A stretch of DNA of 62,247 nt, the filler included, from Choristocarpus tenellus KU-1152 (lineage: Eukaryota; Protista; Phaeophyceae): the NCBI GenBank assembly GCA_964200185.2. It is 10 parts of 10 records of this genome, joined end to end, with 100 filler letters (N's around TTAATTAATTAA, not from the genome) between each part and the next. Parts side by side here need not be neighbours in the genome. Positions count along the whole stretch, not along the records: positions 29,055 to 39,931 come from CAXNAD020002655.1; 9 more parts are not named here. One strand, written 5' to 3'. The notes under the pieces were generated by a model. The model searched no databases and was not told the origin of the DNA. It worked only from the letters and a program-made list of their open reading frames with translations. Position numbers and translations under genes: made by a program. Position 1 is the first letter of the stretch; each line of letters begins with the position of its first letter. Shown here piece after piece: positions 1 to 62,247 of this stretch.

Positions 1-52
1 CCAAAATGGACACCCTGCGGTAGCCCCCCCCCCCCCCCAGATACTTTCGGCC
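1..52 (+). mobile_element. MITE family C, long-spacer end (truncated by window start)
   Basis: CCAAAATGGAC-27 bp-AGATACTTTCGGCC, homologous to 26223-26275 and 34152-34202. Confidence 0.85.
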
Positions 53-149
53 TTCTCTATCAAGACATACAATGATCAACCACATAGATAAACTGGGTGA
101 TGGTAAGGAGTGTGGTAGTAGTTGCAAGGTGATACATACACAACTGTAC

Positions 150-1400
150 ACCATTCAAATGAGTTCCACTGTTGAGGTTGGAACTTTCCCGTTGGACAAA
201 CTGCACTATACGCCTCCTTCTTACAGGAAGAATTTGTGGCACAGGCAGTGCTTACGGTCTGTTATGAGGTCGAATGTATCACATTCTAAAGTGGAACTCA
301 GTAAAGGTAACCCCATTTCTGCTAGCAATCATGTTCACAGATGTCTCGTGAGTACTGCATCGGGTGAGCTGGAAGTAATTTTCAACCTCTGCCCTTCCTC
401 CTTTCTGTCGTAATAGTCGTCGCGAGGAAGATACATATTACCACTACTCTACTGTATAGGATTCCTCTTGGCATTTCCATCCTATGGACAAGAATTTGAG
501 CAAGAATCCTCGACAAAGGATTTCCGTCGCCTCACTCCGTCCATTGAAGTCGAAACCACTACATCGCTCGGGCGTACACCTTTCTAAGACCTACATGGAA
601 AACTTCACAGTGGATCCCGTAGGTTGTGGGAGCTGGGAGACAGGATTCTACATATGGAAGGGAGTTGGTTGGGGAAGCAATATCAACCGTGAGTGACAGG
701 TCGATTGTTCATTGATTGATCTTGAGTGACGTCGACGGGTTTGAATGTTTTGGGCAATGTGGGAATTGAGGAATGGGACATTGATTATACTTGTGAATTT
801 GATGAGCTTTGTATCGCATAGTGGTATCCTATGATCGGGTAGACGAACGCAAAGCAGGGAGTCTCTACATAGAAAATTGCCTTTGGCTCATGTGAAAGAG
901 TGCGAGTTGGCTTGGTGAAATCTCCTCTCTTGTCCACTTTATTCCTCGGTCTCACATCCTTGTGGATGAGTCCAACTTCTTTGCAGGAGCAGTTCATCTT
1001 TTTTACATTTTAACGTCGCAAAATAACCCTTCCTTGGCACTTACTAAATATAAGCAGAGGACCATTCACATGACCTCAAGCACAACCTCTCCTATGCTAC
1101 TCCTACGTGTATCATTCAGTATTGCTTTCTAGCTGGGTGAATGGTGCAGTTTGCTACGGCTTGAAAAACATAGCCATTATTGAGAAAGGACTAGTGGACA
1201 GTGTGACCTGTGAGGACAGGATTATTTCTGGAGGGTGGGCCACTAACAATACAAATCCATCTCATCACACGGCTGAATCGGAAGCTTCCACTCCTTCTAT
1301 GAAGTCTGTTGGTCTAAACTGTATCATCAAGCCAACATCACACTTGTGCATCTTCAGCACAGTCGATGTGAGCGACGAGTAGATTAGGAGTAATTATTTT
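150..1400 (-). mobile_element. Highly degenerate LTR-retrotransposon pol remnant (RNase H / integrase-like)
   Basis: Broken minus-strand peptides FIEGVEASDSAV..GFVLL and TFDLITD../ALPVP loosely resemble gypsy RNase H (F.xE.DAS..A.G.VL) and integrase starts; many stops and frameshifts. Confidence 0.3.
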
Positions 1401-2825
1401 CTTCTGTTGTTCGTTCCCTTGTTTGGTAGTTCACCCGTAGGATTTCTAGTGTGACCCAATAGCATTTCCGTGTCATCAGTTGGGAGTCACTATTATATAT
1501 ATATATATATATATGATGCAATTCCTATTTTATAGTCTTGCAGTTACTGCCTTCCCACCCCTCCACGTCGACGCCATGTACGTACAGTATGTATCATAGT
1601 TTTATTCCAGTTTTATCCTCACAAGCACTTGCACTGAAGGAATATACAGCTTTCCTGGAGGAGAAGGGAGCTCCTGCGCAGCTCAGGCATCAGACATCCA
1701 GGAAGGAATATTCTCAACGGCCCAATGATGAGAGAAGAAGTGTTGGGTGGGATCAACGTTCAAGACCTGGAAAGATAGAGGCTCGGGAGGTAAGATTGAT
1801 GTGAATCAGTACTTGGAGCATTTGTGAAGATTGCATCTGCATGCTGCATTTTGGTATTGACTACCATTTTATGGTTTGGCATTGTAATTGGTGTAAAGTC
1901 CCTCACTGTTTCTTATTGTACCTTTTCCCCTGTGATCCTATTTACATTGAACGGTGAATGAATTGTGTCTGCTGAGTTCCCATTCCATTTGGAAGCACAT
2001 TGAATAGTTGGGGATTATTTTGTCGCAATGCAGATATTTGGCAAAACTTGCGACAGTAGAACGTGAGGTCATTGGGAACATTTTCATCCTGATCCTGATC
2101 TTGGTATTGCAACTATCAGAAAATGCGGTTGTGTCTGTTTCTTTGTTAGCTGCACCCTACTGAGGAATTACCAAGATTTCACATTTTACTTGCATAAAAT
2201 ATGCTACATAACGCTCCCAGTATATTTAGATGGGATATGTAGCTCCAATCCACATGCCTGCAAGCTGACGATGAGGCCCAGAGATGGTTCCTGCAATGTA
2301 TCGATAGCCTGACAACCAATAAAAATGGGTGGTTACCAGGATATTGACAAAATATGCAGATATTCTCAAGCTGATTGTTTGTATGACTGCATCTCAGAGA
2401 CCAAGGGTGCGTAGGAAGAACTACGATTGGAATCTGGATGGGTCTATTTTTGAGAAGACGTAGTTACAACTGAAATGTGTTGCTTTATTCTCAAGTTGCA
2501 GGTTTTTCACTAAATTGACAGCGACCTTAACATATCCCTTTTGGGGCTGTCTGGTTGCATGCTTGCTGCTTGCGGTTGTTTGACCTTGAGAAGCAATTCC
2601 TTCGCTCATTGCCTGTAACAAGCCCCCTAGTGTGAACTAGGTACATGTGTTTCATGCGTAGCGCAGGCGATTTTCATAGTTTAAGAGAAAGGAATCATCA
2701 ACGACCTCTAACGTATTGTTGCAACATGTATTTGTTACCCTTGCATGGTGAGTCCAACAGTATAAAAAAGAATCAACTTTGAGTTGGTCTTTTACGGTCT
2801 TCAGTTTTCCGGTTTACCAAATCAC

Positions 2826-3430
2826 TTCTAAAGTGTGACCAAACTATACCCTTGTTTCTTTTGGGAGTGACCGTCTAAAAGTCGCACGATACAATCAGAT
2901 TCAGTTCACATCTAGTCTAATCAGATTATACACTTGTCTCTTCTGACGGTCTGGTTCATAGTCAACAAGCATGCATCTCTGGCTTGGCCTATGATGAAAA
3001 GGGTCCCCTGTTCTGATTTATCATTATCACCTCTAAATGGTATTAAAAAATGCCCTTGCTTCTTTTGGGAGTGTCCACCCAACAGTCACAGGATACAAAC
3101 TGAATCAGTTTCGCATTTGCCTAATAATCGGAGTATATTCTTGTCTCTTATGGGGGTCTGGTTCAAAAGTTGCGAAGCTATATCTCTGACTTGGCCTACA
3201 ATAGAAGGGTCCCCAGTTTCAATTTACTCCATTACCTCTAAACTGTGAAAAAAAAAAACTTGCTTTTATTGAGAGTAACTGTCCAACAGTCACTGGATAT
3301 ATAGTCCACATCTAACCTAATCAGAGTAGACTCTTGTCTCTTCTGGGGATGATCTGGTTCGAAAGTTGCACAGCATACACCTCCTACTCTGTAAACAACA
3401 GAAGGTTACCCAGTTCCGATCTTCCTATGT
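2826..3430. repeat. Diverged tandem repeat, about 205-bp unit x3
   Basis: Recurring blocks CTTGYTTCTTTTGGGAGTG, CTTGTCTCTT..GGTCTGGTTC and AGGGTCCCC at about 205-bp period. Confidence 0.8.
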
Positions 3431-3805
3431 CACACCTAACCTTCTGAGTGTACATTTGTTTCCCTTGGGCACCTAATCCATGAATTATAAAGCTACTTAA
3501 GGATCGGCCTGGTGTCTTTGGTCAATAAATATACTCAAGATTCCCACTCCATTCAACGCTAAGGAGATGTAAAACAATCGCCTATCAAACGGGTTGGACC
3601 TCAAGTTTGTCCTATGGTATTCCTCGTTCCGATTTTCCCATGTCACACCTGACCTTTTGAACACACTCATTTGGCCCTTGGGTGCCTAGTCCACGAGTTA
3701 TTAACCACAAGTTCAATTTGGGATTGGCCAGGTGTTTTTGTCAGTTAATAAATTCAAGGATCCCATGCCATTCATGGCAAAAGAGATGTGTGACAGTTGC
3801 CTACA
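3410..3805. repeat. Diverged tandem duplication, about 215-bp unit x2
   Basis: GTTCCGAT..CC.ATGTCACACCT.ACCTT and GGCC.GGTGT.TTT..CCATTCA..AGAGATGT each occur twice. Confidence 0.75.
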
Positions 3806-4304
3806 CCATGCCCCCCATTTTAAAGCATTGACAGGCCTTTAATGCTCTGAACAGTCAAATTAGCATGACCCAAAAAAGATAAGAAAAATGTAGAAATTGA
3901 TTAGAAAGTAAATAATAGGACATATGCTACCTCTGTGCCGTAAGTTTGTGCCGCGAGAACGGCGCCGAATCAGACGATAACTGCACAGAATGAAATCGGG
4001 TTGATAATCTCTGCTTTCAGAAAAGGTAGAGGTCGAGGATCATCATGTACAAACTCGAGGTGCTTCTAGCCGTCAAAGCAGAGGTCTTTTGGGGTGACTT
4101 TGAGGCCAGAACTGGGCACGTTGAGGGTCAGAGCGTCTGTATGACAACCTCCCCATCGACCCCCCCGCATAGTAAGTGTGCCCAAGTGTTCTTGAATACC
4201 CGGGTTGCGCTTGCAGAGCAGCACGCCCTCGCAATGGTCCCTGGTGAGCATAAACTGTCACGACACATTGGGCCGGCCCTCGCAGTGGAGTTTGGGGTGT
4301 GTGA

Positions 4305-4930
4305 GTTTGCTTTTGAATTAGCCCGTCGCAATCTGGGAGAACGGAACGCTAAGAGAATGACTAGCAATAAAACTCTTGTTTTCCCTGTGTTTCAAGTTGG
4401 AGCTAAAGTTTTGGTGCACCGTCCACATACTGACTGACCGTGACGGACTCAACCCAAAACTGATTCACCCCTGACGTGAACCTTTCACAGTGACTGCCAA
4501 GATTTCCCCTGTAGTTTACTGTGTTCGCAAACAAGGTGACATCAAATATATTTCTGTTCACTTACCCACTTGAAACCTTGCATTCCGAACACAAAACCAC
4601 CTGAACCTGATTTTATGAAACTCGTATTTTTTTTTCTTGGCCGTACTTTGCCCTTATCGGTTCTTGATGACTTAGAATCCAGTAACCATTGGTCCTTATG
4701 TTATTGAAGTCAATGTGGGAAACAAGTTTGGCTGTGGAACTCGTTCACCTATGAAAGCATAGAATATAGATTACACCTGAAAGGTTATGGTTGTGCTTCT
4801 GAGGTATTCTATCGTCCACGTGATTTGCTACAATGTGCAGAAATAATTTCTACATATCGGCAATAACATTGTCTGGATACACCTAATTCCAGCACAAAAC
4901 CTTCAGTTGTTACCAAATCTGATCCATGAA
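4305..4930 (+). mobile_element. Ty3/gypsy (chromovirus-type) remnant: integrase C-terminus plus chromodomain
   Basis: FELARRNL..FQVGAKVLVHRP..NPKLIHP*REPFTVTAKISPVVYCV..ISVHL (GPY/F-region) then EYRLHLKGYG..CAEIISTYR; stops and frameshifts. Confidence 0.8.
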
Positions 4931-5299
4931 ACGTTTCCATACTTGATTGAACTTTATACTGGAGGTGTCATATTTTTTATTATATTGGTGTTGTAAATTA
5001 TATTTTTGTTTCAGTAAATAATTTGTGGTTGAGTTGTTCAATATATATGTATTACATGGGTGTTTGTTCTGACCAATATCAACTTACGCTAAGTCGATTT
5101 TTTCTTTGTACATGTGCACCCATGTATGAACGGAGAAGATCTGAGTTCATTCTTCCAAATGACTCTTACACACTTGTTATATTTTTTTTCATTTTAATAT
5201 TATTATTTTTCATGAGGACAACTGTCTTGTTCAACAGCTATTTCAGTGATGGTGTATGCCCAACTCGATTCCTGTGTTTGTTCTCGGTTTAAAATTGAC

Positions 5300-7230
5300 T
5301 TTCTTTTTCCGATTTTATATCTAATTGATTAGAACATCCACGTGAAATGCTGTTGAACTTTATATACGCAAGTATATAATGGTTGGTGCTGCAGTTATAC
5401 AGCTGTAATTTGATCACGATTTCTGCGCTCCCTTTGGGAGTCTCCCGTGTTCTTTTTCTCATTGGAGATGATGGTCCATGCTTTTGCATCTGTATGTCCT
5501 TTGCTGGAGTTAACAGAATTTCATGCTAAGACTAGCTAGTCCTTGACCATGCCCCTTTTCACGTTGAAGATTTGACCAGACGTGTTCATATCTGATACAT
5601 CGAAATCGTGATTGTTCGCCCAGATATGTTTTATTTTATCACCCGTGATCAAGGTAAAGCGGCACTGATTTTGTTGCCAACAAATCAATCTTAGTTGTAA
5701 GTGCTAAGTTGTTAGGCCGCACGAAAAATACTTTTTGCTCTGCATTTTTGCAAATAGGCAGATATTTTTGTGTACACAATTGTCTTGCAACACAAATTTC
5801 CTATTTGAGAGTATATTGTTTTTTCTTCAATGCTCATGTCAGTTTTTCTGCACACGCATTTCCTCCATTTCCCATTGACTCCTGTTTTGTTTTGATACCT
5901 GCATCAAACCACATGGGGGGGGGGTGATATGAGAGCCATCTTCCACAGAAGGTGTAGATGTGGGGCGTGTGTCGGTTGTGCACCAGGATATGAGGGATCA
6001 TCCGGGCATCTGTTAGTGATGAAATTGTTTTCGACATATAGTGGACGTGCTCACCCGGGGGCCAAGTTGTGTGTGTCACACCGTCGATGTTTGATGAGAA
6101 CGAACTTCCATACCCGTGGGTGGTGCCTTGAGGAGAGTAGTGAGGGGCGTGGGTGTCGGACATGGGAGACGATCCTCCAGCATCATCTGCAGCCGAAGCG
6201 GAGGGGCTCGCATTTCGCCACATGTCTCACATGAATTCCGTTCGTTGTTTGGCGGATGACCTTAGTGTGTCGATGTTGATGTCGTATTTTCTTGCTGTGA
6301 TGTACAGAAGGAGTTGAAACGTCGATGTCACCCCGTCATTGCCTATTTCAACATCACAAGCGATGCCGACAAGGATAGATTTGTATATCTGGCGGGTATG
6401 CTCGGTGCTAAGATCTTTCTTTACACATTCTAGGAATGTCTTGACCTGGTGACCAGGCGTGGACTCGCGTTTTTCCCGAGTCAGCACAACTCGCAGCGCA
6501 CTCGCCAACGGTGCAAATCTGCTTTTCTCATCCAACAACCAAGAGGCAAGGTCGTTCCAAGTGCGGCCGCTTCCTCTTCCATCTCTTCTGGACCATCGTG
6601 GTCGACAAACATGGAGAGGAAGAGGTCCACGATCTGCTCTGTTTTGGATTTCTTCCACGAACGGGCGGCACTGGTCTTGGGCAGTCTCTTTAGTCCCCGT
6701 TTCCTGAGTGGGATCCAAAGGAGGTTACGATATGAGTTGGGTGAGTTTGTTTCCCTTTGACATTAGTGATGGATACTAATGATGCGAACATAGGTAATAC
6801 TGCATCTTTCTTCGGGGGAAGGGGTTTGCACAATATTTGGTCACGAAGTGTTCCACGGAGTACGACTGTGTGTTGGATGACACCCCACTTTGAAAGCATG
6901 AAGAAGGGTGCGTTTGATACATCGAGAAAACCGAAACTGCCCTTATTAGAATATCCTGAAAAGGTGTGCATCGCATATGCTGTCAATCGCGAGCCATGTA
7001 GGACGGAGTGAATGGTTGTCGAACAGTAGAGTGTGTGCGTTGATCTGATTTTTTGGGGGAAACAATTGACAAGTGCGTGGTGGGTGTCGCCCCTGACACT
7101 TTGGCGAATGTATGTACTATATAATTGACGTGTTCTGTCGAACGGTAAACTAATGTGTACGATTTATTTTGTGGTGGAAGGGATACTGAACGTTTCGTGT
7201 GATGTCGGTCAACACATATCCCCACATGCA
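5300..7230 (-). pseudogene. Degenerate intronless coding-like region of unknown origin
   Basis: Chain of overlapping minus-strand ORF pieces (6986-6690, 6718-6227 and others), visibly CpG-rich compared with flanks; no recognised motif. Confidence 0.3.
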
Positions 7231-7311
7231 CATACCATCATATGCGCCCCTTTCTCTATAGGGGATATGATATCGAGATTGAGTTTTGTGGTAAGTCGAG
7301 GACGATGGTTT

Positions 7312-7585
7312 GGAGGCGCGCAGCTTCAAAGGGGTTAGTGTGTGGACAGTCGCAACTCTTGCCAGACTTTGTCGTACGGTAAAGTATGGCGAAAATGACT
7401 TGAGGTGTGTGGCTTGAAAAAAGTTGGTATATGGACTCCCACAACTTTCGCCACACTTTGTTGTAGGACAAAGTATGGCAAAAATGACATGATGCGTGTG
7501 GCTTCAAATAAGTTGGTATGTGGACAGCCGCAGTTTCTGCCATACTTCACTGTTTGACAAAGTATGGCAAAAATGACATGAGGCG
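7312..7585. repeat. 89-bp tandem repeat x3, each unit with an internal palindrome
   Basis: AAAGTATGGC at 7381, 7470 and 7559, each preceded by its imperfect reverse complement GCCA(G/C/T)ACTT. Confidence 0.9.
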
Positions 7586-7663
7586 AGCAGATGAAGGAAG
7601 GGCGAAACATGACTTGGTATAATTTCATTATCGTGTAAGGGTGAGAGACGGTGTCAGGGTTAG

Positions 7664-7763
7664 NNNNNNNNNNNNNNNNNNNNNNNNNNNNNNNNNNNNN
7701 NNNNNNNTTAATTAATTAANNNNNNNNNNNNNNNNNNNNNNNNNNNNNNNNNNNNNNNNNNNN
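7664..7763. other. Artificial contig-join linker (N44-TTAATTAATTAA-N44); identical linkers at 13832-13931, 25807-25906, 28955-29054, 39932-40031, 43000-43099, 49247-49346, 52537-52636, 58086-58185
   Basis: Nine identical 100-bp blocks of Ns around a palindromic all-frame-stop 12-mer. Confidence 0.98.
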
Positions 7764-8164
7764 GGGGAAGTGAATTGTGGGGGACTGGACGGACAACTTG
7801 GTATGAATTAAATGGGCAATGTGAATAATCTGTTGGACATGTATTTTTAGAGAGAGAGAGGGAGAGGGAGAGGGAGGGAGGGAAGGAGGGAGGGAGGAAG
7901 GGAGAGAGCGCTGAATAAGGGTCAATGCTTGAGTGTATGTACATTCTAGAACAGCCACGTAACAAAGAATTGTGGAAATTGCAGGGCATTATCTACCCCT
8001 GAAAAATAAGCTTGACACTGGAGCCCAACGCATGCACACTCTTCTTGACTTATCAGCCTTGTCCGCAGTGTCCAGCACTCTTTTGCCCTGGCAAGCACCT
8101 GTAAAGAGTGTCCTCTTGCCATTCCGACAAACTTAACACAAACAACCGCCTACAATACCTACAG

Positions 8165-8368
8165 GGCTTCAACAAGGCGTTGGCTGAGATTGTTCAACAC
8201 GGCATGGTGAACACCGGGAGGGCATTCGGAAGAGCCTTGACCCGGAGCAGAAGCTCCTCCGGATCAAGGGCTGGCGCAGAAGCACACTATGCATCTCAGC
8301 TGGACCGATTGACCGCAGCGTTTGCGTTTTGCGCTGATGTCTCGTTGACCATGGGGGGAAAGATTAAG

Positions 8369-8439
<71 letters not shown>

Positions 8440-11400
8440 TCGAAGGGCTTGATGCACTACTTGTTTTCATGAAGGGTCGCGATTGTGTGTTCCTCCTTCT
8501 TTTGAGCGGAGGCGTTCCCAGCAGCCTAGCTCGACTTACTCTTGGGAGTAAGCACCGCACGGTAAAGAGTAGTGCATGTTAAGAGTAGTGCATGTTAAGA
8601 GTAGTGCATGTTAAGAGTAGTGCATGTTAAGAGTAGTGCATTGTAGAAAACAACAACGGTGAGTTTGCAGTACGTTCTCCCTTACATCGATATTATTGAG
8701 AGCGTGCGGTAGCTCCCAATACCTCTTCTGGCAACGAGACCTGACTCCTCTGCCTTGCTTGCACAATTGGACCAAGTGTTTCCTGAACTCACTACACACT
8801 AGAACAGTAGTGTCGACCGGTGGGAGCGTGTTTAGTGTTTTCATTATTTTCATTGTTTTCATTCCGAGGCATTTGAATGTAGTGTTCTCCTCTGGTTTTG
8901 CATCTGTTTTCCATTGTCCATTTCCTCCTCGCCCATACTCGCCGGTCACGGACTCGACACCGTGTCCCCCCCTCCCCCCCTCCCCACCTCTTGTATCAAA
9001 AGTTCGCAGAGATGCTTTCTGGGCGGTATGCGGATGTGCTGAGCAACCTGGTGCTTGGATATGCTACACTGTGGTACACATCTCACCTGAATGTTAAGGG
9101 CCTCGACAAGGTTACTGACTACGCCATGCAGGTGTGGAACTTGGGTGGGCGGGAGGGGGAGATTCGGGTTGGTGTGCTTGGCGTAGCTGATCTTTTTTCT
9201 GTTCACTCTTGTCAACTGGGTTAAGGTGCTCCGTGCTATATATATATATATATATATAATCGTGTGCGAGTGTGTGGTTCTACCTTTTTTTTTTTGTATT
9301 TCTGTTAACTCTTTTCTATTTTCGTGGTCGGTTGCAAGTCTTGAATACATCTCCAAAAGAAAAAAAGAAAAATATTAGAAGGATAACATACACCTTTTTC
9401 TTAGTGGGCGAGGTACAATTACCTCGACTAATTTCTTCTGCATTCCTTTCAAGTGTTTTGCCGAGTCCCCCCCCCTCCCTGTACATTATCGTCGATATTC
9501 TCTTTTCGATTTTTCCACCCTAAATCTCCAACCCTTCACCTCCCACCCACATCCGACAACTCCTGCAGAATATTTTGAGTGACATTGAGAAGGCGTTCTA
9601 CGGGATATTTGCAAACTTCCCCACCCGCCCATTGGCATGGGCGATGCAAGGAGTGGCCTTTCCCACTGGTCGTTGCTATGATCCCCCCTCTGATGCACTG
9701 GCGAGGGAGGTGGCCCAACTTGTGTCAACCAACTCAGAGGTATGGTGTACTGGGATATGTATATATATATATATTGAGGTTGATGCGACTAAAGGGCTAG
9801 CCCACAGTTTGTGCATAGTGCATAGTGCATAGTGTGCGTGTGTGTGTGTGTGTATTTTGTTGATTATCCTGTGCAAACATGTGTTGGAGTGATGTGACAG
9901 TGTAGTGGATGGGGTAGGATGTGAGTGGTTTTTTCCAAGCAAACCCCCTGTTGAGAGAAATTTGGCAGTTTTGATGCCAATGACTTGATCATGTCTATGA
10001 TGAATAGAAATGCATTTGCATATTGCATACACTACAGCAGCACTTGCGTTGAAACTTCAATGCTGAAGTGAAGTGTTCTGAGTACGACAGACCCTGGTGA
10101 GGGGTTGTAGCACTGTGTATATACTAATGCCCCACCTCCACCCTTCTCCCCCAAACAACACTGTCATCCAACATGGACTGGGAATTGCATAGGTGAGGAA
10201 CTTGTTCTCAGAGAACACCTTCTTGAGCAAGGATCCCATGGCCCGCATGACCCTCATCAACAACACTCTTCCCAAGGTGAAGTAACATTTTTGAGATAGA
10301 AAAAAAAGGAACGTACCAGGAACACTCCTGAGAACCTTTACCTAAGCTTTCCATTTTACTTCACATCCATACAGCATCAAATCCAACTATCCGAGGATCA
10401 CACACCACACCTAACCCGGGTGTAAGTGAACTCAGTTCCACCCTCTACATACAAAGACTTCCGCACTCCTACACCTCCCCTCCCCATCAGCAATGAAAGC
10501 AACGTGATCTGCATCCCTCGGTAGTGGCTGGTGCTGTGATACCTACAATGTCGGTACAAAACGCCTCGCAATATTTGTATCGCTCCTTCTTTCTCGTTTT
10601 TGCGTCCTCCCATCCCTCAATCAGTGTACCCTTTAACTTAGCCCTGACAAACTTAGCCCTGACAAGCAGCTGTTGCCCCGTGCCCCCCGCCCCCGCCCCT
10701 TTTACATGAACCCCCCCCCTTTTTTTCATGCCTGTGTGGCCTCTGCTGCATACATGGGTTGATGGTTGCCCGACTGCAGGCGATTGCCGCGGATGATATC
10801 CTTCGTGCTCTCCGCCGTGAGAAGAGGGAGGCCACAGAGGAGGAGCAGGCCATCATAGACGAGGCAGAAGCCGCCCGGGAGGTCATCATTCAGGTTTGTG
10901 TTGACTTGAGGCGAATCTGGTAGTGCTTAAGTTGTTCTTGTTCAGTCCACTCTGCGCTCAGCCTGTGCCCGGAGCTTTGCTCAACCCAGAACTCTGGCTG
11001 GTCACAATACTAGTCTCGGTTCAGGCATATATTTCGTGCAGTTTTTGAACTTGGTGCTGAACGTTGCCTCCTCATTGTAATTTATATATATATATATATA
11101 TATATATTTAGAATGTGGCTAAGCGCCTTCGGATATACATACATTGCAGTGTCACCACTCTGGTAGTTCTCTCCCGCTGTAACTGTTCAGTTTGGTTGCC
11201 TGTGTAGCTCTGCATGGATAAATGTTCTTTGGGAGAGAGTATTGGACGGGGGGTGTTGATGGCATGGTGTGACGTAGCCAGATTCATTTTTTGCACGGGT
11301 TGTGCCTACCATATCGACTCCCAACAAGTGACGAGAGACGACACACACACACACACACACACACATATATGCCCCACGGGGAGTTCTGTCCGAGTTGCGT

Positions 11401-12032
11401 GAATAGTACTGCAGGAGACGTTCTGGAATGTGACACTGTAAGAAAATGAAAAACGTTAAGACATTAAATAAAAAGTCGTAACCGATAGATACCCTTGGCA
11501 CCATAAGGAGAGGCACCGTATTCAGAAAGCCAGTGTACATAGAAGCGGGTAAATCAAAGTGAGAGACCCCTGTGGACACACAAAAAACCAAGTGTAGGGA
11601 TGGTGCTGCAACAACATCACCTTCACGAAGAGAGAGATTTTTGCTGGACGGTGATGATGCTATATATATATATATATAGGTTTTTTGTTTATGTGAAAAA
11701 CGAGTTTGTTTATTGTAGACCTGATTTTGATTTTGATTTTTGTCTTCACCCTTCTACTCTATATGGACAGCAACAGCAACAGCAACACTCCTGTTCTTCC
11801 TGCATAGTAGTACCCCATAGCTCGTCTCCCACGATATCCCTTCGCCAAACTTCAATCTCTTGCATACATCTGTCCATCAAATTGCATCGGTGTCACACAG
11901 GTTGACAGTTTCCCAGGACTGGGCAAGGAGATGCTTGAAGGTCGTGACTTCAACCCCGAGAACCGCCCTGCCCTCGATGATATTTATGGGGTCAAGTCAA
12001 GGGCTGCAGGCAATGCGAGTGCGGTTGCTTGA
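8165..12032 (+). CDS. fadE: FadE-type acyl-CoA dehydrogenase, C-terminal half (5' part absent from contig); exons 8165-8368, 9003-9131, 9569-9739, 10193-10276, 10780-10893, 11901-12032
   Basis: All exons bounded by AG/GT, all phase 0, and they join in frame. Motifs AFAFCADVSLTMGGKIKFAEMLSGRYADVLSNL, NFP..FPTGRCYDPPSD and AEAAREVIIQVDSF match the FadE C-terminal (DUF1974) region. Confidence 0.9.
8372..8435. repeat. Compound microsatellite (GT)n(GA)n in intron
   Basis: Directly visible. Confidence 0.95.
8565..8641. repeat. 16-bp minisatellite AAGAGTAGTGCATGTT x4.8 (intronic)
   Basis: Perfect tandem copies at 8565, 8581, 8597, 8613 and a partial copy at 8629. Confidence 0.97.
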
Positions 12033-12981
12033 TCCATCCCGAGGGGGTCGAGGTTTTGGTTAGGCTGTGTGCTGGATTGAGACTCATGGACGCCTCAAAG
12101 GGCAGTGCTCTGAGATATGGGATGAGGGGATTATGCTTATTTTCTTGTGTGCCTGTATCTTACCCTCTCATGGTATCCAGAGAACAATCTCTACACAAAG
12201 GTTGTCTTGTGCATTCTGTGCAAATGCCCAGGTGACATGAAGTTGCGGTGAACACGATAAGACTCCTTTACGTGCTATGGTGGGTGAAGAAGGCAGATTT
12301 CCTGCGACCTCCCTTTTATTATGCAGCTATGGCTGACGGGAAGGGGTTCTTTCTGCTCTACTGGGTGGGGGGTTGAGGGGAAAAACGTTTGTGTGCTTGG
12401 TGGAAGAGAGAGAGAGAGAGAGAGAGGAGGGGAAGGAGAGGTCAACAGAATCGTCTTTTTTTTTTGTAAAGTTGGGTACGGTGTACAGTGTGTGTGTATA
12501 TTTTTGTTTTTTTCCGTTTGGGTTTGTGTGCTGGAATGAAGAAGATTTGGTGAGAACGTTTAGAGGCAGTCCATGTTTTCTGAACATATTAGGAGGCCCC
12601 TGTTGCAAGCCAGTACAATAAATGACAATGTTGTGGTATCTTCTTATGTGGAAGTACTTCTTGACTTAAGTCTGGACTACTTAGGGGTAGTTGTTTTGGA
12701 TAAGAGGATGGGAAGTGGAAGTACTTGCAATACATTGAGGACCCAGTAGATAATGCTGGCTGTGAGCAGGGGCAACAATTTTGTGTGTGTTATTGGTGGT
12801 CGTGCAGTGTGCAGGTTGGGGCTGTGATATGCTATCATAGTGTGTGTACCCCTTGCTGGCATAAAGGTGTGGCATCAGAGGGTCATGAGAGGATTGTACT
12901 GAGGAGTATTTTATTATATAGAAGGGTATTAGCGCAGCACAATGTAGATTGAGGAAGACATCAGCTACGAATAGGGAGCGA

Positions 12982-13014
<33 letters not shown>

Positions 13015-13734
13015 ATGGACGATCAATAGTGAAGACAGTTCTTGTAAAATTCAAGGTTTCAAATAACTCGATGAAGTTATTTTTTTTTATACCCCTTTTC
13101 TCCTCCATTTGTACTGCTAATTTAAGCTGTACGTCGTAGTGACAGATCTACCTCGTCGTAGTGACATGTACCAATGAAAACAAAATGTTGTCTTATCTTG
13201 CCACTCCCGTCAACGATGCAGAGGAAACATACACTCTTCACTTGTCCTCTATTATTGATGCCGTAATCTTTGACATCACTACAGCTACCTGGATATTGAC
13301 TTCACTGCAATTACCTATTGTTGTGGTCACAAGGGCAGGGGCAGCAGTGTTGGAATGCCATACGTGCAACTAACTGAGAAACAGTTTCTCGTACAGCAAT
13401 TTAATTTAGATGCATTTCGATGAAGAGGAAAATAGAAAATATGGAGGAATGCTGTTGTTCGCACAAGCTATAATCAACCATGCATTTCCTTGTTTTTCCT
13501 TGAAAAGGTTGAGTGAGGTAGGCAGGTCTTGTGGGGAGTGATTTAACGCCTTTTGCTAAGACTTCAATTTCCTCTCTGACGAGACTGACAAAGCTCTACA
13601 AGATTTTAAGGGTGTTTCCTTCTAAACGGATTACTTTAAACAAGCGTGCTGCAACCATAAAACATGAATTTTGTATTCTACTGCACTCAACTTTATTAGT
13701 ACTATGATTATTTGCAACAGTTCAATCAATAACA

Positions 13735-13831
13735 GTGGATTTCAAAAATTGAAGGTGGAGCATACTATGGAGGATGGGTTTGACCCAAAATAAAAAAAAA
13801 AAAAGTGTCGATATGTTTTTTTTTGTAAATG
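13735..13831 (+). repeat. Dispersed repeat shared with 30980-31056
   Basis: GATTTCAAAAATTGA..GGATGGGYTTGACCCAAAAT..AAAGTGTCGATA..TGTTTTTTTTGTAA in both contigs. Confidence 0.7.
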
Positions 13832-13931
13832 NNNNNNNNNNNNNNNNNNNNNNNNNNNNNNNNNNNNNNNNNNNNTTAATTAATTAANNNNNNNNNNNNN
13901 NNNNNNNNNNNNNNNNNNNNNNNNNNNNNNN

Positions 13932-13998
13932 AAAATTGCGACATGAAAAAATTGACCCCAAATGGACAGCCGCCACCCCCTCCCAGATACTTTGAGCC
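13932..13998 (-). mobile_element. MITE family C, short-spacer end (truncated at contig start)
   Basis: CCAAATGGAC-17 bp-AGATACTTTGAGCC. Confidence 0.85.
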
Positions 13999-14961
13999 AG
14001 TGGGAAGTCAACCATGTTGCATTCGACAGGATTCAAAAACCTCGTTAACCTGTCAAAACAGGTGTCCATTGGGATGCCTAGGACAAAGCCCCCCTGTTGT
14101 TTGAGCGGCTCGCTCATCCCGTCGTCGCCCATTGGCCCCAATTCTTCGACCCAGAAGTCTGTCCGGGTTCAGGACTTGAACACCCTGATGAAGAACAGCT
14201 TGGTGGCCCAATGCCTGGAGGCGAATGGGTGCGAGACTTAGATGGCTCGGGGGATGGCGCTGACCATCGCAGAGGACTTCAGAATTTCCTTAATAACGGT
14301 GTTCCACCATCTGGTGGAGGATGACAGCCAGATCGCACGGGGTGGATGCATGGACCTTGTACGATGATAGAAGGGGTGATGTGGCCGCTGGACAAGTATC
14401 CTCGACATTCAGGATGTCCCCGTGGTACACCCCACATCCTTCCACAGATGGGTGACCAAAGCTGTGGTTTCTCTTGCCTCTTTGTGGGATCTATTCAAGT
14501 GCACGAAGGTGAAGAAGGTCAAGCAGTGGATTGAGTCAGTCCTCTTAGACCAGCAGAAAGTCAACAGCGTGGGTTTTGCCATCAGCCACACGCACAGGAG
14601 GCAGAAGTGGGGTATTAGTGGACAATCTATATATGATATTTTCAGCCAAACCGAGAGGTAGGCAGGTTTGCACCCTCTTGCATTCTAAGCCATATTTCTT
14701 ACCCTGTGCAATACACTCTATTTAATTGCTGTAGGTGCATAATATTGTATGTAAAATTGATATCCAGTCTTTCCACACACAGAGTGAAACTATGATTCAC
14801 TAAAGGCTCTTTCTCTAGTTGTACAAGATGGCGTCGTACCGTCCTTTGTCAAGTTCTGTCTCTTCCTTGGTTTGACTCTTCGATATTTGATATTCAGTAT
14901 AAAAAAATATCAATGAATTATCAATGTTGAAATGATAAGTTAGAAAGATTGTATATATATT

Positions 14962-15240
14962 TTATTATTATGCCCTCTGACATTTTCCAGACGTGTCAGG
15001 GAGAAAACCAGGGAAAACTATTCACATACCACTATAAACCCTAAAGAAACCCTAAAGAAGTAAAATGTGTCACAAATGTAAGAAACACTAATCTATTTGT
15101 TATTTCGCTACTATTACTACCTTCCTTCCTGTGCCTCCAATCTACCTATTCCTGCACCCCAGGGTGAGGAGCTAGGGAGGGGAGGCATCCCAATAATCCA
15201 ACAAACCTCTCCTTTCCCATCTCCCTGCTCACTCTACCTT
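14962..15240 (-). mobile_element. 5'-truncated copy of the CRE-like non-LTR element 3' end
   Basis: (TTA)n-TGCCCTCTGACATTTT..TGTCAGGG hairpin and GGAGCTAGGGAGG..CATCC..AATCCAACAAACC shared with 48760-49050. Confidence 0.8.
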
Positions 15241-15885
15241 ACTATATTGAATATTTTCCACCACTGTGACATATTATTGGGAGATGGAGAAGATAACAGC
15301 ACTGTTAGTGTATATTACTATGTCGTTGGACATTCTGCAGACATTTCCAGGAAAAGGCCAACCAATATCACAACCGTCCTTCTTAGAGTAACTAACGGTA
15401 GTTTTGGATATGTTGGATACCTGTCCAATTATGTCGTTAGGGTTCAGTGTAAAATGTTGTGGGGAGAAAAGAAACGTAGGAAGAAGAACACAAGTCAGAA
15501 GATACCAGACATATCATCGTAGTAGAGTTGTCTATTCGATTTCCATGTATATATTTCATGTACCTACTAAAATACTGAGAGTACAAATCACCCTTTGCCA
15601 ACCGATCTCGATACAGAAATATAGAAGAAAACTATTGATCAATTTTCCACAATCTTAAGGATACACAGATCTAATCCAATCACTGTTTGTTTGCCCTCCA
15701 GCACTATTTTACTGATTTATTAGTACTGCTACCACTACTCCTATTGTTCGTATGACACCCTTGAAATTCTCGCAAGGTTTCCCGAGTAGATGACACCATC
15801 AACCTTGCGCACGGCGGTCCCAGTGTGACTCGACCATCGTAAGGGCACATACTGAAGAGGGAAGCTAAGAATCTGCAATCTCAAG

Positions 15886-18800
15886 ATGGGTGGGATAGAT
15901 CTGAGATTCAGAGAAAACATGTCAATGACAAAGGACCGATGTTATAGAAAGTCGATAGCAAGTCGTCAATGCTGGCGATCATGGTACAGGAGAGGTGGAG
16001 TTGCAGCATTCTTCTTTTTACCACTAGTTGCACAAGGTAATGGGTGCTTTTTTGAGTGTTTGTCGAGCTTGACTTGAACAGGGTCTCAATGGTTACGAGC
16101 AAGCAAGGACGGTGCACTATATCGAAAATCTCATGTCCATTGGGTGGAGGAGTTTGCATAGTTGGAGTATTGAAGATTGTTGTACTCTTCATAGGAATGG
16201 GCAATGGATTGACAAAAGTGCTGACCTAGGATGATATTGCACTGATTAAGAAAGGGCAGGAAAGATGATGAGTTCGGGTCGAAAGACTTGCCTCAGCCTC
16301 TCCCCCTTTTCTGGGCGTCTCGCTTTCTGACTTGTGCTCATCCCACAACTCCCCATCGCCCAACTCACTCCAATAAAATACGACTCTGCTCTCTCCCCTT
16401 CCCGCTGCCCTTCTGTAGCACATCCACTTAACATATCAATAGGTGAGGAGGGATGGAGGGTACGGAAGCTAGAGGTTCACACATACCTCCATGCTGTTGT
16501 CGGTGATTGGGGAGAGTGCAACGCCGCTTGCATCAGAAGTAGGGTGGTAATGTGCTCCACAAGGGAGGGTCGATTGGTTGCTAACGATATCTGCGGGGAT
16601 GAGCTCCCCCCCATGGAAGAGTCCTGTCACGACGGGAAGTGCGTGGCAGGGGGCAAAGGGAGTGAGAAATCTGGGCATAGTGACTCTGCCACAGAGAGTC
16701 GGGTTGATCTGCTGCCAGTCTCTAAGGCAGTAGACCTTGACAGTGCTGGAGAAGGTCCATCAGCACAGCAACAAAGTAGAAATGGGGCTAAGGGAAAAAG
16801 AACGAGTGAAAGAACAAACAAAGAGAGTTCAATTGAGGGAGTTGATCCTGGAGAAAAAGGTGGGGATTTGCGAAAGGAGGTATCTTCACAAAGATCAAAA
16901 AATGGTGACAAGAAGAATGTTGTTGGCTGGGGGGAGTCACATCAGTGGCCATCCAAGTTAGAGACAGCTGATCCTGATTCAGGGTCAAATGAGGGAGAAA
17001 AAGGCAGGAGTGAGGGCAAGGGAATTTCTGGTGGTGGTGGAGATAGCGGGACAAAGGAAGAAGTGGGGGGCCAGGGGGTAAGGGGAAAAAACACTATCAC
17101 CAAAAGCACTTGGGGAGAAGGCAAGAGTGTGGATGAGACTTTAAACAAGGAGTTGCTGCGATGGCCACATGGAAAGCGGGGGTCTTCCAAGGTTAGGCCC
17201 CCGGTGTTGGACTTGTAGTTGTGAACCTAACTCAACACAGAATTGACTTGTGTGGTAATTACATGGGAAGGATACTTAAAAGATTTTAGGTGAGGGTACA
17301 ACCTACGCAATCAGATCAAACTGGATGCCAGAATACTTGACGTTAAAATTACTTTTTCTTTCCACCTTCTGGGCATCAATCTCATAAATATAAATATTTC
17401 AAGCATTTTGTATTCGGCAGGTATTGGCTCTGTGCCTTTTTGGGCAGTATGAACAGTTTGGTGGCAAGGGAGGAATGTTTAGTTGTACAAATTCTACCTG
17501 TTTCTCCAGCTACGAAAAAGAGCGCCACTGAACTTGTTAGAATGTCTGGGGGCTGAGGTTTATCATTCATGTATGTATGTATGTATGTATTTCCCTTTTC
17601 TCTTGGGGGACATAACAAAATTTGGATTCATTTAGTCAGCAGCTTTTGATTAATTGGAAAATGCCTGCTTGTCTTTGATCGTTGTTAGAAACTTCGTATT
17701 TTGGTGAATACAGGTGATTGTGGAGTGTAGCGTGGGGTATATTAAGGGAGACCATTTGTTTTTAGACACAGATGGGAATACGCTTTTTCTACCTTTGGTG
17801 TGCATAAACTGTTCTTACTTGTGCCTGGGCGCTTCACCAGAGTTTTTTTTTTGCAGCAGTATCAGACTACGGGTTGGCAGTGGGTGCACAATGAACTTGT
17901 AGTGGAGGGAGGGGAGGTTTAGCTACAATTACTGCTTTGCTGACCCATGATTGATTGATGACTCCTGGAAATGCCAGCATAAACTACTTGTGACTCTCTC
18001 TTTTTGATCGGTTTATCCCCACTCCCACCTAACACAGGATCCATCATTCATGATAGAAGGGTATGCATACAAGCAAGTCGTTGCTGCAGGTATTATGACT
18101 CCTTGGGGTGAGATTGTTTACACAAATGCAGCAGCCCGTAAGTGACTGACTGAATCTCCCACTTTCGACTTGTACTTTTACAGGCAGAGACAGGAGAAGT
18201 CACTGATCATCCCAGCGTTGGGTATGGTGTAGACAGTAATTCCGCATCCCCCACAACCCTAGCTGCCCACACCAATGGTGTGATGGGTGGCTCCAGGGGA
18301 GTGGAGGGGGGTGGGGGGCGGCTGGAGAGCATTGGGAACAAGGTTCAGGGTACAACAGGCTATGCTAATTCCCACTCATGGACAGTGTTGGCGGTGGGTT
18401 TAACCGCAGTCGGCTCCTTCCTTGGGGTGCTAGTGCTGGCTATCAGGCAATATCATAAGGTGCCAAGATTGCAAACAGAAGGACGTGTTACGCTGAGTGG
18501 ATTGATGGTAGGAGGATACAATAAGCATTTTTATGGTGAAAGTGTAATGTTTTAACAGGGGGATTGATGGAAGGAGGATACAGCACTGCGAGAATTAAGC
18601 TCCAAAAAAGGGGGTGAGGAGGGGGGGAATTGTTCTTCTCTCCCACCACCTGTCTCACTGTAGATGGCATCATTATTGAACAGTGGTCTCTGTTTATTGG
18701 AGGATTAATTGACTGGCGTTCATTCTTCCCAGACTGGACTTGGTCTGCCCCTCCCCTACCCTGCGAGATTAATTCTCCTCACCATATTCTATCCCTCCCG

Positions 18801-19094
18801 TTTTATCCCTCAACCATAACCCTAACCCAGGAACAGATGGTCACAAGTAAGGTGTTTGAAGCAGCCCTGAACAATCCTGAGGAGCCAAAGCCTAGCAGCA
18901 ATGGCTACGATGGGTTGGTTGGTGGGGGGGGGGGGTATGACGATCGCGATGGGGGCTACAGCTATGGGATAGTGAATCCTTTTTGTAACAATGATGTCAA
19001 CGGCAGTGCTAGCTCATCAAGCTCATCGGTCTCTAAGAAATCTTGTAGGGTAAGGGAGTACAACTCGGTGGAGATGTCGGTGTTCAAGCTGTGA
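15886..19094 (+). CDS. Single-pass membrane protein with a thrombospondin type-1 (TSP1) domain; exons 15886-16036, 16443-17191, 18038-18137, 18263-18459, 18831-19094
   Basis: VGDWGECNAACIRSRVVMC..C..PPMEESCHDGKC is a TSP1 motif; G/S/E/K-rich stalk; TM helix WTVLAVGLTAVGSFLGVLVLAI; intron phases 1,0,1,0 join in frame. First exon is less certain. Confidence 0.75.
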
Positions 19095-20386
19095 GGTATC
19101 GAGCAGGTGCTAGCTACCATGAACCTTTTTTTGTGTTCTCTTTGATTCTGTTATTTGAAAAGGATAAGTGTTTATGAAATTCAAGTATTATTTATGTTGT
19201 AGACAAAAATGTATGCGAGCGGTTTATTTATTTATTTTTTTGTCTTTTTTGTTGTTGTGTGCACGTTATGAATGTGGGGAGTAGGGTATTGTGTTTTTTT
19301 ATTGGGGGTCCGGATTGGGGGATAGCACGGTTTGATCTGTGTGTGTATGCCGGGCCTACCATTATGGTCCTGATAATCAAAGTATTACCACTTTGGGGGC
19401 AGCACAGCACAGCCACAGGAGAAGTGGGTCGAAACCCTCGTCTGCTCGAGATTTCAGGAAGACGGCGATGAGGGAGGGTATTTCTCAGGTGCCCATTCAC
19501 ATTGCATAAGGTGCATGTGTCAGTGCTGTGTGGGTGTGGTTGATGGATTTATTTATTTTCTCAGGATTTGGATCGTTTCACATGTTTTTCTCACACTATC
19601 GTCGGTTTTATCACTTTTTGCGCAGAAGGCATGGCATGTATGTATGTATGGGTAGTTCCACTGTACCGGTAACTCACGAACGCATTACTCGAGTGTCTTT
19701 CTGTGAAAATATAGGATTGTGTTTGTTGTACAGTCTTGGTCAAGGCGTAGGTAGAGGATTGTGTTTTCCCCTACAGCCAGTAGGTGCCGGTCACACTTTT
19801 TTTTTTTCGCTCTTTTTCTTTTGCGGTCTGCAGAAATTTTTTCGAGGTGGACAGAAATTTCTTCAGGAAAATTTTTGTTATCGAGGTAGTAGTTGATTGT
19901 GGTACCACATATCGTTGCCAACTCAGACTTTATCGTGAACATGATATTGAAAAAGGAATTGCAGTGCACAATCTACAAAAAAAAATGACACCAATGCTTG
20001 GTTCTTGAGCTTGGGATTGGTTTTATGTCTACTCAGATGCTATTATTTAGCAAAGCTTGCTTTGCATGTGGGAGTACCCTCCCTCCCCCGTGGCTCCACA
20101 ATCTGTAGCGAAATGATTGTAGGTGCCTTTCTCTGGCAAGGAACAATATATCATAGTATAATTGAAGGTTGCATCATAGGGAGGTACATAAATCGATTTT
20201 TTTTTTAAAGGGAAGGGGGGAAAGAAACTTTTCCTGGGTTTTGTTCCTTATCCTGTATCCTGTCTCATATGAAGGTGATGGCTTGGACGTATTTTACTTT
20301 TTTTTACCAAAAGCTATCCAAAAATAAATTAAAAAATCTGAAAAGGAGGATGGCGTATCTCGATTTTCCTTTCGCGACAAGCGTGA

Positions 20387-20422
<36 letters not shown>

Positions 20423-22023
20423 AGAGTTACGTAAATGGGCGTAGGTTTTGGTTTGACTGTAAGATATTCGCATTCAATGATGCACGGCCCCAAATGTTTG
20501 CTGGCAACATCTAGTCTTGCCTTTGATGCTGTACATCACAGCTGTGCAGCACAGGTTCAGTTTCTGCTACGAGGTGGTACAAATAGCACTATTTCTTTTT
20601 TATTTCCATGCCAGCCTTTGAAATGTTGTGTACCCCAGAGGTTTGGGACCTCCAGTGTTACAAGTCGCACTGCTGTGGAAGGTGGGTCCGCTTGAGAGAA
20701 GAGGATTACCCCCAACCAGGCGTTGAGGGGATCAGCAGATCGGTGTGATGTTGTCAGGTATATACCATGTATATTTACTTCGAAGTATATATATATACCA
20801 CTGGTGGTATATCTTCAATACTTCATACCGTCATTAGTTTTTTTAACGGTAACAGTAGTTAGTCGTACCTTTCCGACGACACTGATGGTTTCATACCTGG
20901 TATCGTAGTTTTTGTTTGGAATTTTTGTTAGTGCTTGCTTTTTGAAAAGACAGAAGGTAATTGTCTGTTGTACAATTTTCTTATCTGCTGTGAGAGAGTG
21001 CAGGCGTAACGGCCAACCTGAGGTTTAGACATTCGTTGGTTGTAGTGTTGATCATTTCAAAGGGGATTCACAGTGCAGAAACTCTTTTTTATTCCCCCAC
21101 TTCTCTTGCAGGGGAGAGGAATCGACTTCGACTAGCAACGTCGGATGTCAATGAATGAATGCAGTGAATGATCATGACCAGTGCGTTAAATGCTTTTCTG
21201 GTGAAGTAGTCTGCGTTTTAATTGTTGTTGTGTCGAAGGGTACTCCGAGCACAGTAGTACGTCAGCAATCCGACAAGAAATGGATATCCCATCAATCGCT
21301 CGATCTAGCCCTCATTCTTACTTCTTAGAGACGGAAGGGGGGGCTGTGTTGTCAGTGAGAACTACGGAGACCATTGCAGGTATGCCTTGCACGCATTATG
21401 TGTTTCATCCATCCTTTTGTGCCCAAGAAGATTGTTGATGGGAGAGAGTCACAAACAAGTAACAATCGATGAATGATGCTACTGACATGTGGAGAGTGCC
21501 TCAATTTATGTATGTATATATATATACATATATATATATATACTTGATGCCTGCTTACCAATAGTATTCTTCCTCAATGTACTAGCTGTGAACTACTCTC
21601 CCCACCCTTGTTTCTGAATACATAATTTCTCCACGTCACTTTATATGTAGCAGGAATCAATCGACGCAGTAGATCTCCTTTTGTCTTTTAGGACACTCCC
21701 AACATGTTCCTCAGAGAGCAGACAACTACAACAAGACTATATATATAGTCGCCGACAACTACTTCCCCCTTTTTTTTTCCTCTAAAATTCTTTTGTCTAG
21801 TGGTATTGCCATTAGACCATTCACACTACGTAATGGTACTATTCCGAACAACTATGGCGTAGATACGTATGGTCGACAGTCAAAACGCCCATCAGGCAAG
21901 GAGCTAATTCAACTAAACTTTAACTTTTTTCACAAGGTGATTTGGGTCAGGTAGAATATCGCAAAAGGTACAATCCGCCAAACACATCTCCATCACGGTG
22001 TCCAATGAGATGGCCATGACAGT

Positions 22024-22287
22024 GAGCCAATGTATTATCTCAGAGGGTAGAGCCTCGTCCATTTGGCGGCCAAAATCCAATGCTGTGATTTTGGTGTAAT
22101 TTTGGCTATCGTGTTTGCTAGGAAGTGTCAATATCCATATTCTGGACACACCATTTCATAACGAATTTTTATTTTACCTACTCCGAAATATTTTGGAGTA
22201 GGAAAATGTCATTAAAAAAAACATGGGAAGCCAAGCCCCAAATGGACAAACAGGGCAAAACTCGAACCCTCTAAGATACTGTCACTC
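22024..22287 (+). mobile_element. MITE family A, full length, diverged
   Basis: Aligns end to end with 47535-47796; flanks CAGT / (C)AGT. Confidence 0.9.
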
Positions 22288-22899
22288 AGTACGCCCCCCG
22301 TGTGTGCCCCTTCCAAGTTGCTGACAAACAAAGAACTTCCCGGCGTGTACAACACCTATATCCCCATGTACATGTGCAGTAAAAGTCTCCACTTCTGTAC
22401 AGAACATATCAATCTCTTCTCATGTCTCATATGAGGAGTATTTGCAAGTGTAATGTTGATATTTTATTTCATCTTTTATATGGAAGCTGACTTCCTGATG
22501 TGGTTGATAGTGATGCCTCTTGAAGTGCTCTAACCGGAGCAGTTGCCAGCCCACGAAAAAAGCATTGGTTAAGTAGAGTTACTTGGGCTTAGACTGCCTC
22601 TGTCAGATGTGGTCTTGGACAAAGTATAACAGCGGGTTGAAACACAAAGCTGTTTCTGATTTTTTTCTCGTTCTAGCATAAAATATTGCATCGATCAGTA
22701 TTTTAGAGTTGCTTCCAACTCTTCATTTATTAGCTTGACTCTCTCTCTCTCTCTCTCTCAAGTAAGTTTGTTCGAGCAAGAGAGAGTCAGAAACATTCAT
22801 AGGGGCATGCACTTCATATATTGTAGGTAGAGAAGGAGATGAATTAACGAGTTGATAGCCTTGTTGTCCAAGCATTGCTACATATAAAGGGTGATTTGT

Positions 22900-25600
22900 G
22901 TTTATTTTCTGTATCCGGTGCAGTAGAGTGACAAAAGAAAGGTTTAATAATGGCAATGACTTAAGCTGCTACAAGTCGCTCCCTCAAGGACTGAAACTGT
23001 GCATACCATTATTACGCTCCCACCACGAACCGAAGCTAGATCAGTCACTCTGATTCTAGGATGCAAATGTGAAGCAAGCCTAAAGACTGCAGTCAACCAT
23101 TGGCAAACACCTTTCTTTATAGTCTGTTGGTGCTCATGAATATGACACAAGATCCCTTTGGAGAAATCAACCCTTTTGGTTCTCTCTCTCCCTTTCTCAT
23201 TTGATTTAGACAATACTTTGTACTCCGGAGAAGTTATCAACCTCCAGAATACTTGAAAGAAACACTCATACAGTTCTAACACACACACACATATTTGAAG
23301 GCCTCTCCCTCCAAAACTGCACTGACAATAACCTTGAGTAACAATTATACAGCAGCTACCTGTACACACAATTTCAATAGCAACTTGCGATCAACATGAT
23401 GCAGCCACAGGAGTAGCATTTTACAGCAACAATACGAGTCTAATATACAAATACATTAGTAGTGGTAGTTGTTCGTCCATTGCCTCGCCAGGGCATGCAA
23501 CACACAGAGTATCAACTGGCCTCAACTACACAAATGTGCTCTTCATGTACAGCTTTTTGAACCACAAGTTAGAGGAGATCAAACGTGCTGTGACAAAACC
23601 AAGGCAAGGTCCACTCGATCCCTCACATCTGAAGCATGAGTGTCCCTCTTAAGTCAACAGTTGGAATTTGACCAATACTGGGACAGTAGTCGCAGAGTAC
23701 TTCCTAAGCAAGTGTGCCAAGGTTAGCCATGCTTTGGTCCCTTAACTCAAGGCTTGTTCAGATACCTGAAACATATGTGTAGCAGAAATTGGATACATAC
23801 ATAGAATTGAACATACACAGACTTGTGTCACAATGGTGCTGAAAATGTTACTCAAAGTTAGAGCAGTTCACAATAAAGCACATCTGCCTATGAGTGTGAC
23901 CTCATCCATTGCGTACAACCAACACCATCACTCTGAGGTCACCGTACTCAAAACGGAGTCCACCAACCGCCAACTGCCTCTTAAACCTAAGGATGATTAA
24001 AGTGTACCTCATGTGCACAAATACCTCAAAATACGTGTCTTCCGCTAGTAAGCAACTACAACAATGCTTGGAATTAGGACACCTTACAATCAGACTGCTA
24101 AGGTGCCTGCTCTAGTGCACAACAAGAAATACCACCAGCAAATTAACAAACTGCTATGAGCTGCACACCTACACATGTAGACTGCTGTGCCCCCATGCAC
24201 CCCTTGAAGGCCAGTGAGTGCAGTGTAAATGGCTCAAGGCACTGTAATGGTCCAAGGGTAAGGAGGTGCTCGATCTTCTGCAGAGGGCAATTATAAGGAG
24301 TTTGCCTGATGTGCGGGGGCCCTCAGCAATAGATTTTCAATACGCTGTTTTGCTATAGTTATTTCCTTAGAGGTGTACGGGGTATCAGCTCCAGGAGGAA
24401 TGCTGAGATGTTCTTCCCTCTCAGCAGTACCTCTTATTGTTCCCAAGAGAGTATCTATTTTGGATTGTCGACTTGTTGTCCTCAGGTCTAGTCCCTTGAT
24501 GAGCAGCTGTTGCAACATCTGCCATATTTTATGAGCACATTTGTTGAGAATTATTGTGAGCATGGTGCATTCGGTTGCCCGGCCATATTCCCACCAGGAG
24601 TCAATAATGTCCGCATGCGCCCTTTTGGTCACAGATAAGAGTACTAGTGTGCAAGACAGTTCCAGCATTAATGAGTGGCTGCTCCTTTGCCTTACAATGA
24701 ACAAATACTGGATAACCTTTGACCAGATACACTATCTATGATTGGAAGTATATGCGTTGCAGCTCCAGCCCCCCGCAACACTCTCACAACCACAACTGGA
24801 TTATATTTGTTCAAGAAATCGATGAGAAAAGCAGGCGTACAAACCCTCAAAACATTTGTGGGTACATATCGTGTACGGTTTACTCTTACATAGTAAGACA
24901 ATGAGCGAGTCACCAGCCTCTGCGCTAACATGGAATGCTACTCAAAAGCCTCACATTTATCTCAAGTACCCGACGACGCAGCCTCCGCTTCTGTGTCTGA
25001 ATAATTGCTTCCGTGCGGGATGGCACTTCTGGGTTGTTGGTGTCTGAGTTTTTATCCGATCCACCAGGAAACCTTACAGGAGAGATATGAGGTTTCGCTT
25101 CTACCGGGCCTTCCATCCCACCTTCTACATCCACGGAGGGTTCATGCTCGTGTTGGCAAGGTGAGTGCACAAAGGCTGGTATAGTAGACACCGGGCTTCG
25201 CCTGGGTGGGCTTCGAGGAGTAGATGGTGCTCGATCGGCCTCTGGCGTTACAAGTTTGCCCTGGTGTATGTCGAGGAGAGAGTCGATCGAAGGGGGAGAA
25301 AGAAGTAGGCAAAGAAGGAGCAGTGGACACGCAGCACGAAGTTCCATCAGTACTAACAATGTTGTGAAACAGTGCTGAAAACGTCGAGTTCCACATGTTA
25401 CTTTGACTACTTTGATTATCTCACTTCGACCGATCAAGTATTACCACCTTCATCGGCTTCTGTGTCTTGGTGTTCGAAATCTCTTTCTGGCTGCTCATCA
25501 CCCTTGCCAGCGCCTCTTCCAGCCCCCTCCTTTGATCATCGAAAGTTTTTTCAAGTTTGCTGAGTGGGGACAGGGAACCCATCTTGACCCTTCGTAGATT
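22900..25600. mobile_element. Probable decayed retroelement remnant, unclassified
   Basis: Intronless, stop-riddled coding-like sequence; weak tyrosine-recombinase-like SVRGG motif near 23020 on the minus strand. Confidence 0.25.
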
Positions 25601-25647
25601 ACAAGGAAGAGCAAAGAGGTGAAAAGGAGGAGTGCATGGGAGAGGTA

Positions 25648-25806
25648 GGTTCAAAGTATCTGTGAGAGGGTGGCGGCTGTCCATTTGGGGTCGTTTTTAC
25701 ATGTTGCGAGTTTTGGGTGATTTGGTTGCATACGTCGGATGATTACTGTAAATACACTTTCCTGATTTTGACCCAAATGGACACCCTTGTGTAGACCCCC
25801 CCCCCC
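25648..25806 (+). mobile_element. MITE family C, right TIR lost at contig end
   Basis: GGTTCAAAGTATCT-17 bp-GTCCATTTGGGG...CCAAATGGACACCC..poly-C. Confidence 0.9.
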
Positions 25807-26107
25807 NNNNNNNNNNNNNNNNNNNNNNNNNNNNNNNNNNNNNNNNNNNNTTAATTAATTAANNNNNNNNNNNNNNNNNNNNNNNNNNNNNNNNNNNNNN
25901 NNNNNNAAGACCGTTTTCGCAAAACAACCATCCTCATAGTCCCGCTCCATCCTCAATTTTGAGAATCCACTGTTTTATGGTGTCGCAAGTGAGACACATG
26001 GATAACTCAGCAGGATTATTGCTCAACAGGGTGCAAAATGTTCGTCTTTGAGTGTGTGTGATTCTGTAGTCAAGTGGGTATACTGTACATGTAAATGTTG
26101 TAGCAAG

Positions 26108-26275
26108 GGCTCGAAGTATCTGGAGCTGTCCATTTAGGGCCAATTTTTCATGTCGCGATTTTTGGGTGATTTGATTACATAAGTCGGATGGATAATAAAA
26201 GTGCACTTTTCGTGATTATGGTCCAAATGGACACCCTGGTGTAGATCCCCCGCCCCCCGCCAGATACTTTGGGTC
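26108..26275 (+). mobile_element. MITE family C, nearly complete (left spacer partly deleted)
   Basis: GGCTCGAAGTATCT...AGATACTTTGGGTC; flanks CAAG / CAAC (3 of 4 match). Confidence 0.9.
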
Positions 26276-27299
26276 CAACATGTGTAAGGATCAAGCACAC
26301 AAGATGATGTTGCAATGGGTATATATGGTAGAAGGAATAATATCTTTGCTACTCCCTCTGTCTGATAGGTCTGGGCCGTTGAGTTGCAGCTCTTCGGGAT
26401 GATCTCCCATTACAAAACGGACTTTTGAGTTGGGTTCCTAGAAGTATTTAACATTAGAAGTCCAAATTTCAAAGGATTCTACATATAATTCTGTTCTGAA
26501 ATTGTTCCGAAATAATGGAACAGAGAATGGGGCATATCCTTACTTTCTCTGTCCCGTAAGTCTATCTCGTCTCGTTATGTTTTTTTTTTTTTGAATAACC
26601 TTCTTAAATGTGAGATTCAGATACTATAAATAATGTCGATCGATAGCCAACAACATTGGCTTGCGCATAATTATCTTCAAAATATTTTTTCATTTCGAAA
26701 TGGTCGAGAAACCACCTTCAGGGGACAAAAAATTCTTTTCGGAATGGCAAATTTAGCAAAAACAGCAAACCAGCAAAAAAATGCTGGGAATTATCAAGAA
26801 TCCGCCATAACCCCTCAACTAGAGCTCCGATGAAGACGCCGTTAGTTGGGTTGTCTTCCTTGGCGTTTTTGCATTAAATTAACTGCTCGTCACTCTCATT
26901 CTCTACCTCAATCCACCAAGTTGTGACCGCGTTGTACGCATCTCTGTCAATGGAAATCAAGTGATACAGAACTTTCTGAATCTCATATTTGAAAAAGTTC
27001 TTCACAAAAAACCTCTACGACCCAGACCTATGGGAGATCGAGAGTATAATTTCGTCTGAGACACAGATACGAACACAGCAACCGCGGACCACACCTCCAC
27101 TTAGATTCTTTGGGTGCATTTATTACAGTGTGGATCCTGCAGCTCCTATCACCGATGTTTTCCATGTGCCAGGAGGTATGATGAGGGGAGTCCCTCACCC
27201 CCATGAACTTACATAAACTTTGAAAAATACCCTTGCACCGCTCATTTTGAGTGGCAGCGAGTAGATTGCAAATGTATTTTTTATGAGTACAATTGCCTA

Positions 27300-27830
27300 C
27301 AAATCTCCCTCACACCTTGAGAGGGACCTCATTGCGTGGGAAACAGTGAGTGCAAAGAGAGGGGTAGGCAGTGGTAGATTGCTAGTGGACGTTGGCTGCT
27401 GAGGGTGCCGAATGCACACAAAGTCAATTGTCCCTCAGGGATACTCCCCGGCCTAGTATGTGGCACCAGACACAAGCAAAGTTAAATTCTCCTTACGAGA
27501 GAATTGAGGCGAATACACGCAAATGGAGGTTTCCATTGGTTGGTTTTGTGACTCGCATGGGTGATGCTCGCTTGCCCAACAAAGTTGATTTTCGGGGAGC
27601 TTGTAGAGAAGGGATAGAAGAGAAGATAGGGGGACTGATAAAAAAACCGGTGGTGGTGCCTCCCAAGTGACCTTGAGTGTTTTGACATACCAGCTTGGAG
27701 TGGGGTTTACTTTCTGTGGATCCAAACCTGTGGTACAGGTGTGTGGAGGGTGAAGCAAAAGACTTCATAGGCGTCTGGCATACTAGAGAGGCCAAAGCAA
27801 GAGCAGCTCACCGCTTGAAAGTCGCCACAG
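27300..27830 (+). mobile_element. RTE-clade LINE, 3' ORF remnant
   Basis: IEANTRKWRFPLVGFVTRMGDARLPNKV.F..W..VEGEAKDFIGVWH matches the RTE post-RT pattern (R.RW.GHV.RM...RLPK...G). Confidence 0.75.
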
Positions 27831-28238
27831 TTGTCATCACATGTGACGATATTTACAGAGCTTTTGGTTTGGTATGGGTCGGACCTAGGATACCTTCCTT
27901 GGTACTAGTGGTGGTATCTACATGTTGCTGGTAGGTGTACAGGAACATTTCATCTGTTTTTTCTGCTGTGCAATTGTTAGTGGGTATACACCCCTCCTTG
28001 GATATATCGTTTGAACTAAATGTAGTGCTTAAATGCTGGAGTCGATACCTACAATTTTTGTGGGGGGGGGAACTTGAACGCTGGGCCTTTCTCTTTATGT
28101 ACGGTGTTGAATTATTGTTCAACATATTTCTCACTTTTACCCAGTATGTATTCATGCATTTATCTACTCTTGCTACTTCTGTATTATTTCTGTATTTTCC
28201 TCGTAGGTTTTCCTTGTAGGTTTGTATATCTCTGCTTG

Positions 28239-28499
28239 GAGTCAAAGTATCTTAGAGGGCAGAGTCGCGTCCATATAGGGGCCAAAGTCTAGTGTTGCGT
28301 TTTTGATGTGCTTTTGGCTATCATGTTTGTTACGAAGTGTCAATATCCTTGTTCCAGACACACCTTTCTCATAACGCATACATTTTACCTCCTCTGAACC
28401 ATTTTGGAGTAGGAAAATGTCATTAAAAAAAACTGTGGGAACCCAAGCCCCAAACGGACAAACAGGGCAAAAATCGTACCCTTTAAGATACTTTCACTC
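28239..28499 (+). mobile_element. MITE family A, full length, TSD CTTG
   Basis: GAGTCAAAGTATCTTAGAGGG...CCCTTTAAGATACTTTCACTC; CTTG at 28235-28238 and 28500-28503. Confidence 0.95.
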
Positions 28500-28872
28500 C
28501 TTGTTATCAATAGAGTTCATTTTTCTGACCCTCTTGATGTTGTAGGCTTTCTGACTACGGGTCTGCGTTTGTTTAATGTTGCTTTTTCTCCGCAACAACT
28601 CCTGCCAAATGCTTGAGCACCATTGCATCATGCATTGAACCGACATGTGATAATCGATCAACCAACCAATCAATCAACATAGGAACAGCGATCTATTGGG
28701 AGGCCACCATGCCGCACCTCTAGAAAGTGTGCATATAGAACATAAATGACGCTCCCTCCCATCCCCCAAAAGCAAGGGTACTGGATAATCAGTTTGCACT
28801 TCCTCCTCTCTGCTTCGAAGCAAAAGCAATGGTCAAATTCAGGCTACATCTGCTCAAAGTGCTCAAATTATT

Positions 28873-28954
28873 GAGTGAAAGTATCTTAGAGGGTAGGAGT
28901 TTTGCCCTGTTTGTCCATTTGTGACTTGACTTCCCATGGCGTATTTTTATGAAA
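28873..28954 (-). mobile_element. MITE family A, long-spacer end truncated at contig end
   Basis: GAGTGAAAGTATCT-26 bp-GTCCATTTG. Confidence 0.9.
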
Positions 28955-29779
28955 NNNNNNNNNNNNNNNNNNNNNNNNNNNNNNNNNNNNNNNNNNNNTT
29001 AATTAATTAANNNNNNNNNNNNNNNNNNNNNNNNNNNNNNNNNNNNNNNNNNNNTGATTCACAGGGTGCATAGGCCTAATAAACATCCTATTACTAGCCT
29101 CGTACCTTCCACGCGTGACCCTTTAACGAAGTGGTCACCTCTACATCATCCTACGATAAGCCCTCACTGTTCGAGTTTCTTACCGTATGGATTGGGGCGA
29201 ACGATATCAGCAGCAGAAAACAACCCATTCACTCTATCACCGATCGATATAGACCTGATATCTGTCCCAGCTCTACATCTCAAGCGATATCCAACCTGCA
29301 ATCACTCTACAAGATTGTCTCGGGCACACTACCCCTACCCTGACCCAATATCTTTTATTTCTATCATGGACTCGATGGGATAACCATGTTTGTGATATAA
29401 ACCGCCCACTCTACTACTTGGCCCCGTCTACCCTTTAGACTGTCACTCCGCAGAGTCCTCGACCCTCTTTTGTTTTTGCTATACCAACCTATAAAGTACT
29501 AACACCTACTCCCATCTCTACCAGGACCACTACCGTCAGCATCGTCCCGATTCAACACTTATGCGTCTATCCTATTTCACTTCACCATAACATCGTCAGT
29601 TCTCCGTTATTTCTCTCTGGATTACCCCGGATATCTCCTTGCATTGTGTCTCAATCTGCCCACTTCACCACCCATCCATGTCCAATTCCTACCATACACC
29701 AATCTACATTTTTTTTTCAAATTCTTCATCCCCCGTACCTTGTGGGCCTTTTCCTACCATTTATATATCTGATTTCAAG

Positions 29780-30145
29780 CATTCCAGCCTTTCCCACAGG
29801 GCCTTTCTCGTTCAACAGTAGGAAAGGTTGCTCGGGTGTTGCCTTGTTCTATTCCGGGTAGAGATTGCTCGGAGGTTGTCTTGTTCTAGCCCTCCTCTTC
29901 CTTTACCACCAGTCCTAGGTTTTCTTTACATACTGACCATTCCTTCTTACCTTGTGCCTCCCCCTACCCCCCATTTCTTTAACTTCTCTCCTACCTCTTC
30001 TGCCTCCTACCCACTCAGTACTTAACTGTTGGTTCACCCCTTGACTACTTTTCTTTTTCCTTCACCTCTCCCTTCCCTCTACCACAATCCTACCAGAATT
30101 CTTCCCCCGCCCACAAAACTCAGATTACTTCATAAGATTTCCATA
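29780..30145 (+). mobile_element. Second copy of the 3' region of the DIRS-like element
   Basis: CCAGAATTCTTCC..CCCACAAAACTCAGATTACTTCATA and CCACTCAGTACT are reverse complements of sequence in 43660-44000. Confidence 0.65.
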
Positions 30146-30285
30146 TCATGCTCTTGGATTGTTCAAAATAATACTAATTATGATATTTTGATGTTGATGT
30201 GTTGTTTTGTATGACGCGTGTTTGTAAAATCACCACACATTTCACATCCTCCAAACTACATGATTTATACACAAGGAAACCTGCT

Positions 30286-30335
30286 TAGGGTCAAAAACGG
30301 ACGCCGCCCCCTCCCCCCCCCAGATACACTGACCC
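30286..30335 (-). mobile_element. MITE family B-type short-spacer end (solo)
   Basis: AAAACGGAC-19 bp-AGATACACTGACCC. Confidence 0.75.
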
Positions 30336-32931
30336 TAGTCCTTCTTTGTCCTAGATTCGCGAAAAATGCCTTCCAAGTTTTTGACTATCTCACCACCTAC
30401 CATCTATTATGTACAAGAAGACAGGAAATTGACTATCACACGCACAACAGCAAATGATAAATGATATAACTCCTAAGCCAGCAGCAGGAACAACTGTAAA
30501 ATAAATTCTTTTCAAAATACTCACAATTTCTTCCCTACACAACTTTCTATATCATGACTTACAACCCGCAATTCCTACATTATTATGTTGTTGCCATCAT
30601 TGCCATTCACCAATAATTAGCAGTGTTTCATACTCCCAGTTGTAGACTAAAACAACACATACCACGTACAGCACTACTTGAAGAGGAAAACTGTAGCACA
30701 ATTCCACTCAGTTGCAGTGCACAAACACGATGGATAATAACAATGATCAATTGCAAAGATTGAAAATTGTGACCTAACAATAGACGCACAAAGACACGTA
30801 CGACAACATGTCAGAAGAAACTTATTTTGAAAGAAAAAAAGCTGAGCTTGCTTTTGAAGCGTGGGGCTTGAGGACCCTCCAAACAGGTGAAGCGGAATAC
30901 GGAGATGGAGCTTGAAGCACTGGGTCTTTGTGCAACAATTCATTACAATTAATTACTTTACTCCTAGTACATGGAACAGCCGATTTCAAAAATTGAGGAT
31001 GGGCTTGACCCAAAATTCACTGGGACAAAGTGTCGATAATATGTTTTTTTTGTAATATATTAGTGGATCAAAGCAGTTCATGTGTACAAATGAAAAGTTT
31101 AGTAAACTGTGATACGTGCAATCTCTCCTGTTACGCATAATACAAAAGTACACTGAAAAGAGGTCATGGATCCTCCTTTCTAATATAATCTTTCAGAACT
31201 CTGATGAGTACATTGTTGTTTCAAGTTAAGCATTTTCGACATTCACAAAATTTGTTCGACGTAGAACCGAGGTTATGGTATGAACACACAAAAACTGGTT
31301 ATTTTAGTAGTTGGGACTGGATGAAATTTTCGTTTTTCACAACCATTTTCTGTGCACAAATATATATCCATCCTCTCAAAAAAATCCTATGACTACGTAC
31401 GGTTCGAAATTACTGGTTGCGCTCGAAGGTACATGAGGCATGCATCTCTTTCAGCTGACGAAAAAAGTAGAGCATTTTTGCTCTTTCAAATCTCTTCAAA
31501 CATCTACAGAGATAGAGAGAGAGTAGGGTAGGTGCGGTAGATTATAGTAACTCATTCATACACCCACTGTTTCATATCTTTGCTTCTTCTCTGCACTACC
31601 TTTCCACCACATGTCTAGGAGGATTTGGTAGCTGTAGCAACAGAATTTCTGCTTAGGTCGATCTACTAGTTGACTTGAAACAAAAATAGAACATCGATTG
31701 TTCTTGTAACAGAGTTGATCCCAGGTTCTAAAACGGCTTCACCTTTCCAGTCATTTATTTACACTTCGTATCAACACAGAAACGGATGTCACTTGGGCAT
31801 TATGACTAATGCAACTACCCAACAGTGCATGTCTGAATGTGCTGCTGACTAAACCTAAACCCTTCCAAAAATGCTACGTGAATCTGAAATGGAGGAAAAC
31901 CTGTTGGTGCTTTCGTACTCTATAGTAGCAGTACAATATGATTATATTAGAGCAAGTGGTTTCAGTTAAATGCATGAATGCAATACTAAACAACTCAAGT
32001 AAAGATAAAGCAGCATCAAAGAGAAGTAAAAGAAGATTAGAGTATTTAACGAGAAGAATAAACAGCGGCAGGAAGTAATTGGAACACAACACGAACATGG
32101 AACTTGAAGGAGATTACGATGCGAACAGAACAAATAAGGAGAAACGAAGAGATAAACAGAAACATTAAATGACAACAGGAGGATAGAGGCGTGGTAGCAC
32201 TATTCTTTTTTTCCCATCGATTTTCACGAATATCATGCCGAACAATAATATAGAGCAACCTCTCTTGGATCCACACCTTAGACGTTCACACTTCTGCTCT
32301 TTGTTAAAGATCTCTCTCATCTTGAACAAATTGTGGATGTACTCTATGAAAACCATCATAGGGCGAAGCAGTCACGATCACTCATGTATTTCTACATAGT
32401 TCCCATAGCTTCAGCAAAAGAAGTCGATCTATGCCTTTCATCTTTCAACAAAAACTGAAAACTCAACTATCACCAAAAAAGAGAAGATGGCAAGTAACGT
32501 CCACACACAAAGCAAACACAAGAACATTAAACCCTTCACCAACCAACCCTCTTTCCTGATATATACAACTAGCTCAACAAAACTATGCGAAAGATCAATC
32601 AGTATTGTTAACAGATCATTATCCCACTGGAGAATCTATCATTACTCGTGATTTTCAAGTCAGATCCTGGAATACATGGGTGCTACAAACAGTTCTCTCC
32701 ACCCTACTGGAAAATGAAACAAAACATATGTGTAGACAGACACAACACCTCACATACTCTTTCAAATATTTCACACTCTTCAATCTTGTCTCTGTAAGAG
32801 CTTTTGACCTTCTACCAGTTAAGTACCATTCGACAAAAAAAACTTGAATCGTGTTCATGAGGTGCTGAGTTCTTTCTAATACCAAATTAAACGAACCAGT
32901 ACAGACACGAAAGTTACATTCAAATAGTCAT

Positions 32932-35900
32932 TTACAAGTTTGTCTTGTTATCTAGGGCGTTGCAAACGACCACTTCAAGGTTCTCCCCGTCGTTTACTCT
33001 CAAGTTTCGCACAAGAGGGCTGCCGCTACACTGTTTGAAAACTATTGCTTTCTTGTGGTCCATACGACGTTTTCCCCAAATCTGAACCATTCGATGCCCT
33101 TCCTCTTGCACCTGTTGTGTTACCCATACAACAACCGTACTTTTAATGCTTAATATGCGCTCTTCACTATTACCACCTTCAATTTCACAGCTGAACACAC
33201 GAGTTCCTGAATCTGTCCAATTTCCTTCCACATTTACCTCACCACCTTGAAAAACACTTAAGGCTGCCCCAAAACGAGTTGGTTTGAATTTCGACTCAGA
33301 GCTATCCCTATATAAGACAGTGACGTCTTGCTTCTGACCATCTTTCTCAAAGCCATTATTGACAAAAAGGAACCCACATTTTCTGCTCTTATGATCCAAT
33401 TCCTCAGTGTCAACAATCGCAACATTATCGTTCTCGTTGATAGGCCTCGCAACACTGAATTTAGTGAAGTGAGGTACCAACACTTGAAGAAAAAAGGTCT
33501 TCCCCACTTGGACAACCTCTGACGCACATGGACCCCACTTCTTACCACCCTCTTCTTGGACCAACACTCCAAATTCCTCCCTCAGGTACTTCTTGTAAGC
33601 TTCCTCTTTATCCACAATACCATCTTCATCATCTGATCCAGCATTCATTCTCTCTTCATCTCCAACAGGAAACCGCAGCCGAAGTGGTGAGGAAAATTCC
33701 AACCCTTTGCTTGCTAAACATGTCACCACAGGATGCAGCAAGTAACGTTTCCCGTCCAAAGTAGCTGTGCTTGATGACATGGTCACAAGTCCAGGGATCC
33801 CATCCCTCATTGAGGTAAACAGTTCGAAGTCAGGAGACCCCAAACTCTCATCATCTGGTCCTAGTTGCCATGCCACCACTTTCCCAGTGACACCTGCCAT
33901 TGTGTAAGGATAGTGCGAGAACTGAAGACATGCATGACTAAATACTGCCATAATTGTATTTCACATCATATTCTACCACATACTACTATCAATCATGGCA
34001 CCAGCATTTAACATCAAACATTGGGTAGTATCTAGGGGGTGGGGGTAGCCTCGACTGTCCATTTTGGATCAACATTTTCATGTCATGATTTTTGCGTGAT
34101 TTGGTGGCATACGTCAGATGAATAGTGTAAGTGCACTTTTCCTGGTATGGTCCACATGGGCACCCTGGTGTAGAACTCCCCCCCCGCCAGATACTTTGGG
34201 TCGGAAGAACAAACCTGTCAGTCGTGACTTCGGCACAAAGTCCTCCAATGATGTCATTGCTGGATATTTCTCCCGCTTCATTTTCCCCATTGGGTAAGAG
34301 ACCAATTCTGCATGTTACAGGCAACCCATAGAGAGGAAACCACTGTCAAATACATTATTTTATGTAGCAGCAGATATGTTTCTTTCTGAAGTGATGTAGA
34401 ATAAGCAGAATCTGCAAAGTACATATTGAAAAAGAACAAATAGAGAGAGGAAAAAAACAAACCTGTTCTCATTCCTGAACCTTTCCCCACATCTCCATCC
34501 TTTGTCTTCAGAACATCCCAGTCATCTGTAGTTACGCTCATCCTTGATCCAGTCATCATATACGTCAAAGTATCTGTGGGAGGGGGGGGGGTGTCGGCGT
34601 CCGTTTTTCACTCTTTTTTCCATTTTCACTTTTTTGGTGTGATTTGGTCGCACATGTCGGATTTGAAATGTCAGCAAAAAAAGAGTTGATTGAAACAGAC
34701 GCCCCCTCACAAACCACCCCCTCCCAGATACTTTGACCCTTATCCATAGCTGGACCTTGCAAATGTCGGTGGAAATAATAGAGAATATGATAGACAAGCG
34801 AAAACCGCAAAATACCATGTACAAATCACAGATATATGGCCTACCCAGAGCAGGAACAGCATGGTGATATTAAGGGTGTAACAAAAAATGAAGAGAGAGC
34901 AAGAACACGAACCTGTTTCCAGTCCTGAGACCTTCCCCACATCTCCATCCTTTGTCTTCAGAACATCCCAGTCATCTGTAGCTTGACGCATCCTTGATCC
35001 CGCATACTTATCCATAGCAGAGCCTTACAAATGTCAGTGGGAATGAGAGAAAAAATAATTGAAAATGAGAACCGCAATATATGGCCTACCCAGAGTAGGG
35101 GTAGCATGGTCAAGATACTTCCAGAGGGTGGACTCAGCAATCCCTGATTTTGTTCTTTGAACATCCAAACTTTGTTGTACCAGTTGAACATTTCCATTTC
35201 ATACCTTACACACACCAACAACAAGCTACAAATGAACGGATAAATACTTATTGTGTAACCAAATATTGAACAAAGTGAAAAAAATCCCATCTGTACATTA
35301 GGTACTTCATCACAGTTTAGTGCAAATTATCAGTCTCCAAACTGTAAAGGACAGCACAAATAGGTTGACAATGACAGGCGTGACACTATGCTGATGACAA
35401 CAACGTACCACAATACAGACAGAACAGATATGAGATGTTTGAAAGTATCAACTTTACACACGAAACCACGACATAGATACAACCAAACAACAAAATATAT
35501 GCTTCTCTTTGCTTAACATCAAAACAAGTCAAACTTTCTATGTTCAAGGTTATTAACACCACCCAACCTACTCCTTACCGTCCAGCAAGACCTTGCTAAG
35601 GGCCCTAACCTGTTCAGCAGTAGGAAGTACACCTGTCCAATAAAAACGAACGTGCGTTTCAGATTATTTTTATTGACATCAGAACAATAGTAGTATTCAC
35701 ATTATAATTGCACCAAGTGTATACAACCCCATCCTCAAAGTCAACAAACTACATACAACATTGACACGTCCGAAGTAATCTTACCTTTGCACTTAACATT
35801 AACAACACAATCATACACAAAATGAGCAACTAAAACACACATCACTAACGATTCACAACAAACCACCTACACCACTTCACATCAATGCACCTCACCCGTG

Positions 35901-38900
35901 TGAGAATGTACATTCATAGCTTACAGATAAATTAAATATTTAATCAACAATAAAAAGTAATCTTCAACCTACAGGCCCCTCATCTAATCCCTTCTAATCT
36001 TGTACATCAAAACATCTACCTCAACAGTACACATACAATTAACAAAAAAATGATCTTTGCTTTTATACACCACACAACAAACAACACAAATTCTAAATAC
36101 ACCAGACAGCGCTACATACCTAACCCTAACCCTAACTCACAATTCACATCCATACAGCGAGTACACACACCCTCTATCACCGACAGGTCAATATCATCCA
36201 AACATCAGTTCCCAAAGAATACCAAATCTGATATTTAAACAGTACGCACACAAATCACACAACAAATTGAGTACGTCAAATATATACAAGCAGCTATGTC
36301 AAACCATCCACCTTGCATCTACATACAAACAAACGTACCACTCAGTTGATTGGAGTGGAGATCGAGGACTCTCAGTTCGGACAGTCCACCAAGAGATGGT
36401 GGTATGTCTCCTGTTTGGGGAGAAATATAAGGCACAAACATATTACACATAGGAAGTATGCTTAGCTTTGAACTCGACAACACAATCATACACAAAGTGA
36501 ACGACAACAACAACACACATCACTAACAATTCACAACAAACCACCCACACCGCTTCACATCAATGCACCCCACCTTTGCGAGATACGGAAATAATTTAAT
36601 CTCAAATTGATTGAACTAAGGACATTTTCTTCTTCATTGCTTATTATCTTATTACTTTTGCACTTCTCTTACTTTTGACTACTTTGCAATTCAATAAGTG
36701 GGAAATTGGGGGGGAATGTGAAGAGGAAATAAGAGAGTGTAAAATATGTAGATGTGGGGTCTGACAATAATAATTAGTATCCATATCTCTGCGATTGTGG
36801 CAATACCCAAATGTATTGTGAAAATGCACTATTATGAAGGGACCCTCAAAAAAGACTTGTATGCTAAGTAGCCAGGTCAAAAATGCCACTATTTAGAAAT
36901 AATTATATACATATTCAAGACCACCATAGTTAACTGATATCCGACAAAATACTTGCGTATATTAGTTATTTTTTATTATTAACTACCATTTTTCCTCTCA
37001 TATCAGTTCAGGTCAATAAATTGAAACAAACTCAACAGTCCATGTTGAGAAGCTCTACAACAGTTTTTGTAATGAGTTGGACAATCAAAAATAAAAATGG
37101 ACATCAACAGAAACAACATGCTCCCAAACCAGAGAGGGAGGTAGGCAAGATTGAGGGGGAGGGGGGGGGGATTGTGGGGGTGTTTATTAANNNNNNNNNN
37201 GGGGGGGGTGGGGAGGGGGGAGGGGGGGGGGTGGGGAGTGGGGGGGGGGGGGGTTGGGGTGATTGTGGGGGTGTTTATTAATTTATTATATTGCTGGCTA
37301 AATGGGTTTGTGTTCTTAACTAAAAACATCTTTGCTTTCTGTTATTATTATTCTATTATTACAATATAAATTGGTGGTGTAATAAGCAAACAGGTAAGAC
37401 TGTAAGATGTGCGTAAAACTGACTTCTCGACATCAGTCTTCAACAAACAAAATAAATAAAACTGACAACAATTCCCCTTGTATTTATTTTACTGTAAGCA
37501 CATAGATATTATGCTGGTTCATCGAAGGATCAGGATTGAGAGTATGGAGGACCCGATTAAATTTAATTCGAACAAAGATATACAAACTTCCAGTGCCATA
37601 CGGATGCCAAAAGGACAAACACAAGGTTCCTGTGTATTTCAAGAGCACACTATTCTTTCGACAAACAGATTGATTAGACTATGGAAGGTAGAGTGCAATA
37701 CCAGAAGGGCATGCAATGTTGAAGCATTACATGCTACAAAGATGTCTATGTGCAATGACCGTATTGTGTTAGCAAGACTGTGCTAGAGCAGGTTTTAGAA
37801 GCTATCATTATCATACATATTCGTGTGTCGACAAGATATTTTGATGCAAACAATAGGGTAGTTGTTGGACACTCTTTCACCAAGTGCCCAAACTACCCAA
37901 ACTACCCAAAACAAAGTACCGTATGAGTATATTGAAAGTCGAGGGCACTGACACCTACCAGTCAGTGTCTTCAATAGCATTGATCGCAGTTACCATGTCA
38001 ATCTTCGGTAGTGAGGAATACTCCTAAATGCAGTTTCAAAAGCTAGTCAGAGTATAACATTCATAACATATTTAGGAGAACATACCATACTGGCATTTAC
38101 TATACTTCTATCAGGAAGTATAATCTACTTCATATAATTTAATAGCACATATTTCATGGTTCACAACAGACCTTCCCCCACTAATCCCAAGTGATTATTT
38201 AGCGCACCCGAATCATTATCTCAATTATTTATCCTGCCTTATCTCAAAAGACCTAGGATCTACCACCCACAACTTTGCCAGCTAAGAAGCGTTCCGGATC
38301 ACCCACAAAGTAGAAACTGAGACGCTAGCGGGAAGAGTAATGAGAGGAAAAAAAAGAAAAGAAAGAGTAAAAGAGTAATGAGAGGGAAAAAAAGAAAAGA
38401 AAGAAGAAAAGAGTAATGAGAGTAAAGGAAGATCGAGGATGGATCAATTATGAGCACCTCTCCACCATGGATGTGTTGGCCCAGACTAGAGACTCTACCA
38501 TGTACTACATTTTGTGTTACATTTGCCATGACCACTCAACACACACACACACAATTTGTTCACTATCTCATACAAAACCCATCACCCTATCATCATCACA
38601 AAGAGGACGACATTAAAAAACGGTCACAACTCCTATCCCATGAGAGGGAGTTGTATGGTAGGTATGATCCGGTCCAGACAAAGACACAACCGCTGACAAC
38701 GTCTACCCCCTATTTTCTCAGATGTCAGCACAAGGGAGATGAGGGTGGGGGAAGAAATGTGGTGGGTGATCTTCATCCTGGAAGAGCCAGTTGCAAAGCA
38801 CAGCTTAAAGTAACTCCGATATTTACAAGTTGTCAACTCATGCACTTACCCTTAAGGTTGTTGTTCCGTAGATCGAGTTCAACCACACGTCCTTCCGAGT

Positions 38901-39033
38901 TGACCTTCACGCCATATCGTACACTTAAATCATCTGTCTTGCTTTCCCACCCTTGGTTGTGACGCCACGACGTTCCACCCGTGGAACGAAAGAGGGTATC
39001 CAAGATATTTTCGTCTAGATCGCGTCCTTCCAT
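32932..39033 (-). CDS. LRR / ZU5-like autoproteolysis-motif protein, about 496 aa; exons 39033-38850, 36410-36339, 35632-35579, 34975-34913, 34525-34463, 34307-34215, 33893-32932
   Basis: All introns GT-AG and phase 1; total 1491 nt in frame. N-cap LFRSTGGTSW..W..GVKVNSEGRVVELDLRNNNLKG; 72-nt LRR exon GDIPPSLGGLSELRVLDLHSNQLS; last exon has ZU5-like LLHPVVTC...GLEFSSPLRLRFP and VPHFTKF. Inclusion of the small middle exons is inferred. Confidence 0.75.
34020..34202 (+). mobile_element. MITE family C in the last intron of the LRR-ZU5 gene
   Basis: Degenerate left end AGTATCT..GTCCATTTTGG; right end CCACATGGGC-27 bp-AGATACTTTGGGTC. Confidence 0.88.
34440..35115. repeat. Tandem duplication of a 63-nt exon plus its intron
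   Basis: 34463-34525 (DDWDVLKTKDGDVGKGSGMRT) and 34913-34975 (DDWDVLKTKDGDVGKVSGLET) with duplicated flanking intron. Confidence 0.92.
34562..34739 (+). mobile_element. MITE family B, full length, in an intron of the LRR-ZU5 gene
   Basis: (AC)GTCAAAGTATCT...AGATACTTTGACCC; flanks ATAT / TTAT; the paralogous empty site CATAC-TTAT-CCATAGC is at about 35004-35018. Confidence 0.92.
35780..36575. repeat. Direct intronic repeat of about 115 bp (35780-35897 and 36460-36575) bracketing the 72-nt LRR exon
   Basis: ACAACACAATCATACACAAA..ACACACATCACTAAC.ATTCACAACAAACCACC.ACACC.CTTCACATCAATGCACC occurs twice. Confidence 0.9.
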
Positions 39034-40628
39034 CTGTGAAGGTACTGCTTCACGGCATTCGAAGAAGGAAGTCGTTAAATAGGAGAAGCGATTGAATATT
39101 CCCCATATGGAGATTCCTATTTTCCGAACATAACAGAGTAGTACCAATACCAGTACTCTCCCACCTCTATCCCGGAAACGTTCTCTTCTTACTTACAAGA
39201 CTTCAAAAGACTGGTGCGCTTAATTATCACTCACCCACTCCATCCATTATTGCCTTCAAAATTAGTTTAATTAGTTTGGGACAACATCATCTACACGGAA
39301 ACCGAACTTTTCTTGGCACAATAGTTTCTCTGATACACCCCACCACCCATGTTTCAACGTACGAGTTTTTATTTTTTCGCAAACAAGAGACTACAAATAC
39401 AAATATATGGTGTTTGAACTGACTCTCTCTGTCATACAAATGATCAAATCAAGGAGGAAGAGCAGAAGGAGAATTCTCAACTGAAAAATTAGACTCTCCA
39501 AATTCTTTTACTTGCTGACAAGAAATTGTGACGTTTTCAGAGATGGGAGATGGAAACAGATGCAAGGTGGATAAAGAGGGAATATGAAGGAATTGGTGTA
39601 CATATTTGAGTAAAACCACATTAATGAGTTGAAGGATGTTAAATTAAAAAAAGTTAAACCACCTGATGCCAATGTCCTCATGAATCCTATGAATATCCTC
39701 TCAAACCACCATTCTTCTGCATCCGGCATTGCAAGCTAGCAATGATTTTAAATCAACAAAAGTGAAAGGAATGTAAAAAGCGCAAAGAGATGGTATGTGA
39801 GACAAGGCAGGAGCAGTGCAGGAGCAGTGCAGCATTACAAGTTAGTTGACTGTACCTTACCAAAAAAATTCCAAAGTAGTCAAGAAAATATGCAGCCACG
39901 GAGCAATCCTCCTGTAACCTAAGCAACACAGNNNNNNNNNNNNNNNNNNNNNNNNNNNNNNNNNNNNNNNNNNNNTTAATTAATTAANNNNNNNNNNNNN
40001 NNNNNNNNNNNNNNNNNNNNNNNNNNNNNNNCACGGTATAACGGTATATGGCATACGAGCAATACGGTATAATAACAGACAAACATGCTTTCGACAATAG
40101 AGGATAGAGGAATAAGAAAATAGGAATGTGCAAAATAATAATAATAATCCAGAATTCGTGAGCAAAACAAGATGTCAGAGGGCATAATAATAAAATACAG
40201 ACTTAAGGGGTAGACGGAGTACGATTTTAAATATAATACTTAAATATACTTCAATATACAGTGATTTTGTTGTAGGTTATTTCTACCAACCTACATGATA
40301 TATAAGTTGATCCTTGTACAAGCATTTTGAAAGGTCGACCTCAGTTGAGAGACGATATGTCCTCCATAGTTGATCCCGTACTATATACTACAACAGTAAA
40401 AGATGTGAGCGAGAATTCGAAGCCTCCAGCTGAAGAGGTTCATGGGACTTCTCGTTCTGAGTTTGCTGTGAAGAACGAGGATGCGGCAGGTCAGCTAACA
40501 CTCACGCAGACAATTTCCAGGGTTAGCAACCCAAGTATGTTAACAAAGTTGAAATTATCCACTCACTAGACCGAACCAGTCAGCTCTGCACCCCCCTGTT
40601 TCACTGGCACCTCATTTATATACTCCCA

Positions 40629-42761
40629 ATGTCAGGAAGGGGAAAAAATTTCGAGTTTGAGCAAGTCAGGGAACATGGTCGGTGCTCAACTTCCGTTGGA
40701 GCATCATCGTCGTCGACATTTCCTTCTCCCTACTCTTCTCCCTCTCCCACTGAGGTCACGGCCATTTCCACAGAATTTCCTTTGCCCAAGACATCCATCC
40801 CGATCAGAGGCTCACCTCCTCGACAGGGAGTGGAGGTGGTCACGAACCCCAGAAAGTACATGCTCAGAATAACCGATGGAGCCAGGTCGTGGAGAGCTAG
40901 AGCGAGGGAGGGCTCACTGAGAGTTAGGACGAATGCGGATCCCGTGAATTTTTTGCTTCCTGGTGCAGCAGGGGCGCGTGCAGGTGCACCGGAAATGCGA
41001 GGACCATTGCTTCGAAGGCTTCAGGTCCCCATCGCAGGTGATGGCTGTCTCCAAACAAAACGTTGCAATAATTGAGAGTATCAGCTCTTTACTGGGAGAA
41101 TAGACTAGAATGGATAGATATGTTGTGCAATGTGTTGCCAACTGTGACTTCAAGTATGTGCTTACCAACAATCAAATCTTTAGAAGAGGCAATCTTACAT
41201 TACGTTAGTATCATAACCCTGCCTGCTCAAAGGCCGTTGGGTTTGTCTTGCTCTTCTACTTCCTCCGCTACACGCCTTTCCCCCCCTTCATGACTTGATG
41301 CCAATCCCAACTGTTGCCCGCTGGAAGGTATGCTGGAGACGGTGGTAGAAGTTTCTATCACTCACCCCGGCCCCCTCTACGTCCGACTCAAACCGGACCC
41401 GCGAGGTTTGGTGGTTTTGAGCAAGTTTGACAGGGTGCCAGATCACCCTGTCACTGGGTGCCCCAGCCTGGGACCGGTTGAAGCTGTAGGAACTGTTGGT
41501 CCTGGAGATGTGCTGGTGAGTTTCGAAAACTTGGTCCAAGGAGGTCATAGTTGGCAGATCCGACAACATTCAACGTTGGAGTATGGTTGGTCTTCTTGAT
41601 ATCCTTACTCAGCAGACATTTTTCATAGTTGTGAAGCATCCTTTATGTTGAAACTTGATGGAAAAAATGATTTGATTTTCGATTATGAGATAGTGAGCTA
41701 CCTATTTGTGTAGTGTACTGGCTGACTGTTAGGACTACCTGCTACTACTCTTGTAGTTGACTGTGCCATGTATACTCTCTGGCATTGAAGATAATGAAGA
41801 ACTGCAAATCCCCCCCCAGGACAGAGCATGGGAGAGAGGGGTGGGCAATGGAAGGAGGGGAGAATAGGTGTATGCCTTTATGTGGAGGTGGTGCTAAGCT
41901 GTTTGCATAAATATTGGTGTTCATGCCAAAATTGAACACAAACAAACTTACTGTTTTTATCTTGTAATTTGTTGGTTTGATTGGTAGTATCACCTCTCCA
42001 TTGTTATGGCCTCCAAGTTAAACAAAATGAAAGGGCGCTATAAGAACATATTGCTTTCCTTGCTTCCCCATTGCCACCCGCCTGGTAGCTGTGCCGTCTG
42101 CTCCCTACTTGACCACACTTCCTCTTGCATGTCCCTCAGGTGTCTGTAAATAGAGAAGTACTTCTGGGGCGACCGTTTGCTGAGTGTGTGGAATGCATTC
42201 GGCAAGCCTCATCTGGTGAGGTCCATGAACTAACCCTGTTTACCCTCATGACTGAGGAGTATGAGGGTGGCATTGGGAATTGAGAGAAAATTTGCTTCTC
42301 TGTATATGCAACATATAGCATAGGGAGTTATTACCAATGTGGTGTGTAATTTGTGATTTGAGGCAATATATTTCCTGTCTGCCATTCCCGTAACTGCTAT
42401 GGGGTACAGAGTTGTTCAATATAATAGAGACCAACTCTAGACTACACCCATAAAACTATGCTGATACAAGTTCATCAATGTTATGACTTTTTGGGGGTAG
42501 AGAGAATTGAGGGCCAGTTGCTTGGTGGTAATCCTATCTCACCATTCCTCACCTGTGCTCATCCCCGTCTGTCCGCCTGGTCCAGCCGCCCACCCCATCC
42601 ACCCACCTGCTTGCCTGCCTGCCTGCCTTTCCACATGTCACTGCATTTTTTATTCATCAGATTCTGAAGTATATCAGACACGCCTACTGTGTTTCCGCAA
42701 GGCAGATCCTGCGCAGAACACTGCCATGGGTGGCTCAGCCCCTCGTAGGAATCTAGAGAAG
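40629..42761 (+). CDS. PDZ-domain protein, 5' part; exons 40629-41037, 41328-41515, 42140-42215, 42661-42761 (continues)
   Basis: Phases 1,0,1 join in frame; GPLYVRL..GPVEAVGTVGPGDVL|VSVNREVLLGRPFAECVECIRQAS..RLLCFR matches a PDZ fold. Confidence 0.8.
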
Positions 42762-43099
42762 GTGTGCCTCCCCTACCCATTCTCCTCTTGAAGATCAATG
42801 TGGAAAGTTGCTGCACAGGCAGTATGATGATGTGTTCTGCAGCTGAATACCACTTCCTCCCGATAACCTCACAACACCTCAGGTAGCTTGTTTTCTAGCA
42901 GTCCTTTCTCACCCTCTTGTCCCCCCTCCTCCCCCTCCCCCCCCCCCTCTTTTCCTTTTCTTTGTTTTCCCTCCATTTTTCATTAGTTCTTTTCATTATN
43001 NNNNNNNNNNNNNNNNNNNNNNNNNNNNNNNNNNNNNNNNNNNTTAATTAATTAANNNNNNNNNNNNNNNNNNNNNNNNNNNNNNNNNNNNNNNNNNNN

Positions 43100-43138
43100 T
43101 CACAAACCACCCCCCCCCCCCCAGATACCTCTTGACCC
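43100..43138 (+). mobile_element. MITE family B, long-spacer end at contig start
   Basis: TCACAAACCAC-polyC-AGATACCTCTTGACCC. Confidence 0.8.
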
Positions 43139-43275
43139 GTAAGGAGTTCGCATTGGTTGGTATTCTCAGGGGGGGAAGTGACTGGAAATCAGTGGTGAAG
43201 GGGTTTCCACTGGTTGGTCACAAGTGGTGGTACAGTGGGGAGGAGGAGAATGGGTGGAATGCAAACATAGAACAC

Positions 43276-44591
43276 GAATAATAATAATCCAGAATTCGTG
43301 AGCAAAACATAGTGGTAACCGAGAAGGAGTACAAGAGTTACAAGTCTCATAGGCGCCCAGCACATTCAGAATTCCTGGTGGCAGATGGAGACAAGAGTTA
43401 CATTTACATTTAGCATTCATTCCTTGGGCGTTCGTTTGGATGGCGGTTTTCCCCGTCTAACCAAGTATACTTTAACCCAAGTAATAGTACATTTGTTGCC
43501 ACTCTTGGTAACCAACAATCCAGTGTTCGAACCCTAATATGAGTGCCCTTTCTTTTAAAACACAAAAAACCCCGAAAAATATCGAAGCCCCTTCTCTGGA
43601 GGGCCTTATGACGGGCATCACAAATATGCTTTTTTCAAAATCTATGCCTACATCAAAGGGAAAGTGTATGAAGTAATCTGAGTTTTGTGGGAGGAAGAAT
43701 TCTGGTTGGAGGGGGGCACAGGGAAAGGGAGAGGACAAGGAGAAAAATAAGAAATAGCAAGAGGGTGAACGAAGAGTTCAGTACTGAGTGGCTAGGAGAG
43801 GGAGGAGACAAGTTAAAGGAAGGAGTGGTAGATGGAGGCACAAGGGAAGAAGAAATGGCCAGAATTAAAAAGAAAACCTAGGACTCGTGATACAGGACGA
43901 GGAGGGCTAGAACTAAAGGGGTACCAGTAGGCGTAAAGTGGGAAGGTAGAGTTGACGGGAGGCTAGAGTATGTCTCATCCAATTCACCAACCTCTCTCCT
44001 ACCCCTCTTCTGCGAATCACTTACTCCTGTAGTATTTCCTTCGTCTTCCTTGAGTAGGACTGCCGATTGGGGTTCTGTGTGACAATGAGAAGATTCTGGG
44101 GCATTCACCATTAGGTCCCCACCATCCTGGGCTATTCTTCAAACTAAATTGGAGCATAAAATCGATCACTATCAAATTTTCAACGCGGTACCCAAACCTC
44201 GCTCCCCCCCTTGGTTCTATTGGGACTTGGGCGAAAGGCATCCTTGACATCCCTCTTACTTATCATAATTCTCACCCTCGGAAACTTCTTCCTTAACCGT
44301 AAAATCATCTTAATCGCGTCCCCCAGTACAGTCCCACATTGCACGGGGGGGGGTATCTTTCAGATCTGTTTGTTCATTCACACTCGGACCCCAACTCTCT
44401 TGCCGACATGACAAATCATGAATGATCCTAACTATTGTTGGTTCTTGTATTACTTCAACTGGGGACAACTACAAAGCCGGAATCTTTGCCCATGCCCTTT
44501 TTGTAAATACTAGACTCTTCCCTGAATCACATCCCCAACTATCTTTCTAACAGTGTTTTACTATGAATACTTGCGCTCCTATGGTTGCCAT
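43276..44591 (-). mobile_element. Internally deleted DIRS/Ngaro-like retrotransposon (RT N-terminal part plus 3' region)
   Basis: LSPVEVIQEPTIVRIIHDLS..GPSVNEQTD, IMISKRDVKDAFR.VP, FGYRVENLIVIDFMLQFSLKNSPGWWG are DIRS-type RT motifs; ends in GAATTCTGG(ATT)n, also seen at 40134-40169. Confidence 0.75.
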
Positions 44592-44847
44592 GAGTCAAAG
44601 TATCTTAGAGGGTAGAGCCGCATCCATTTGGACAAAATCCAATGTTGCAATTTTGCTGTAATATTGGCTATCATGTTTATTAGGAGATGTCAATATTCTT
44701 GTTCCGGACACACCTTTTCATAACGTACACATACTACATACTCCGAAACATTTTGGAGTAGGTAAAATTTAATTGAATACCCGTGGGAAGCCAAGCCCCA
44801 AATGGACAAACAGGGAAAACCTCGTACCCTATAAGATACTTTCACTC
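44592..44847 (+). mobile_element. MITE family A, full length, flanks not duplicated
   Basis: Both TIRs intact; flanks CCAT versus TTTC. Confidence 0.95.
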
Positions 44848-46700
44848 TTTCTTTCCAGGATTCTTGTTATGATACTACAATAACCTGGATATTGTTCTGT
44901 CAATTACTCAACAGAAAGATTACAATCAACTATCCAGTTATCCAACAGTCCTCTAACGATACTCAAATTATCTAACTAATTGTTTCCTTATTTAGTAGTT
45001 TCCCACATGATTTGAAATCATAATCTTAACATACTCCCCTGCTTCGAACTTCTTGTGGAACTTCCAACAATCACCTCAAATATTACGCATCAAACATCAT
45101 ATCACATATTACCCATAATAATATCTGCATACCTGTCGAACAATTCCTTAGACAAACCCTTGGTAAAAAATCTGAATGTTGGAATTTCGTAGGTACATAT
45201 CTAGTCTTAACTTTCCTTTCCCTCTCTAGGTGTCCTACATTGTGGTACCTAATGTTTATGTGCTTAGTTCTACCATCAGATACTGTCTTCTGTGAAATCT
45301 TTATTGCACTATCATTGTCCTCAAACATTTACACCGAGTAATCTTTACCTTGTCGTTGCATGAACATGTGCACTTGCTCGAGGAACATAACCCACCCACA
45401 AGCAGACCAGCCAGTCTCCTCTCATACCGTTTTGTACGCTCCAATGGTTTACCAGGTTCACGTAAGGGGTCGTGGTTATGGTCCGCCAGTCGTAGTAACA
45501 ACCTTCCACCACTCCCCTGCTGTGACGTAGGTGGATCCATACTACCAGCACCAGTGTTTAGCATCCCATCAGTACTTCCATTCTCCATAGTACTCTCCAC
45601 ATCTATTCCACTTTTGCCACTTCCAAATTCCAAATCCAAACCCATTTTTTCCCTAGACACCCAGTCTGAAAAAATTTCTCTGGAAACTCTTCATCCGATC
45701 CCAAACAAATTTCCTCCAACACCAAATCCTAAGTCCTTACCCCAAAGTCCACTTGCTTCTCCTCCAGGATTCCATCCCCAGTCTTGTTAATCCCAGCGAC
45801 AGAATAAGGTTCCCAAACATAGTCACGCCTGTTGACAATTTGTCTTGAATTTATAAGAAGAAACCGCAAAGAATCAGAAGGGTGGTTGGATGAATATCCC
45901 ATCATCGGACAAGGTTCGACTCTTGGGGTCAACTTATGCATCCGTTGGTCCACTTTTGTGAACCCCTTAGAACCTCAAAGAAGCAAAAAATTGAGGGTGG
46001 GTTGGAACGCCTTAAACAATTTCGTAAGGTGATTTCAGTGTGAGTTAGCAGACATGGGGCAAAGGTTTGTTAGTGTGGCAGCCATGTTGTGCGCCTCCAC
46101 CCACAAACCCAACCAATCCCCCAATCCAGCCGCGTGCATCATGACCAGCCCTTTCTCCGCTATCAGTGCAATCGCGCGTTCCACTTTCCCATTTAATTGG
46201 GGGGTACCCAGAACAGTGCACTCATGTCGAATCTTGTGTTGATCCAACACCCCCTCGAAGTCCCCATTATTGAACTCCGTGCCCTAATCAGTCCTCACAC
46301 ACCCAATGCGCAATTTTTCCACATCTGCCACATCTCGAATAAAAGCCGGAAAATCATTGCAGTTTCATTCTTGGCTCGCAGGAATCGAATCCATTTCATT
46401 CCTGTCTTGTTACATACCATCATCATCTGGTAAAGGTATCCACCCGGACTACTTGCCCTTGGCTTTAATCCGCTCAAATCTATGAACACCCGTCTCAACA
46501 GTCGGTCATACTTACTCTCTGTTACCTTAGGTACAGGTTTCGGATGAGTCTTTGCCAATGGCGCACCCCTTGCAATATTGTTGCTATTCCCCATTGAAGT
46601 AAATTCCACGATCCTTGGCATACCTACCTACCATCACCTCATGGCAGTGACCAAGTTACATATGCATCTGGTTGATATTCACTTTAGTAGTAGGTCACAT
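44848..46700 (-). mobile_element. Ty1/copia remnant: integrase, RNase H C-terminus, PPT and partial 3' LTR; RT deleted
   Basis: RVFIDLSG..GGYLY..WIRFLRAKNE, TPQLNGKVER..LWVEA, KLTPRVEPCPMMGYS, EDNDSAI..RTKHINIRYH; PPT AGGGGAGTA followed by TG at 45031. Confidence 0.92.
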
Positions 46701-47534
46701 CTCACCACTCGGGCCATATGGGGCCGTGATAAAAGTTAAGCCTCACCTTGGGTGAGCTCATCTGGTCCATCATTGCCTGATGTTGAAGCAAGCTGTATAT
46801 CACCAGTGTCCATACTTGAGGTGAGCTCCTCCCCCTCAACAGTCCCCCCTGGGACGATGGTATATGCATTAACTTCTGCCCAGATCCTCAACACCCATCT
46901 CTGATGTTGTATTAGTGCAATTTACGTTGGGAGGTAATGCTATTTATCAGTAATGGCTATCGTTATCTGAACTTCAATTGACACATCCTCCTGCGAGGAA
47001 CCAAGTCCACTATGAGGCACAGTGAGGGAGGGGCTAGGACTAGCATACCCCTGGCCTGAGCTTTGTGGAACAAACATATGTCACGATCATGTTTGTGCCT
47101 GGAGTCAATCCCTGGAAAGAGTCTCCAATCCTTCCGGCTCAACTCTTGTCATGGTGCATTGCAGTGGGGACAATGGCCCCTGCCAGAGGAACACACATGT
47201 GATTGACTCTTCAACAACCTTCGGTGTGTCTGTCACCACCTAGCTCTGAGAGAATGTTGCTGTGGGATTCACCTGCCACATCGCAATGACCTGATATTCT
47301 CTCCTCCTGGTTACATCCATTGACATCGCTACACTGCTATGCTGCTTCCCACCGTCCCCCATATGAATCTTATGTTCGTGTTATCTGTGTGCTTTTTTCA
47401 ATCAGCATACAAAGATGATGTGCCACCCAACAGGAATGTCGGACGAGAGCTCCTAAATGCACGGAAGAGAGGCATCGCAGATGTATGATCTCTTTGTTGT
47501 CACTATTGGGACACCACGCTGCCCACATCCGGAA

Positions 47535-47796
47535 GAGTCAAAGTATCTTAGAGGGTAGGGCCGCGTCCATTTGGGGGTAAAAATCCAATGTTGCGATTTT
47601 GATGTAATTTTGGCTGTTGTGTTTGTTAGGAAGTATCAATATCCTTGTTTCAGACACAAATTTTCTTAAAACGTGTACATTTTACCTACTTCGAAACGTT
47701 TTGGAGTAGGAAAATGTCATAAAAAAACCCCATGGGAAGCCAAGCCCCAGATGGACAAACAGGGCAAAATTCATACCCTCTAAGATACTTTCACTC
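47535..47796 (+). mobile_element. MITE family A, full length (262 bp), TSD GGAA
   Basis: TIRs 47535-47548 and 47783-47796; spacers 16 and 26 bp; GGAA at 47531-47534 and 47797-47800. Confidence 0.96.
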
Positions 47797-48754
47797 GGAA
47801 TTGGAGTGAAGGGGGCTTGTTAAAGCACTGGCACGCGGCAGACGACAGCAGAGCGAGCCTGCTCAGAGCGGGTACTGGTCCTCCCATGGACCATACACCC
47901 TACTTTCTGTTCCAGTGCCGACAGTAAAGAGTGCCATTTTTTGACTAGTTCAGAGTAGAGAGAGTGCCTGGCTCGGGTGAGAGCCCATGTGCCATTCTAG
48001 GCCGCCAATGCTGCAATCTTCAAATGCCCTGGATGGTACCTAGTTTGGCTGGGCTCTCTCACCTGGTCTACCCTAAGTGCCATACAAGGCATCTTAGGAT
48101 CACCACACGGGCGGCCTAGAAATGTACATGGGATGTGCCAAGCTTGGTGCTCGATGCTCCCCTGGAGATGTACAAATCGAAATACAATGAAGGACGGGGT
48201 CCTTTTCCACTAGTCCCTCACTTTTCTGGATCATAGTATCAGGGAAAAAGAACAACATCAAAGCCAATTTGGTCCAGAAGTACGTTGGTGATATGCAGAA
48301 AATGTAGGTTTTTATCTCATAACAGCTCTTCATCCATCCCTCCGTCGCCATTGAATAGGTCCAGAATGATGCAATCTAGTAATGTTCCCCCCGTCACAGC
48401 CAATAAATGAGCAGTACACGGTATCAAGGTGTCCTGCCTCCAGTTCCTTGGTAAGGTGAAACTCTGTCTAGTAACCAAAAATGAATTTTGACCATTTGGC
48501 TTTGCGTGCACCCCACCAACCTTTCCATCAATAAGAAAATGGTGCATGCAGAGGGCGCCCTTGCCAAACAACGGGCATCATCTGGTATACAAGATGTTAA
48601 CACATGAAACAAAACAGTCATTACTCTATTCATAGCATACCTAATTATTTCTGTGGATTGATCATGACATGTTTCAGGTTGAACGAAAACAATTTCCAAA
48701 GTTAAGGAAAAATATTGCCTTCAGTGAAAGAATAACTTGAATGTAGTATAATAT

Positions 48755-49246
48755 ATTATATTATTATGCCCTCTGACATTTTGGAGATGTGTCAGGAGGT
48801 AAACAAATGAAAACTACACATATGTCAGTCAGTATATGCCCTAAGGAAATAAAATATGATTTATGTGAAAACACTATAAAACTGCGTGTGAAAACCACTT
48901 ATCAGTTACTTCACCACTATCAATATTGTACCACTGTCTTCCTGTGCTTCCCATCTACCTACTCCTGCGCTCCGGGGGGGGGAGCTAGGGAGGCATCCTA
49001 AGAATCCAACAAACCCCTCCGTGCCTATCTCCCTGGTGACTCTAGTTTAAAGCGCATGATACGTCGAGACAATGCCACTTGCGTAGTCACCGAAACAATT
49101 CGGCGTAGCCGGGATTTAACTACTCCTTTCCTGCAATATCCTTCCGCTCCTCTTCCCTCTCCCATGTGAGTAGTCAGCTCATCCAGGAAGCATTCAACTT
49201 GCTTGCCGAGGCGCCCAAAACTTTCCACCACAAAGGTGTTGAGGTT
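48755..49246 (-). mobile_element. CRE-like (restriction-like endonuclease) non-LTR retrotransposon 3' end with UTR hairpin and (TAA)n tail
   Basis: LNTFVVESFGRLGKQVECFLDEL..RLRRIVSVTTQVALSRR resembles the RLE C-terminal pattern (F.P..xExxG.xG..A..FL..L); 3' CTGACA..TGTCAG hairpin then GGCATAATAA. Confidence 0.75.
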
Positions 49247-49559
49247 NNNNNNNNNNNNNNNNNNNNNNNNNNNNNNNNNNNNNNNNNNNNTTAATTAATT
49301 AANNNNNNNNNNNNNNNNNNNNNNNNNNNNNNNNNNNNNNNNNNNNGGGGGGGGTAGCTTGGCACGCAGGTCAGGTAGGAAAGAGCACTTCAACTTGTCA
49401 ACATCATTTCAGTTGTTTTTTTTGGTGAGTAAACAGCTATTCTATTACAAACAACTTGTCTGACGAAGGCACCTCCTTTGCCTCTACTGCCTCAGTGATT
49501 CCTCTACAGTGAGTCTCCATTGCATCGCACGCGATGACTATTCCAGGGGAGGGGGCTAC

Positions 49560-50110
49560 AACCCTGGGGAGGTTGAGTATGCCAGTAGAGAAGGGGGCAC
49601 ATGCCAAGATAGATATGTACGTCACCTATACTGTACTGCTGCAAATAAAAAACGGATTGGAAAGAGCACTTATGGTGGTGGAAGGAACTGCACACACAAG
49701 AATTTTGTGCACGAGCTCAACCGTCCAAATGCCCATTCATGGACTCAGGACGACACATAGGAGAGACAGGTGACTTGTGACAGACAGGCAGAGAAGGTCA
49801 AAGAAACCTTCTATGAGAAAGTGGGGCACGGCTACATGAGGTATGGTTTGTCACAGAAAATCTATATTGCAAACAATAATGATGGGATGGAGCGCTACTG
49901 CAACGGCCAGAAATGCCCACAATGAATGCCCGTTGATATACCAACCAAAAATCCACCTGAAAGATGGCCAGGGGCACAGTGAGGCACATGAGGGCACCCG
50001 CCATGGTCCGAGCCAACTCGTACTGGTCCTCCACGTGTGCCAGGACGTAGTTCACATGCATCGCCGCCAGGCAAAAAAGGTACAGGTACACAGACATCAA
50101 CAAAAACCTT
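49560..50110 (-). CDS. Possible TMEM184/OST-alpha-like membrane protein fragment
   Basis: ARTMAGALMCLTVPLAIFQ followed by a GT donor, and a downstream YISILACAPF piece; a complete in-frame model could not be built. Confidence 0.35.
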
Positions 50111-52340
50111 GACGAGAGGCGTACGGTGCAGCAAAGGAAGAGGGCATGAAAATATGAGACTGGGGATGGGATCACAGAAATGTGCATACTTTGAAAAATG
50201 GGGAGTTCTTTGATGAGTCGTGGGTGATACTTCACTTCTGTGACGGATGGATGTTCTGGGGATGACCACGACAAAGGAATTCGGACCTGTGTCGAGGGAT
50301 TCCTCACCTAGCTAGTAGCTTGGCAACCCGAGTCAACTTCTCCACCACACTCTGGCTACCAGGACCACTTCTCTTCAACACCTGATAGGTTGGCTTATCC
50401 ACGACGTGGATATTGCCTTGGGCCTGTGCGCCCGCCACAGAGAAGAGGGGAGAGGAGAAATTGAGCATCCTAACCTAGCCGCGACGAAGATCCTCGGATC
50501 TCAACCAACCACTACCACACGCTTTTTGGGACATTTAGGTGGTGAGTTTACGCACTAGGTTCGTGTCACTAATGTGCAACAACGTCGTCACACTTGAACC
50601 TTCATTGATTTGTACACGAACCACTGGACATACGAGCTGCAGCACAGTACCGAGGAGGTTTATGGCATATCCTTGACATTCGCAACACGTAGTTAGAAAT
50701 ATCTGCACGATCGGTCGATTCCCTGTCATCCTCATTGGGCGACGTCTAGGAGGTTGAATATTTCTCTATCTACTGTCAACATGGAACGACAAGGAAAAGT
50801 TGACAAGAAAAATAATTTTAGACAAGTTTGTTTTACCTGCCATGACTCTCCACCACTTGTTGGAGGTAAGAAGAGGTCTATTAAAACTGTCAAGAAAGCG
50901 GAGTGTGCTGGAGCCATTCGGCTAAGATGGTCAACCTCAACTCGACTCATAGTCTCAGAGGGTGTATTGAGTGAACTATCCCAACCCAATCAGGATTATT
51001 GACTGTGTATTCATATGCCTCCTTAATAATTTTCCCCCGAATGGGCCATAAGAGCATTTCAACATTGTTGTGGTGTGCACTAACGCCTACCCCCCCACAG
51101 TCCCATCCATCACACACAACACACCTACCATGTCTTCCGCTGGCCCAGCGGCAGAAAGCGATCACTATTATTGTTATTGGGACTTCAATCGGTTCAGTCG
51201 GGAACCCCAATTGTACGTAGTATAGTGACCGCATCAACGGCCCCCTCAGGATAGACCCCCTCGTCCAGATCGGGATCTGTCTGTACGCAAGAAGAGGGGA
51301 ACGTTATGAAATTTACGAGACTCCTTGATGACTTTTTTAATCAGACTGTCCACCACATAAATTTCATAGGTTCGAACCCTGTCGAGGTGAACCTTCTTTT
51401 CCTCGAAATTTGCTTTTGGTCTCCAAGTTCTTTGTGGTAAACAATGCACATTATACGATACCACCAAAAATTCCAGATCAACAAGGACGAAGCAACAGGT
51501 GATTGGTGAAGAGTGTCAATTAATAAGCCCAATTGGGTGTAGCACGAAACTCATGGTAGGAAGCAGAACTTTGAGAGGAGTGAGTGATGACTGAACTAAC
51601 TCCATGTTTGGGAAATCCATAGTTACTACTTGAAGATATAGGTGTAATCGAACCATAATGAACATACCTACTATTATATAGTTTAGGGAGTATATATGTT
51701 GGAGGACAAACAATATTATCGCATCATATTCATTATTATTTGGTTTGGAAATATATTGTAGTATATGGTGTTGTTGAAGTTCTTGTGTGTACTATGATGG
51801 TATTTATTGATGGATGTTCAAAAAGAAAAATATAGGGAATATATATGTGTGTGTGTTGGTGATAGGGTAGGAAGTCAGGGATGGTGTAGTTCTCATAATA
51901 ACATAAAAATACTTGGTTTGAAATATGAATCGTGTGATTCTGTGAAGGTGTAGTTGACTCAGGCAAGGGTGGGGAAGAGAATCACCAGGCAAGACGGACC
52001 GGATGGACCAAGACGAACCGTAACCAAGAGGGCGAGGTTAAGGTTGAACAAGTGCAAGACTGCAAGGACTTGCGGGAAATTATGGACTGATGAGAATCTT
52101 ATAATTGGGGGATCATCACAAAAATCAAAACTTGACAACAAAGAGAATCTTTGATGTGTAACAACTCTAATTACAGGGATGTGTGACTTCCAGGATTGTT
52201 TTTTTCCACGAAATTCCCCAGTATTTGGAAGATTCTCCACTCGAATCGGAAATCCCTGACAACAAAACCTCTATCGTCGGTATAACGGTGTCTGACATAC
52301 GCCAATAACGGTACAGGAACAACTTTCCACACAAAGTATT

Positions 52341-52536
52341 TTATTATTATGCCCTCTGACATTTTGCAGATGTGTCAGGGGGGAAGTCAATGAAAACTAT
52401 ATATATGTAAGTGGCATTGTCTCGACATGTCATGCGTTTTAAGCTGGAGTCACCAAGGAGATGGACACGGAGGGGTCTGTTGGATTCTTGGGATGCTTCC
52501 CTAGCTCCCCCCCCCGGGGCACAGGAGTAGTAGATG
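52341..52536 (-). mobile_element. CRE-like element copy with 5' inversion
   Basis: 52341-52410 is colinear with 48760-48828; 52409-52536 is the reverse complement of about 48951-49080. Confidence 0.85.
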
Positions 52537-52636
52537 NNNNNNNNNNNNNNNNNNNNNNNNNNNNNNNNNNNNNNNNNNNNTTAATTAATTAANNNNNNNN
52601 NNNNNNNNNNNNNNNNNNNNNNNNNNNNNNNNNNNN

Positions 52637-52709
52637 TCCAAAAATTGCGACATGAAAAAATTGACCCCAAATGGACAGCTGCCACCCCCCACCCCAGCTA
52701 CTTTGAGCC
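52637..52709 (-). mobile_element. MITE family C, short-spacer end at contig start
   Basis: Near-identical to 13932-13998. Confidence 0.85.
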
Positions 52710-55423
52710 ATTGTCCAATCCAGTCTCTCGTCTCGATATCGCTCCCATATGCACTGTCATCGTAAATTTCTTACTCGTGTGTTGTGTTCTTGCACGGATA
52801 GGACATACCACTTTCCCTGGAATCTGACCAACCTTTCCGTCCTTAGCCTGCCTCTGAACACCACGCCAGCACCGTGGGGGGGTAGTTGGCCAGATGCCTG
52901 GGTATGGCATCATATCTGTTTGCTGGAACTCACGGCAGGTGCCCCCTTCTCCTAGCTCATATCTGCAACGGCTGGCTCTCCTTCTCCTATCAACCTCACC
53001 TATCAACTGCCGCGATTCCAACCTTCCACCACCCATCCCATCCTCAAGGATAGCAAATACATCTACCAGCAGACTATCGTCCCCTTCCATCCCTCTATTC
53101 CTACCCCACCACACATATTGAGCACAAGGGAGTTGGGGAAATGAGGAAATAAGGAATGCCCAAGTGTTGCAAGCTCAGTGGACAGACTCCTGAAACTACA
53201 TGTTCACAAATTGTTGTATCATAATGGCATATTGGGACGAATTTGGTAGGGGATATGGCAAGGTGGTTGTAACCTGGTGTGATACACACATGCAAGCATA
53301 GACAACTATGCACATACTAGTGTAGACTATAGTGCACACATTAGTGTGGACAACACTACACATAGAGGTGCAGTCAATCTCAATACTATAGGTATTTGAC
53401 ACTTGTGCATGGGCTGTACCCCCATCGGTGTTTGAAATGACTCATGAGCGAAGTACAGCTGCAGAAAGTCGGAACTTGCAACGAAGTCTTTGGTCCCATG
53501 AATTGGGGATGATGTAGGCATGGGAGTTGTGGTCTAGCATAGGTCTTGGGGTGTAGTTAGTATCAAAGAAGTCGCACCAGATTTGATGTGGTGGTTGCTC
53601 AAGGATCAGATAGGTCTCTACAGGTGAGGTTGCCAATTTGAATCTGGGCTCGGCCTTAGATCCTGCTCAAAATTCATGGGGATTTGTCGGATATGACCCA
53701 GGAGGAAGAAGAGGAAGAAGAAGAAATTGTTATGGGACCAGCGTGGGGAGCAAGTGAGCTCTGGTGAGCTCCCAGAGCGGATAAGTATGACGACAAGGTG
53801 GGGATGGTGAACTGCTTACTTCTAAGTATATACTCCAGAGTAGTTCACCAAAAAAATATGCACTTCATGACACAAACTTCTTGTGCATGAAAGGGAGTGG
53901 TTGTGTGTTTGTGCTTGTATCTGTTCGTCTGTGTAGTGTGAGGGGCTGGTTCGGATCTGAAGAGTGTGCCCAGAATTACATTACAGGTCTAGCTTAGGTA
54001 CTGAGGTGACGATTTTCAGATCAGTATTTCGCATTCTTACACAAGTCCGAATCTAGCATCTAGTCAAAGGACAGGTCATGGATTCACCGAGAAGAACTCA
54101 AGAATGTTATCTCTTTTGTCATGAGGCAGGTGAGGCAATAGGGTACTGCCGATAAATATGACAAGGGAGTGCTCCTTCTGTCCCTAGGCAGCAATCCTTC
54201 TTCAATATTTTGCCACAAGGCTCAACATGGCATGTGGAACCCTATCCATGAGAGTCCCGCCAGTGCCCCTTGATATAGGACTAGCTCTATGCGATTATTG
54301 TGCCCAACCGATCTCTCTATGGAGGAAAAATGAGATCCCAGTCTATACCCTCTATCTACACTACAGCTCCAGTTGGTCCTACGCAAAACCAACCCAGCCC
54401 TAAGCCTAAATCCACCATGACTAGTAATCTTCCTCCTTAGTTGGAGTGACACCTACACGAACAATAGTCACAATCATAATCATAATCATAGTAATGCAAG
54501 AATGAGGGATTATCTTACTAGGAAAAGCAGTACTTACCCTGTCAACGGAAAGTTGCCTATGGGCATACCTTGAGACAATCGGAATGACTCTTTCCCCTCA
54601 CCCTAACCCTGTATCTTGCGAAAAAATATAATACTATTATAATAAGTGTTACTGACCTTGACATCACCGATACTCACACACACACAACCATGGGGACCAT
54701 GCGCCAGTGTGATCATAATTCATGGATTAATGATATATTAAATGACGAGAAAGGACAACAAACATGAAACGTAATAAAAAGTAGTGAAGATGCATCGATC
54801 TTGACGCATCACCAATTTTCTTATTGTTGTGTTCTTTTCGGGGGTTTGCTTGTTACCGTTCAATGTTTTCTTGACGTGCCATATGTGTAAACCATTCCCA
54901 GATTGAGGAATCCTCCTGCCTTTTGTTCTTTTCTGGTCTATTGAAGTCAAGCGCACACATTAGTAAAGCGCGGGCGGAAAAAGTCTGCTCCTCGCGCATC
55001 TGGACTTATCTACGTGTAAGTAAGAGCATGACCCAATTCACTGAAAAAACGCGTAAGAAAGAATGGTGATATCATGAAGTCATGCCATTGCTAACTTCTT
55101 TGTATGCAAAAACACACACACACAAACATATACACAAACATATACACGCACCATGTGCCAGGCCTACTAAAGACCAGGTCCTTGGTTGCCTCGGAGACAG
55201 CAGCAGGCAGTTTAGCCTGAAGGTGTGTGGGTGTTCTGTCCTCTATGTCTTCCCTCCTGAGTCTTGCAGGTCATAAAGAGTAAACAAAGCAGCAGGGTCG
55301 TGCGATTAAATTATCTATACAACACTATCTCTGCACTAACATTCTCATATTGGAGATATGCCTTGCATAATACTTTCAAACATCAAATAAGTGCTTTGAC
55401 AACGTTGCAATATTGGCAGGAAA

Positions 55424-55681
55424 GAGTGAAAGTATCTTAGAGGGTACGAGTTTTGCCCTGTTTGTCCATTAGGGGCTTGGCTTCCCTCGAGGTTTTTATG
55501 ACATTTTCCCACTCCAAAACAATTTCGGAGTAGGTAAAATGTAAACGTTATGAAAAGGTGCGTCCAGAAAAGGATATTGACACTTCCTTACAAACACGAC
55601 AGCCAAAATTACATCGAAATTGCAACATTGAATTTTGACCCCCAAATGGACGCGGCTCTACCCTCTTAGATACTTTGGCTT
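55424..55681 (-). mobile_element. MITE family A, full length, reverse orientation, TSD GAAA
   Basis: GAGTGAAAGTATCT...AGATACTTTGGCTT; GAAA at 55420-55423 and 55682-55685. Confidence 0.95.
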
Positions 55682-55730
55682 GAAAACGTGGGCTTGGTAC
55701 CTTGTGTGAGTCTGTGAGCATGGGAAATAG

Positions 55731-56006
55731 GAACCTGGAGTATCTTAGAAGGTGGTTCAGGCGTCCATTGGGGGCCTGTATGACCCTGTTGAGACTTCCA
55801 TGACATATGAGTAAATACGTCAGATGTAAGCTAAGTTTTCTTTATCTGAACGCACTGTCCTTTTCCACTCCCCAGTCTGAACCAAGTAAGTTTGAAAGAA
55901 AATCAATTGTAAAAAGGGCATCAAACTGGGGTATCTCACAACACCTCATCAAGCCCCGAGTGGACAATCTGGGACAAACATCCCCCCCTCTAGGATACTA
56001 AGATCC
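55731..56006 (+). mobile_element. MITE family D (old, distinct interior, same end design)
   Basis: GAGTATCT-17 bp-GTCCATTGG at left; TGGAC-27 bp-GGATACTAAGATCC at right. Confidence 0.65.
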
Positions 56007-56196
56007 ATATCCAACTCCAGACCACCCAGGTGGTCACAACCTTTTGGGCTGCCTAGAAGAATACTCTTCTTGCCTGTGGTGTAATTTGAGCTAGGGTTAG
56101 GGTTATTTTTAAAGAAATATGTTGGGGTCAGTTCTGTTTGCTTCAATACATGTGAAGTGCAACAGGGGCCATTACTACTACTACTAATACTACTAC

Positions 56197-56239
56197 TCCT
56201 ATCCCTATCCCTAACCCTAACCCTAACCCTAACCCTATC
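56197..56239. repeat. Interstitial telomere-type repeat (CCCTAA/CCCTAT)n; shorter tracts at 36119-36136 and, inverted, 56092-56105
   Basis: Directly visible. Confidence 0.85.
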
Positions 56240-58015
56240 ACCAACCTGCATAGAGTTTAGCGACCCTCATTGTCACAACCTGTTCTACACTGTGTCCCTT
56301 GCCGGTCTCACCACCAGCATGATACGCTTTGACAACCTCCATAGATCAATATATTCCCTGTCTCTATCCCAACACCCACAACCCTATCCCTAATCCTGGT
56401 TTATCTTCCTTTGGGATGGTAACTTCAGCTTCACTGCGATAACTTGTAGTCACCCTACTGTTTCATAGTACCGAAGTATGTGCTGTGTAAATGTATGCAC
56501 TCCTTTGAAGGAAAAAAACAACTGGGATATATCCCTATCAATGCTGTGGAGAACCGCCTCCTCTTCCACACATGTATGTGGTACGAATGGATGTGCTCCA
56601 AGTGACCAGGGCTACAAACTCCACTATGTATGCAAAATATGCACAAGCACGTAGAGCTGCACGTCCTTGTCAGTAGTGGGTGTTAAGACTAAGTATCAAA
56701 ATACTCAATGCAAATGATACAATGGCGGGCTAGCTGTTGTAGGTGCTGTGACATACTTCAATTTGAAAAACTACTGTGTTCACCAGCAGATGATACAACT
56801 AAAATCACTTTAATCAACCGTTGCTTGCCTGGAGCGCTCAGAAGAGAGTGCTTGCGTGCTATTTTCCATTGCCTCCATGCAAGCCTTATAATCTGCTGCC
56901 TTGACCTTGTCATCTCAGAAAAAAAAGACATAATAAACTAACATTTGAATCGAATGTGATCATTAATTATAGTGGCATGACCAGGCAGGGCGGAGAAGAC
57001 AAATCAAAACAACCTGAATTTAGGCAACCCAAAAGAAGAGAACAACCAACAGCAACTTGGGCAAGCAGTATTTAGTTTTTGTAAACTACTCTTGATGTAA
57101 GAAGTAGACCTGGTCATCTAAAAAGGTAGTATACCTGTGTTTGCATACATGTTTTTCTTGTTAATAGCATATATACTCCATGCATGGCAAGGCTAGTGTT
57201 TCGCAGTAGCAAGCCAAACCGTGCCCATCTATCTGTCCAGTACTATATCATTGCACATCCTTGAAACTACTATCCAGAGAACTTCCAAGGAAAATCCTGT
57301 CAAACGTCCGAATAATGTTACATTCATGTCACCATACATCAAGAAAACTTTAGCAAGGACCTGAGACACCTCCATTGTATGTAAAACCAGAGAGTGTTTA
57401 CAATATCAAAAAAAAAAAGGAAGACCGTTACAAGACTGACCCAAACTGTTGTGTTTCATGGCAAATCTAGGTTGAGGTTGGTTGGATGACTCACAGCTGT
57501 TCTACCAAAGAATAAAAGAAAAATGTATCCATTGTAACTTGGTGAGGTCGCGTCTGATATTGGTACTTCTACTAATGTTGACATTTGAAGGGGGGACAGG
57601 CTACTTTATCATAGGGAAGAGAGATTGGAGGGCAAGCACGTCATACTGGTGGGTCAATGTAAAGAAAACATATGGGAAATTTGTTCTTGATTTATTTACT
57701 GGTGTGTATTTTAAAGTCTATATATATAGTCTATATATACAGTCTATACATTCAGTCTATATATACACATTGGCCTGCACCTCACTCAACCTTCATGTGG
57801 GTTAACATGGATTGAAGAGTCTCAAAGGATGGATGATCGCTGCAGATGGACAAATAATATACAACCTGTCTGATTACTCGTGGAAAGGGTTTGCAGGTAA
57901 GGGATAAGGCACAACAATAAGAAAGAGTGTTCCCCAAGGCGCTCTGGGGTGGTCTAGACTTGCTCTGGAACGCGTAATTATGATCTTGACTCAGGCAGAA
58001 AAAAAAGAATATGCT

Positions 58016-58085
58016 GGGTCAAAGTATCTTGGGGGGGGGTGTCGGCGTCCGTTTTTCACCCTTTTTCGATTTTCACTTTTTTGGT
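58016..58085 (+). mobile_element. MITE family B, short-spacer end truncated at contig end
   Basis: GGGTCAAAGTATCT-17 bp-GTCCGTTTT. Confidence 0.88.
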
Positions 58086-60358
58086 NNNNNNNNNNNNNNN
58101 NNNNNNNNNNNNNNNNNNNNNNNNNNNNNTTAATTAATTAANNNNNNNNNNNNNNNNNNNNNNNNNNNNNNNNNNNNNNNNNNNNCGTACCTTCTATTTC
58201 CCCCCCCCTCCCCCCCCTACACTTTGCTATTCTGTACAAAACTGTGGAAAAACTGGAACTAGATGGCCAGAATCATGACGACAGATGCTGAGGTGAGTAG
58301 TGAAGAAGAGCACGTTTTTTGTTTTCGAAATATCGTAAGTTTTTGGGGGGGACCGGATTGTGGACAAATTGGAGATTTGCCGTCTTCGACCAAGTCGGAA
58401 ATTGGGACTCAGCGAAAGCTAAACCCTGAAATTTCAGCTCCACATAATGTACCTTCCGCGGTCTCTTTTTTGTCATACGGCATTGCTGACCAAATTGTAA
58501 TACCTATGCGTATGTAAAACTGAATCCAAAGGATAAGAAGGCCTGGTTAAACTGATGGAACAACCTAACAACGCCACCCACTGGAGTCTACAGAGGATGG
58601 TCGACTTGGAAACTCAGGTGGGGAACTGAGTTCTTTGACAGGGGGTGTGAAAATGGGTCTCTTCGCCCAGATACAAACCAAGAAACACAGGCACATTATG
58701 CCCATGATTTCAGAAGGCGTATGCATCATATGAAACACCACCAACATGCAGCTATTGAGAGGTTGGATTTTTTTTTAATTACTGTAAATATTACTAGATG
58801 TTACCTTGAACGTGGGCATGATCCATACACAAATTAAATTGGTACTACGTCTTGTGCACTACTGAGTAGGTAACACCAGTGAGTGAGCCAAAACCAATTG
58901 AGAGGTAGGCAGGGTTAAATTTTAAGGATCCCAAGAAAGGACAAAAATAAGCCATGTTGTACAAATATAGAAAGACCATTTGCTGTATTGTGACGTGACT
59001 TTTATGTATGGAAAATAGGAATATCAAGTTTGTGCACACTATTATTGTGGACATCAACCAATGAAATAGAGTGCATTGCAGGGGTAACAAATACGACCTA
59101 CAATACAAAAAGGATTCAACTTGCCTACTCTCAATTGCTTTGACTCACTGGCAGATTTTGGAAGAGGCGGAGTGATTTGGAGATGGATGTAACAGGGCAA
59201 CTTACAACAAGTTTAAATTTACTTCTTAACTTCATAGTGCCCTTTTGGCTCCCTTTCACTTGACCCTTGAAATCCAAACAAAGACACTGTTCCAGATGGA
59301 TAACCTCCAAAAGGTATCAACTAACTTCCCACAAAAAAGTGATACCTGGTGGGATCTCCACATGATCAAGGATTTATGTTGGGGCGAAGAGATTATAGGC
59401 AATCACAGTTCTAGGTTCCGTTATCCTCAGGAGCTGCGATTGCTATGTTTAGCTGTGGCAGCTGTTGCTGTCCCAGCAAATATACATCGAGGAGTGATGA
59501 ACCTCAAGAATGTGATCAACAGTTTTTCTTTTAGATCCGAGAAAATTAAACAATGTATTAATGGAGGGATTCAATCGAATGCAAAACTCTACAAATCAAG
59601 AGTTACAAACTGCAACATTGCACTCAACTGCAACAAAAAGCAGTGTAGAGTAGGAACATAAGGAAAGACTATGACCTAGTGAGAGCTCACTCGGACCTTG
59701 GTCACAAGGTCTGGAGACTATACAACCCACCCAAAAATATGAAGCACCCTCTACAATTGCCCACAATACACTCAAGCTGTCCTTCCCTTCCCGATTCTTT
59801 CTTCAACTACAAGGAAAGGCAATTATCCAACCAATCTTTCATGTAGGTCACAAATAAACGTAGAGCAAGTGCTGATACGTCATTTACACTTATCTATGCA
59901 CCAGGATACAATCATTTGCGCAGATTACAGAAAGCGTTCAAGCTCTTTCAGGAGTACGCCAATGTGAAGGTCTAACCCAACCTACCAGTAGTTGGATGGT
60001 AATAACGTCACCCTCCAAAGCTTTATGTCTTGAATCCAACACAAGGTTACTAGTGTGACAACTACATCAATAATAACAAGAGCAGAGGGTGCTCAGGTTG
60101 TCTTTTTAGGGTTGTCAAGAATTAAAAAATTACGTCCACCTCTTGAGAAATGGAGGATACAACAGGGGTTGGTAACTTGAGGCTCTGTCACCCTCTCCAT
60201 TGTAGGACAGTTCCTAAACAACTGTTGTCAAGTTCCGGTTGTTATTTTTCCCCCTGGTGCCACACTACATTATCCTTGAGCATTACTCCCACAAGGTTAC
60301 CCATTTTCATATACAGTTTTATCCAAATGGCTAAGGATTCGCTGGCGATGCTTGTACT

Positions 60359-61922
60359 TTACACCAACTCCTTACCCAGCCACCAAGCCTCGAACTCTAT
60401 GAAGTCAATCTGCCCATTGCGGTTCTTGTCAAGCATTAGTATCGTCGTTTCAAGTTCGCCTTGGCTCATTTCAGTCCCCAGGTCCTGTTGGGCAGGAAAG
60501 AAGAGTGGTCAGTTTTTTGGGCCACTTAAGCAGAGGATCGAGAAATACTTTTGTGTGATCGAGGTGGTTTGGTTGTACCAGGTTTATCCCTACTTATAGG
60601 GAAGAGGAAGATGAGGAAATGCAATTTCAAGTTTCAGGGTCGGTTACAACACTACAACATTATATCAGGTCCGGCGCCATTTCAGCAACCTGTGCAGGCA
60701 AAAACATATCTATTTCGTTTTCAGGACAGGAACACCTATCCTTATTTCAACAAGTTATTATTAAATATGTCTATCACAGAGTGTGGAAATTAGTATATAA
60801 CCCACCAAGACATGAAAGGCATCCTATGAATGCCAATAACCACCTCCACACACCAAAGAAACAGAGTCAATGCCCAAAGTGCGGTAAGGGACACACATGA
60901 TGACATATGCACACAGCAAACAACTCTGGGCCTTACAAACAATTGAAGAGTTATCCAACTGAAACTCTCCTGAAAGGTCCTACTCTGAGCATTTCATAAT
61001 TCACAACATGGGCCATGCAACACCCAACCACACACCTGGCAAAGCCTGCCAAGCTCCATGCTGTCAATGGCTGAAGGGAACATTAACACACAACAAAACC
61101 AGATGCAAGACGGCAACAGAAAGGACATGCAGGAACAGTTCAAATAGTTGTGCAAAGCGATATGACACACAAAAAAACGCAGCAGGTGTGCATCTCCTCC
61201 GTACTCCAGTATAGTGCAACTTGAAAGCAACATGTAACCACGAGAATGCTTGGAATATCGTCAACGAGCATCAACATGAAGTATTTAAGGCCTGGTCTGA
61301 ACACATATATAGACGGATGCATGGTGATGTGGGTATGGGTTCTACCTCTACACATGACAAACTGAGTACATTCACAATGAAAGCATTTGAGAGAGAGGGC
61401 TATTTGCATGTTAACCACCTGGCAATGATATCAAAGGCACAAAACAATAGTAATTTTCGAGTCAACAAGGTGTGAGAGCAAACTAGAAGTCGTTCTTGTT
61501 ATTGCCTCAAAACATCCTACTTTACCTCATGTCAATACCACCAGTTCACACCTATAGAAGATACATCTCATCAGACACCATGTTGCCACACTAGGGTCCT
61601 TCATCTACATAACTATCACCAAATAAATGCAAGTTGCAACCAAATGGCTTATCCCCTCTTTAAGGAGGGCAGCATGGAACTTTGGCACAATATGGACTGC
61701 TGCAACTGGGCACAGTTGAAACCAGAAAAAGATCCAATGCCTCAAATGTCAGTAACGTAATGACACCCAGAAGAAAGATCTTAGTTACACCTGGGTTAGT
61801 CATACCTTCATTTTTGTTTGCGTCATACTTTTCAAAAATACTCTTGAGTGCTGATGTGTCTTTGATCTGTTCCTTGATGACACTGAGTTTGGCGATGGCA
61901 TTGCGCCCATAGTAAATCATAC
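60359..61922 (-). CDS. EF-hand pair protein, 3' part; exons 61922-61806, 61070-61036, 60484-60359
   Basis: In-frame join gives FEKYDANKNEAIDSMELGRLCQDLGTEMSQGELETTILMLDKNRNGQIDFIEFEAWWLGKELV*, i.e. two EF-hand loops. Confidence 0.85.
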
Positions 61923-62153
61923 CTGAAAAAAACAAAATTAGGTACGGTTTGGGTTGCAAAAGCAATGACAGTAGAGTGATCTCCAGATTGAGGGGAACCC
62001 AAAACGGGCACGGAGAGTACTTACTCTTTGAGTGGGACAAGCTGTTAGAGGGATAGTCATCAGGATTTAAAGGGCTCTTTTGGGACCCCACAGACAAAAA
62101 AAAAATGAAGATTGTGCAGAAGCCAAACCAGAACAGACACACTAAGGTGTTAA

Positions 62154-62247
62154 GAGTCAAAGTATCTGGGGGGGGGGGGGTTGTGAGGGGACGTCCGTTT
62201 CGGTCAAACAACTCTTTGTTTTGTTGACATTTCAAATCCGACACATG
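62154..62247 (-). mobile_element. MITE family B, long-spacer end (truncated by window end)
   Basis: GAGTCAAAGTATCT-25 bp-GTCCGTTT; interior is the reverse complement of 34650-34739. Confidence 0.88.

Follow-up and report, generated by a model that had tools for sequence, protein, structure and literature searches.

A brown-algal LRR-ZU5 gene family with a predicted self-cleavage site: a candidate two-part sensor in Choristocarpus tenellus

The brown alga Choristocarpus tenellus carries a member of an LRR-ZU5 gene family that is real and expressed, and that represents a PIDD1/FIIND-type module in a new setting. The gene lies in a window of 62,247 nucleotides (the whole stretch of joined genomic parts), within which the analysis was confined to positions 29055-39931, and its product is read here, with a probability of about 0.58, as a cytosolic self-cleaving two-part sensor engaged in a host-pathogen arms race.

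Gene structure and expression

The gene runs on the minus strand as seven GT-AG exons, every one in phase 1, that together encode 528 aa (Table 1). This agrees with the in-frame seven-exon chain of the original prediction, with RNA-like joints from exon 2 onward and matching homologous loci that are free of gaps. The expected number of LRRs, about two, stood only in part: the LRR exon is real, but the locus holds a single complete 24-aa LRR exon plus a partial repeat that closes exon 1. The N-cap exon and the 72-nt phase-1 LRR exon place the protein among the brown-algal exon-shuffled LRR proteins, and exon 3 is called C-cap-like from its resemblance by eye and its position, the cap profile having given no score. 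The last exon contains the anticipated 320-codon open frame (33893-32932, minus), with the LLHPVVTC motif at exon aa 51-58 and LVPHFTKFSV at 138-147, and its T143 corresponds to position 352 of the 528-aa protein.

Table 1. Features of the LRR-ZU5 gene, in window coordinates
Feature	Position	Strand	Basis
Exon 1: start codon, brown-algal LRR N-cap, first partial LRR	38850..39033	-	same N-terminal exon in homologues
Assembly gap at poly-G tract, inside intron 1	37191..37200	.	flanks overlap by 21 nt
Exon 2: one complete 24-aa LRR, 72 nt, phase 1-1	36339..36410	-	29 bits with family LRR profile
Exon 3: LRR C-cap-like	35579..35632	-	occupies place of homologues' PVPS..QL cap exon; joints on both sides
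Linker exon, optional (in or skipped), duplicate of linker 34463..34573	34913..35023	-	
Linker exon	34463..34573	-	spliced joints
Linker exon	34215..34307	-	spliced joints
Last exon, 320 residues plus stop: ZU5-like domain, then C-terminal beta-sandwich	32932..33893	-	open frame; joint at depth 1217
ZU5-like domain, exon aa 1-150, post-cut strand aa 144-150 included	33442..33891	-	structure matches
H141-F142-T143, predicted self-cleavage site F↓T	33463..33471	-	register and conservation
Ig/FN3-like beta-sandwich and terminal helix	32935..33441	-	diversifying; without death fold, enzyme or membrane helix

Evidence for splicing comes from X3, a public run that behaves as RNA. With contigs of the runs placed on the locus at 90% likeness, X3 depth is ~500-4400 in exon bins versus 5-250 in most repeat-free intron bins, and X3 contains joints with CT..AC ends that are absent in DNA-like runs. 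These RNA-like contigs join the LRR exon to the C-cap exon (36339/35632, depth 932), the C-cap exon to the first linker exon (35579/35023, depth 932) or directly to the second (35579/34573, depth 298), the second linker exon to the third (34463/34307, depths 1018 and 298), and the third to the last exon (34215/33893). Because both joints leaving 35579 are seen, the first linker exon is optional, and the unbroken run of joints links the LRR exon and the 32932-33893 ZU5 exon in one gene rather than two, as in the homologues. Among the X3 matches listed, neither the exon 1/exon 2 joint nor the joint 34913/34573 appears; exon 1 is expressed in X3, but at a read depth common to 6-7 contigs. The main transcript differs from the window in a few letters, which match a third version present in the DNA runs (five sites differing from the window in 380 nt), so the splice support applies to the gene studied or to an allele or copy almost identical to it. 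At 33518-33897 and 34230-34578 the DNA runs contain two or more versions of the locus, and one DNA-run version shares five letters with L001, a C. tenellus contig with 92% identity across 3.6 kb of coding and non-coding DNA, and the remainder with the window, a mixture that suggests several recent copies or recombination.

The assembly gap lies inside intron 1, and the reading frame is therefore not set by it. The final 21 letters of its left flank are found again at 37261-37281, and a DNA-run contig aligns from exactly 37261 onward, its preceding 57 letters being unplaced. The gap probably represents overlapping contig ends with little or nothing missing, and continuity across it is likely; no contig bridging 37191-37200 is found among the matches listed. 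Two homologous loci without N (L002 and L005) show the same succession of N-cap, LRR exons, C-cap and ZU5 exon.

Intron 1 also holds an AG...GT-bounded stretch (37962-38024, minus) that faintly resembles a decayed LRR exon, contains a stop and gives no score with the family LRR profile. Intronic tandem duplications flank the LRR exon (35802-35905 and 36477-36583) and are found at the linker exons (34739-35110), and are likely a trace of exon gain and loss. Copies of a MITE-like, G/C-ended short inverted-repeat element, which the runs contain in very large numbers, sit among the linker exons and downstream (34178-34202, 34582-34740 and 30287-30319), and a telomere-like short CCCTAA run, common to many other contigs, lies in intron 2 (36119-36138). 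The strongly skewed, C-rich stretch at 29055-30250, which lacks a long ORF, is perhaps a transposon remnant.

[quoted passage not shown]

Structure prediction supports the ZU5-like fold proposed for the last exon. The spliced model was used exon by exon in searches, and structure models were made from the last exon rather than the joined protein. In the AlphaFold model, exon aa 1-150 (pLDDT about 70-94 per block) form a beta-sandwich whose final strand follows the cut loop, as in the ZU5 superfamily, and the best structural matches are ZU5, GAIN and FIIND domains, with ankyrin ZU5 domains at the top. PIDD1 is the first match in an Atlas structure search, though with a TM of only 0.41, and the model contains a single ZU5, not two. 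Pfam ZU5 (PF00791) gives no match for the protein or for 45 close relatives, and three distant members reach 16-20 bits against a cut-off of 21; the family is unannotated because Pfam misses the domain.

Self-cleavage between F142 and T143 is likely. Seven solved chains of self-cut proteins (human and rat NLRP1, GPR56, GPR97, GPR110, GPR126 and latrophilin-3) align to a range of the model that ends exactly at F142, which places T143 at the nucleophile position and bears out the predicted register of HF↓T with known cut sites. The last aligned residue is 1212 in NLRP1 (nucleophile S1213) and 382 in GPR56 (nucleophile T383), and the GPR97, GPR110, GPR126 and latrophilin-3 chains presumably end at their cut. 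As in self-cleaving domains, a hydrophobic residue and then a nucleophile precede the last strand, with a His nearby; in NLRP1 the strand that follows the cut remains within the ZU5 fold.

The survey of paralogues yielded 57 proteins that reach the site, with the motif HFC in 47, HFT in 9 and YFT in 1. What is conserved is thus HF (56/57) and a nucleophile (57/57), whereas the Thr of the predicted HFT motif is often Cys. In a 46-member alignment H and F are invariant, and the following residue is C (42) or T (4). This residue changes yet is always a nucleophile, with Ala, Val and Gly in 0/57, and it is precisely Ser, Thr and Cys that can initiate an acyl shift (PMC3210808). Of 319 columns, a single further one varies while being limited to S/T/C, and at a second, downstream HF motif the next position is V, L, M, I or A. 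The Thr and Cys codons, ACT and TGC, lie two base changes apart, and the tree, in which long branches join at the base, needs two T/C switches, in either direction. P0048, the sole member with Tyr for the conserved His (YFT), provides a natural test of the role of His. The Cys nucleophile of most members might also allow the N half to be passed on to another molecule through the thioester.

Family range, the C-terminal piece and selection

A word search recovered 4 relatives, a profile made from these recovered 46 proteins, and an exhaustive search of 1.84 billion representatives returned 32 matches only. The named homologues are restricted to brown algae (Choristocarpus, Ectocarpus, Scytosiphon, Hapterophycus, Pylaiella and Nemacystus), with several paralogues per species, and no relative turned up when viral and prokaryotic contigs were scanned by pattern. 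LRRs are joined to the ZU5-like domain in six NCBI gene models and in one from the large search, and the number of LRR exons ranges from 1 (the gene studied) to about 9. A distant branch (P0071, P0059, P0061, P0065 and P0074) has the ZU5-like module and HF[C/T] site with no LRR seen; P0071 (Nemacystus decipiens) carries RanBP2-type zinc fingers in place of LRRs, P0059 (L008:2684-4450) contains internal repeats, with an SH2-encoding ORF upstream in L008, and P0074 is located in L007. In Ectocarpus sp. 6, L005:10001-20110 holds seven LRR-like exons, three of which are used by the annotated model; the others may be alternatively spliced or kept as spares, as is the case in ROCO genes. The suggestion that the family is undescribed held in the literature searched, outside which most subscription papers lie, and where no paper combines ZU5 with brown algae. 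The portions seen of the literature pairing ZU5 with a stramenopile contain no such family, and ZU5 is not mentioned in a survey of Ectocarpus LRR proteins (PMC3341825).

From T143 to the stop the protein comprises 177 residues, close to the beta-rich tail of about 175 aa that had been proposed, and these form a beta-sandwich plus helix in the model. Folded alone, the C-terminal piece matched only generic Ig/FN3-like sandwiches, and no enzyme domain was found in it. As predicted, it has no death-fold domain, the protein stopping after one helix and the homologues ending at about the same place. Neither a signal peptide nor a membrane helix is present in the predicted protein.

Relative to the L001 copy, the C-terminal piece has a dN/dS of about 3 (p 0.017), indicating diversification, whereas the ZU5 domain is conserved (dN/dS 0.46). 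In the same comparison dN after the cut site exceeds the non-coding rate, so relaxed selection alone is insufficient; in older Ectocarpus pairs both halves are under purifying selection. Diversification of the C-terminal piece is no less compatible with a recognition or contested surface than with a conserved output domain. The piece may itself bind a pathogen molecule that keeps changing, be attacked by inhibitors from the pathogen, or make pairing specific to each paralogue; the released effector of the original prediction is one such option.

Relation to known systems, proposed mechanism and alternatives

The algal protein would function like a PIDD1/FIIND-type self-cleaving module, yet stands outside those families. 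PIDD1 (LRR-ZU5-ZU5-UPA-death domain), which cuts at S446 and S588 (PMC7308375), shares with it N-terminal LRRs before a ZU5 with an HF-nucleophile site. In contrast to PIDD1, the algal protein has one ZU5 rather than two, Thr/Cys rather than Ser, no death domain, plant-type GxIP LRRs encoded one per 72-nt exon, and no significant sequence similarity, and the PIDD1-like layout is probably a convergent assembly. Compared with the FIIND (ZU5-UPA) of NLRP1/CARD8, it lacks both NACHT and CARD, its motif is HF[T/C] whereas theirs is SF↓S with a distant His, and its post-ZU5 sandwich, at the place of the UPA that directly follows ZU5 in FIIND, matches only generic Ig/FN3-like folds; no NACHT NTPase was found in the gene studied or its full-length homologues. 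The predicted PIDD/FIIND likeness therefore holds for the fold, site register and LRRs, but not for the number of ZU5 domains, the death fold or NACHT. Unlike the GAIN/GPS of adhesion GPCRs, the algal domain is followed by a soluble sandwich and not 7TM, and has no signal peptide; Nup98 is absent among the structural matches listed. The brown-algal LRR-ROCO, LRR-kinase and NB-ARC-TPR candidate receptors (PMC3341825) have the same N-cap, also encode one LRR per exon, and likewise vary in exon number and bear signs of diversifying selection. In contrast to LRR-ROCO and LRR-kinase, the output here is ZU5 plus beta-sandwich, with selection found on the C-terminal domain, and no ROC-COR or kinase domain occurs in the protein or the relatives searched. 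ZU5 autopeptidases are already known in animals and bacteria, and in bacterial polymorphic-toxin conflict systems the superfamily acts as a releasing autopeptidase (PMC3482391); compared with these, the algal protein lacks an RHS or toxin domain.

The proposed protein would be a cytosolic chain of N-cap, exon-encoded LRR(s), C-cap, variable linker, ZU5 and beta-sandwich. Folding of ZU5 would strain the loop at H-F-T, and the Thr hydroxyl (a Cys thiol in most relatives) would attack the F142 carbonyl to give a (thio)ester that is then hydrolysed. The cut would be constitutive, and by analogy with NLRP1, CARD8 and GAIN the halves would be held together because strand 144-150 belongs to the ZU5 sandwich; known ZU5/FIIND fragments remain bound after the cut. 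This would produce an armed two-part sensor with the LRR and alternatively spliced linker as its input side. If the LRR/linker half is bound, clipped or degraded, the 177-aa C-terminal piece may, again by analogy, be freed or exposed; its surface would be under arms-race pressure from a pathogen or partner. A role in defence or immunity is slightly favoured, while release of the C-terminal piece as a switch or effector is a tentative proposal drawn from related systems. A bolder reading, with less than even odds, is that brown algae independently built a PIDD1/NLRP1-like tripwire from their own exon-shuffled LRRs and a ZU5, mostly with a Cys nucleophile, that triggers hypersensitive death via a new non-death-fold output.

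Self-cleavage might instead serve development, cell-wall or stress signalling, or maturation (as in Nup98 and adhesion GPCRs), to which the evidence for cleavage applies equally. Good expression in one culture run, purifying selection in the older Ectocarpus pairs and the relatives without LRRs fit such roles, but the dN/dS above 1 after the cut site, and a lineage-restricted expansion with variable LRR exon number that is typical of conflict genes, make them unlikely. Less probable again is a non-cleaving scaffold of the ankyrin/UNC5B kind, in which HF[C/T] would be structural only, as the top ranking of ankyrin ZU5 and the general conservation of the motif region would allow; the T/C switch by two base changes, never to Ala, Val or Gly, the near-uniqueness of such an S/T/C-limited column and the exact register with known cut sites argue against it. 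It seems improbable that, within a functional family, this locus is a copy that has shrunk and is decaying, its high dN due to relaxed selection or assembly error: only one full LRR is left and the main transcript carries third-version letters, but the frames are open, splicing is strong and in-frame, purifying selection acts on ZU5, and dN beyond the cut site is above the non-coding rate. A self-cleaving sensor in a host-pathogen arms race is thus the preferred reading.

Brown algae, C. tenellus included, resist oomycetes by hypersensitive cell death, but are without clear plant or animal immune receptors, and only the ROCO and NB-ARC families have been speculated to act as such (PMC12396294). 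The LRR-ZU5 family is a third candidate immune receptor family in brown algae, with a predicted built-in switch open to simple testing, and combines the fold and predicted cut-site chemistry of the self-cutting PIDD1/NLRP1 without a cell-death domain. If true, this would signify that the coupling of ZU5 self-cleavage to LRRs also arose outside animals, using Thr and Cys as natural nucleophiles, and would bear on the evolution of self-cleaving sensors and on disease resistance in farmed seaweeds.
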